Shown: positions 1 to 64,000 of the stretch, one piece after another
Numbering within the stretch: position 1 is the stretch's first letter
How the letters are laid out: the number at the start of each line of letters is the position of its first letter
Source of the DNA: Octopus vulgaris
Lineage: Eukaryota
Reading direction: 5' to 3'
Assembly (NCBI GenBank): GCA_951406725.2
Contig: OX597817.1
Span: forward strand, 172,298,001 to 172,362,000
Length of the DNA: 64,000 nt
The notes under the pieces: model-generated
Database searches by the model: none
What the model saw: only the letters and a program-made list of their open reading frames with translations
What the model was told of the DNA's origin: nothing
Program-made: the position numbers and the translations under genes

Positions 1-47
<47 letters not shown>

Positions 48-48
<1 letters not shown>

Positions 49-884
49 TTACTGGACTAAACTAAACGCAAAAGAAATAGACAAAGAAAAATCCCAGCAA
101 TGGTTGAGAAGCTCAGGACTCGAAGCAGAGACAGAGGGATTTTTAATTGCAGCACAAGACCAAAGCCTCCCCACCAGAAATTACCAAAAACATGTAATGA
201 AAAGAAATATAACAAGTAACTGCAGAATATGTGGAGATGGACACGGAACAATAAATCATATTATATCTGGCTGCCCAGTCCTGGCTAAGAAAGAATATAT
301 TCACACACATGACAGAGTTGGAACCTACATACATTGGAAGCTATGCCAACATTATGGAATAACAACAGAAAAAAGATGGTATAGGCACACACCAGAAAAG
401 GTCACAGAAAACGAGAAAGCAACCATACTCTGGGATATGCCGATACACACAGATAGAGAAATTAAGGCCAACAGACCAGATATAGTTGTCAGAGATCATG
501 AAGAAAAAAAATGCTTTCTAATTGATGTATCAATAACGGCTGATGACAACGTGTCTCTAAAAGAAATGGAGAAACTTTCAAAATACAAAGACCTGGAAAT
601 AGAGGTAACTAGAATGTGGAATCTGAAAACAGAAACAATTCCTATCATAGTAGGTGCATTAGGTATGATAAAAAAATACCCAGACAAATACATAACAAAA
701 ACACCAGGACTTACAAACACATATAACATACAGAAAATTGCACTACTAGGCACTGCACACATTCCTCGCAGAACACTTTCCATACAATAACCATCAGAGC
801 ATCACTACAAATCACAGCACATACCCAAGGCACACAGAGCTGCGCTCGGTAGTGAAGTGAAAGCACGCTATAAAAATAAAACTA

Positions 885-887
<3 letters not shown>
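48..887 (+). mobile_element. 5'-truncated R4/Dong-like non-LTR retrotransposon 3' end (CCHC zinc knuckle + restriction-like endonuclease), inserted in (TAA)n
   Basis: ORF 104-790 has ETEGFLIAAQDQ, CRIC..TINHIISGC (CCHC), THDRV (RHD-like), NRPDIVV..IDV..KLSKYKDL (PD-(D/E)xK REL), IPIIVGALG and QKIALLGT; flanked by (TAA)n on both sides. Confidence 0.88.
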
Positions 888-981
<94 letters not shown>

Positions 982-1069
982 CTACTGAATAATAATAATG
1001 ATGATGATGATGATGATGATGATCATTATGAGAATTAAAAATTCCAATTATTATTATTATTAATATTTT

Positions 1070-1122
<53 letters not shown>

Positions 1123-1260
1123 TCATCAATATCCTCTTCCTCCTCATTACCACCATCATCATTATCATCATCATTATCATTATCATTGTTATTATTATTA
1201 TTAGTAGTAGTAGTATTAGTATTATTATTATCATTATTAGAATTATTATTATTATTATTA

Positions 1261-1307
<47 letters not shown>

Positions 1308-1342
1308 GTTATTATTATTATTATTATTGTTGTTGTTGTTAT
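888..1342. repeat. Compound trinucleotide microsatellite (AAT/GAT, then ATT/ACT/CAT)
   Basis: Directly visible. Confidence 0.95.
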
Positions 1343-1724
1343 TCAGTCAACCATGCTTCGAACGTCCCTCAGTCGGTCATTTATCCATTTTTTCTACTTA
1401 GTTATTTTATTAGCTTTATTCAATATTACTGTTTTTTATTAATATTACTATTATCATTATTTATAGCCATTATTTATAATAAGACAGACTGACGTCAGAG
1501 TCGCCAGGGAAGCAGGCAACCAAGCTATATGATACGGTGTTTGCTATTGTCGCAATTTCACAGGTAACAGGACGTCTGCTGACGTCATACAAACACAAAT
1601 GTCCGATCGCTGAAGGTGATAAGCCTTTCCGGTGACGGCCATCCACTCTTTCACATCAAAGTTGTAGACGTTATTAAGTGTCCCAACACTATGTTAGGTG
1701 CTCTGTATATACCTGTTGCATCTA

Positions 1725-1961
1725 TACACACACGCATATACATGCATACACATACACACACACACACATACAGAACACGCACACACACACACACAAGCGC
1801 ATGCATATACATATATACATACATGCATTCACATGTATATGTATACACACACACACACATATATATATATATGCACGTACAAATATATATATATTACCTA
1901 TAGATATAGTTATTTACACACATACATACAGGTACGCACACATATATATGTATGCGTGTAC

Positions 1962-2011
<50 letters not shown>

Positions 2012-2038
2012 GTATACAAATATACATATTTGTGCATG

Positions 2039-2078
<40 letters not shown>

Positions 2079-2119
2079 TTCGTGAATGTGTGTGCGTGGA
2101 TATGGGTATGTATGTATGC

Positions 2120-2186
<67 letters not shown>

Positions 2187-2312
2187 GGTATGTATGTATC
2201 TATATATATGTATGCATGTATGTATGTATGTATGTATGTATCTATGTATGTATGTATGTATGTATGTATGTATGTATGTATTTATCTATGTATCTATGTA
2301 TATATGTGTGTA
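1725..2312. repeat. (CA)n/(TA)n/(TATG)n low-complexity tract
   Basis: Directly visible. Confidence 0.95.
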
Positions 2313-2786
2313 TAAGGTTATTTTCTTTACACTGGCGATTTTGCGATTTATTTTGGGGCCTATTTATTTATTGTATTTAACAATCAATCCGAATGAACAA
2401 TATTGATAGTTCTTTTTTCCTTTTCTCTTTTCTTTTTTTTCTTCTCTTTTATTATGTTTAGCGTTATTTAACCGAAACTTGTTGTGTTCTGAAAACAAAT
2501 CGGGAAAAATCAAGAAATCGAGAAATCTGATCAACAATATATTACAGTAATTGTTTTATTTATAGGCAATTATATTTGGTCAGTTACGCACTTTATTTGT
2601 TTGTTCGCTGGTCTTTATGTGGTTTGGTGATTGCAGCCACTTGTATATGGATTTGCAACGTTTTCCTCTTCTTGGCTTTAATATCAAATTGAGGTCAGCA
2701 GTGGACGTTGCTCTGTTAGAGGAGAAGAGAAGACCGTTGGATAAATTTCTTACCGTATTTAGTTCAGTCACTTTAAACTGTGATTT

Positions 2787-3420
2787 CAAGTCATCTTTGC
2801 CAACAGGACCCACCGAATTAGAAGAATCGTTAGAGATTCGGATAAAATATTTTGTAATATTTAGTTTTTTCCCCCTTCGTTCCAAGTTCGAATCCTGTCG
2901 AAGTCATCTTTGCCTCTAGATCCAAATGATTGACATAATCATTAGAGATTTGGATAAATCATCGCGTAATATCTAGCTTTGTCCCATTACGTTCCAAGTT
3001 CGAATCCCGTCGAAGTCATCTTTGCCACTAGGGCCATGGAGCTGACAGAATCCATAGAAAGTCATGTAAAATTACTTGTAGCTGTTGGTTTTGTCTATTT
3101 ATGTACTAAGAACGAATACCACCGAAGTAAACTTTGACTTTTAGATCCAGTGGATTGACATAATCGGTAAAGCGTCGGGTAAATGGCAAAGCAGTATTAC
3201 TCCAAGGCTCTTAACTCTCTCAGTTCTACTCCTACCGAGATCATCTTTGTTTCTAAGTTCAGTGGATTGACAAGGCATGGGATAAAATGCTTTGTAGTAC
3301 ATAGCGCGATCCCCCAAGGGTTTCGTGTTCGAATCGTGCTTTTGGGGATGCTGGAATGGTGAGACCGGTAAGTGACACGATGCACTGTTTTCTATTCAAT
3401 TGCCGAGATTATCTTTGCAT
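2787..3420 (+). repeat. Diverged tandem array (~115-bp unit, about 5 units) of SINE tRNA-like heads
   Basis: Recurrent 'gttccaagttcgaatcc(t/c)gtcgaagtcatctttgcc' and 'gattgacataatc' blocks; they align with the head of the SINE at 29978 (gagctggcagaa..gagttcaaattccgccgag..gactttgcc). Confidence 0.65.
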
Positions 3421-3512
3421 ATATTCCTTCCTGAATGGATAAAATAATAACACGTGACACTGTGTTACAATAAAAATAACTTACTGCGCAATAAACTAAA
3501 TACATATATATG

Positions 3513-3578
<66 letters not shown>

Positions 3579-3617
3579 TATATATATATATATGTATATA
3601 TATATCAATTTGTGTTG

Positions 3618-3656
<39 letters not shown>

Positions 3657-4299
3657 ATTACAACAAGTACGCAGTATAAATGTGTGTGTGTGTTTATTAG
3701 GTAATAATGCATTAAAAAATGTGTATAAGATATAGGAAATTAGTGCTCATATCTGACCAGATACTTAGAATCTAACATTAAACGAAGGATGGCTGAACCC
3801 AGGCAAACAAGGATATGTTATAAACAACGTGACGGTTAAGCTAATGAAATTATAATAAAATAAAGACAGATACGGACTGTTGTTAATGACATAAAGCATT
3901 TATAAAATAGTTATACGGAAGTGAGTATAAATATATAAATAATTAGGCAGAAAATGAGAAAATTAAGAAAATGAGAGTTCATATTAATTCTTCATAGGTA
4001 TATATTCTAAATCTCTCTCACGAAGAGTCTGTCGTGATTTTAGGAGGAACTTCGCACTCTTCTGAACAGCCAAAGGGTGGCTGTCAACTTTTACTGACAT
4101 AGCTTCTTTAAAACGTTTATGGCTTTTGAGAGGGGGAGGTGTGCAGACTTCTGCGACAGTTTAGCCTCCTGCGAGGACGGGAGATGCCCTTATCTGGTTT
4201 GTTCAATTAGAGACGAGTTTTGCAGCAAGCTGAGTAGCAACAGAGGCGCAAAAGTGTAACATGGTGTTGAGTAGCTTTGCCCCCACCTCTGAGTAATGA

Positions 4300-6700
4300 A
4301 GTTGGGGACTCGCTGGTGGATCCTGCTGAACCATTTTCATATTCTTCCGTAAGGGAAGAGATACTAAGGAGGACTTCCAATTCAAGGCAAAATTAGTTTG
4401 CTACACTTTTCAATAACGATCAACTGACAGAAAACCTACTCAACGTCTTCGTAGAATGAAATCAACAAATAGAAGAGTCTTATCTTAAGGAAATTTCCTT
4501 TGGCAAGTTACCTCATAGTACTCAAACACTACTTTCAATTGGCAGATTTGGCAGATGGTATTATGGAATTATCATCTAGAGAGTCTGTAAATGCTTTGCC
4601 ATCCATTTCTTCAGAATTACATATGATGAAGGAAACTTACGAGAAACAATTTAAAGTATTAACAGACAAGATCGAAAGTCTTCAACTGGGAAAAGATAAA
4701 CGCTCTTATAATAGAAATAATGCAAGATGGCGTAGATGATTGAAAAGTTTCAAGAAAAACGCTAGAAAAATGAAACTAACTTTAAAGGATGATGAAATGA
4801 AGGCTTTTCAAAGCATAAAAGAAAAACTGTGTGTGCAACACTCTTAAACTATCCGGTTCCTGAAGCAAAATTATCGTTGGTAGTTGATGCTTCCGATGTT
4901 GGAATCGGTAGAGTTTTACAACAGTTTCATTGTGGTTCTTGGCAACCATTATCCTTCTTTTCAAAAGCATTCAAGCCACCAGAAACGAAATACAGTGTTT
5001 TCGGCAGAGAATTGTTGGCAGTTTACTTGTCAATTAAATACTTCAGACATCTTCCTGAAGGTAGGTCATTTACATTATTTACTGACCATAAACCATTTAC
5101 ACATGCACTAAAACTTCTTCTGAAAAATATTCTCCCAGAGAAATTAGACACCTTGATTATATTTCACAGTATACTGTGGATATACGGTATACCAAGGTTG
5201 TTGAAAATTCTGCATCTGATGCACTTTCTCGAATGAATGTTGATGCATTAAGTTTATTAAGCACTATCAATTTAGAAGAAATGTCTAAAGATCAAACTAC
5301 TGATAAAGAATTTTCTTTATATAAAAATTTCAGTTCTACTTATTTGAAATTCAAATTATTGCCTATTCATTCTTGTAAATTACATATTTGGTGTGATATT
5401 TCTACTGGTTTTTCTAGACCATTTGTGCCTGAAAGACATAGAAAAATTGTTTTTTCTATTTTTCATAAATTATCTCATCCTGGTATTGGAGCTTCATTAA
5501 AATTAATATCGAGTCGATTTGTTTGGCCTGGTATGAATAAGTATATTCGTTCTTGGGTTCAATCGTGTATGCAGAGTCAAAAAGCAAAAGTAAATCGTCA
5601 CATTAAAGCACCATTAGATACTTCTGCAAATCCTGATGCCAGATTCCAACACATTCATATTGACATAGTTGGACCATTACCTCCAGTGGAAGGTAATATT
5701 TATTTGTTAACATGCATAGATCGTTTTTTGCAATGGTCAGAAGCCACCCAATCAAAGAAATATCTGCAATAACTATAGCAAGACCTTTATTTACCAATAG
5801 GATGTCTAGAATCGACATTGACAATAGATTGTGGAAGACAACTTTGAGTCTACACTTTTTGCAGAATTTAACAAATTGTTGGAAATTCATAGAATTCGTA
5901 CAACTTCATATCATCACAATCTAACGGCATGATAGAAAGGTTTCATAGGCAGTTGAAATCTTCATTAAGAACTTATTCTGAATCTAGCGGTTGGTTAGAA
6001 GCTTTACCAGTGATATCGTTAGGAATCAGGAGTGCTGTTAAAGAAAGTTTACAATATTCTCCTGCTGAACTTTTGCACGGAACAACATTAACTTTAACTG
6101 GTCAAATATTTGAAGAAATCAATTCTTTTAATGAGGATATTAACAATTACGTAACCCGGCTCAAGAGATTTCTTTCTGATGATCCTTCTTTTACAAGTAA
6201 ATTACAAAATATTAAAAGTTTCGCTCCTTCTGATATTAATTCTTGGACTCATGTATTTGTACGTAATGATGCCAGCCATCACTCACTGAATTATAAATAC
6301 CCTGTACCTTTTAAAGTTTTGTCAATTAAAGATAAAACTCTGACTTTGGATATGCATGGTAAAAAAGAAATTGTCAGTTTAGACAGAGTTAAAAAAGCTT
6401 ATTTCGATCAGTCTTCATATCATGAAAATAAATATTTGAGCAACACATTTCAAAAGAAACTTGAAAGAGAAAAATTCACAAGACAGCAAACCTCAGTTGC
6501 GAAAAAGATCCACAAGTCAATTTTAAAATCACCTACAAGCGAAAAGAAAACTAGAAGGGGTAGAATTATACATTTTCCCAAAACACTTCTCAGTTTGTTT
6601 GAATATATTCCACATGAACTTTTATATTCCAAATAGGAAACATATAAAAGTAATGTTACACAAACAGTAACCAAACCGGCTATAAAAGTATTTTTAGAAA
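4300..6700 (+). mobile_element. Decayed Gypsy/Ty3 LTR retrotransposon (gag remnant, RNase H, integrase), frameshifted, RT largely deleted
   Basis: RNase H VVDASDVGIG..PLSFFSK..YSVFGRELLAVY (4829-5236); integrase zinc finger HKLSHPGI..CMQSQ; core HIDIVGPLP and IERFHRQLK; GPY/F-like YPVPFKV..VSLDRVK; RH-then-IN order is Gypsy. Confidence 0.9.
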
Positions 6701-7586
6701 AATTTCGTTAAAAAATACTCATTTTTCTAAAAGTTAAGAGAAATCAAAGCCAACAGATGTGAATTTTCCAAAACTCCTCACCTCACCTTCGGAATGTATT
6801 TCAGAGGGATCCTGATATAATCCTGATATAATCCCTCCTGAAGCGTATCTGTAGAAAATTTCATTGAAAAATATCTATTTTCCTTACAGTTATGAGGAAA
6901 CAAAATCGATTAAGGTAACAATGATGACTATAGCGATGATGGTGGCAGTAGCGATGGTGAAAGAGAAATCTCATTCAGCTTTCGAGAAGAATGAATATTT
7001 AAAGAAAGACGTCAATGCGAAGGTGGGTGGGTAGATACTAGACAAAAGAAAACAAAGAACAAAAGCAATAGTCTTTGTTGAAATTAATGAAGCGAATTCA
7101 AAATATACAATTTAAAAACCAAAAACGGAAGTGGGCTACAAAACGCGCCAAAAAAAATAACCAGACATTCAAGAAAGCAGAAATAAAAATATTTTTTAAA
7201 AAAAGGTATTGCTATAAAGTGACTGTAAAACAGTTCAATGAACTATTTCAATCAGGATGTTGCGTAAAATTAATAATGGGGGAAGATTCGTCAATTAAAC
7301 GGGTATGTTGTGATGTTGTTTACAACAGGAATAACGAGAGAAATGATATATATATACATATACACACATGTGTGCATGTATGTATATATATACATACACG
7401 CACACATACACACACACACACACATGTATATATGTTTATGTGTGTGCGTATGTATGTATATTTTTATCTGACTGTATGTATAAGTATATATACGTATCTA
7501 TGCATGTATATATATACAATACAAACAAGATAGATAAATTCGTATATATATATTTATATATTCGTATATATATATATATATAATTA

Positions 7587-7635
<49 letters not shown>

Positions 7636-7713
7636 ATATATATATCGTATATATATATATATAATAATATCATATATGTATGTATTAATATGTATATATA
7701 TATATATATATAT

Positions 7714-7833
7714 CACGGGACGGATCACGGGACCGACCAGACCATCAGATGTTGTTACACATCGCTGGTCACAATGCGTTCGCATTGTTTTAGCCTTCAA
7801 ATGACTCCACCCCGCTGGCTAAGCGAGCAGGCC
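7714..7833 (-). mobile_element. Short LINE 3'-end fragment (probably RTE-type) in (TA)n
   Basis: GC-richer 120-bp insert bounded by (TA)n; clade assignment is from general resemblance only. Confidence 0.4.
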
Positions 7834-7858
7834 AATATATATATACATATATATATAT

Positions 7859-7935
<77 letters not shown>

Positions 7936-8149
7936 ATGACGGAGGCGGAATGATACATCGTGATATGCATATTTTCTTTTATGTATAACAAATGAAATAA
8001 GAATGTAATTGCAAAATAAGTACGAAAACTGAAATTCAGGAAAAGAAAAGTGACATGTGTTTTGGCGATATGTTTTGTTCGCATATGGCTTTGCATTGCT
8101 TGTATTTTGAGGAATATCATATAGTAAGAAAAATGACAGATAGGAATAA

Positions 8150-8223
<74 letters not shown>

Positions 8224-8263
8224 TGATAGATGGATAGATAGATTGATAGATGGATACGTTAGT

Positions 8264-8305
<42 letters not shown>

Positions 8306-8341
8306 TCACACACATATGTATGTATGTATCAAAATATCCAT

Positions 8342-8382
<41 letters not shown>

Positions 8383-8677
8383 TATATATATATAAAAAAC
8401 AAATGGATGCATAGAAAGAACACAGCATAGGAAGTTCATCAGATGGAAAATGAATAAAGGACAACAAAGTATTTTTTAAAAATCAAAAGAAAGAAAGGAA
8501 TGAAGATTCGGTTAATTAACCATTTTAATGAATCACGTGATATGAAAAGAAGCGAAATGGTTCCGTCAATGAATCCCGCCTCCGTTGACCATAATTATAT
8601 TGTATTATGTATCACAGACTCATTTGCTTACAAATATAAACGCACATATATGCACACGCGTATACACGCACATATGA

Positions 8678-8781
<104 letters not shown>

Positions 8782-9162
8782 ATGTATGTATATATATATA
8801 CACACACACATACACTTGTGAAATTACAAGTATAAAAATAGAGCACTCTATTTGATTGCAGAGTAACACATGCATACATACATACATACATACATACATG
8901 CATACATACATACATACATACATATACATATACATGCATGTGTGTATATGTGTGAGTGGAGAATAAGAGAGGGAGAGTCATCAGTTGAGATCAAGAGATT
9001 CTCAATATAGAAAACAGTAGCACTCACATGATTTGAACTTACACTCCGAAACCTTTACGGAGCACCAAGTCCACAGAGTAAAGAGTGGCTATAAGAGAAA
9101 TATTGGTGAGCATTATGGAGACAATGATGCATATATGTAAATATTGTATTATATAAAGTTTA

Positions 9163-9205
<43 letters not shown>

Positions 9206-9209
<4 letters not shown>

Positions 9210-9297
9210 CAAATTATAAAAATCATAATATAAATTATTGAAATGGAGTGATTTTAATGATTTCAATAATTTATATTATGATTTCTATAATTGTATT
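9206..9297. repeat. Inverted repeat/hairpin with a 25-bp perfect core
   Basis: aaatcataatataaattattgaaat (9220-9244) / atttcaataatttatattatgattt (9260-9284), extendable outward with few mismatches. Confidence 0.85.
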
Positions 9298-9859
9298 CTT
9301 ATCTTATATGTATCGAATTATAATGTCTATATGTATGCTATTAAGATTCTCATTTTTGTTAAATGAATAAATAATTCAACATTCTAATATTCTGAAGCTG
9401 ATGAACCAACTAAATTGTTTCTCCATTTTCTTATTTGTATTAAAAATTAATGTTAAAATATTTATTTACCTTCACCCGTTTAATACAATAAATAAGTTAA
9501 TTGCATGGCAATTAAAAACATTTGTGTATTAAGAATTTGGGTATGATACCAACAGTATATTGGATAAATACTATCCCTTAGTGGGTTGGATCCATAACCC
9601 CTAACTTGTGATTGTTTTGATGAACAATTTTCTTTCATTAATATTAATAAGGCTGTCAGCATTTTTGACGACATGGGTATGCTAGTAGTTTCATAATGGT
9701 ATATGTATGCACATGCCTCATGGTTTTCCTTCTGTAAAGTTTTTTCATAACATGGTGGTTAGTTTCTAATTAAGGAATAAAGGTCCGTAATTAAAATTTT
9801 AAATAATACTAATTTACAGAGTCGCAGGAAAGTCTCATAAATTTTCGCTAACCTTTGCA

Positions 9860-10140
9860 ACCACATGGCTCCACATTTTATCCCACTGAGTGGCACCTTG
9901 GACAAATGTCTTCTCTACAGCCCTGGGCCGACCAAATGTGTGTCTTTGTACCTGTTTGTCTCCTACTTCCGTTTGACAATCGGTGTTACGTCCCCCAAAA
10001 CTTAGCAGTTCGGCATAAAGACCGATAGAATAAGTATTAGGCTAAAAATAAATAAGTACTGGAGTCGATTAATTCGACCAAAACCCTTTAAGGTGATACT
10101 CCAGCATGGCTGCAACCCACAGACTGAAACAAGTAAAAGG
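9860..10140 (+). mobile_element. Diverged SINE copy (family A)
   Basis: cccactgagtggcaccttggacaaatgtcttct ... agaccgatagaataagta ... ggtgatactccagcatggc..gactgaaacaagtaaaag, matching 16403-16820. Confidence 0.8.
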
Positions 10141-10234
10141 TAAATGGTAAGAAAAATAAAATAAAAGGTTTCATTTAGAAATTGAAATTGCAGCAAACGA
10201 GTTAAATGGGTTCCTTCCGGTGGAAGAGAAGCTA

Positions 10235-10480
10235 AGACTTTTCGTCAAACGTTTTTTCGTCCGACGTTTTTGGTTTTTTTTTTGGTTCAATGATTTTCTT
10301 TTTGTCCAACTATCAATTAAATTCTCAATGATTATTTGATTTTGATGTTCACCTTGTTTTCTAAAGAGTTTATTTAAAATTGGACAAAATGTCGTCGGAC
10401 AAAAAAAAAATCATCGGACCAAAAGACGTGGACTAAGTGAAGCCGGACAAAGTGACATCGGACGAAAGACGGGTCACGGT
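10235..10480. mobile_element. MITE/foldback-like element with inverted subterminal repeat arrays
   Basis: Left side has tttcgtc/ttttgtcc/gtccgac units; right side has ggacaaaa/tcggacaaa/tcggacgaaa units in the opposite orientation. Confidence 0.55.
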
Positions 10481-10983
10481 TGAAAATCCAAGTTAATTCC
10501 AACGATTATTCAAACATTGGTAATATAACAGATGTACCAATAATTACGGGTAGGAATGCAAATTTATCATCTGGATAGAGAAGTTATGGACGTTGAAGTA
10601 ATTGTTCATAAACTACTGTGTTCTTACCATGAATTCTACTCAATTATCGTCAGCGATGTTAACTCGTATCCGAGTAGCCAATGAGAGAACTTCTTCAATA
10701 CTAAATCCCAAATATATCAAACCTGTTGTAATTCTAGTTTGTAGAAGTTTTGATGGAAATGTTCCACCAATATTTATATATATATTCCCCCGACGGCAGT
10801 ACTTCCCACGAATGACACTATATATTTTCTTTTGCAGAGAATGTCATTATGCATTCTTCTATAAATGATATGTATTATGTATTCGTGTATAAATAAGCGT
10901 GTATAAACGATATATGCAGGTTTGTAAATATTTACGAACGCACACACACACATATATAGTATGTACCTATATGTATATATATA

Positions 10984-11350
10984 TAGCCACTCTGGCAAGC
11001 TATGCAGATGATACGAAAGTCTCACAGAAAATACAGAAACTCAGCCATATTGCACACCTGCAGCAAGAGTTGGACTCAATTTACAGATGGGCTGAGGATA
11101 ATAAAATACAGTTTCGATGAAAATTTTCAAAAACCTTTTCGAATATTTTGATGAAAATTTTCAAAGAACATTTTGAAAATTTTGATGAAAATTTTGAGCC
11201 TACCTCACGGCAAGAGGTGCAAATGAGGGTAGCTATATCAAACTCCATTCTTCATCGAGTGCCACATATTAGAGGAGGCTCCTAGTAATAACAGTGTAGC
11301 GCAAAACGGCGGTGCATCAGCATGGTCGCAGCTCTGAGCTGAAACTTTAA
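10984..11350 (+). mobile_element. Internally deleted CR1/L2-like LINE: RT YADD fragment plus ORF2 C-terminus and 3' tail
   Basis: ATLASYADDTKV..LQQELDSIYRWAEDNKIQF (10984-11120); 11200-11275 reads [21 protein letters not shown], followed by the tail ggcggtgcatcagcatggtcgcagctctgagctgaaac. Confidence 0.75.
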
Positions 11351-11431
11351 AAAAAAAGAAAATATATATATATACATATATATGTATATATATGTATATG
11401 TATATATGTATATCTATATATATGTATATGT

Positions 11432-11485
<54 letters not shown>

Positions 11486-11645
11486 TCACACACACAAATA
11501 TACGTATAAATATATAGATATATTTACATATATTTATAAATTGATGAAAATATATATTAATATATACACATATTTATATATATATATATATACGTAAATA
11601 AATAATATACGTATACATATATATATACATATCTATCTATCTATA

Positions 11646-11698
<53 letters not shown>

Positions 11699-12035
11699 AT
11701 GTGTGCATACGTATGTATTTATTAAAGTATGCATGCACGTGATACGTATGTAGAAAACAACATATATTTTACGCAAGTGCTTATTATCTGGATACCATTG
11801 CATATACAAGTACAACATTCTTTGTGTCGCAGTAATCTGATAAAAATTTATTGCTGCGAAGAAAACTATTGGAACAAGCATTATTGTGCAGTTAAGATGT
11901 CCTCTTTGTAGTCACGTGGTTCACAGTTCAGTGCCTCTCTTCGAGTGTAAGTAAGTACGTACCTTCAACTATAGATTCTGTGGTTCTCTGATATATTGTA
12001 AGTAGAATTTCGTGAACAGAAACTCTGCAGAAGCA

Positions 12036-12036
12036 A

Positions 12037-12069
<33 letters not shown>

Positions 12070-12094
12070 ACACACACGCCCATGCACACACATT

Positions 12095-12179
<85 letters not shown>

Positions 12180-12180
12180 T

Positions 12181-12218
<38 letters not shown>

Positions 12219-12247
12219 CAGATAGATAGACAGACAGACAGAAAGAC

Positions 12248-12329
<82 letters not shown>

Positions 12330-12343
12330 TCAGACAGACAGTC

Positions 12344-12382
<39 letters not shown>

Positions 12383-12465
12383 TAGATACATACATACATA
12401 CATACATACATACATACATACATACATACATACATACATGCATATATATATATATAAACACACAT
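12036..12465. repeat. (CA)n-(GATA)n-(GACA)n-(TACA)n compound microsatellite
   Basis: Directly visible. Confidence 0.95.
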
Positions 12466-12616
12466 CAGTAAAAAAAAACAGAATATAAACGGAAGCTGTG
12501 GGGAATTTGTGTCGGAAAGATTTGTATCGTTTGGAAAATGCAACTCTCGAAGTGCAGTGAAATTGCCATGGAGAATGGAAATAGGCAACGTTTTGGACAG
12601 AGTACTTCTTTAATGT

Positions 12617-12945
12617 AGGAGTACGAGTAGTTAAGAAATTCGCTTTGTAACCACGTTGTCTCAGGTTCAACCCCACTGCGTGACACATTGGGCATATGTA
12701 TTTCACGCAAGTCTAGAACTGATCAATTGATCAATAGCTTATGAAGGAAATTGATAGACGGAAACCGTGTTCTAGCCTGTCGTTTATATAAGAGCTTACC
12801 TGTCTCTATATATGTATGTTTATGAGTGTCTTTCTGTTTGTGTTTCTGCTCTTATCACTTGACACTTAGTATTGTTTTTTTTCATGTCCCCATTATCTAG
12901 CAGTTGGGTAAAAGAGACCGATAGAATATATACCAGATTTTTTAA
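12617..12945 (+). mobile_element. Old SINE copy (family A) interrupted by the mariner element; its tail resumes near 13705-13785
   Basis: ggttcaaccccactgcgtgacacattgggca ... agagaccgatagaat; the tail tcgactaa..aggcagtgaaccagtatagc..tgactgaaacaag follows the mariner ends. Confidence 0.7.
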
Positions 12946-12950
12946 AGAAA

Positions 12951-13521
12951 TATTGGGCTGTCCGGAAAGTTAAGTGTCGATTTTTAAAGGAAAGAAAAAG
13001 GTCAATAAATACTTGCCATTACATTTTTAATCAACCAAATATGAACCATTTTGTTGCACAATGCGTCTCCATTTTTCCTTTAACTTGAAAATATCCTCTT
13101 CCCAGAGCGGAGGTGGTCTCATGGCAAAGGATTCATCAAGGTATCTTTTTACGTCATCCAAGGAATTGAAATTTTTACCATTAAGACTATTCTGCAGAGA
13201 CCTGAATAAGTGGAAATCCGAAGGAGCAATATCTGGTGAATATGGAGGGTGGGGTAACACATCCCAGCCGAGCCGCAGGAATTTTTATCTGGTTCCCAAA
13301 GCATCAAGTGCCGAAAATGAACCTTCTTATCTTCCATTTTAAAGGGTTACAGAATTAACACAGGTTATAGGAACATAAACCTGCTTCCACGAAAAGATAG
13401 CTTAAATTGTGCTCTAAATGGAGGTGTAGTCAAATCCTATTTTATGGACTCAACCACGTTCTAAAATAAGTCGAAAGGTAAGCTACTATAAATCGGCATG
13501 AACTTTATGGTCAACCCAATA
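12951..13521 (-). mobile_element. Internally deleted mariner DNA transposon with TIRs and TA flanks
   Basis: TIRs ta-ttgggctgtccggaaagtt..gtcgattt and aaatcggcatgaacttt..caacccaa-ta; N-terminus MEDKKVHFRHLMLWE is joined to C-terminal HPPYSPDIAPSDFHLF (mariner YSPDLAPxD motif). Confidence 0.92.
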
Positions 13522-14527
13522 TTATTATTAAAGTTTCGCTTGTACAGATTTTGTTCAGTATGAGATGCAACATATAGGTGGGTGATGTGTACGCATGATC
13601 TAGGTCTTATGTCTTAAGGTCAAATCTTATTTTATGGACTCAACCATGTTCTAGTCGAAAGGTAAGCTACTATAAATCGGTACGAATTTTCCAGACAACC
13701 CACTACGTTCTCGAATCGACTTATTCGACTAAACTCTTCAAGGCAGTGAACCAGTATAGCTGAAGTCCAATGACTGAAACAAGAATATTTATTGCCTGGT
13801 ACTGATTCTTGTAGTTTGCACTTGTATTTTTTCTATGAGTGCATATCTTTCCTACTCGACAGCGATACGTATCCATGTAGTCTTGATTGTAATCGGAACC
13901 AAAGTAGTTTGAAATAACTGATCAAAATTTATTTGGACTTCTATTATGCATACCAAGAATAAAGAATTTTAAGGATTGTATTTATTTTTCAATGATGGAA
14001 TGTTTTTCTCTAATGTTTTTGTTCGTATCACATGTCGAGTAATTTATTTTTATATTTCTCCATAGGAGTTCTACGTGTTTGCAAAGAATTTACTGCCTGA
14101 AGACAGAAATTCAAATCGGTAGTTGTATGTTGGAACAATATAACAGCAGAAAGCTCTTCAACACAAGAACGCACCTTTCTCGTTTATGCTTCAAGTAAAA
14201 TTTGTTCCTGAAGGAAGTATATCCGAACAATGAGATTGTATAATAATTCGGTACATTTCAAATGCAATTTACAAGAACACAGAAAACAAAACAGAATATT
14301 TCCTGAAGACTAAGCTTAGAGAATTAAAAGGGTGTGATTAGAGGAAAAAATTAAATAAATCAGGAATGGTAAAAATGTAGATTGGGGGAGAATGACAGAA
14401 CGGGACAAATAAAATTTCCATAATTGGAAGAGAATCAAACTGAAATATGATCGAGACAGCTGGATTCATAATACTAATGAGAGAGAGTCAATAAACTGAG
14501 GGACTGCTTGACATTGACAAGCAAAGC

Positions 14528-14574
<47 letters not shown>

Positions 14575-14739
14575 TGTTTGTGTGCAAGTATATATATATA
14601 TCTATAATCTTATACTTGTTTCAGTCATTAGACTGTAGCAATGCTGCAGCACCGTCTTTAAGAATGTTTAGTCGATTGAATGAACCTTAGTACTTTGGTT
14701 AAAAGTCTATCGGATCTTTTGTAGAACAACTAAGCATGC

Positions 14740-15261
14740 TTTGTTCATGAGGGATTTTCACTTTGTTAAGTAACCGTTTTGAACGGATGAGACGGTTTTC
14801 CTGTGTCATTGCAGACACGAATTGACCTTTCCACATTACATTGGATGGTTCTGATAGTCCACTCTGACATCTGAAGTTCTTCAGCAATGGCCCTCATTGA
14901 TCTTCTGGGGTTTTCATCGATAATGTTTTGAACATAGTGTATAAATTCCGGGGTCCTTTTAGCGTTTGAGCGTTGTGAATGATTTTTTTTTCTTTTTGAT
15001 ACAGGTGAAACATTACCATCACATGCTTCCAATTCCCTAATGAACTTTGTGTACAAATGACCGAGCAACATTTAAAAAGTTGTTCATTTCTACGTCATTG
15101 TGGTTTGCATTGAAAAGCAACTTTGATTGCATGTTTTTTTTTCATTTTTTGAGATAGCATGATATCTTGAAAGAGCTACTTGAAAAAAATGTTACCTTAC
15201 ATAATTTGAAGAACTAAAAATGAACTAAAAATAAAATGTCCTCAAATCCTCCTCCTCACAC

Positions 15262-15267
<6 letters not shown>
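14740..15267 (-). mobile_element. Tc1/mariner-superfamily (maT/Tc1-like) transposase N-terminal relic
   Basis: KRTPEFIHYVQNIIDENPRRSMRAIAEELQMSEWTIRTI, an HTH-type segment; terminus ta-cagagtgtgagg abuts (TA)n. Confidence 0.7.
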
Positions 15268-15301
<34 letters not shown>

Positions 15302-15302
<1 letters not shown>

Positions 15303-16012
15303 CTTAGAAAGGTTTTGGCCAGTATTGGCCCAGGCCATGTCTAACTTAATAGCACCACCTGGCGAAGTCTTTCAATTCAGTATTTGGGCACCGAGGCCCA
15401 TTCGAGCAGAGAGTTATTATTTGCGGAGACATATCCGGGTGTGGGTGGTTTGTCCGGGACTGTTTGAAGGAATTTGTCCAAAGACTTCTTGAACTTTGTG
15501 TGGTCAGATTCTGTTTTGACGTGTCCTGGTGTAATGTTGAAGAGAGCGGGTCCAGTCGTTATGTGATGCGATTTAGATTTTTGTTGTGGACGGATGGCAC
15601 GTGGTCCAAGTCTTGGATGTATTTTGAAGGTGATGCCAACATCATTCGGACAGTGCTGGTGGAATATTTTCCACATCATACAGATAATGTAGCGTTCACG
15701 GCGTCGTTGGAGTGAATACAGTTTCAGTTTCTCTAGTCTACCCCAGTAGTCAAGGTCTGACATGCCATCTATCTTTTTTGTGATTGACCTTCGGGGAGCT
15801 TCAATTCTCATAATATTTTGTTTTGTGTAGGGAGACCACAGTGGACAGCAGTATTCAAGGTGGGGTCGAGCAAAAGTGGAGAAGAGAAGGATAATGGTGT
15901 GGGAATCTCTCGACTGGAAGGTTCTGAGAATCCAGGAACACATTCTGCGGGCCATGTCAACTTTGCTGCTTATATGTGTAGCCCAGCTTAGGTTGTTGTC
16001 CACTGTTACTCC
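15302..16012 (-). mobile_element. 5'-truncated CR1/L2-like LINE (ORF2 C-terminus + 3' UTR)
   Basis: [65 protein letters not shown]. Confidence 0.88.
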
Positions 16013-16026
16013 CATATATGTATATA

Positions 16027-16062
<36 letters not shown>

Positions 16063-16100
16063 TGTATGTATGTATGTATGTATGTATGTATGTATGTATG

Positions 16101-16131
<31 letters not shown>

Positions 16132-16207
16132 GTATGTATGTGTGTATGTATATGTATATGTATGTATGTTTGTATGTATGTATATATACATACTGATATA
16201 TATATAT

Positions 16208-16279
<72 letters not shown>

Positions 16280-16339
16280 GTATTATATGTATATGTATAT
16301 GTATGTATGTTTGTATGTATGTATATATACATATACATA

Positions 16340-16402
<63 letters not shown>

Positions 16403-16404
<2 letters not shown>

Positions 16405-16820
16405 CGCAGGAGTGGCTGTGTGGTAAGTAGCTTGCTAACCAACCACATGGTTACGGGTTCAGTCACACTGCGTGGAATCTTGGGCAAGTGTCTTCTGCTA
16501 TAGCCCCGGGCCGACCAATGCCTTGTGAGTGGATTTGGTAGACAAAAAACTGAAAGAAGCCTGTCGTATATATGTATATATATATATGTGTGTGTATATG
16601 TGTTTGTGTGTCTGTGTTTGTCCCCCTATCATTACCTGACAACCGATGCTGGTGTGTTTACGTCCCCGTCACTTAGCGGTTCGGCAAAATAAACCGATAG
16701 AATAAGTACTGTGCTTACAAAGAATAAGTCCCGGGGTCGATTTGCTCGACTAAAGGCGGTGCTCCAGCATGGCCGCAGTCAAATGACTGAAACAAGTAAA
16801 AGAGTAAGAGAGTAAAAGAG
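16403..16820 (+). mobile_element. tRNA-derived SINE family A (octopus OR/OK-type), full length
   Basis: Head ggcgcaggagtggctgtgtggtaag (A box) and gggttcagtc (B-box-like), internal (TA)/(TG) tract, tail ggcggtgctccagcatggccgcagtcaaatgactgaaacaagtaaaagag; near-identical copies elsewhere in the window. Confidence 0.9.
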
Positions 16821-19800
16821 TATACATACATACATACATACATACATACATACATACATACATACATACATACATACATACATACATACACACTTTGTAG
16901 ATGAAAGAGGAAAGGGATACTCAACATATATTGTAGGCTATACATTTTTTTATTTAAATTTAATTCTTTTGTTTGTAACTGAAATTTTCCAGTTCGGGCA
17001 AAATCTTTTGGTGTTCAGGTATTTCGGGTTCGTTTCAGTCTTATATATACTCTTTTTTCTCTATAACTATTGTTCGCAGCGGCTAGTTTCCAAATGCTGT
17101 GGTATTATTGTTGCCGTTTCATTTGCCAGTTCGTTGATTGCTTTTTACTTCATTAGTGAGCTTTCTTGTTGTTCATATTTCAGCTACTCTTTTCCAAAAA
17201 TGACTTATCAATATATATTGTTAGTGATTAGTGATTTCAGTAGTCGTTAGTTCTCTTTTTGATGATTTCGTGGCCGTTTTTGCCAGGTCATTTTGCTGCG
17301 TTGGCTACTTGTTCATCGCTTGTTCACCGACCAGTTCAGTAGTAGCCGTAAGTCTGTCTGTACATTACACATTTCATACCCGGTTTTTCAAAAGCTGTTA
17401 TTCTATCAATTTCACAGATTGATAATATATCTGAAGTCACTAAAGTTGTTTTGATATACTCAGGAGAAGGGGAAGGAGTAATCTTTATATCCAATATATT
17501 TAAACTGGCACTATTTTTTATACATTAATTTGGTGGTGATTTTTTTTTTGTTGTTGTTCTTCTCTGATGTCGTCTTCTCTGAACTTCACTTTTGGTACAT
17601 CACTGATATTTAAGTTATGTCATCGATTGATATCTAAGAGATAGAGGCGAAAGCAACTCAAAAGTAAAATGTAGCATCTCTGCAAAGGCGAATCCCTAAA
17701 ATGGATTTATGTTAGTAATTTATGTTCAGTTGAGAAGCTCAAATTAATGGTCAAAAACCAGCGGAGGTCCATTTACAATAATTTACTAGGCAAGTTCTGG
17801 CGCCACCGTAATCGATACTAACCATATTCCAAAATAAAATTCACCTTTTATCTTATTTTGAAATTATTGTTAACATTCTTATCAATCTATTATCAAATAA
17901 AATAAATCATATTTAATAGCTGAATCCAAACATGTTCCGATCAATATTAGATTGAAACATGCCCAGAATTATCTCCCGTACCTACCGAAGTACTGAAATT
18001 ATGAAACTCATTTATTGGCTAATATTTACTCTTTTTACCTCATTCCGCTTTGTTATTTCCAGTCAGCCATTTAATCCATTAAATGTTAACTTTGTTTTAA
18101 CTTTTATTTTTCATACTGGGGACATCTCCGTGTTATTTCTTCACAGAGCAATTCTAATTTCGTACGCTAACCAGTGTACAGTTTTTGTACATTTGCTTAC
18201 TAATGCATTCAACACTCGTATTTCAGCAGATACTTTGAAGTCTACGCTTCTTTGATGCGGTCATAATAAGAATTAAGCATGTCCAGCGTTGACTCTATTG
18301 TTTACCGAAATAATAAAACTCTTAGTCATTGCTTAGTACTGTTTATTCCTCGTCACATAACTATTCCTAGTTCGTTTTTCAATGTTACCGATATTAAATA
18401 CGCTAGCACTAATTTATAGTTAGTCAAAACGTTTGCCACAATGCATCACCTTCCTATCTTTTCACTGCTGGTTAGCAACGATGCAAAATAGAGACTAGAG
18501 CACAAACATTTGATTTGTTTTGCTTTATCAATGCGTAACCTCACCATCAATAACTCCAAGATAATACCTCTTTGTGGTGACATGGTGAATGAGTACCATC
18601 TACCCCCAGACTAAACTTATCAGAGACTTGGTGTTAGTCTCTCCTTCCCTGGATTTACGTCTTCCAGATTTACGGAGATAACCCCCTTCCGTTCACCAAC
18701 AGGCTCATAGCAAAATAGTGCCTCTGCTTTGTTGTTGTGTCCGGCTTCAATAAGTCTAAGAGAGTAAACGCTGAAAGAAAATTTGGAGTATGGGCAGGCT
18801 TGTGCTATACTCAGCACTACTCTGTAGCTTCTATAGTCAATCTATTACCAAACGTATCGTCCCTACATGCTTTCTGTGGATAATACCCACAACACCAAGG
18901 AGATTTTGATACTTGGTCAACCTAGTTTCTCTCTGTTGCCCTGGCTAATGTCCTGGGGAGGAAACTCAAGCTTTGCTACAAATGCAACACAGTTACCAAT
19001 AATATATGTATTCAGCTACAGAGGCGAATAGCTAAATGCTGGAGTTTGTTACCCACGGCAGGCAATGTTATTTAACTTCATTGAATATCTACTGCTCCTC
19101 TGAAATTAAGCATCCTTCAACTAGTAAGATGCTGTTCGCTCACTGTTCACCTCCTTCATTTAGGTAGACGAGACGATACTATCTGAAAATGAACAAACTG
19201 AAACACACCAAGCAACAACATAAAACATCAACTATAGCAACAAAGAACACCAGCGTTGTGTTCAGAAAGCGCAAGAAACCAATAAATCAGGATCGAGTGC
19301 TAAACAATTCGAACGATAACAACTGGCTTTACTAAATTCCTTCGAACCATTAATGAGATTCGCAATACAGTTTTCAAGTAGATATTGCTACTCGTCATGT
19401 GACCTGTGTCAATATTGTTAAAAGCCTAAGAGAAGCAGATTATTTATTCTTGAAACAAGGAAAATGGAAGATGAAAAATTTGAATACGATACTGGGTTCA
19501 TTATCAAGAGTACAGGTTTCCAATCTGTATCGTCAGAGTACAGGTTTCCAATCTGTATATGCTGGTCGTCAGATGGACATAACAATTTTCTTTGCATCTA
19601 TGTCAGATATGGGTGGCCTTTTTTGTAAAGCGAACCGCACGAGACAGGGATCTTCAACAGGCGGGTAGTTTAGGTGTGTCATTCAGAAAATCTCACGGTT
19701 CGCAATTTATCCGTGTCTGATCTATATCCTTACACTCACACCTGTCGATGATGACAAAAAAATTTCGGTAGCCAAAGAGAGAGACGCAACAAACAGTTAC

Positions 19801-20204
19801 TAGAAAGAACCCTGAGGTAACTTCAAAACCAAATTCGGCGATGATAATGTAGCGTTACTCACGATGGTGTTAAGATCAATTACGATGATCAACGCTGCCA
19901 TGACTTGTGATCTTGTCACAATTTAATTTTCGACTAAGTTCCGTTATTTACTGCCGTTGCACAAGTACAAAATGGCATTTCTCTACTAATATCTTTTATA
20001 TTTTTATATACATGCTTTACATAAGCATAAGTCAGAGCCTGTCGTTTCTCTACCTATTCGAAAATCCCTATCTATGTCATTACTAGATACATATCTACGT
20101 TACTCAAGCAATTTGCTTCAAATATATTCGAGCCGATCTTAAAGCTAGTTGGACTGGTTTATTAACTCAGATCTGTCCGTCGGAAGTAAATATTGCGAAA
20201 GCTT

Positions 20205-20495
20205 AGGGCCTCCGTCGGTCATGGCTGACCATGGATGATGTCATCCGTCCGTTGAGTTGTCTATTCAGTCTTTGCAGCACCTCCTCCTGTGGCTGTAGAG
20301 ACCGATGCGAGAGTGGCAGTCTCGTTTGCAGAGGTCGCACCTATACGTTGAATCCGGTCTGTTGGCTGTCATTTCTTTTCTGCGGGTTCGGTTTTCAGCT
20401 GCCGCCATCCTCGCCGGTCTGCAGTTGTTTATGAAGAGTACCTCTCCAGCTGGTTCGGTCGGCTGCGAGATCCTCCCAGGAATTGGTGTTGATGT
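20205..20495 (-). mobile_element. RTE-clade LINE 3' end
   Basis: Minus strand reads WEDLAADRTSWR and, after a frameshift, YRCDLCKRDCHSRIGLYSHRRRC, the C-terminal zinc finger typical of RTE/BovB-like ORFs. Confidence 0.8.
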
Positions 20496-20961
20496 AGTCT
20501 TAAAATTATTCGTAATATTGCAAGTTTCTTACATAATGCAAATATTTTATATAATCCATATCTAATTCCATAAATATATTTATAACATTACAGATATATC
20601 ATATTTGTCGTACAATCTATGTTTGCTTTGTTAAATATGTTTGAGACATTACAAATAATGTAAATTTGTTAGATAACCTAAATTTGTTTTGCTAACCATG
20701 TGTATAATATTAAATTAATGTAGATTTATTCAATCATTTATATTTATTATATAATCCAAGGTTGTGTTGTTTACAGATATTTATGATATTAGAAATGAAA
20801 TTAATTTTTTTTTTACATGTGCCCAGTTTGTTTTAGGATTAAGGTTTGTTTTATAAACTAAGTTTCTTTTGTTAAACATATTTACCATCTTACGTATGCT
20901 ATGTTTTTCTAATAACCTTAGGTGTGCAAAATAATCCGGTTTATTTTGTTAAATATGATAT

Positions 20962-21175
20962 TGGTTTCAAATTTTGGTACAAGGCCAGCAAGTTCGGGGG
21001 AGGGGCTAAGTGAATTATATCGCACTTGGGCCCAACAGGTACTTATTTTATCGACCCCGAAATGATGATAGGTAAAATCGACCTAGGCGGAATTTAAACT
21101 CAGAACGTGAGGGTGGGTGAAATACCGATAAGCATTTTGCCCGGCATGCTGACGATTCTGCCAGCTCTCCGCTTT
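20962..21175 (-). mobile_element. SINE family B, diverged
   Basis: Reverse complement of gcggagagctggcagaatcgtcagcatgccgggcaaaatgc...gggtcgataaaataagtacc. Confidence 0.8.
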
Positions 21176-21289
21176 AAACATACTTACAATACTGCAAGTA
21201 TTTCGGGCTTGTAAAATAATCAGATTTTGTTCTATAAATCCAGGTTTGGTGCATAATCCTATTTTGTTAATGTAATCTGGGTTTATTAT

Positions 21290-21431
21290 TTAGATTATTT
21301 ACATTTGACGAATATTTGTCCTCATCTTGTTTGTTGTTAACACAACGTTTCAGCTGATATACCCTCCAGCCTTCATCAGGTGTCTTGGGGAAATTTTGAA
21401 CCTGGGTTCTCATTCCTAAGGCATTTTTCGA

Positions 21432-21501
<70 letters not shown>

Positions 21502-21551
21502 ATCACTGCTTGGAATCGAACTCAGAATCTTAACCACTACGCTATATGCCC
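21290..21551 (-). mobile_element. tRNA-headed SINE-like element with internal (AAT)n and a 3' hammerhead ribozyme
   Basis: Minus strand: gggcatatagcgtagtggttaag (A box), gagttcgattcc (B box), (AAT)n, a ~50-nt spacer, then an HHR. Confidence 0.7.
21339..21384 (-). ncRNA. Minimal type-I hammerhead ribozyme
   Basis: GACAC-CUGAUGA-A-GGCUGG-agggtata-UCAGCU-GAAAC-GUU-GUGUU: stem I, intact core boxes, stem II and palindromic AACGUU stem III. Confidence 0.75.
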
Positions 21552-22030
21552 GTGTATAATCTAGATTTGTTATATAATAAAAATCCTCTATATAATTCAA
21601 GTTCGTTATACTATACCGATCTGTTATATAATCCAGGTTTATTGTATAATTCAGGCTTGCAATATAATCCAGTTTTGTTATATAATCCAGCTGTCTTGTA
21701 TAATTTAAGTATGTTATATAATCCGGGTTTTTTTTTATATAATCGGGTTTTCTATATAATTTAAGTTTATATGTAATTTAGATTTGTTATTTTATTTAAG
21801 TTTGCCATATATTATATAATCCAGGTTTGTTATATAGTTTAGTTTCCTATTATATAATTCAGTTTTACTAATACATGTTTTCTAATATAATCCAGATTTA
21901 CATATATATAACCCAGTTTGGTAATTTAAACATATCTATGACGGTACAAATAATCATACTTTGTCATATAATTCGGGCTTGATTAACCAGCCATGTCAGT
22001 ATTGGCTACACACTTTCTTTTATTCTTATA

Positions 22031-22255
22031 TTCTTTTATTTGTTTCAGTCATTTGATTGCGACCATGCTGGAGCACCGCCTTTAGTCGAGCAAATCGGCC
22101 CCAGGACTTATTCTTTGTAAGCCTAGTACTTATTCCTTCGGTTTCTTTTTGCCGAACCGCTAAGTTACGGAGACGTAAACACATCCAGCATCGGTTGTCA
22201 AGCGATGTTGGTGAGGGGACAAACACAGACACACAAACATATACACACCCATACA

Positions 22256-22307
<52 letters not shown>

Positions 22308-22470
22308 TACAACGGGCTCCTTTCAGTTTCCGTCTACCAAATCCATTCACAAAGGTTTGGTCGGCCCGAGGCTATAGTAGAAGACACTTGCCCAAGGTGC
22401 CACGCAGTGGGAATAAACGGGGAAACGTGGCTGGTAAGCAAGCTACTTACCACACAGCCACCCCTGCGCC
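22031..22470 (-). mobile_element. SINE family A, full length
   Basis: Reverse-complement match to 16403-16820. Confidence 0.9.
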
Positions 22471-23118
22471 TAATAATTCAAATTTATTCCCTAATCCAAG
22501 TTTGTTATTTAATCCACATTTGATATATAAACCAAGTTTGTTGCATGTTCTTATAATGCAGGAGTGTTATATAATCTAAGTTTGATATCTAATCCAGGTT
22601 TGTTTGTTTTTTAACATATCTTTGTGATATCACATAGAATCCAGGACTAAAATTCTTTTTTATTAATCCGTGGGAGAGGACGCTAATACTATCCCTCCCA
22701 CCATTTCTACTAGCCGTGATAACTGATTCAGAATGATTTACAAATCCTAAAACATTTCAAGAATAACATTTAAGCATTTAACTATATATCTGAAGATCAT
22801 TTTAAGAATGAGCATCGTGAGTCTTGCTGTTTGCATTGTAAGCAATCGTTCACAGTTTTTGTTTGTGTCCTGTCCATAGGTCGATTGCATTCTATTGAAG
22901 TGCATGCTTCATCTAATCTGTTATCCTAGAGAAATGGAAGTGGCTAATGTGAACATCAAGATATATATATATATATATATAGATCAATAAATGGTGGGGT
23001 TGTGTTGACCGCACGTGGAGAAATGATAAGGAAAAATTTTTTTAAAAATGCAGAATGCTCAAATGAAAGAAAATTTTAATAAAATGAGAAAATGATAAAA
23101 TATATAAATATATATATT

Positions 23119-23159
23119 TATTCAACCGGTTTTCGTCAATGTATGACTTGTCAAGAATA
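23119..23159 (-). ncRNA. Variant minimal hammerhead motif in the Penelope 3' region (pLTR)
   Basis: UAUUC-UUGACAA-GUCA-uacau-UGAC-GAAA-ACCGGUU-GAAUA: perfect stems I and II, palindromic stem III, core with C3U and G8A. Confidence 0.72.
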
Positions 23160-23794
23160 TTTATGTTTTAAGAAGTTTTTTTAAAAATTAGAAAGGGGAA
23201 AAAAAGAAAATTGCAATGTTTTTTGTAAAAGAATAATGATAAAAATGTACAAAAATTAAAAAATAAGTTCTCCGATACATTGTGAGTTCGTTGTGTATCT
23301 TGAGTTTTATGGTTGTTTACCAAAAAATTACCTTGAGGTGTTAAGATCCAAAGGGATTAAGAGCATGTGATGTGTTGTGTTGTTAAATTCAGCATGTTGC
23401 AGGACAGGAAGTAGTAGTAATTGTGGTCCTGGTTCTTCAGTTCCTGTGTTGTGAGTAAGGGGAGACAACTCTTTTGAGTTCTTCAATCAAACCCAAATTA
23501 TAAAACTATCATTTTAGCTTCATTTGCATTATCTTTTTTATATAATTGCTTGTTAACTTAACTTTCAGATTTTAACACTTTATTTATATTATTTTCTAAT
23601 AATATAAAACTGCATAGACAATTGCATTTCAAATTGTCATATCATTTATAATAAAAATGATAGTAGTAACAACAACAGTAGTGAAAATGATATTTAAAGA
23701 ATATAAGTTTTAGCTTGAAGTGGTGAATGCATGGTATCTTTATATATTTGTGTTAGTCCATCCATGAAGAGTGAGGTAGAGAAAGGAAGTTTGA

Positions 23795-25594
23795 TCAACG
23801 AGGAGTTTGCATATTAAGTTGTGTTTGGAATTTTTCAATAAAGAGATTCTCCTTGTTAATTCTCTCCTGTGTGGTGATCCCGTCTTTACATTGGTAGAAG
23901 GGGAATATATAGAATTTGGGGTTTAAGTCTTTAGCACATGAGTCTAAGTGGTCACTCAGTGGAATTTGTCGGTATTCCGGGAGATTTATTTGTTCTTTAT
24001 GCACCGTTACTCGTTTACGTAACGGGAGACTCGTTTGTCCCACATAATTATGTTGGCAACCAGCGCATGTGAGAACGTAGATAAGGTTCTCGGAGGAACA
24101 GGAGAAGTTAGTCTTGATTTTAAACTTCGTACCTTGTTTGAAGGTAAATTCAGAGCCTTCAAGTAGAAAGGGGCAGGTACCACAGTTTGAGCGTGCACAT
24201 TTTTTTACTGTTGGGGGTGGATGTGGTGTGTGAAGTTTGGCATTTGTCAAGAGTTTTTTTAAAGATTTGTGTTGCCTTTTGCATTTGAGGATTTTGTGTG
24301 TATTTATAATGTTTTTCATTTTTGGGTCTGTTGACAGTAGACTGAGGTTTTGTATGATTGTGGTGTATGCTTCGATATTTTTGGGGTTGTGGGTGGAAAT
24401 GTATGGAAGTATTTTGAGGTTGTGTGTGGTGTTAGGTTGGGTGGTTATCAGTGTAGTGTTGTCTAGTTCTTTGGCGCGTTTTATTCCATACTCTATAAGG
24501 GTGGAGGGATATTGACGTTGTAATAGTGTTTTTTTGAGGTCTTGAAGGCGTATTTCTCGTGTTTTTGGATCCGAGACAATGGTGCATACCCTTTTAGCTA
24601 AATTGAAAGGGATATTTGTCTTGGTGTGTTTTGGGTGGCATGAACTAAAGAGGAGGTATTGTTGTGAGTCTGTAGGTTTGTGGTAGATGTCTGTTATGAT
24701 TTGGTTCTTAGGTGTTTTTATAATTAGGAGATCAAGGAATGGGAGATGATGTTTGCTTAATTCCATAGTGAATTGGATGTTAGGATGTATGTTGTTTAGT
24801 ATGGTTTTGAATTCCAGGAGTTTTTCATAAGGTTCTTTCCATATGATGAAACAATCATCTAAATACCTTTTCCAGTTTTCCATTAGGTAGGTGTGGAAAA
24901 CATGTCCAAATTTCTGGCTTGATATTTCATAGAGTGACAGTTCGAAGTAACCCATTATGAGGTTCGCAAGGACTGGTGCAGCCTTGGTACCCATCGCAAT
25001 GCCACATTTTTGACGGTAGTGTGTGTCGTCGAAGAGAAAAAAATTGTTTGTCAGAATGAACTTAAGAGATTCTGTAATAAAAGACTTGTTAATGCGGTCA
25101 GGGAATGTCTCTGGGTGTTTTTCTAGCCAGAAGTCAATTGCCTCTATACCATACTCATGTGGAATGTTGGTGTAGAGGTTGATGACATCAAAGGATACCA
25201 GGAGTGCCTCCTCGTTAACTGTTTTCGGGAGGTGTTTGAGCATGTCCAGATCATCCCTAATGAAACTTTTGATGTGGGTAAGGAAAGGTTTCAAAAGGAT
25301 GTCTAGGAAGTTACTCAGGCGGTGTGTTTCACAGGAGGTACCAGCCACGATGGGCCTTAGTTTTAGGTCCTCCGGTGCTTTGATGTTGATGTGGATGTCA
25401 GTGGAGAGTTTGCAGGCTTCGGTGATGTATTTGTTTTTATGGATTTTAGGAAGGCCATAAAAAAGGCTGGGCTTGCATTTGAAAATGGTGATATAATCCC
25501 TTTCTTTTTCTGTGAGTCCCTGACCGTGTTGGCGTATGAGTGTGGTGAGGTTTCTGATTGTTTTTTGCTGTTTGTAGTTGTTAAATAACCTCAT
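23795..25594 (-). CDS. Penelope-like reverse transcriptase + GIY-YIG endonuclease (599 aa open frame, N-terminus probably missing)
   Basis: FYGLPKIHK, LRPIVAG, LVSFDVINLYTNIP, GIAMG, RYLDD, LPFLDL, YHKPT, SSCHP; Cys linker CARSNCGTC; NLIYVLTC..C..NYVGQT..R...H and C-terminal E..FI...LN of GIY-YIG. Confidence 0.95.
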   Translation of the reverse strand: MRLFNNYKQQKTIRNLTTLIRQHGQGLTEKERDYITIFKCKPSLFYGLPKIHKNKYITEACKLSTDIHINIKAPEDLKLRPIVAGTSCETHRLSNFLDILLKPFLTHIKSFIRDDLDMLKHLPKTVNEEALLVSFDVINLYTNIPHEYGIEAIDFWLEKHPETFPDRINKSFITESLKFILTNNFFLFDDTHYRQKCGIAMGTKAAPVLANLIMGYFELSLYEISSQKFGHVFHTYLMENWKRYLDDCFIIWKEPYEKLLEFKTILNNIHPNIQFTMELSKHHLPFLDLLIIKTPKNQIITDIYHKPTDSQQYLLFSSCHPKHTKTNIPFNLAKRVCTIVSDPKTREIRLQDLKKTLLQRQYPSTLIEYGIKRAKELDNTTLITTQPNTTHNLKILPYISTHNPKNIEAYTTIIQNLSLLSTDPKMKNIINTHKILKCKRQHKSLKKLLTNAKLHTPHPPPTVKKCARSNCGTCPFLLEGSEFTFKQGTKFKIKTNFSCSSENLIYVLTCAGCQHNYVGQTSLPLRKRVTVHKEQINLPEYRQIPLSDHLDSCAKDLNPKFYIFPFYQCKDGITTQERINKENLFIEKFQTQLNMQTPR

Positions 25595-25672
25595 AGAAAA
25601 TGTTATTGTTAAGCATGGAGAACACTAGGTGTTTATAAAATTCCGTGTCCATAAGGACCACAGCACTCCCTT

Positions 25673-27220
<1,548 letters not shown>

Positions 27221-27807
27221 CTATACCATGCAAAGCCTTGTTCTCACTACATTTGGAAAGACATAAAAGCCAATAACATCATCTCACTTTATGGTTATTA
27301 ACTTCAAGTTACAAGCATTAACCCTGGCCGAATTCCATATCTATATCCCCAGGGAAAATCGTGATTGTGTCGATCTATTTTTCTTTTGGCAAGGTAAAAT
27401 GTTATCAGGCAGTAGAATGTAGGTTATTGCACCAAAATATATCTTATAACTTTGTTTTTTCTTCCTCTGTCAATCTATGCGCGTAACCTTTTGGTTGCCT
27501 TAGACTGAAGTAGCAGTAGTACTTTGCAAATAGAATTTATCATAATAAATTATTATAAATAGTTAATGTCCTCTTGTAATATTCTTTACGTTTGCCCAGT
27601 TATGTCAATGATTAGTGGTGCTGGGTCTGTTTTCTCTTTGCTTTCTTAGAAGTGTATTTATCTTCATTTTTTATTCTCTTATATCTTATATCCCATAGTT
27701 GTTTCGGTCAACCTTTCCAGGGTTGAATCGAACAATTTGGTCACAGTACTTATTCTTTTTTTAAAGCATGGTACTTATTCTATCGTTCTCTTATGCCGAA
27801 CTGCTAA

Positions 27808-28100
27808 CTAGTCTTTCTGTTTAATCCCGTTTGTGTTTTTATTTTTAAGTAATTTTCCAAAAGGGCATTTCTTTTGTCCTTCCTACGGCTATGGTCCTTA
27901 GTCAACAGAACTGTAGATTTTTCTGTTATGCCTTTAGTGCTTTCAGCCATTAGAATGCGGCCATACTGGGGCAACACCTTGAACTGTTTAGTTGATCGTA
28001 ACTGCCTCAGTTTTTATTTGAGTGAAGTATTTATTTCATGAATCTCAAACCAACACCGGTTGTCAAGACTTGATGGGGAATAAGCAGAAACGCAAACACA

Positions 28101-28155
<55 letters not shown>

Positions 28156-28720
28156 ACACACATATGGAATCATGTAGGTAAGGAGTCAAACTTCCTTCCA
28201 CACAGCCACACCTGTTGCGTAGTTTTCTATTTTCCCAAACAGCTCAGTTGACTCGAATTCTGCTAATTTTCGAATGTCATTGATTGTATTTACTATAAAT
28301 TTGATGGAAGTGGAGCAATATCGATTTCATGTGTGCAGTTAAAAGAAATTAGATCACAACTTGTCCTTCGTTATCTTCGAGTAATCGATGCAAGTTTATT
28401 CTTTGGTCCTTCATAGAAATATTTATAGTCCAAGACGCATTTCATTGCATCAAATCGTTAAAGATTTTGTTCCAAGTCAATCAGCATAGACCAGTCTTTC
28501 TGTTTAATTACGGTCCTTTTAAGGTGTATTCCAAAAGTGCACTTCCTTTGTTCCCCTTACGGCTCTCGTCCTTGGCCAACAGACATGTAGAATTTCTATT
28601 ATTCTTTTAATGCTTTCGGCCATTAGAATGCAGCCATACTGGGGCAATACCTTTAAGTGTTTTGTCGATCATAACTGCCTTAGTACTGATTTCAGTCTAG
28701 TATTTATTTCATCAATTTCT
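27808..28720 (+). repeat. Old direct duplication of ~230 bp (27808-28045 vs 28491-28720)
   Basis: Shared agtctttctgtttaat, ccaaaag.gca.ttc.tttgt, gccattagaatgc.gccatactggggcaa.acctt, taactgcct and agtatttatttcat in the same order. Confidence 0.75.
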
Positions 28721-29632
28721 ATTTGTCCAGTCCATTAGTTTATGAAACATGAAGGGACACAACATAGAAGCAACGCCGAGTTTTAAACACCATATGCCAC
28801 AGCTTAGATATGGACACAGACAAATTTGTGTGAGTGTGTAGTTATGTATGTATGCATGTATGTTTGTATGTATGTATGTATGTACGTATGTACGTATGTA
28901 GGTATGTAGGTATGTAGGTATGTATGTATGTATGTAGGGAGGTAGGTAGGAATGTAGGTAGGTAGGTAGGTAGGTAGGAAGGTAGGTAGGTAGGTAGAAA
29001 GGTAGGAATGTAGGTAGGTAGGTAGGTAGGTAGGTAGGTAGGTAGGTAGGTAGGTAGGTAGGAAGGTAGGTATGTAGGTAGGTAGGTAGGTAGGTAGGTA
29101 GGTAGGTAGGTAGGAAGGTAGGTAGGTAGGAAGGTAGGTAGGTAGGTAGGTAGGTAGGTAGGAAGGTAGGTAGGTAGGAAGGTAGGTAGGTAGGTAGGTA
29201 GGTAGGTAGGTAGGTAGGTAGGTAGGTAGGTAGGTAGGTAGGAAGGTAGGTAGGTAGGAAGGTAGGTAGGTAGGTAGGTAGGTAGGTAGGTAGGTAGGTA
29301 GGAGGTAGGTAGGTAGGTAGGTAGGAAGGTAGGTAGGTAGGTAGGTAGGAAGGTAGGTAGGTAGGTAGGTAGGTAGGTAGGTAGGAAGGAAGGTAGGTAG
29401 GTAGGTAGGTAGGTAGGTAGGTAGATAGGTAGGTAGGTAGGAGGTAGGTAGGTAGGTAGGTATGTAAGAGGTAGGTAGGTAGGTAGGTAGGTAGGTAGGT
29501 AGGTAGGTAGGTAGGTAGGTAGGTAAGTAGGTAGGTAGGTATGTAGTTAGGTAGGTAGGTAGGTAGGCAAGTAGGTAAGTATGTAGGTAGGTAAATAGCT
29601 AAGTATATATATAGATAGGTAAGTTGGTAGGT

Positions 29633-29938
29633 GCGGAGGCACATGGCCTAGTGGTTAGAGCAGCGAACTCGCGGTCGAGGGATCGCGGGTTCGAATCTCA
29701 GACCGGGCGATGTGTGTGTTTACGAGCAAAACACCTAAGCTCCACGCAGCTCCGGCAGAATGGTAATGGCGAACTTCTGCTGACTCTTTCGCCACAACTT
29801 TCTCTCACACTTTCCTCCTGCATCTTGCAGCTCACCTGCAACGGACCGGCGTCCCGTCCAGGTGGGGAACCTATACGCCAAGGAAACCGGGAAACCGACC
29901 CTTATGAGCCAGGCATGGCTCGAGAACGAACAAACAAA
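29633..29938 (+). mobile_element. tRNA-derived SINE family C
   Basis: A box tggcctagtggttagagc, B box gggttcgaatc, unique body and (AAAC) tail. Confidence 0.85.
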
Positions 29939-29977
29939 TTGGGAGAGAGGTAGGTAGGTAGGTAGGTAGGTAGAAGG

Positions 29978-30200
29978 GGCGGCGAGCTGGCAGAAACGTT
30001 AGCACGCCGGGCGAAATGCTGAGCGGTATTTCGTCTGCCGTTACGTTGTGAGTTCAAATTCCGCCGAGTTCGACTTTGCCTTTCATCCTTTCGGGGTCGA
30101 TAAATTAAGTACCAGTTACGCACTGGGGTCGATGTAATCGACTTAATACCTATGTCTGTCCTTGTTTGTCCCCTCTGTGTTTAGCCCCTGTGGGTAATAA
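29978..30200 (+). mobile_element. tRNA-derived SINE family B, full length
   Basis: ggcggcgagctggcagaaacgttagcacgccgggcgaaatgc..gagttcaaattccgcc..ctttcggggtcgat..ctggggtcgat..; many copies in the window. Confidence 0.9.
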
Positions 30201-30810
30201 GAGGTAGGTAGGTAGGTAGGTAGGTAGGTAGGTAGGTAGGTAGGTAGGTAGGTAGGTAGGTAGGAAGGTATGTAGGAGGTAGGTAGGTAGGTAGGTATGT
30301 AGGTGGGTAGGTAGGTAGGTAGGTAGGTAGGTAGGTAGGTAGGTAGGTAGGTAGGTAGGTAGGTATGTGGGTAGATAGTTAGGTAAACGAAGGGATTCTA
30401 CATAGTTTCTGTTTGCTAAATATCACTCAGGAAGCATGGTTGAACCTGAGCCAAAAGTAAAGTTATTCAATGAAACTGAATAATGTGTCCATTGAATTAG
30501 CTTCAAAGTAGCTGAGTATTCCACAGACACGTATAACCTAAATATAATTTTCCTGCGGAATCAGGGTGACACAGTGTAAGATGCGTTTGTACCATTGAAT
30601 TAGATATAACCCATCCAATGAGCTTCTCTACAGTTTCCTTCGACCCAATTTCATTCACTATGTATGGGTCGATTTGAGGCTATGGAAAATGACACTTGCT
30701 CAAGATACAACGTATGGGGTTCGAACGAGGGCCCTCGCAATCGCGAAATGAGCTTCTTAACTATTCGCCTACATTGCGTTTTTCGTAAGGCGTTTTAAAA
30801 CTTTCGATAA

Positions 30811-30968
30811 CAGGAGTGGCTGTGTGGTAAGTAGCTTGCTTACCAACCACATGGTTCCGGGTTCAGTCCCACTGCGTGGCATCTTGGGCAAGTGTCTTCT
30901 ACTATAGCCCCGGGCCGACCAATGCCTTGTGAGTGGATTTGGTAGACGGAAACTGAAAGAAGCCTGTC

Positions 30969-31014
<46 letters not shown>

Positions 31015-31248
31015 GTATGTATGTATGTATGTGTGTATGTTTGTGTGTCTGTGTTTGTCCCCCTAGCATTGCTTGACAACCGATGCTGGTGTGTTTACGT
31101 CCCCGTCACCTAGCGGTTCCGCAAAAGAGACCGATAGAATAAGTACTGGGCTTACAAAGAATAAGTCCCGGAGTCGATTTGCTCGACTAAAGGCGGTGCT
31201 CCAGCATGGCCGCAGTCAAATGACTGAAACAAGTAAAAGAGTAAAGAG
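30811..31248 (+). mobile_element. SINE family A, full length
   Basis: Near-identical to 16403-16820 and 57093-57500. Confidence 0.9.
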
Positions 31249-31499
31249 TATATATGTAGTTTCTATTAACAGGCATTTTCAAAATGTGCATTTGCAGAAT
31301 GTCTGTGTACAATAGTAGTTTGTTGCTGGATATCGCTTGAAAATCGCAGAGATTTAGAAAACTACGCTTATCTCTGACCCTTGCGGAGAATGAAAGTATT
31401 AAATTTGTTTCAGTAAATTATTTTCAAAGAAAAAAATTATTGAATCCACCCAAATGAAGACTATATCGAAATATTTAATGCAAATATTTTATGGAAATG

Positions 31500-32454
31500 T
31501 TTTAACCAATAAAACATGAGGCCTGCCAAATTTCAAACAACTACTCTTTCCACTTAATATAACGTTATCTTCGTATAAAATATTGTTATCGCGAAACAAA
31601 AGAAGTAATCTTAATCTCTTAATAACGTCTTCTTATTTAAATCCATTTGTATCCAAATGTCCTGCTATTCCGATTACATATATTACCCTCATTTTAATAA
31701 TGGTGCCAATTTTCTGATTTAAATAAGATAAATTAACTCAATAGAATTTTATTCCATCAATTTAAAGAAACTATACATAAATCGATTGAATTCAAAATAG
31801 AGAAGCAATTGTACGCTTCCTTTTTTTTTTTGTTAATTAAGATTAGTTCAGTTAATTGGGTGTGCCGTAAAAGCATACTATATAAATTAGACTAATAATC
31901 TTATAATAATTCTGCTTGTTTCTCCGTTACTTAGCCCGTCGGTAACGCTTCCATGTGATTAGTTGAATGGGGTGAAGGAGAGAGAGTGGAGTTCAGGAGA
32001 GATACGGGGAGAGGAGAGATAGTGGAGGGCTGATCGGAGGAGATCGGGGAGATAGGGAAGAGGAGGGAAAAGTGGTGTTGAATGAAATGAGTAATTTTTT
32101 TTAGCAGAGTTTTTTTCTCTGTTATTTAGCTCATCTGTAACACATTCACGTGATTAGTTGAAGGGAAAGGCGAAAAGGAAAAGAATAGAGAGAAAGAGGG
32201 TAAGGTGAAGAGTGAGAGAGAAAGAAAGAGGGTGCTATCTATTAAGTCTGTTAAATTGTGCATAAAGTATATAAAGTATATATAAAAAATGCATTACGTA
32301 ATCATCGTATTCCAATTTCCTTCACTTTTCAATGATTAGTAGATGAGCGGCTATTTTTGGATACAGACAAAATACAGGTTTTTTTGATGAAGTTTTCAGA
32401 AATAATCCAATAAGTTTACTATTAATTCCGTGAAATATTCAGGGCTCCTGCTAG
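31500..32454 (+). mobile_element. Possible non-autonomous Helitron (3' end visible, 5' end uncertain)
   Basis: Ends in an imperfect hairpin (ccgtgaaatattcaggg) followed by ..ctgCTAG|t. Confidence 0.45.
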
Positions 32455-32499
32455 TAATAATAATAATGATACTAGTAATAATAACAACAACAACAACAA

Positions 32500-33530
32500 T
32501 AAGACACTAAAAATATAGGAGTCACTAACTTATTGATCTATGAGGGAGGCGAAGTAGTCACCAGAAGATTGGATATCTCACAGGGAAAGACTAAAGAGAG
32601 AAAATGTGGAAGAGGAGACTACAAAATAAAGTGAAGACTTTAAGACAGGATCTGAGTAGAATAGAAGCCTGGAAAGCAAACAAGTTAAAAAACACTCCGC
32701 AAATCTTCCCTCGAGAAAAGATATTTAGTCAAAGAGAAAGGAATTGAGACTGTAATAGAAGAGTTGAAACAGCGTATCATAACAGTAACAGACAAGCCCT
32801 CCAGATAGCAGAAAAGAATAGATCAGTATCAACGGAATAGATTATTTGAGGCAGACCAGAGGAGATTTTATAACCAAATAAATAGGGGAGAACGAAGTAC
32901 TGAAGATGAGAAACCTAATGCAGAAAAAGCTAGAAAGTTCTGGAGTAATATTTGGGATAAGCCAGTCAATCATAATGGAGATGCAGTATGATTAAAGAAA
33001 GTGAGGGAAGAAGTAGTGAGTGAGAAGCTGTCAGATCTGAGATTAGCTAGTGCATTAATGAGTAAAGTGTTAGGAAAAATGCTGACTTGGAAGGGCCCAG
33101 AACCAGATTTAGTTCAAGGGTACTGGCTAAAGAAATTCAGTAGTTTATATGGGAGTCTGAGGGAACAACTTCAGGATTGCCATAATGGAGGAATAATACC
33201 AGATTGGGTGACTAGAGGGAAGACAAAATTTGCTATGAAAGATAAAGTCCTTTACTTTATCTTTCATAGCACAATCACTTGCTTACCATTAGTGAGGAAG
33301 CTGTTGACAGGATGCAGGTAGAACTGTGCTGTAAGACCTCAATGAACAGGTACTTATCTAGTACTGAGAACTGGCTGCTGCGGCTTCTGTGCAAACACGA
33401 AAGCAGCAAAAATTCACATTCTATTGTCAAGGGAGCTTTTTTCAAATTCACGAGGGAACTTGGCATTAACCTTGAATTAGATGAAGAACTTGAAACCACT
33501 GCCACAAAACAAGCAAAACGGATCATCATT
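32500..33530 (+). mobile_element. Decayed R4/Dong-like LINE RT fragments
   Basis: WKRRLQNKV..LRQDLSRI, NRLFEADQRRFY, KFWSNIW, WKGPEPDLVQGYWLKKF, PDWVTRGKT, ITCL; multiple stops and frameshifts; preceded by AAT/AAC repeats. Confidence 0.8.
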
Positions 33531-34149
33531 AGAAAATTAAAAAGATTTAAAAGCTACAATTCTCTGTGAAAATCTTGCCCTTCTTTACTCCCTGACTAGT
33601 CGAATATTTAGACGTACCTTTTATTGCAGCAACACTATTAAACGCACGATAAAACGTACCTTTTATTCCAACAACACAATTAAACGCGACAAAAATTTCC
33701 TCCAAAACAAGTTGAAAATCTTACATATCCACATTTTTCTCTGGCCGAACACACAAACGATCATCTTTAAAAAATTTGAAAGTTTAGGAGATAAACAACT
33801 GCGAATATATACAAACTACACAATTACGAAAACTAAACCACGGCAAAACCTATAAAAAGGCAAGAAAAATTCAGCGATGTAAATATCAATATGTGTGTGA
33901 GTATGTGTACATATTTATTATTGTTGTTTTTTTTCTATCTGTAATAAAAACGGAACAGGGTGAGTTGGCTTTTCCAAGGCAAAGGTCAGCCCTCTCATTG
34001 GTCGCTTGTAGTAGAAAACACATTTGACCTCTGCTGACCGCAAGGGTGTAACGCGTCTTTTGTTTCCTGATCGCACTACTACTGCTACTAATAATAAGCA
34101 TTATAATACCAATTCGCCTGGAGACAAACACACACATGTGACAGCTTTT

Positions 34150-35398
34150 ACATCCTGCTGACAGAACATATACAATCCTATTATCACTTCTACCACCACC
34201 ACCGCTAACGTCATCACCACCCCACTGGAAATAGCTCGGAGGTAATGCTAGTTGGAGATTGTATGATGGTCCTGTCTTTCGTCTCTCTATCTCTGTCTCC
34301 CTCTAGCTGTCAATTCAATACCTGCCTCTTTCTCCGATGCTACATGAATTCTAGCGTCCTGCTATTTGACACCTTTCAGGCGGCAGAACATGACATGAAC
34401 TAATTATAAACTTTACATTTTTCCCCGGAAAATGATGATGCCTGGGACCTCTGAACCTCACCCAAGGAACCAGACAACTGGTTAACCCTGTGCGCTTATA
34501 GCACAGCCCTAGATACCAACCATGGAAATACCCACTAGAACCCGTGTCGTTCGAAGAACGAGTTCACCAGTGACCTTAGGTTCTGACACTGAGCTCAAAA
34601 AGTCTTTAAATCAGGACCAACCTCCTCAAGAACCGTAGCAAATCAAACCAGGGATATTCCCGAAACTGACAATCAGGATCAACTACCAAACCTATCTAAA
34701 AAAAAAATAAAAAGACAAGTTAGAAATGGACTAAGGAGGAATATATCGAAGTTATGCATGCTTATTATTATTATTCAACACTAAACCCAGAAACATCAAC
34801 CACACAAAAAGAGACCTACAATATCTGGAGTTGCAAAAACCCGCATAGCAGGCTGTACATGAACAGTAATAAACTGTGATCTGTGAGACGTGATATCCTA
34901 AAGAAATAAAAGACTAACTGACAGTGAAATTGACAAAATAGTCAGCTCAGTATAACACTCACTCACTTATAGCCACAGGCAAAAAGCTTTGAAATCACTA
35001 ACTCAAACCAGCACACTGGATGCATAAAACCCTACGAAGATGAACCATCAGTTGATACTAAAAACACTGTAAAGTCAGCAATGAACTGTTAGATGGAATA
35101 CTAGAACAATATCTGATACAACTACATCAACCTTTCCACGAAAGAGCCCCACTTCCCAAAATCATTAATACTAATAAGAACAGAAAAATAATCAAGGAAG
35201 TTGATCAAGCACTTGGCAAGTTGATACAGCAACTCATGGAGAGCTGTAGAGAAAATGCCTTCGGAGTGATTGATCAACTCATTTACTCAGCTACTTGTGT
35301 TGCAACTCAGAAATGTGGTATTAAAATTAGAGAGAGACAAAATAAGTGCAATGTTCACAAACAGCCTGCATGGATGGAAAGAATAAACAGGCAAATAA
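34150..35398 (+). mobile_element. 5' UTR and N-terminal part of an R4/Dong-like LINE, cut by the Chapaev3-like insertion
   Basis: RKWTKEEYIEVMHAYY, RRDILK..KRL, DQLIYSA..VA and PAWMERINRQI segments typical of R4/Dong N-termini; left boundary is approximate. Confidence 0.65.
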
Positions 35399-36900
35399 CA
35401 CTGGCCAACAAATTCGAACTTTTTCTGCTGACCTAAGTTTGAGACCTGTTTTGAGATAAATTGGTGTCACTGAGTTTTAAAATGGCAATAATTTTTTCTA
35501 TCACATCTAGGTTTTTCCATGGGCTGACCCGTATTGGTCCCACCCGTATCTCAATGTTTAAAATGTCTGAATTCCCCTGAGTCTTTGTGTTATATATGTG
35601 GGTGTTTTACAGTACCAAGTCAAAGAATAAACGTTAGTGACATTGTAAAAACATCCTACTTTGCTTACTTTAGGATTAAAGTTGGTGATCAGGATATGTC
35701 GTGGGCCCGCACAATGTATGTAAGCCCTTTGTCGAAAATCTACGCCAATGGATAAAGGGCATAAGGAAACAGAGAATCATGTAAACGATTGCTACTTTTG
35801 ACTCACATCTTCTGGTTATGGCAAGAGAACCTGACAGAAAATAAGTTACCCAAATCTGAATTCAACAATTCATTCAGTGCTTCATTTAGATGGAATACCA
35901 GTACCCGTTTTCAAGGATCTACCATCACCGCAAGATGAAAGTGCAGATATATGTGAAGTAGATGTAAATCCTGAACATGGAAGTGATATAGACTTTGTAG
36001 AAACATCGACCAAAGAATGTGAAAACTTCAACCAGGCAGAACCTGATGATTTAGTCAGAGACCTAGGACTGTCAAAAGAGTTATCAGAACTGTTAGCTTC
36101 TAGGCTTAAAGCGAAGAATTCGTTGCAGACAGAAACAAACGTGACTATTTATCACAACAAGGAAAAAGATCTCTTGGCATTCTTTAAAAAATGAAAAAGA
36201 TTTTGTTTACTGTTATGAGGTAGTGGGACTGTTAAACGTGATGGGTGTTGAACAATATGATCCTAGTGATTGGAGACTCTTTATAGATAGTTCAAAGAAG
36301 AGTCTAAAATGTGTATTACTCTATAAAGGAAATTTGTTTGGTGCGCTTCCTATTGGTCACTCTGTACACTTAAAAGAGAATTATGATCACATGGAAGTTG
36401 TATTAGATTTACTTGAGTATGATGAACAGAAATGGGTCATATGTGTGGATCTAAAAATAGTCAACATTTTACTTGGCCAACAAGGAGAGTATACAAAATA
36501 TCCGTGTTGCCTGTGTTTATGGGATAGCCAAGCGAGAGACAAACATTGGGAATAGAAACTCTGGCCAGTTAGGAAAGCTTGACTGATGGGGAGAAGAATA
36601 ACATATACCAACCACTTGTTGAGCGAGAGAAAATCATCTTCTCGCCCGTTCATATTAAACTAGGACTAATGAAGTAATTTCTCAAAGCTCTTAATGTGGA
36701 GGGTAACTGTTTCAAATTCCTATGTACATTTCCTGGTCTAAGTTAAGATAAAATAGCGGCTGGTGTTTTTGATCGGCCACAAATTAGAAAGTTAACGAAA
36801 TGCCAGAACTTCTCGAGCTTGATGGCTGACATAGAAAAAAGAGCATGGTATTCATTTGTGAGTGTTGTGAAAGGATTTTGCGGGAGTGAAATGGCCGCAA
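35399..36900 (+). mobile_element. Chapaev3-like (CMC) DNA transposon, pseudogenised and 3'-truncated
   Basis: Begins taa|CACTG; fragments CLNSPESLCYICG, AYF..KVGDQDMSW, FNQAE.DDLVRDLGLSKE.SELLASRLK, WRLFIDSSK.SLKCVLL, DLKIVNILLGQQG.YTKYPC.LCLWDS. Confidence 0.8.
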
Positions 36901-36956
36901 GCTACAAGGATGCCCGGTGCTAAGACAGCTGAAATAAAGTTATAATTAAAGGAAAC

Positions 36957-36994
<38 letters not shown>

Positions 36995-36995
<1 letters not shown>

Positions 36996-37135
36996 CAATA
37001 GTAATTGGTGCACTTGGAAGTATCGGCACTCAACTACCAACATGGCTAAAAATGACTCGCGCAAGTGTGAAGGTAGAACACCTACAAAAATCAGCATTGC
37101 TTGGAATGCAAGAATTCTTCCAGTAAAATAAGCTG
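36995..37135 (+). mobile_element. R4/Dong-like 3' fragment
   Basis: PIVIGALG ... QKSALLG, lying between (TAA)n tracts. Confidence 0.65.
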
Positions 37136-37146
37136 TGAGTTTTCAT

Positions 37147-37187
<41 letters not shown>

Positions 37188-37190
37188 AAC

Positions 37191-37248
<58 letters not shown>

Positions 37249-37259
37249 TTAATAATAAC

Positions 37260-37570
37260 AGGAGAAACTTTCAAAATACAAAGACCTGGAAATAGAGGTA
37301 ACTCGAATGTGGAGTCTAAAAACAGAAGCAATTACAATCATAGTAGGTGCATTAGGTATGATGAAAAAATATTCAGACAAATACATAACAAAAACACGAG
37401 GACTAACAAGTATATGTAATATACAAAAACTAGCACTATTAGGCACCACACACATCCTACTTAAAACACTTTCAATACAGTAAAAATGAGAGCATCACAA
37501 CAAACCACAGCACATACTCAAGGCACACAGAGCTGCACTTGGTAGTACGTGATAAAAATAAGACTACTGA
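37260..37570 (+). mobile_element. R4/Dong-like 3' fragment, same family as 48-887
   Basis: ggagaaactttcaaaatacaaagacctggaaatagaggtaac ... aaggcacacagagctgc ... actactgaataat matches 568-890. Confidence 0.9.
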
Positions 37571-37585
37571 ATAATAATGAGGATG

Positions 37586-37661
<76 letters not shown>

Positions 37662-37666
37662 TGATG

Positions 37667-37736
<70 letters not shown>

Positions 37737-37759
37737 TAATAATAATAATGATGATGATG

Positions 37760-37822
<63 letters not shown>

Positions 37823-37845
37823 TGATGATGATGATGATGATGATG

Positions 37846-37912
<67 letters not shown>

Positions 37913-37917
37913 TGATG

Positions 37918-37972
<55 letters not shown>

Positions 37973-37973
<1 letters not shown>

Positions 37974-38522
37974 TGCCCTGATGCAGTACCAGGCAGTGGC
38001 TCTCATGGCTTCTGATCTTAACTGATTGGAAGTGTTATCATGTACATTGTTTTGTCTTGGTATAAAAGATGGGCTACAGCAAATATTCTGCTCAATACCA
38101 TATTTGCTTGTCAGTTGTTTGACCATAACCAGTTGAGCATGTCCTTTAGTGGCTGACGATATGTGCATCTCTGATCACGAGCAGAAGTAGTGGGGAGCAT
38201 CATAGCCATGTGTTGAGAGGGATTCTTTGGGGTTTGAATAGTTCACCTCTGGAAACATGGGTGGTTCTTTCAACATCCTTAAACAACCCTTATTCAGGGA
38301 CCTTTTGAGCGGGATGGGCTACTCAACCTGAAGAAAATTCTAACTGGGCCCCACCTGCAAGGTCATGTGCTGTTTATCTTGATATGAGATCACCATGTCG
38401 CGCACATATGGTTGTGATGCATGTGCCTGGTGTACCTTTATCAGACGGGTAGTCATGATGGGTATATTGGGCTTGTATATTTTACCCCAGTGTCACTTTG
38501 ATGGCATGAACTGCTCTCTCAC

Positions 38523-38523
<1 letters not shown>
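37973..38523 (+). mobile_element. ~550-bp non-coding insert in (TAA)n, probably a LINE 3' UTR or non-autonomous retroposon
   Basis: Complex sequence sharply bounded by (AAT)n on both sides, with no convincing ORF; strand is inferred from the neighbouring elements. Confidence 0.5.
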
Positions 38524-38585
<62 letters not shown>

Positions 38586-38602
38586 TGATGATGATGATGA
38601 TG

Positions 38603-38681
<79 letters not shown>

Positions 38682-38686
38682 TGATG

Positions 38687-38744
<58 letters not shown>

Positions 38745-38764
38745 TGATGATGATGATGATGATG

Positions 38765-38840
<76 letters not shown>

Positions 38841-38842
38841 TG

Positions 38843-38871
<29 letters not shown>

Positions 38872-38874
<3 letters not shown>

Positions 38875-39479
38875 CCACCCCCAGTGCTTGAAAATGACCA
38901 CATCTCACTCCTCTGGAACTTCACCATTCAAACTGACAGGAAGATAGATGCAAATAGGCCAGACATCATATTGAAAACTTCAAACAAAGAACATGCCTCC
39001 TCATTGATATGACTGTCCCAATCGATATAAACGTATCTGTCAAGACCTACCAAAAACTGAGCAAATATAAAGATCTTGAAATAGAAATCAGCAAAATGTG
39101 GAAGCTGAAGACTAAAACAATACCTGTTGTCATAGGTGCCCTGGGAATGATAGCAAAAGGGGCTGATAGCTACCTAACTCAGATACCAGGAAACCCAAAA
39201 ATGGCAGAAGTTCAAAAGATAGTGCTCATGGGAACTGCTCATATCCTACGCAAAATACTCTCTATGTAATCTCAAGGTTTAAAACAAACATAATTTTCGG
39301 TTTAAAAAAAAAAAAATTTTGTTTTCTTTTAGACATTCATTAGTACAACATCCCCACCCCCCAAATATATGGCACACTAGGCATAACAACAACATGAACT
39401 TCCAACCCTGTTGTCTCTTGAGGTCTCTGGGTGAGACTTGGAGCCAACTTGTACAAATATAAAGCAAAAGTCAAACATA

Positions 39480-39480
<1 letters not shown>
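38872..39480 (+). mobile_element. R4/Dong-like 3' end, family 2, copy 1
   Basis: LLWNFTIQTDRKIDANRPDII..IDMTVP..KLSKYKDL..IPVVIGALG..QKIVLMGTAHILRK, then 3' UTR and (TAA)n. Confidence 0.9.
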
Positions 39481-39533
<53 letters not shown>

Positions 39534-39550
39534 TGATGATGATGATGATG

Positions 39551-39692
<142 letters not shown>

Positions 39693-39700
39693 TGATGATG

Positions 39701-39784
<84 letters not shown>

Positions 39785-39785
<1 letters not shown>

Positions 39786-40497
39786 GAGTATCTCAACAGA
39801 CACGATAGAGCTGCACAATATATTCACTGGGTAATCTGTAAAAACCTGGATTTGCCCCATGAAAAAAACTGGTGGGAATACAAACCACCCCCAGTGCTTG
39901 AAAATGACCACATCTCACTCCTCTGGAACTTCACCATTCAAACTGACAGAAAGATAGATGCAAATAGGCCAGACATAATATTGAAAGACTTCAAACAAAG
40001 AACATGCCTCCTCATTGATATGACTGTCCCAATCGATATAAACGTATCTGTCAAGGACCTACCAAAAACTGAGCAAATATAAAGATCTTGAAATAGAAAT
40101 CAGCAAAATGTGGAAGCTGAAGACTAAAACAATACCTGTTGTCATAGGTGCCCTGGGAATGATAGCAAAAGGGGCTGATAGCTACCTAACTCAGATACCA
40201 GGAAACCCCAAAATGGCAGAAATTCAAAAGATAGTGCTCATGGGAACTGCTCATATCCTACGCAAAATACTTTCTATGTAATCTCAAGGTTTAAAACAAA
40301 CATAATTTTAGGTTTAAAAAAAAATTTTTTTTCTTTTTTTTTTTAGACATTCATTAGTACAACACCAAAAAAAACCCCAAATATATGGCACACTAGGCAT
40401 AACAACAACATGAACTTCCAACCTGTTGTCTCTTGAGGTCTCTGGGTGAGACTTGGAGCCAACTTGTACAAATATAAAGCAAAAGTCAAACATAGAA
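39785..40497 (+). mobile_element. R4/Dong-like 3' end, family 2, copy 2
   Basis: Near-identical to 38872-39480 but extends ~95 bp further 5' (YLNRHDRAAQYIHW). Confidence 0.9.
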
Positions 40498-40514
40498 TAA
40501 TAATAATGATAATA

Positions 40515-40870
40515 AAGGTGAAGACAATACCAAAAATACGTGGCGCATTTTGCATGATAAAAAAAAACGAGCAAAACGTAGGAGCTATAAATGGATCCTC
40601 AACAACACACACTATCCAAAAAATAGCCCTGCTAAGAACAGCACACATCCTACGCAAGACACTATCAATTCCATAATACAACCTGAACAAAACAACCTAC
40701 AAACACAAGTCACACTCTATGCAGCAATTATCCAGTGAAATAAACTTCCACCAGCAATCCAATTAACCAACGCATTACACACACAACACACAGTACAAAC
40801 ATACAATACCGAGAAGAATTTGCGCATTCCCAACAACAGTAAAGAACACAATGCAGCACACAGCCCAGCA
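40515..40870 (+). mobile_element. R4/Dong-like 3' end, family 3
   Basis: VKTIP..GA..MIKK..IQKIALLRTAHILRKTLS followed by a CA-rich 3' UTR. Confidence 0.7.
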
Positions 40871-40890
40871 ACACGGTATATTACCTATAT

Positions 40891-41006
40891 TTACGTATGA
40901 TGAAGCTCCATGATTCAATCGGTTCTATTACCAACTATTATATATATTTTTAGCATAATAATGGTAATACCAAAGACCGTTGGCAGCGGAAACAGCTGTA
41001 AGATGG
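40891..41006 (+). ncRNA. Degenerate hammerhead motif with long stem II (PLE pLTR relic)
   Basis: (a)UGAUGA-AGCUCCA...UGGCAGCG-GAAAC-AGCU-GUA; internal hairpin attacca..tattat/ataata..tggtaat; C3 is mutated and stem I is weak. Confidence 0.5.
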
Positions 41007-41100
41007 GATTGCAGTCTTTTTGTAAATGATTAATAAATAATTGATGCAAATAAATTGCTGTTCATCAAAATTATCTCCATTTCCTGCTTTATTTTAATAA

Positions 41101-41215
<115 letters not shown>

Positions 41216-42431
41216 TGTCTTAAGGGAAATTTTCTAACTAACTCTTCAGAACTGACGCACCAACTCTTCCATTATATGGAAGTGAGACCAAAATAAATAT
41301 GGAAATGTTTTGACATTAAAATTTTCTTTCGTCCACGCTTGCAGTGAGTTAGTAAACAGTTTGATTTTTACATTGCCATTAACGAAACAGTAACTCTCTT
41401 AGAACATGTTGCCTTTTCTTCCGATTTTTTTTTTTGTCTTTTATTGAAGAGTTTGAGTTTGTCAGATGCTATTTGATTTTTTTGTTGTTGTTTTTTTTTT
41501 TCTATAGGGGCTTGGCTTTTTACTTGTTATTTTGAGATATATATTTCAGAGATCCTGACTTGTATGAATTGATATGAAATTACAGAAATCTTGAAATGTT
41601 TTTGTTTCTATATTCTTTTATACAAATCAACAACAAAAAATCGTTTCAGTCAAATGTAAAACTATATTTTGTTTTAATAATATCAAAGGGAAATGATTTC
41701 CTTTTTAACCAAAATGTTAAATTGTTGTTGTTGTTACTTTGAATTTATATCATTTCTACAATTTCTTTTCGCTATTATTGTTGTTGTCATTTGTATTTTT
41801 CTTTTGTTGCAAAATGAAAACGAAAACGAAAAACATCTGCAGACTAATGTTTCAGTAAGACCCAAAGAAATTAGTCACGATATGGTTTTTTTTTCAATTG
41901 TATAAAACACGTCTTGAGTTTGTATAAGACCAAAGGAAATAAAACTGAGACGAATAAATTTACAAACACAATCCGTCTTAGTTGAAATATTATTTGATGC
42001 GTGATTTTTTCATTTTCGTTTGTCAACTACGATTTAGAATGCAAATAAGGAGCATTAAACATTCCCTCTTATCTTTTTCTCTCTTTAAACGAATACAACT
42101 CACTCAGTAACATAAATAATAAGCTCCTGACAAACTGGTTTTTTCCCAATTCTCTTTTGCTTCCCAATTGTACATATTTCACGTTCAGCATTAAACCTCG
42201 TTGGAATTCTCCACAACTAAAGTCAAATATAGTTGATCGCTGTTGATTGATGTGTCTGGTTTTGAAAGCACTGGTAAATGACTCTGTTTATCATATTGGT
42301 ATGAGGAATAAACAAACAGCTTTCGAGGATGAGATTACTACATGAATCGATTACCAAATGCGATTTTAATTTAAACAATACTTTACATCTCGTGAAATAA
42401 CTACTAATCAAATTTCCTTAAGTAAATAAAT

Positions 42432-42665
42432 ACCTATTTCTTTACTACCCACAAGGGGCTAAACACAGAGAGGACAAACAAGGACAGACAAACGGATTAA
42501 GTCGATAATATCGACCCCAGTGCGTAACTGGTACTTATTTAATCAACCCCGAAAGGATGAAAGGCAAAGTCGACCTCGGTGGAATTTGAACTCAGAACGT
42601 AGCGGCAGACGAAATACCGCTAAGCATTTCGTCCGGCGCGCTAACGTTTCTGCCAGTTCTCTACC
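42432..42665 (-). mobile_element. SINE family B
   Basis: Reverse-complement match to 29978-30200. Confidence 0.9.
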
Positions 42666-42686
42666 TTTTAAGTAAATAAATACCAT

Positions 42687-43020
42687 AGGCGTAGGTATGG
42701 TTGTATGGTTAATAAGCCTCCTTTGCTACGACGTGGTTCTGTGTTCAGTCCCACTGCATGTCACCTTGGATAAATATCTTCCACTATATTTTCACAATAT
42801 TTTATGTTGTAGCCCGTCGTATATATGTGTATACGTGTATTTTTATTGCCCAGACCACAACCGCTTCACAACTGGTGTTGGTTTATTTAAGTCCCCACTG
42901 TAACATAGCATTTCGGCAGAAGAAAAAACGACAGAATATGTACCAGATTTAAAGTACTGGGGTCGATTTGTTCGTCCAACCCAACAAAACATAGCTGCAT
43001 TCCAGTGATTGAAACAAGGG
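42687..43020 (+). mobile_element. SINE family A, old copy
   Basis: ggcgtaggtatggttgtatggtta..gttcagtcccactgcatgtcaccttgg..gtactggggtcgatttgttcg..tgattgaaacaag. Confidence 0.75.
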
Positions 43021-44714
43021 ACTTTTAGTAGTTAAAGAGAGCATAGTAACGTTTTGAAATTATGCAATATTATGAAATATTGAAATCGTCTTCCCTTTAT
43101 TTGGAACTGTATGCGCATATGTGCATGCGCACGCGTGTGTGTGTGATCTTAAAACAGCCTGAACATTCTAAGGGTAGGTGGCTCACTTCAAAACACATTC
43201 TAATCGTTTCTTTTCGTTTATTGTTTGTTTCTATTTTTGTCATTTCTGTACATTCAGCGTTCAGAATTTGTTGGCAACTTCTCTGTGAGAACACGCTTTG
43301 CATGGTAGATCTTTAATTCCAAGCGACACCATCCATTATAATATTGGTAAGCGACAAATAGTAAAGGGGGATAATCATATCTGATCAGAAAGTGAATCAG
43401 TTTCTGAAACCGATATTACCAGAAATTAATGAAGCTGAGGGAAAAAAATCAGACGTTGAAAACATATAATGGAATTTTATGAGATTCTACACGAGTAATG
43501 GGGAACGGCAGGTTGGACTGAATGCTAGACTTGTTGACACTGACACAATAATGCGCCAAAAACAGCAACCGAACCTCGGAAGAGGAGAGATCGGTAAATG
43601 CTATCAAGTCGGTTTTCATACCTATCATAACCTATAGTCAAAAACGTTGAGTGCGATCGGTCCACTCGATAGAGTTTTGTAGAGACGTTGTTCGACAGGC
43701 TGCGTAGCTCGGAAATCAAAGAGTCTTTCTAGGTCGAGTCGCTACTTTTCTGCATTGAGAGATCATAGTTCCAGTAGAACAAACATCTGATTAGAGTGCC
43801 GCAGGAAAGAACCGCATGACGGGCTCCTCAAACCGAACCAATCTGCAGGAGACCTAGCGGCAGACAACAACAAAATGGATGAATATTCGTAGTCTCAGTT
43901 AGTTATGCTTGAGAATCTAACCAGAAAGTGTAATGACGGATGCTTCTGACAGGACCCTATGGAGGAGATGCCTGAAGATTCTACATCCACAATTCTCCCA
44001 GGAACAGTGGGCGAAGAAAATGGATAGATTGATACACTAAAAAACTATTACAAAGTCCCCATTAATCTTACAACTTACTGTATCACAGTATTTTCTTTTC
44101 TATTGTTGCTTTTCTTTATGCTGCTTTTTAGTTCCAAAGGATGCAAATTTATGAACAAGGGAACCTTAAAAATGTCACTATTTCTAAAATACGAAACTAT
44201 ACAAATAGGAAACAGCTTTACTACAATTTCTCCTGAGAAACTTTAATGCGGAAATATAGTTATTGTATTAATGCGACGGTAAGACTGACTTTCGCAAACA
44301 TTTTGATTGGAAAATCAATCGCAATTCGTAGTGATAAAATACTAAATTATAATCAATATAAAAGTGATTGGGTGTAACAGATGAAACTTTGATTAAGCCA
44401 GTTAAAGGATACTAATTCAATTTATCTTGTCAGTTATATTTTGGCGTTATTAGCTTTCATTTACATTCTGCTATTTATTATGCATATGTATGCAGTGTAT
44501 AAATTTATATACATATAAGGTAGATACATGTGTGTGTGTGTGTGTGTGTGTGTGCGTACTTATGTATGCATAAATTTATTTGTAGAGTGCAATTTAAACC
44601 TTAAACGGTGTTAGGAATTCCATTCGTGAGTTGTATCCTTTATTAAATCCGGGTTTGGTAGATACACAGAGTGTACGAAGAAAACAAATCAAAATATGAC
44701 AGATTGATTATGAT

Positions 44715-44798
<84 letters not shown>

Positions 44799-44899
44799 GC
44801 ACATACATACATATATACATACATACATAAATACATAATACATACATACATAAATACATACATACATTCATACATACATACATACATACATACATACAT

Positions 44900-45965
44900 G
44901 TTATATGATTGTGAAATGGGTTAAAAACTGTAAACCAGACTAGCAACATCTCAATCAATAATTTGACTGCTTCCCTATATCTGACAAGGAATGTTATAGG
45001 TATCTAGGGGTGGGGGAAAACATATCTTACAATAGCACTTGTAACAAAACACGTGTCACTGAAGAATATTACAGCCGAATTAAGAAAATGTAGACCTCAT
45101 AGCTCTCTGCATTCAATAAAACAGTGGCCCACAATGTGTTTGCAGTGCTAGTGCTCATACCAACTTTGGGCTGCTTGATTGGACGCTTGATGAGATCCGA
45201 GCCATTGATATGAAAACCCGGAAAATACTAACAAACACACATAATTTCCACATAATCAGTGACGTAGACCACTTCCACCTAAAACGAAAACAAGACAGCA
45301 AAGGCTTAACATCGATGCCTTTGAATTTTGAATCATATCCCTTCGGCAACATCTTTTAATCGTCAAGTGTCGAATTGCATCCCTTGACCAAGTTTACATA
45401 CATGAGACTGATAACATCATATGACTTGGCAAGCAGCTCCTTGAGGCCTAAGAAATAAGAACCCACAGTATGGTAGATGCCATAGCTACGCATAATGAAA
45501 GGAGTACTGGTTGTATGTCCCAGTGAAAACCTCAATAAAATGTAAACACAACAGACCTGATATAATGATTTGGGATAAAGAAGAGAAACTGTGTACAGTT
45601 GTTGAAATTAGCTGCCCAGCGGATGTTAACATAAAGCTGAAGATCAATGGGAAGAGAAGGAATACCTACGCGGAACTACGGAGAAATCTGCTGTTACTCT
45701 ATCCAGATAACAAATTCAGGTTTATACCTGGAATTATTGGATCCCTGGGATATGTAACACACCACCTAAATACTAATTTTGAGAAATTAGGCCTCTCAAA
45801 ACCATAAAAGAGAAAGCTAATTCGGAGACTACAGATCCAATCTATCATTGGAACTGTAAAAATCTGTAAAACCTTCCATGAGTTTATCATTTAAATATAC
45901 ATGAGTATGTCTAGATATGCAACTATATGCACGAGAATACATACATAAAACATACAAATCTGCTC
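44900..45965 (+). mobile_element. Decayed REL-type (R4/Dong-related) LINE flanked by (TACA)n
   Basis: YRYLGV, LSAFNKTVAHNVFA, TFGLLDWT.DEIRAIDMKTRK, HNRPDIMIWDKEEK..VVEISCP, GIIGSLG; 3' end runs into (TACA)n. Confidence 0.8.
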
Positions 45966-46143
45966 ATACATACATACATACATACATACATACATACATA
46001 CATGTACCTATCTAGTAGGGTTTCTGTCCGCATGCTTACGAAACCCTACCCTTTTCTGTCGAGGGCTTATGGGCTTATATGCCCCAATATTAGACTATTT
46101 TCTTTAGTCATTGCATGATGATCGCTTATAAGCTTTAGGGTTA

Positions 46144-46176
<33 letters not shown>

Positions 46177-46182
46177 TACATA

Positions 46183-46264
<82 letters not shown>

Positions 46265-46267
46265 CAC

Positions 46268-46311
<44 letters not shown>

Positions 46312-46360
46312 GTGTGTGTGTGTGCATGTATATGTATATATATATATATGTATATATGTA

Positions 46361-46442
<82 letters not shown>

Positions 46443-46451
46443 AATACATAT

Positions 46452-46977
46452 AAAAGAAAGTTAATGAAAAATTGATATACTAATTATTTATTTATTCTAA
46501 GGTATATAAAATCCATAAAATATAGACATTGATAAATAAATAAAATATCTAACGCATGTTTGAGCTGATTTGCCAAGAGCATATCCATTTATAATTATAT
46601 AATTAAATAATGAAATAATTAATTAACACAAGCTATTTAGTAAAACAGCTTCATCAGGGAATATAAGAGAAAGTTCCTAGTTACACCATTTGAATTTGTC
46701 ATAGATATATATATATATTTACCTCTATGACAATTTTAAATGGAGAAACTAGGAACTTTCTTTAAATTCCCTGATGAAGTTGTTTTACTAAATAGATTTT
46801 ATTGATAAATTATTTAATTATATAATTATATAATTATAAATGGATATGCTCTGGGTAAATCAGCTGAAACATGTGTTGGATATTTTATTTATTTATCAAT
46901 GTCAATGTTTTATGGATTTTAAGATAGATAAATAATTAATTAATATACCAATTTTCCATTGTTAACTTTGTTTTATA
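46452..46977. repeat. ~520-bp imperfect palindrome, each arm carrying a hammerhead motif
   Basis: Arms pair around a centre near 46712 (e.g. gaaagttcctagtt/aactaggaactttc, gagcatatccatttataattata/tataattataaatggatatgctc, cattgataaataaataaaatatc/gatattttatttatttatcaatg). Confidence 0.88.
46764..46885 (+). ncRNA. Hammerhead motif with ~80-nt stem II insert (right arm); mirror copy on the minus strand at ~46543-46660
   Basis: UCC-CUGAUGA-AGUUG...CAGCU-GAAAC-AUGU-GUU-GGA; mirror copy UCC-CUGAUGA-AGCUG...CAGCU-cAAAC-AUGC-GUU-AGA. Confidence 0.65.
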
Positions 46978-47111
46978 TTCTGTGGACCTATCTACTTATG
47001 TATTAAAACAAAAGTAATTGTTTGAAATACTCTATGTTCTTCGGTTCTCTTCTGAGACTTATTTTATATCTACCTGGACTTAACTCCCAACTTTTATAAT
47101 TATATATATAT

Positions 47112-47221
47112 AACTAAAAATAAGGGTGTCTGAGAGACAGCACCATGCCGAAATAGCAGTCAAATAGCAGTGACTGCTACTTCGGCATGGTGGTGTCTCT
47201 CAGACACCCTTATTTTTAGTT
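47112..47221. repeat. Near-perfect hairpin, 51-bp arms and 8-nt loop
   Basis: aactaaaaataagggtgtctgagagacagcaccatgccgaaatagcagtca versus the reverse complement of 47171-47221: 2 mismatches. Confidence 0.95.
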
Positions 47222-47289
47222 GTAAAAAATTATTACCTTTGTATGGTATTTTTTCCCATGCTGGCCACTTGATAATATCGATATTATCC

Positions 47290-47328
<39 letters not shown>

Positions 47329-47351
47329 TATACATATATATATATATATGT

Positions 47352-47431
<80 letters not shown>

Positions 47432-47433
<2 letters not shown>

Positions 47434-47583
47434 CATCATCATCATCATCATCATCATTTAGCGTCCGTTTTCCATGCTAGCATGGGTTGGACGGTTCTAC
47501 TGGGGTCTGTGAAGCCAGAAGGCTTCATCAGGCCCAGTCAAATCTGGCAGTGTTTCTACGGCTGGATGCCCTTCCTAACGCCA
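47432..47583 (-). mobile_element. 3' fragment of an RTE-type SINE/LINE with (GAT)n tail
   Basis: (CAT)n then ttagcgtccgttttccatgctagcatgggttggacg ... tttctacggctggatgcccttcctaacgcca. Confidence 0.6.
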
Positions 47584-47585
47584 TG

Positions 47586-47639
<54 letters not shown>

Positions 47640-47719
47640 TACATGCACATATACACACATATATGTACATATATATCTACACAGATGTGAATAAGTACGT
47701 TCATTTTATTATGTATATA

Positions 47720-47930
47720 TACGAGGGGGTACTGAAAGGTTCATGGCTTTGTGTAAAAGAATATACAGAAAGATCAGTTAATTATGATTTTATTCAACGT
47801 ATTCCGCTCTTGGATTCACACGCTTATTGCAGTGTTTCCTCCAGTTTTTCCTTGTAAAAGAACTTGGAAGTTTCGGCCTCCGACGAAGCCTTTCACGATA
47901 CCCTTAAAGCCAGGAACTTTCCTGCACTCC
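47720..47930. mobile_element. Mariner-like MITE remnant
   Basis: Begins ta-cgagggggtactgaaaggttcatggc; gccaggaactttc near the other end; related to 62046-62255. Confidence 0.55.
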
Positions 47931-47988
47931 CTCGTATGCCTAAAAATGTCCATACATCCATCCATACATACATGCATGCATACATACA

Positions 47989-48310
<322 letters not shown>

Positions 48311-48313
<3 letters not shown>

Positions 48314-48605
48314 CATCAGTGGCAGACGCCATTAGAAAAACTTATATCTATTTGCAAAGGAGCCTTCACTTTCATCGCTACCTGGTGGTTACCGCCCGTT
48401 GACGAGGGACAACAATCCCGAAACTAGTTCGAGCGTATCACTCAGGCTTGCGAGGAAGGGATGGCCTCCCTTTGCAAATACTCCAAAGACACAGATATTG
48501 TGTCTAGAGCCAGCTAGAGACGAAGATCTCTTGGGGCTATAAAGCTACAGTAACACCCCCTCCCCAATGTGGTTAGCCATGATAAGATGGCTTCTATACT
48601 GTACA
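48311..48605 (+). mobile_element. ~290-nt structured non-coding element with hammerhead ribozyme (retrozyme-like or solo pLTR) in (TA)n
   Basis: HHR at 48393-48435 sits on a ~50-bp imperfect stem (48349-48398 pairs with 48430-48480); additional hairpins; sharp (TA)n boundaries. Confidence 0.7.
48393..48435 (+). ncRNA. Minimal type-I hammerhead ribozyme (C3U variant)
   Basis: CGCCCG-UUGACGA-GGGA-caacaa-UCCC-GAAAC-UA-GUU-CGAGCG; palindromic AACUAGUU stem III. Confidence 0.78.
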
Positions 48606-48618
48606 TTATATATATATA

Positions 48619-48688
<70 letters not shown>

Positions 48689-49069
48689 CATGTACATACA
48701 TATATATAGTAACTAGATACAAATTCTGAGCATGCTCAACGACTAATTACACTTACTATAATATTGAATTTGAAATTGTAAATACCAGGAATAGGTTTAT
48801 GTAGTAGCTAAAAAGTGCACGAACTCCAGTTCGTTGTTAGACAATTTGACGTCCGTCAAATAGTGATAAGCATCCAAGTTACAATGTCACCACGTTATTT
48901 CAATCTATTATTTGAGTTTCAGTTTGTATTATATTTTCCTTCACGCAGTTCAAACTTAGCTCGTGACGAAAGCAAATGTTTCTTAACTCAGAGACCTGAA
49001 TGCGTGTGGAGTCGATGCTACGAGTGATTCATGATATATTTTCAGTTTTTCATTATTTTTATTGTTAAG

Positions 49070-49250
49070 ATAGCGAGCTGGCAGTATTGTTAGCACACGG
49101 GGCAAAATGCTTGGCGGCATTTCGTCCGTCTTAACAGTTTGAGTTCAAATGCCACCGAGAGCCACTTTGCTCACCTGGTACTTATTTTCGAAGAATTAAA
49201 TACCAGTTGTGCACTGGGATCGAAGACTATCCCCTCTTAAAATTTCAGAA
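49070..49250 (+). mobile_element. SINE family B, old copy
   Basis: gcgagctggcagtattgttagcacacggggcaaaatgc..gagttcaaatgccaccgag. Confidence 0.75.
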
Positions 49251-51779
49251 TTATTATTAATATTATTGGCTCCAGTTTATTGATATCTTGACAGTAAAAA
49301 ATGTCCATACTTCACAATGGTATTTCCAAATGTTAACGTTAAGATGGACGAACCTTGAAAAACTATCTATTTTACTTTTGAAATAAGATCATTGTAAAGA
49401 CCTATTTTGCCAGTTTTCTAAAAACTATATGAGCTGTTGCAATTCAGGGTTCCACGTTGGAAAGAAAACTTCCAAGATAGGAAAAGAGATAAAATTGTTC
49501 GAGGGATGTTTCAGATATAGTAATGTTGGAATCAAGATCTTCGAAGAAGGTTTGGCAAGTACTTCGGTATTTTTGATATTCGTTGTGGGATCGAAGTGGC
49601 TTTATACACTAGTGAAGTTGTTGACTGATTTCTAGAGTTCCTGATGTGTGTGTCACAGAGAACGTTCTCATTTGAATACTGAGGTTCTGAGATGCATTGG
49701 ACATTGTAAATCGATGATATGAAATCCTGGCTATATTAAGTTGTCTTCTGCCATCAAAACTGTATTTGATGTCAACGCATTGATTTTATTTCTGAAATTC
49801 AAAAGGAATCGCAGGCTAATATAAAGGAATATAGGTGCGAGAGCAAACATTGTTTTATTTAATATAATTGTTGTATATTATGTGTATATTTATAATAATA
49901 AATGCGTCTTTGCACCAGTCAATCAAGATCCCTGAATTGATGCAGCCAATCATTTTATAATCAGCCATAGCCACTGGTCTCTATTCTCTGTTATGGTCGA
50001 CAGTTTCGCTGTATCGTGACCTGTCCAGTTTTTGGTGTTATCAAACCAGGATTTTCTGTCTGCCTCTTTCTCTCATCTTCCTTCATCTGTGCTCAGAAGA
50101 ATGGTTTTGGACAGAGAGCTGTGGCGGGATACGTGATCATACCAGGCAGGCTTTCGTCTTTTCCCTCTTCGCGTAAGAATTTTAAATATTCAATGATTTC
50201 TGATAATATTTATTACGAAATTCGAATTTTACACGACTTTTAACGTCAAAGAAGATTGGATAATTTTGTGTCTTACTGTCTTAACTGCTCAGCTCATCAT
50301 AGATAGTTAGTAAGTGCAACTACAAGGCAACCAGCTATTAAAACTATTATGTAACATAAACTGCAGGGTTAATAAAAGAAATTCTAACAGGCAGAAAACT
50401 GCTGACGCTATTTACTTAAGAAGGTCGTGTAATTACTAGTTTACGCCAAAATAGAAAATGGTAAAAATATTTCCGGCAGAATACCTCAGGTAAAGCAAGG
50501 GGAAACATCAATATTCGTCCATATTATCACCATGGCCGCTGAATCTTTGGATGAAAACAGACCCAATCTGGTGGGGGTAAAGTCTGGAATCATTTCTCCG
50601 AGACACCGCATAAAAGTCGATATTGTTTTGAAAGCTAACAAGTCACAAGTATATCATAAAATGAAAACAGCGGGAGACAATCTGATGACGGAGAAGTCGT
50701 AGCTTGAAACAGCTGCTGATGTAGAAAACCTCAAACATTCTATGTTGGAAATCTATTTTCGAGGAACTCATCAAAAGAAACATCTGTTACCACTTTCATG
50801 TAACCACTTATATATTTAGTGCCTAAGTAGCACGAGATCCTTTTTTCTAATGGATACGCAAACGAACATTTTTATGCATTTTTAATCTCTGTAACGGAGA
50901 GATCATTCTTCTTAACGAGCTTTAGAAGTTAATCCGTTTCTAACAATACACCACAGTATATTAAACGAAACTACTCAACCACCAATTCATTAAATTACTC
51001 GTTAATTTCCACAGCTTTTTAAAAGCATGATTTCGGGTTTCGAACCAATAAGACATTCTGTGCATGTCTTCTACCATTATTTCGAAAGTCGTTCAGTTTC
51101 ACAGAACCTGTTCTTGTATGGCAGACGAAATCCATCTCCCAGTTAACGCGACTAAATCTTTTTTGTGTGGCGATGGAGAATCCTGACCCAGTTTGAAGAT
51201 GGCCTTTCAGTTGTAGTTCCCTTTTTTTCTCTTCTCCCTATACCAGTTTACGAGGCTCTACGAAAATCATATTCGCAGCCGTTTTTCCTCTAACAAAGCC
51301 TTAAAAACTATCCTGTATGTATCTTGATACCGCACAACCAATAAAACAATCGCCACAGGCCAACAGAGCCACGTAAGAATTACCCTTTAAGATTGTTAGT
51401 GCACATAGCAAATTCATGCGATCCCAAGTTTAGTCTAAAGTAGATGTTTTATAAAATTCCAGCAGAATCTCTTAGATATACTTAACCCTTTCATTGCAAA
51501 ATTAAATTTCATGGTTATTCCAGTAATGATGTTAAATATCTACATAAAAAAAAATAGAATTGGCATTTTATGCCAGTCACGTTGCCTCTCAGTAAACTTG
51601 ACATGTCTCAACAGAAGACAGTTTTAAATATAACGTTCCTCAGCAAAAGATAAGATTGGTATTTAAAACTGCTCTCCGCAGTTAAGGGAAAGGAAATTTT
51701 GTGTGGATATAAAAGAACCATCAACATTGGTTAGTAATTATATCGCAGCCTCTAAATCTTTGGCGTAAGAGAGAACCAA

Positions 51780-54960
<3,181 letters not shown>

Positions 54961-55398
54961 AATATGAAATTTCCCGTTATTTGTCGTTATAGGTGTGTCT
55001 TCATCTCGCAGCGAGGAATTTTTGTATTGTTATCTAGTGCAAATACAAATAGAGAGAAAAATGTTCCCCCTGTTTTCTTTCGTGAGTGATCCAAGCGGAA
55101 ACCTCCTGAGATGCGTCGGACGTCTTCTGTATAACGAAGACATTTAATTTAACATGTTTAGATACAATTTATGGTTTCCTTGATTTGTTTAAATTTCAAC
55201 TCAAGATGGATTCCCGTCCAGAATAAGGAGCCCCACCTCAAAAATAACGGTTCAGATTTTGACATGAGGCGCGTAAATTCAATTTCCTTTTTCTTACTCT
55301 GTTCTTATTCTTTCTCTTTTTCATTACAATGAAAATGTTCACTGCTGTGGAACTGTTCGTTATAATGAAATTGTTCACTACAATGTATGTTTAACATA

Positions 55399-55774
55399 TC
55401 TCTATCTCTATATATAAACGGCAGTTTGTCTGTGCGTGTTTCTGTGTGTCTGTTTGCTTGTACCCTCAACCTGACCACGGCTTTCAACCGATTCTGATGA
55501 AACTTGACACACACATAGCCCAACGTCATAATTCAAAACTAACGCAGCCAAAATTTTGAAAAGTTCTGCCAGTTCTGAAAAAAATCGATAAATTCGACAT
55601 GGGGTCGAGAATCAGAAACACGAACCACAAACTGTCTAGGGGACGCAACTCCATCCTTTTTTAACTCTCAAAAAAAATTACCATATATTTTTCCATTTTT
55701 TGGCTATAACTCTCTAAAAATGCTTTATAGTTATTTCCCTTACAAACCTGAGCAACGCCGGGCGATACTGCTAG
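55399..55774 (+). mobile_element. Non-autonomous Helitron
   Basis: a|TC(tcta)tatatata start; 3' hairpin cctgagcaacgccggg, then CTAG|t; no TSD. Confidence 0.8.
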
Positions 55775-55924
55775 TGTTAAATAAGAAGCATCTGCTATGC
55801 ATAATGAAATTGCTCTCGATATGATATAAACCACGCAGGGAAATGTATACCATTATTCAGTTTATTTCAAGATTTCTTGCCAATAGAGAAAGAACCTAGA
55901 TCCAGGTAATTATATCTATATATC

Positions 55925-55959
<35 letters not shown>

Positions 55960-55960
<1 letters not shown>

Positions 55961-56198
55961 GAGGCGGAATGGTCCAGTAGTTAGGGCAGCGGACTCGCGG
56001 TTAGAGGATCGCAGTATATTACCGTTGGCGATTTTTTTCCCTCTGTCTTCCCTTCTCTGGATCTTTCCTTCTCCTATGTTTCCGACGAAGAGCTCCGCTC
56101 AAAACGTTAAACCCTCCTTCTTCCCTTCCTTCCTGAGCGTCCAATAATACTATATTTGTTCCACGTCCTCGCGTTGTTGTGTTTTCATGTTTGGATTA

Positions 56199-56200
<2 letters not shown>
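55960..56200 (+). mobile_element. Truncated SINE-C tRNA head joined to an HHR-bearing pLTR-like relic
   Basis: 55960-56012 matches the head at 29635-29686; GUUU-CCGACGA-A-GAGC-ucc-GCUC-aAAACGUU-AAAC at 56078-56112. Confidence 0.6.
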
Positions 56201-56256
<56 letters not shown>

Positions 56257-56669
56257 TATTCTTGACTAGATACATTCATAAATTCAAAAATTAATACGTA
56301 CATACATGCATACCTACATAAATACATACATAATACATACATTCATACATACATACATACATACATACATACATACATACATACATACATACATACATAC
56401 ATACATACATACATACATACATACATACAAACGAAGTGGAGTCTTCAAGCAAACAAAACATTTAGCTAACGCGCGTTTTGAGATTACAGCATGTAAGCGG
56501 AACAGTAAAAGTATATAAGACGTTTTTAAGTTCAACATATAGCTCTTCACCATTATTGTTATCTAAATTTCTATCAAGCTTCGTTCCTTCGTGAGAAACC
56601 CGTTCCTATTTAGAGGAATAATTCAAAGAATTAAAAACGACGATTAACATATATATAGGCAGACGTATA

Positions 56670-57037
56670 TGGACCACATGGTTCCGGATTTAGTCCCACC
56701 AGGTGTTGCCTTATGCAAGAGTCTTCTACTGTAGCCCGGAGCGACCAGTGCTTTGTGAGTAGACGGAAACTGAAAGAAGCCTGTTGTATGTGTGTACATG
56801 TGTGTGTGCGTGTGCGCGCGTATGTGTGTGTGGAGGGGATGCCTTTTATCCCCGTGTGACAGTCAAAGTTGGTTTGTTTACGCCTCCGTGTCGTAGCGGT
56901 TCAGCAAAAGAGACCGACAGGATAAGTACCCCGTTTAAAAAATAAGTACTGGGGTAGACTCCTTCGATTAAACGTTTCAAGGCGGTGCCACAACATCCTC
57001 GCAGTCCAGTGACTGAAACAAGTACAAGATGAAAAGA

Positions 57038-57038
<1 letters not shown>
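56670..57038 (+). mobile_element. SINE family A, older copy
   Basis: accacatggttccgg..agacggaaactgaaagaagcctg..aggcggtgcc..tgactgaaacaagta. Confidence 0.85.
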
Positions 57039-57087
<49 letters not shown>

Positions 57088-57092
57088 TGTTT

Positions 57093-57500
57093 CGTGGCTG
57101 TGTGGTCAGTAGCTTTCTTACCAACCACATGGTTCCGGGTTCAGTCCCACTGCGTGGCATCTTGGGCAAGTGTCTTCTGCTATAGCCTCGGGCCGACCAA
57201 TGCCTTGTGAGTAAATTTGGTAGACGGAAACTGAAAGAAGCCTGTCGTATATATGTACATATACATATATGTATGTGCGTGTATATATGTTTGTGCGTCT
57301 GTGTTTGTCTCCCTAGCATTGCTTGACAACCGATGCTGGTGTGTTTACGTCCCCGTAACATAGCGGTTCGGCAAAAGGAGACCGATAGAATAAGTACTGG
57401 GCTTACAAAGAATAAGTCCCGGAGTCAATTTGCTCGACTAAAGGCGGTGCTCCAGCATGGCCGCAGTCAAATGACTGAAACAAGTAAAAGAGTAAAAGAG
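57093..57500 (+). mobile_element. SINE family A, young copy
   Basis: Near-identical to 30811-31248. Confidence 0.9.
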
Positions 57501-57531
57501 AGAGAGAGAGTATAATATGTATATATATATA

Positions 57532-58037
57532 TCTATATATATAAAACTCTAGTTGTGTGAGTGTCTGTCCCCTTCGATTTAGATTCCTAACTCCTCCCAC
57601 ATTTTGCGGTGCAGTTTAACCAAATTCGGGTATCTTATAGTCGTGATTCATATCGAGCCCGTCTGAGTATTAGCGCGCGTCTACGATGAGTCTACGATTT
57701 TAAAAATAATTTAACATCATTTTTTATTCCATTTTAATGCATAAAATGCATCGTGTGTCGATGGCGGCGGAGTTGGCGTCCATGGTCACAGCTGCACCTG
57801 TTTGCTTCTCCCCATTCCCTCCCTCGTGAAGCTGTGGGGAAGGGAGTGTAAAGAAATCAACGTCGTAATGCGTTGTGAAGGAAACCAGCGTTCTTTTAGA
57901 ACAACGACTTCATGGCTTGAAGACACCAAAACAAAAATGGCTAAGAAAGCCCGAATTTATAAGGGAAGTAACTCTCTAAAAATGCTTATATAGTTATTTC
58001 CCTTACAAATCCGAGCAACGCCGGGCGATACTGCTAG
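57532..58037 (+). mobile_element. Non-autonomous Helitron
   Basis: a|TCtatatatataaa start; 3' ccgagcaacgccgggcgatactgCTAG|t, shared with 55399-55774. Confidence 0.8.
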
Positions 58038-58082
58038 TATATATATATATATATTAAATTTCTAAATTGACAGTATACAACC

Positions 58083-58116
<34 letters not shown>

Positions 58117-58424
58117 GCATATATACACATGCATATATGCAGACAGACCTACACATTGGTGCGTGAACCCAAAATGAAACGACAATACCAAAAGACGCCC
58201 CTCTTCTCTCGATCAAGCGTCAAACCTCCGATAAAAAGGGACGTGGATAGGAGAAATGTATGTCTGCCTCGTTCTGGTATTCAGCTCGTAATGGATATTG
58301 GAAATCGAGTGCAGCATTCACATCGTTACTTAGCGACAAAGTATTTCTCAGAGCAATGTCGCTTTAGATACTTCTTGTTCCTCCTCCCCCCCCCCACTCT
58401 CTCTCTCTCTCTCTCTCTTTGTCG

Positions 58425-58462
<38 letters not shown>

Positions 58463-58584
58463 TTCTCTCTCTCCCTCTCATTCACCCACTTGTGCGCTTT
58501 TTCGTTCGTTCGTTCGTTTGCTTGTTCTTCCTTTCTTTTTTCTATCACTCATCTCATTCTTAACGCATGCAAAATCACACACTA

Positions 58585-58636
<52 letters not shown>

Positions 58637-58641
58637 GTATG

Positions 58642-58694
<53 letters not shown>

Positions 58695-59677
58695 CTACCG
58701 AATGAAAAGACACTTAATAGAGTGAATAGTATTTGCGTATGAATCAGTGGGTTGCTAAGTGACCAAATGCCACTTTAGAAATTGTGCTAGGATTTTCATC
58801 CAAGTATTGTGTAGTAATCATATTAATAATCTCACATTTAATAGATCACGTAGTATCGCTCTATATTATACAAGGTATTCGGTTATGTTTACAGTGAACG
58901 TCCGTATTAGGAGAATGATGACAGAATGAGAATAGTAACTCTATAATAATATAGTGTATTACATATATCGTAATTATAACAATTATGATAGTTCTATTAT
59001 TGTTATTTAAGTTCATGGGTACTGGTACACAGTTTTCAGTAGTTCCAACCCTATTATTGGTGGTGCCGTCTTTATACCATGTCCCAACCTCCCTGCTTTG
59101 ATATATTTTTATTGCTAGCTGAGCTCATAAAGAATTATTTCGGTGATTAATCCAAAACATTGGAAAGTTCTATATTACATATACTCACACACAAAACAAA
59201 AACATTCCTCAAAGACCCAAGAGGTAAATTTTGTCAAATATTTTAGCCTTTTCAGAGGACGAATGGAATGTTCTGAGTTTTTGAATGTTAGATACGGATC
59301 TGTTTCCTATGCAATGTTTGAAGGGCTGTGAGGAGAGAAACTGCCAAGCAATGTAACAATACCTTCCAGTCCCTCTGTTTTAATTATTTTCTTGTATTCC
59401 TAAGTGTTTGGGGAAGCTTTCCAGAACTCCTTTTACATACACAGATATACACATACACACAGACGCGCACGCACTCACACATACACACAACCACACACAC
59501 AAGCACACATACATACATACATACATACATACATACATACATACATACATACATACACTCACACTCATAAATATAAACATACCAGTATATATTATCTGTG
59601 TATATGTATATACACACATACACACAAATATACATACGCACATGCATACATATATACATGCATACATACATATATAC

Positions 59678-59710
<33 letters not shown>

Positions 59711-60014
59711 TAATATATATGTATATAAATTGCTAATATACATATATATTTTTTATACACTATATGTGTGTGTGTGTGTGTTTGTGTGTGTGTACGTTTT
59801 ATGTATGTATGTATGTATTTATGTATGTATGTACGAACGTATAGTGCCGATGCATATATCAAGCTGGTTAGCTGGTGTTTCAGGATTGACCTACAAAATT
59901 GTGAACTGTTCTCCAACCTAGAAGCGCGAAACGTGTCAGTCAAACGGATTGAAGTGCACGTACTTAGACTCAACCAAGCAGTTCCTAAGAAAATAGATGT
60001 TTTTGATATTATTT

Positions 60015-60235
60015 AGCTCCAGGTGAACTGGGGCTAGGACTAGTGGGAGGTCCCGCATCAGATGTCTGCATATGATGGGAAAAGAACTCCAGCGGCAGAG
60101 GCTGGTACGGAACCGGCAGCGATGGAGAGCGCTAATGGAACTGGTCGGTTCTACGCATGATGACGCCTCTGGGACCACTAACTTGGAATTACCCCAACCC
60201 AAGAAGCCAGAAGCCTGCCCAACTGTGAATTAATA
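60015..60235 (+). mobile_element. Possible RTE-like LINE C-terminal fragment
   Basis: R..GRSRIR...RLVRNRQRWRALM resembles the RTE C-terminal GRP..RW / (D/N)R..WR pattern. Confidence 0.45.
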
Positions 60236-60635
60236 AACTCATAGTCAAAATCATTTTAGCCGTGACCATTCCGTCATTGTTGCATTATGAAGCGCTACAT
60301 TATCCATTAATTCTGTTTCGTTCCAAAACGATACAATGTCATTTGTGAGAGATTTTGGCGCGATTTCGAACATGTTGCGTTATCGCATAGTTGAGGTTCT
60401 CTGTGGATAATGTTGGGATATGAGGTACTCGTACATATAACAATTCTTCAGTTACGAAATAGATTCAGGTATTCGAATGTTCTGTGTTAAAAGCGGAGAT
60501 TATTTTATTTGGTGCGAGAGGGGATTCCTGTCCGGAAATTATGAAACTTTAAGGATTTAAAAGGCTCCTTTTATTGTTAGCAAACAATACTGATAGTCAG
60601 GAAAAATTGGATTAAAACAGGACCTATTGTTTCTT

Positions 60636-60852
60636 ATTTCTTTAATGCCTACAAGGAGCTAAACATAGAGGGTACAAACAAGGACAGACAAATGGATTAA
60701 GTCGATTACATTGATCCCAGTGCGTAACTGGTACTTAATTTATCGACCCCGAAAGGATGAAAGGCAAAGTCGACCTTGGCGGAATTTGAACTCAGAACGT
60801 AACAGCAGATGAAATACAGCGTGCTATCGTTTCTGCCAGCAGCTCGCCGCCT
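60636..60852 (-). mobile_element. SINE family B
   Basis: Reverse-complement match to 29978-30200 with an internal deletion. Confidence 0.88.
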
Positions 60853-62045
60853 TCGACAGGAGTTATTGTTTCTACCATAGTAACACTAGTAACGTATTTA
60901 ACTCTTGAAGTTCAGTCCACTCAAGTTTTGTGTCAGGCCTCGCAAAGTTTACTTCTATGCGTAACGGAGGCACTGAAAATTTGACGAGTGTTTTGTTTGA
61001 TTGCAGTGCTTAATTAAATTCCTATCAAAAACCAAAAGGCTACTTGTAACATAACTATGTAAATCCAGAAATATTTGTCTGTTTCTCAAAATCTTAAAAT
61101 AATGGAAGATAAAGCTCATTTTGGAATATGATTAGCATTTTAGCATATATATTTAGCGTATAGAACATCAAAATCTTATTAGAGGTCTGTAGCTTACTTT
61201 CATCTCTCATGACGTCAAGTATTACTTTAATATCACTTATAGACTATTGCTGGATATATGTTTTTATCTGTAACACATAACACAAGAACTTTCAGAGATT
61301 TTACGAATAAAGCAACATAAGCCCAAACTATTTAGTTTCACATTAACCTGTAAATCTTATGCTTAATTTTCATGTTTTGTCGACATCTTTCAGTTTGTCA
61401 CATATAATAGCATGATCGAATTCGTAAAAGGATTTTCAAAAAAACATGAAGGTATACGCAGTTAACTCTTGATTTGGATAACTAAAGCTTTTGAGGCTTA
61501 CACATAAATCACTAGCCAGGCAGTTTCGTGATATGCAGAAACTGCAATCGCGTTGCTTATTACACAAAAGTTTACCAGTCAAGTGTTGGAGTTGATAGTA
61601 TTAACTAAGACCTTACCGTAAAATAGCGGATTTGTGCCTAAATTAGATATAATTATTATATTGTTAGATAAATTATTATCTTTTCACTTATAAATCTCTT
61701 CAGAACATTTGATAGATTTAATGCAATATGTATGTAGATAGTGAGTCATAATGGAATGCCATATTTTGAGATAAGATGTTGTAATTTTCCTTTCAGAATA
61801 TTCGGGAGTCATTCAGTGTCTAAGTAACTTTGGAATATATAATACAGATAAATTATATATGCTGATATATTATCCGTGACGAGATGCCGCTTTGTCTGAT
61901 ACGCACATAAAAAGTTACAATTTCGGGGATGAAAAGAAATTAAACTATAAATCTAATAAATGAAATACAAGTGGTTGAACCTTACATTAACACATAAGTA
62001 AAATTATTAATTACAGTACTTACAATTAATTACTGTACTTATATA

Positions 62046-62255
62046 TACCAGGGGTTGCTGAAGAGTTCTTGGTTTTAAGACTATCGCAAGAGGCCTGGCT
62101 GGAGGCCCTGTCTTCCGAGTTCTTTTACAGGGCTAAGAAAACTGAAGGACCGTCGCAATAAGTATGTGACTCAGTGAGGAGAATATGTTGAGTAAAATCG
62201 TAACTGATGACTGACTCCTGTATTAATCTTTTTCACAAAGACAGGAACTTTTTAT
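62046..62255. mobile_element. Mariner-like MITE
   Basis: ta-ccaggggttgctgaagagttcttgg ... caggaactttt; body is related in reverse orientation to 47720-47930. Confidence 0.55.
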
Positions 62256-63101
62256 GTGTATATAAAGGCTTCTAACAGTTTCTTGCCATAGAAACATTGA
62301 AATTAGGCAGATTTATATAACGTGATTTGTGTCTCCAAAATGGTGGTGAACACTTTTCTCCATGTGATCGGCTTGAAAAATTGTTAAAACACTCGGATAT
62401 TTTCCTACTTTTTTAACATGAAACCTATGTTAAGCACTCATTTTCATCGTTCGACATATATATATGTATATGTATATACACTTACATTTATGTGCGTGTG
62501 TTTGTATATATGCGCGCGAGCGTTAACTGGAGAAGGGTGACGAGTGACAATTATTTAAATAATAATAACAATTATAAGCTTTACACTCATTTAAAAGACA
62601 TCATTATTATTATCAATAATATTAATACGGTTTGTTTTGTTTGTTTTTGTCTGTGCTTGTGGTGTGTGTCACACTTACTTCAATGGAGGAAGTGAGTGGC
62701 AAAGCGAGAGGTAGGAGAACAGAGGAAGTAAAAAAAAGAGAGAGTGTGAGAAAGAAGGAGAGAAAGAGAGAGGGTGGAAGAGACAGTGAGTGGTGACGGC
62801 GTTCGCTTTGTATGTCTAAATGTTTATCACATCGCAAGAAAAGTAGATACGTAGATCGAAAGAAAAGTTGATACATAGATATATAGACGCAGCAAATATT
62901 AGTTGTTACTTTCACTTTTCATTACCACATGAGGATAAAATTAACCCGCAAGTGGCTGAGTACTCTACAGATATGCATATCATTAACGTAGTTCTCAGGG
63001 AGATTCAACCTCACACAGATTCAACTTCATTCTTCGCCCTTGTAGCAAATAAATGAAATCATCACCATCATCATCATCATCATCATCATCATCATTATAT
63101 A

Positions 63102-63134
<33 letters not shown>

Positions 63135-63154
63135 ATATATCTGTGTGTATATAG

Positions 63155-63347
63155 TGTGTTTGTTTGTGTCTGTGTTTGTCCCCCACCATCACCCGTGTTA
63201 ATGTTTTTTTACGCCCTCGTTACCTAGCAAAAGAAACTGATAGTGTAAGTACCAGGCTTTAAAAATATTCCCTGATCGATTGCTCGACTAAAACCCCTCA
63301 AGGCGGTGCCCCAGCATGGCCTCAGTCAAATGACTAAAACAAGTAAA
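63155..63347 (+). mobile_element. SINE family A, 3' half
   Basis: gtgtctgtgtttgtcccc..tgctcgactaa..aggcggtgccccagcatggcc.cagtcaaatgact. Confidence 0.85.
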
Positions 63348-64000
63348 GCAAAATATCGTTTATAAAAATACACGCATGGAAATGAAATGAGAATACTGAA
63401 GCAAATGTAAATTAACATTTTTTACAGGATATACGTTAATCCTTTGAACCCACTTGTAGACTTTAGAGTGCACCATTTCGTTAAGCCATGCCCCTGGAAG
63501 ACGCAAAAACTGACTGCTTAATACTTACGTGTTTACCGTTCGTTAATCGGCAGAAACATCGTTATGTTCAACCGTAAATACAAAACCATGTGGCTACCCA
63601 CTTTTGCTTCTTCCAGGAGCATTATGGCCAATGGAAATTTCACCCACCAGCGCGTATTCGCGGGTTTAAAAGATTAAATAAATACCTGGTCTGATATAAC
63701 ACGGTGATTTATACGATATTCAATAAAACCTCTAGCTGTTTCTAAAAGATTCGCCTTTCTTGCTAATTGAGACAATTTATTCTCAATTATATTTTTTTCA
63801 CCCAGTTGTAAATTTGTACCAGAAGGTTGAATTACTCGTAGATATACACCATGCGGAACTGCAAATGAACAAGTGTTTTGCTAGGTTTAAACTGTTAGTC
63901 TGTAACAAATCGAAATGTTAGTTTGGAAAGGTATGGGTTCCACCAGATTATATTTCCACAAAAACATGAAGACTCTTATTATCCAGCAAGTTTATGAAAC

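Follow-up and report, generated by a model that had tools for sequence, protein, structure and literature searches.

The insert described here, which lies in a 64-kb stretch of Octopus vulgaris DNA (hereafter the window), is very probably a truncated copy of a non-coding, hammerhead-bearing non-LTR retrozyme with a unit of 357 nt, likely copied in trans by a Penelope-like (PLE) reverse transcriptase-endonuclease, most likely one of the lineage that we call PLE-A. By the features examined, namely a hammerhead, a short non-coding unit, tandems, presence in many copies, target duplications and a self-paired predicted circle, the family is a non-LTR retrozyme; ribozymes in consecutive units were found at the level of the family, and the window copy is itself a partial monomer. 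Earlier publications describe the class and propose that it derives from PLEs; the insertion anatomy of the copies is what is added here.

When the 295-mer first delimited in the window was searched against its own genome, a 357-nt unit repeated head to tail was seen across 30 loci; positions within this unit are given below with the prefix u. The 62 nt that follow the 3' border proposed earlier lead back to the first base of the insert. Hence the element size of about 290 nt in the original prediction was too small, the window copy being without 57 nt of the unit; it lacks the second of the two fixed 3' ends described below (site 2) and the 45-nt tail. The GC-richer insert between two (TA)n tracts was borne out by composition and repeat positions. 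Both tracts belong to the target (Table 1), and microhomology with (TA)n makes the ends of the copy uncertain by 1–4 nt. Its 3' end, at site 1, would mark the start of reverse transcription. The insert had been taken for a monomer of a retrozyme-like family: the family membership stands, the full monomer does not, as the copy is a truncated piece. The complementarity reported between its ends (agacgccat / atggcttct), with a pairing probability of 0.41 in the linear 295-mer and 0.0003 in the full circle, is apparent because the copy is truncated, and vanishes in the full unit. As it holds a single ribozyme, the window copy alone could not give a unit circle; it is a dead-end fragment inside a microsatellite.

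Table 1. Features of the retrozyme copy and of its target site in the window.
Feature	Position	Strand	Basis or remark
5'-truncated retrozyme copy	48310..48609	+	u357/u1 to u299, 300 of 357 nt
Left (TA)n tract, belongs to target	about 48254..48309	.	repeat scan
Right (TA)n tract, belongs to target	about 48610..48708	.	repeat scan
3' end at site 1	48597..48609	+	TTTACA in family, one substitution in window copy
Type I hammerhead, HH9-like UAC bulge in stem I, 6-nt loop II	48386..48440	+	Rfam HH9 alignment, family alignment
Core UUGACGA	48399..48405	+	U3 paired with G8; U3 in 36 of 37 copies
Minimal palindromic stem III (ACUAGU) and GUU	48423..48429	+	predicted cleavage after 48429
Long imperfect rod bearing the ribozyme at its tip	48349..48480	+	about 40 pairs in MFE
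Short hairpin	48488..48504	+	pair probability about 0.6 in full circle

Judged by its sequence, the 357-nt family is young. An exact 24-mer just past the cleavage site matched the genome 376 times (reversed control, 0), which is a lower bound on copy number, and the 295-mer yielded 1615 candidates, the best 40 of which are 97–99% identical. With at least 376 exact matches and with partial tandem copies present, the sequence is not single-copy. The unit is closed, since 28 of the 30 copies that read past site 2 run on into the unit start, the two exceptions being one end and one internal jump. It carries no ORF: the longest frame that stays open when the unit is doubled has 68 codons.

The type I layout of the hammerhead predicted at the tip of the rod was confirmed by the sequence and by alignment with Rfam Hammerhead_HH9 (RF02275). 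Stem I (48393–48398 / 48430–48435) contains one C-A mismatch, stem II consists of four pairs (GGGA/UCCC) with the loop CAACAA and is followed by GAAAC-UA-GUU, and stem III is self-complementary, as had been claimed. The full-length HH9 match, at 48381–48451, reached 31.2 bits (E 1.6e-6 for 141 nt) against a gathering score of 52, and was confined to the + strand. No Rfam match at the gathering level was found anywhere in the 64-kb window, and a search of nine loci at E 0.001 did not detect the hammerheads of PLE-A or of the two sister families described below. The unit shares with RF02275 the UAC bulge in stem I, a CAA-type loop II and the core layout, and differs from it, besides the score, in C3U, in GUU and in a stem III that is five bases shorter. 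The prolongation of stem I into an imperfect helix and the additional hairpin (gacaca-gatat-tgtgtc) are both present. The fold of the 295-mer has a z-score of -4.8, with none of 200 shuffles as stable; folded as a circle, the unit reaches -105.9 kcal/mol (z -5.0, 100 shuffles) with 64% of it paired, and stems I and II form in this predicted circle at a probability of 0.78–1.0. The antisense strand is equally stable (-109.9 kcal/mol), so folding energy alone cannot choose the strand.

The ribozyme is off consensus at three points: the pairing of U3 with G8, the C-A mismatch in stem I and a costly stem III, the closure of which in a monomer is predicted to take about 6.5 kcal/mol. Because U3 is nearly invariant in the family (Table 1) and the stem I mismatch is fixed (37 of 37 copies), hammerhead activity in this 357-nt family may be low. 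A natural hammerhead variant with an identical core is mentioned in PMC7151607, and short palindromic stems III are described as cleaving poorly as monomers and well as dimers (PMC4209133, PMC7229834).

Two sister retrozyme families were found beside PLE loci. The 360-nt one is 57% identical to the 357-nt unit (2889 candidates, 95–97% identity among the best), and the 358-nt one, which is older, is 65% identical to it (2643 candidates, 89–92% identity). Across the three families the 3-8 core pair is C-G, U-A or U-G, the older 358-nt family having the canonical C3-G8; U3-A8 is a described PLE hammerhead variant (PMC4209133). Stem III is self-complementary in all three families and in PLE-A. In an alignment of 13 natural copies (3, 6 and 4 per family), 88.7% of cells are paired in the named hammerhead structure, both partners change in 8 of its 17 pairs, and its pairing score is 0.437 compared with at most 0.143 for slid partners, all of this covariation coming from three lineages only; the number of double-change pairs in the same alignment was not above that of shuffles (89 of 500). 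Compensatory changes thus keep the ribozyme fold across the sister families, which answers the possible objection of missing covariation. RNAalifold recovered the hammerhead region alone from the three-family alignment, with the core partly mispaired and the outer rod missing, so that covariation in the rod is not supported.

The copies bear the marks of PLE-type insertion, that is, two 3' ends, inverted 5' partners and an AT-rich target. They were counted on 100 of the 376 matches, those that come first along the genome (contigs 1–5) and comprise 98 segments at 85 loci. The 3' ends of 54 segments lie at u292–303 (site 1), those of 38 at u337–350 (site 2) and those of 6 elsewhere, so that two sites about 45 nt apart, neither of which is the cleavage site, take 92 of the 98. 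Two further samples agree with this: 29 of 30 ends fell at the two sites in a sample picked on the ribozyme (window included, one place counted twice), and 24 of 26 in one picked on another part of the unit (four duplicate places dropped). The 5' ends of the 98 segments are scattered, without a common start point. An inverted 5' piece occurs at 36 of the 85 loci, and its outer end also lies at either fixed site in 35 of 48 rows, where pairs with the 24-mer in both halves count from both sides. Flanking repeats of 9–16 bp accompany 10 of the 14 loci with an inverted piece and 9 of the 36 plain ones, compared with 1.6% of shuffled pairings, a count that omits 35 loci with (TA)n flanks. Finally, 35 of 92 ends adjoin (TA)n, and the ten bases that follow are 86% A+T.

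Anole Poseidon (PMC11167929) and EN+ PLEs of the Neptune/Nematis type (PMC8557442) are likewise described with two 3' ends 40–45 nt apart and AT-rich or (TA)n targets, as well as with partial tandems, inverted 5'-truncated copies and a hammerhead upstream of the tail. The retrozyme unit differs from these elements in that it has no ORF, is closed at 357 nt and carries a canonical rather than a minimal hammerhead. Two 3' ends and inverted 5' pieces recur in both sister families (loci L107–L118 and L119–L133).

GIY-YIG candidates number in the thousands in this genome, and the PLE-A lineage is the most likely candidate for the helper of the 357-nt retrozyme, an assignment that we make with modest confidence. 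PLE-A, which is intact and young, has an open RT and GIY-YIG frame of 771–781 codons in 13 of 16 loci, which were picked for long frames. Like Neptune and Nematis elements (PMC8557442), it has a CxxxxCxxC motif ahead of the nuclease, and the pLTR contains a minimal hammerhead with U3-A8 and a palindromic stem III. The 3' ends of PLE-A fall at two sites 40 nt apart, in 22 and 6 of 28 loci (one spurious match dropped). The tail motifs shared with the retrozymes, which are short and were chosen after the fact, are TTTACA at site 1 and ATTAT at site 2, both as in the 357-nt family, and a CTC-N5-6-GAG hairpin between the two sites, which PLE-A shares with each of the three retrozyme families, one degraded copy excepted. 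This hairpin arises in 0.14% of PLE-A tail shuffles and occurs twice in 4.7 kb of PLE-A; two other PLE lineages lack it at their 3' ends. Compared by BLAST with the window and with 46 loci from the PLE search, the unit matched sister retrozyme families only and no pLTR homologue, and (TA)n stands at the end of all 13 full PLE-A loci, a stronger bias than that of the retrozyme ends; both points count against PLE-A as the sole helper.

According to PMC11167929, a purified PLE protein cuts AT-rich DNA and extends both strands, and the PLE RT starts at two adjacent internal sites which define the genomic tail. We tentatively propose that a circular ribozyme RNA mimics the tail of the intact PLE-A and that the telomerase-related RT rolls round this circle from two fixed starts, the two elements forming a matched helper-parasite pair. 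Since the copies carry the PLE tail signature and the genome holds a young intact PLE with matching motifs, the in vitro assay used for the anole PLE is applicable to the pair.

In PLE-A (L091–L103, e.g. L099:120-3784), an upstream frame of up to 479 codons, which gave no convincing Pfam match, overlaps the RT-EN frame in the -1 register. In 12 of 13 copies the overlap contains the sequence T TTT TTA, which may indicate a programmed -1 frameshift; no stable structure is found downstream of it, and an ATG follows 16 codons on. Another PLE copy, L104:1321-4483, belongs to a third lineage with a different 3' motif and has a 766-bp inverted 5' piece that is 100% identical to its own 3' end, which makes the insertion very recent.

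What kind of RNA serves as the template can be judged from the way in which the copies cross the cleavage site. As 97 of the 100 matches run at least 5 nt across it, the main template is something other than a cleaved linear monomer. Among the 98 segments, 39 are longer than one unit, the longest being 896 nt, or 2.5 units. The assembly contains seven exact two-ribozyme tandems, all at separate places, and the same search found no long arrays in it; further tandems may be hidden from this count by the exact matching or by assembly collapse. Of 100 5' ends, 3 fall at the cleavage site, against an expectation of about 3, and hence there is no 5' pile-up that could be taken as a sign of cleavage in vivo. 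Since neither a long master array nor a shared 5' start was found, rolling on a circle explains the copies more simply, and we favour a circular RNA template, short of proof.

The most serious alternative, although an unlikely one, is that an uncleaved linear multimer, or repeated template jumps, provides the template for the same PLE-type mobilisation, the ribozyme being weak or vestigial and no circle being formed. The absence of a 5' pile-up fits a circle, but fits equally an RNA that never cleaves; furthermore, PLE insertion in vitro did not need cleavage (PMC11167929), and 8 of 9 frog elements did not cleave (bioRxiv 10.64898/2026.07.22.740005). However, a lineage with linear templates only needs long master loci, yet none of the seven exact tandems are adjacent while well over a third of the segments exceed one unit. 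The lack of a common start among the 5' ends also argues against a linear multimer, and the ribozyme core is preserved across families that are 57–65% identical. Three of the longest segments (L176, L216 and L249) stop within 2 nt of the cleavage site, a small, after-the-fact hint of cleaved templates. A comparison of repeats within loci was dropped, as it cannot tell a circle from a tandem master. Among the sequencing runs listed as containing the unit, none is on record as RNA; contigs of four runs presumed to be RNA cover most of the unit without joints, but contigs cannot show ends or circles and so speak for neither reading.

With a circular template, the following cycle may be proposed. 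The few loci with two ribozymes would be transcribed; by pairing with each other through their palindromic stems III, the two hammerheads would release one unit, which would then be ligated into a circle. The PLE protein would bind the tail region and nick AT-rich DNA; cDNA synthesis would start at either of the two fixed sites about 45 nt apart and run past the cleavage junction over varying distances of up to 2.5 units, and second-strand priming would yield the inverted 5' pieces. The cleavage, the dimer mode, the circle and the identity of the helper are inferred parts of this cycle.

The copies might also be solo pseudo-LTR fragments of an unsampled autonomous PLE, which we consider very improbable. 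Two 3' ends, inversions and target duplications are indeed marks of truncated PLE copies (PMC8557442), and at locus L181 a PLE RT fragment lies about 100 bp upstream of a retrozyme copy. Nevertheless, the read-throughs past site 2 close the unit (28 of 30) rather than enter an ORF, and the unit carries a canonical hammerhead with tertiary motifs rather than one of the minimal PLE type. In two overlapping samples, of 60 and 150 loci, matches to a PLE ORF were found at 1 and 2 loci respectively, in two cases about 1 kb off, so the copies are not all joined to a PLE ORF, as the original prediction had envisaged for a solo pLTR. The RT fragment at L181 belongs to an older PLE family (about 90% identity) with a 3' end of its own, and L181 is ruled out as the autonomous parent, because none of the 19 other copies of that family carry the unit. 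The fragment itself (L181:228-1259) is decayed and is joined to the 5' end of the retrozyme in a microsatellite, either by a template switch or by insertion beside an old copy.

Least credible of all is a repeat of satellite type, or one mobilised by Helitrons, in which a hammerhead-like motif happens to occur: a young Helitron-like repeat contains a stretch 85% identical to u228–296, but the shared piece is shaped like a retrozyme insertion (a short inverted piece, a direct piece up to site 1 and a flanking duplicate) and is without the ribozyme, while the retrozyme family has target duplications and 5' inversions, no hairpin-CTAG end and no long arrays. A Helitron origin was consequently rejected by end structure, and the transfer ran from the retrozyme to the Helitron-like repeat. 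This non-autonomous repeat (L134–L145, L006:1858-2060 and L026; 1574 candidates, 98–99% identity) ends in a 3' hairpin and CTAG, is tandem in some cases and carries the fossil retrozyme insertion; in L026, a new retrozyme copy occupies the matching site. A viroid or viroid-like replicon was rejected on account of the hundreds of integrated DNA copies and of the Rfam hammerhead on the + strand only, and the term viroid-like applied earlier to the element holds as a likeness of fold alone.

The metazoan non-LTR retrozymes of PMC7229834 (mussel, 350–390 bp; axolotl, 331/353 bp) likewise consist of a non-coding unit of 170–400 nt with a canonical type I hammerhead, a GC content below 50%, a self-paired predicted circle and target duplications longer than 4 bp. 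Stem III of the octopus unit resembles that of axolotl HHR_Amex1, with one pair and a palindromic tetraloop (PMC7229834). In contrast to those retrozymes, the present family occurs mostly as scattered partial copies, the longest seen being 2.5 units, and not as arrays; it has a U3-G8 core, and its two fixed 3' ends and inverted 5' pieces are unmentioned in the main text of that report. In frogs, where retrozymes are regarded as non-autonomous PLE derivatives (bioRxiv 10.64898/2026.07.22.740005), intact PLEs similarly co-occur and monomers are dispersed over the chromosomes. The frog link is one of co-distribution and pLTR homology, whereas here it is one of insertion anatomy and tail motifs, without detectable pLTR homology. 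PLEs were named as candidate movers of animal retrozymes in 2020 (PMC7229834); the frog study adds the co-distribution and pLTR homology and calls the mechanism unresolved, and its main text deals with no mollusc, tail or initiation.

Neither of these two main texts mentions cephalopods or a tail, and we found no title on cephalopod retrozymes or retrozyme tails in the openly accessible literature searched. Retrozymes are extended to cephalopods, where they are apparently undescribed, with three families of different age. The results bear on which enzyme moves animal retrozymes and on whether the circle is the template. If the helper-parasite reading is true, a matched pair for animal retrozymes can be read from a genome and tested with one purified protein.

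The window contains two further elements. A 609-codon Penelope-like RT and GIY-YIG frame at 23795–25624 on the - strand, which does not belong to the PLE-A lineage, has a (TA)n end and, about 740 nt downstream, a hammerhead-like motif with a palindromic stem III. Broken frames at 4796–6636 (+) resemble the RT/RNase H and integrase of an LTR retrotransposon, as judged by eye from the translations. Outside the assembly, words of the 357-nt unit occur at shares of 0.63–0.84 in sequencing runs under five organism labels, and the family may therefore be common to related species.
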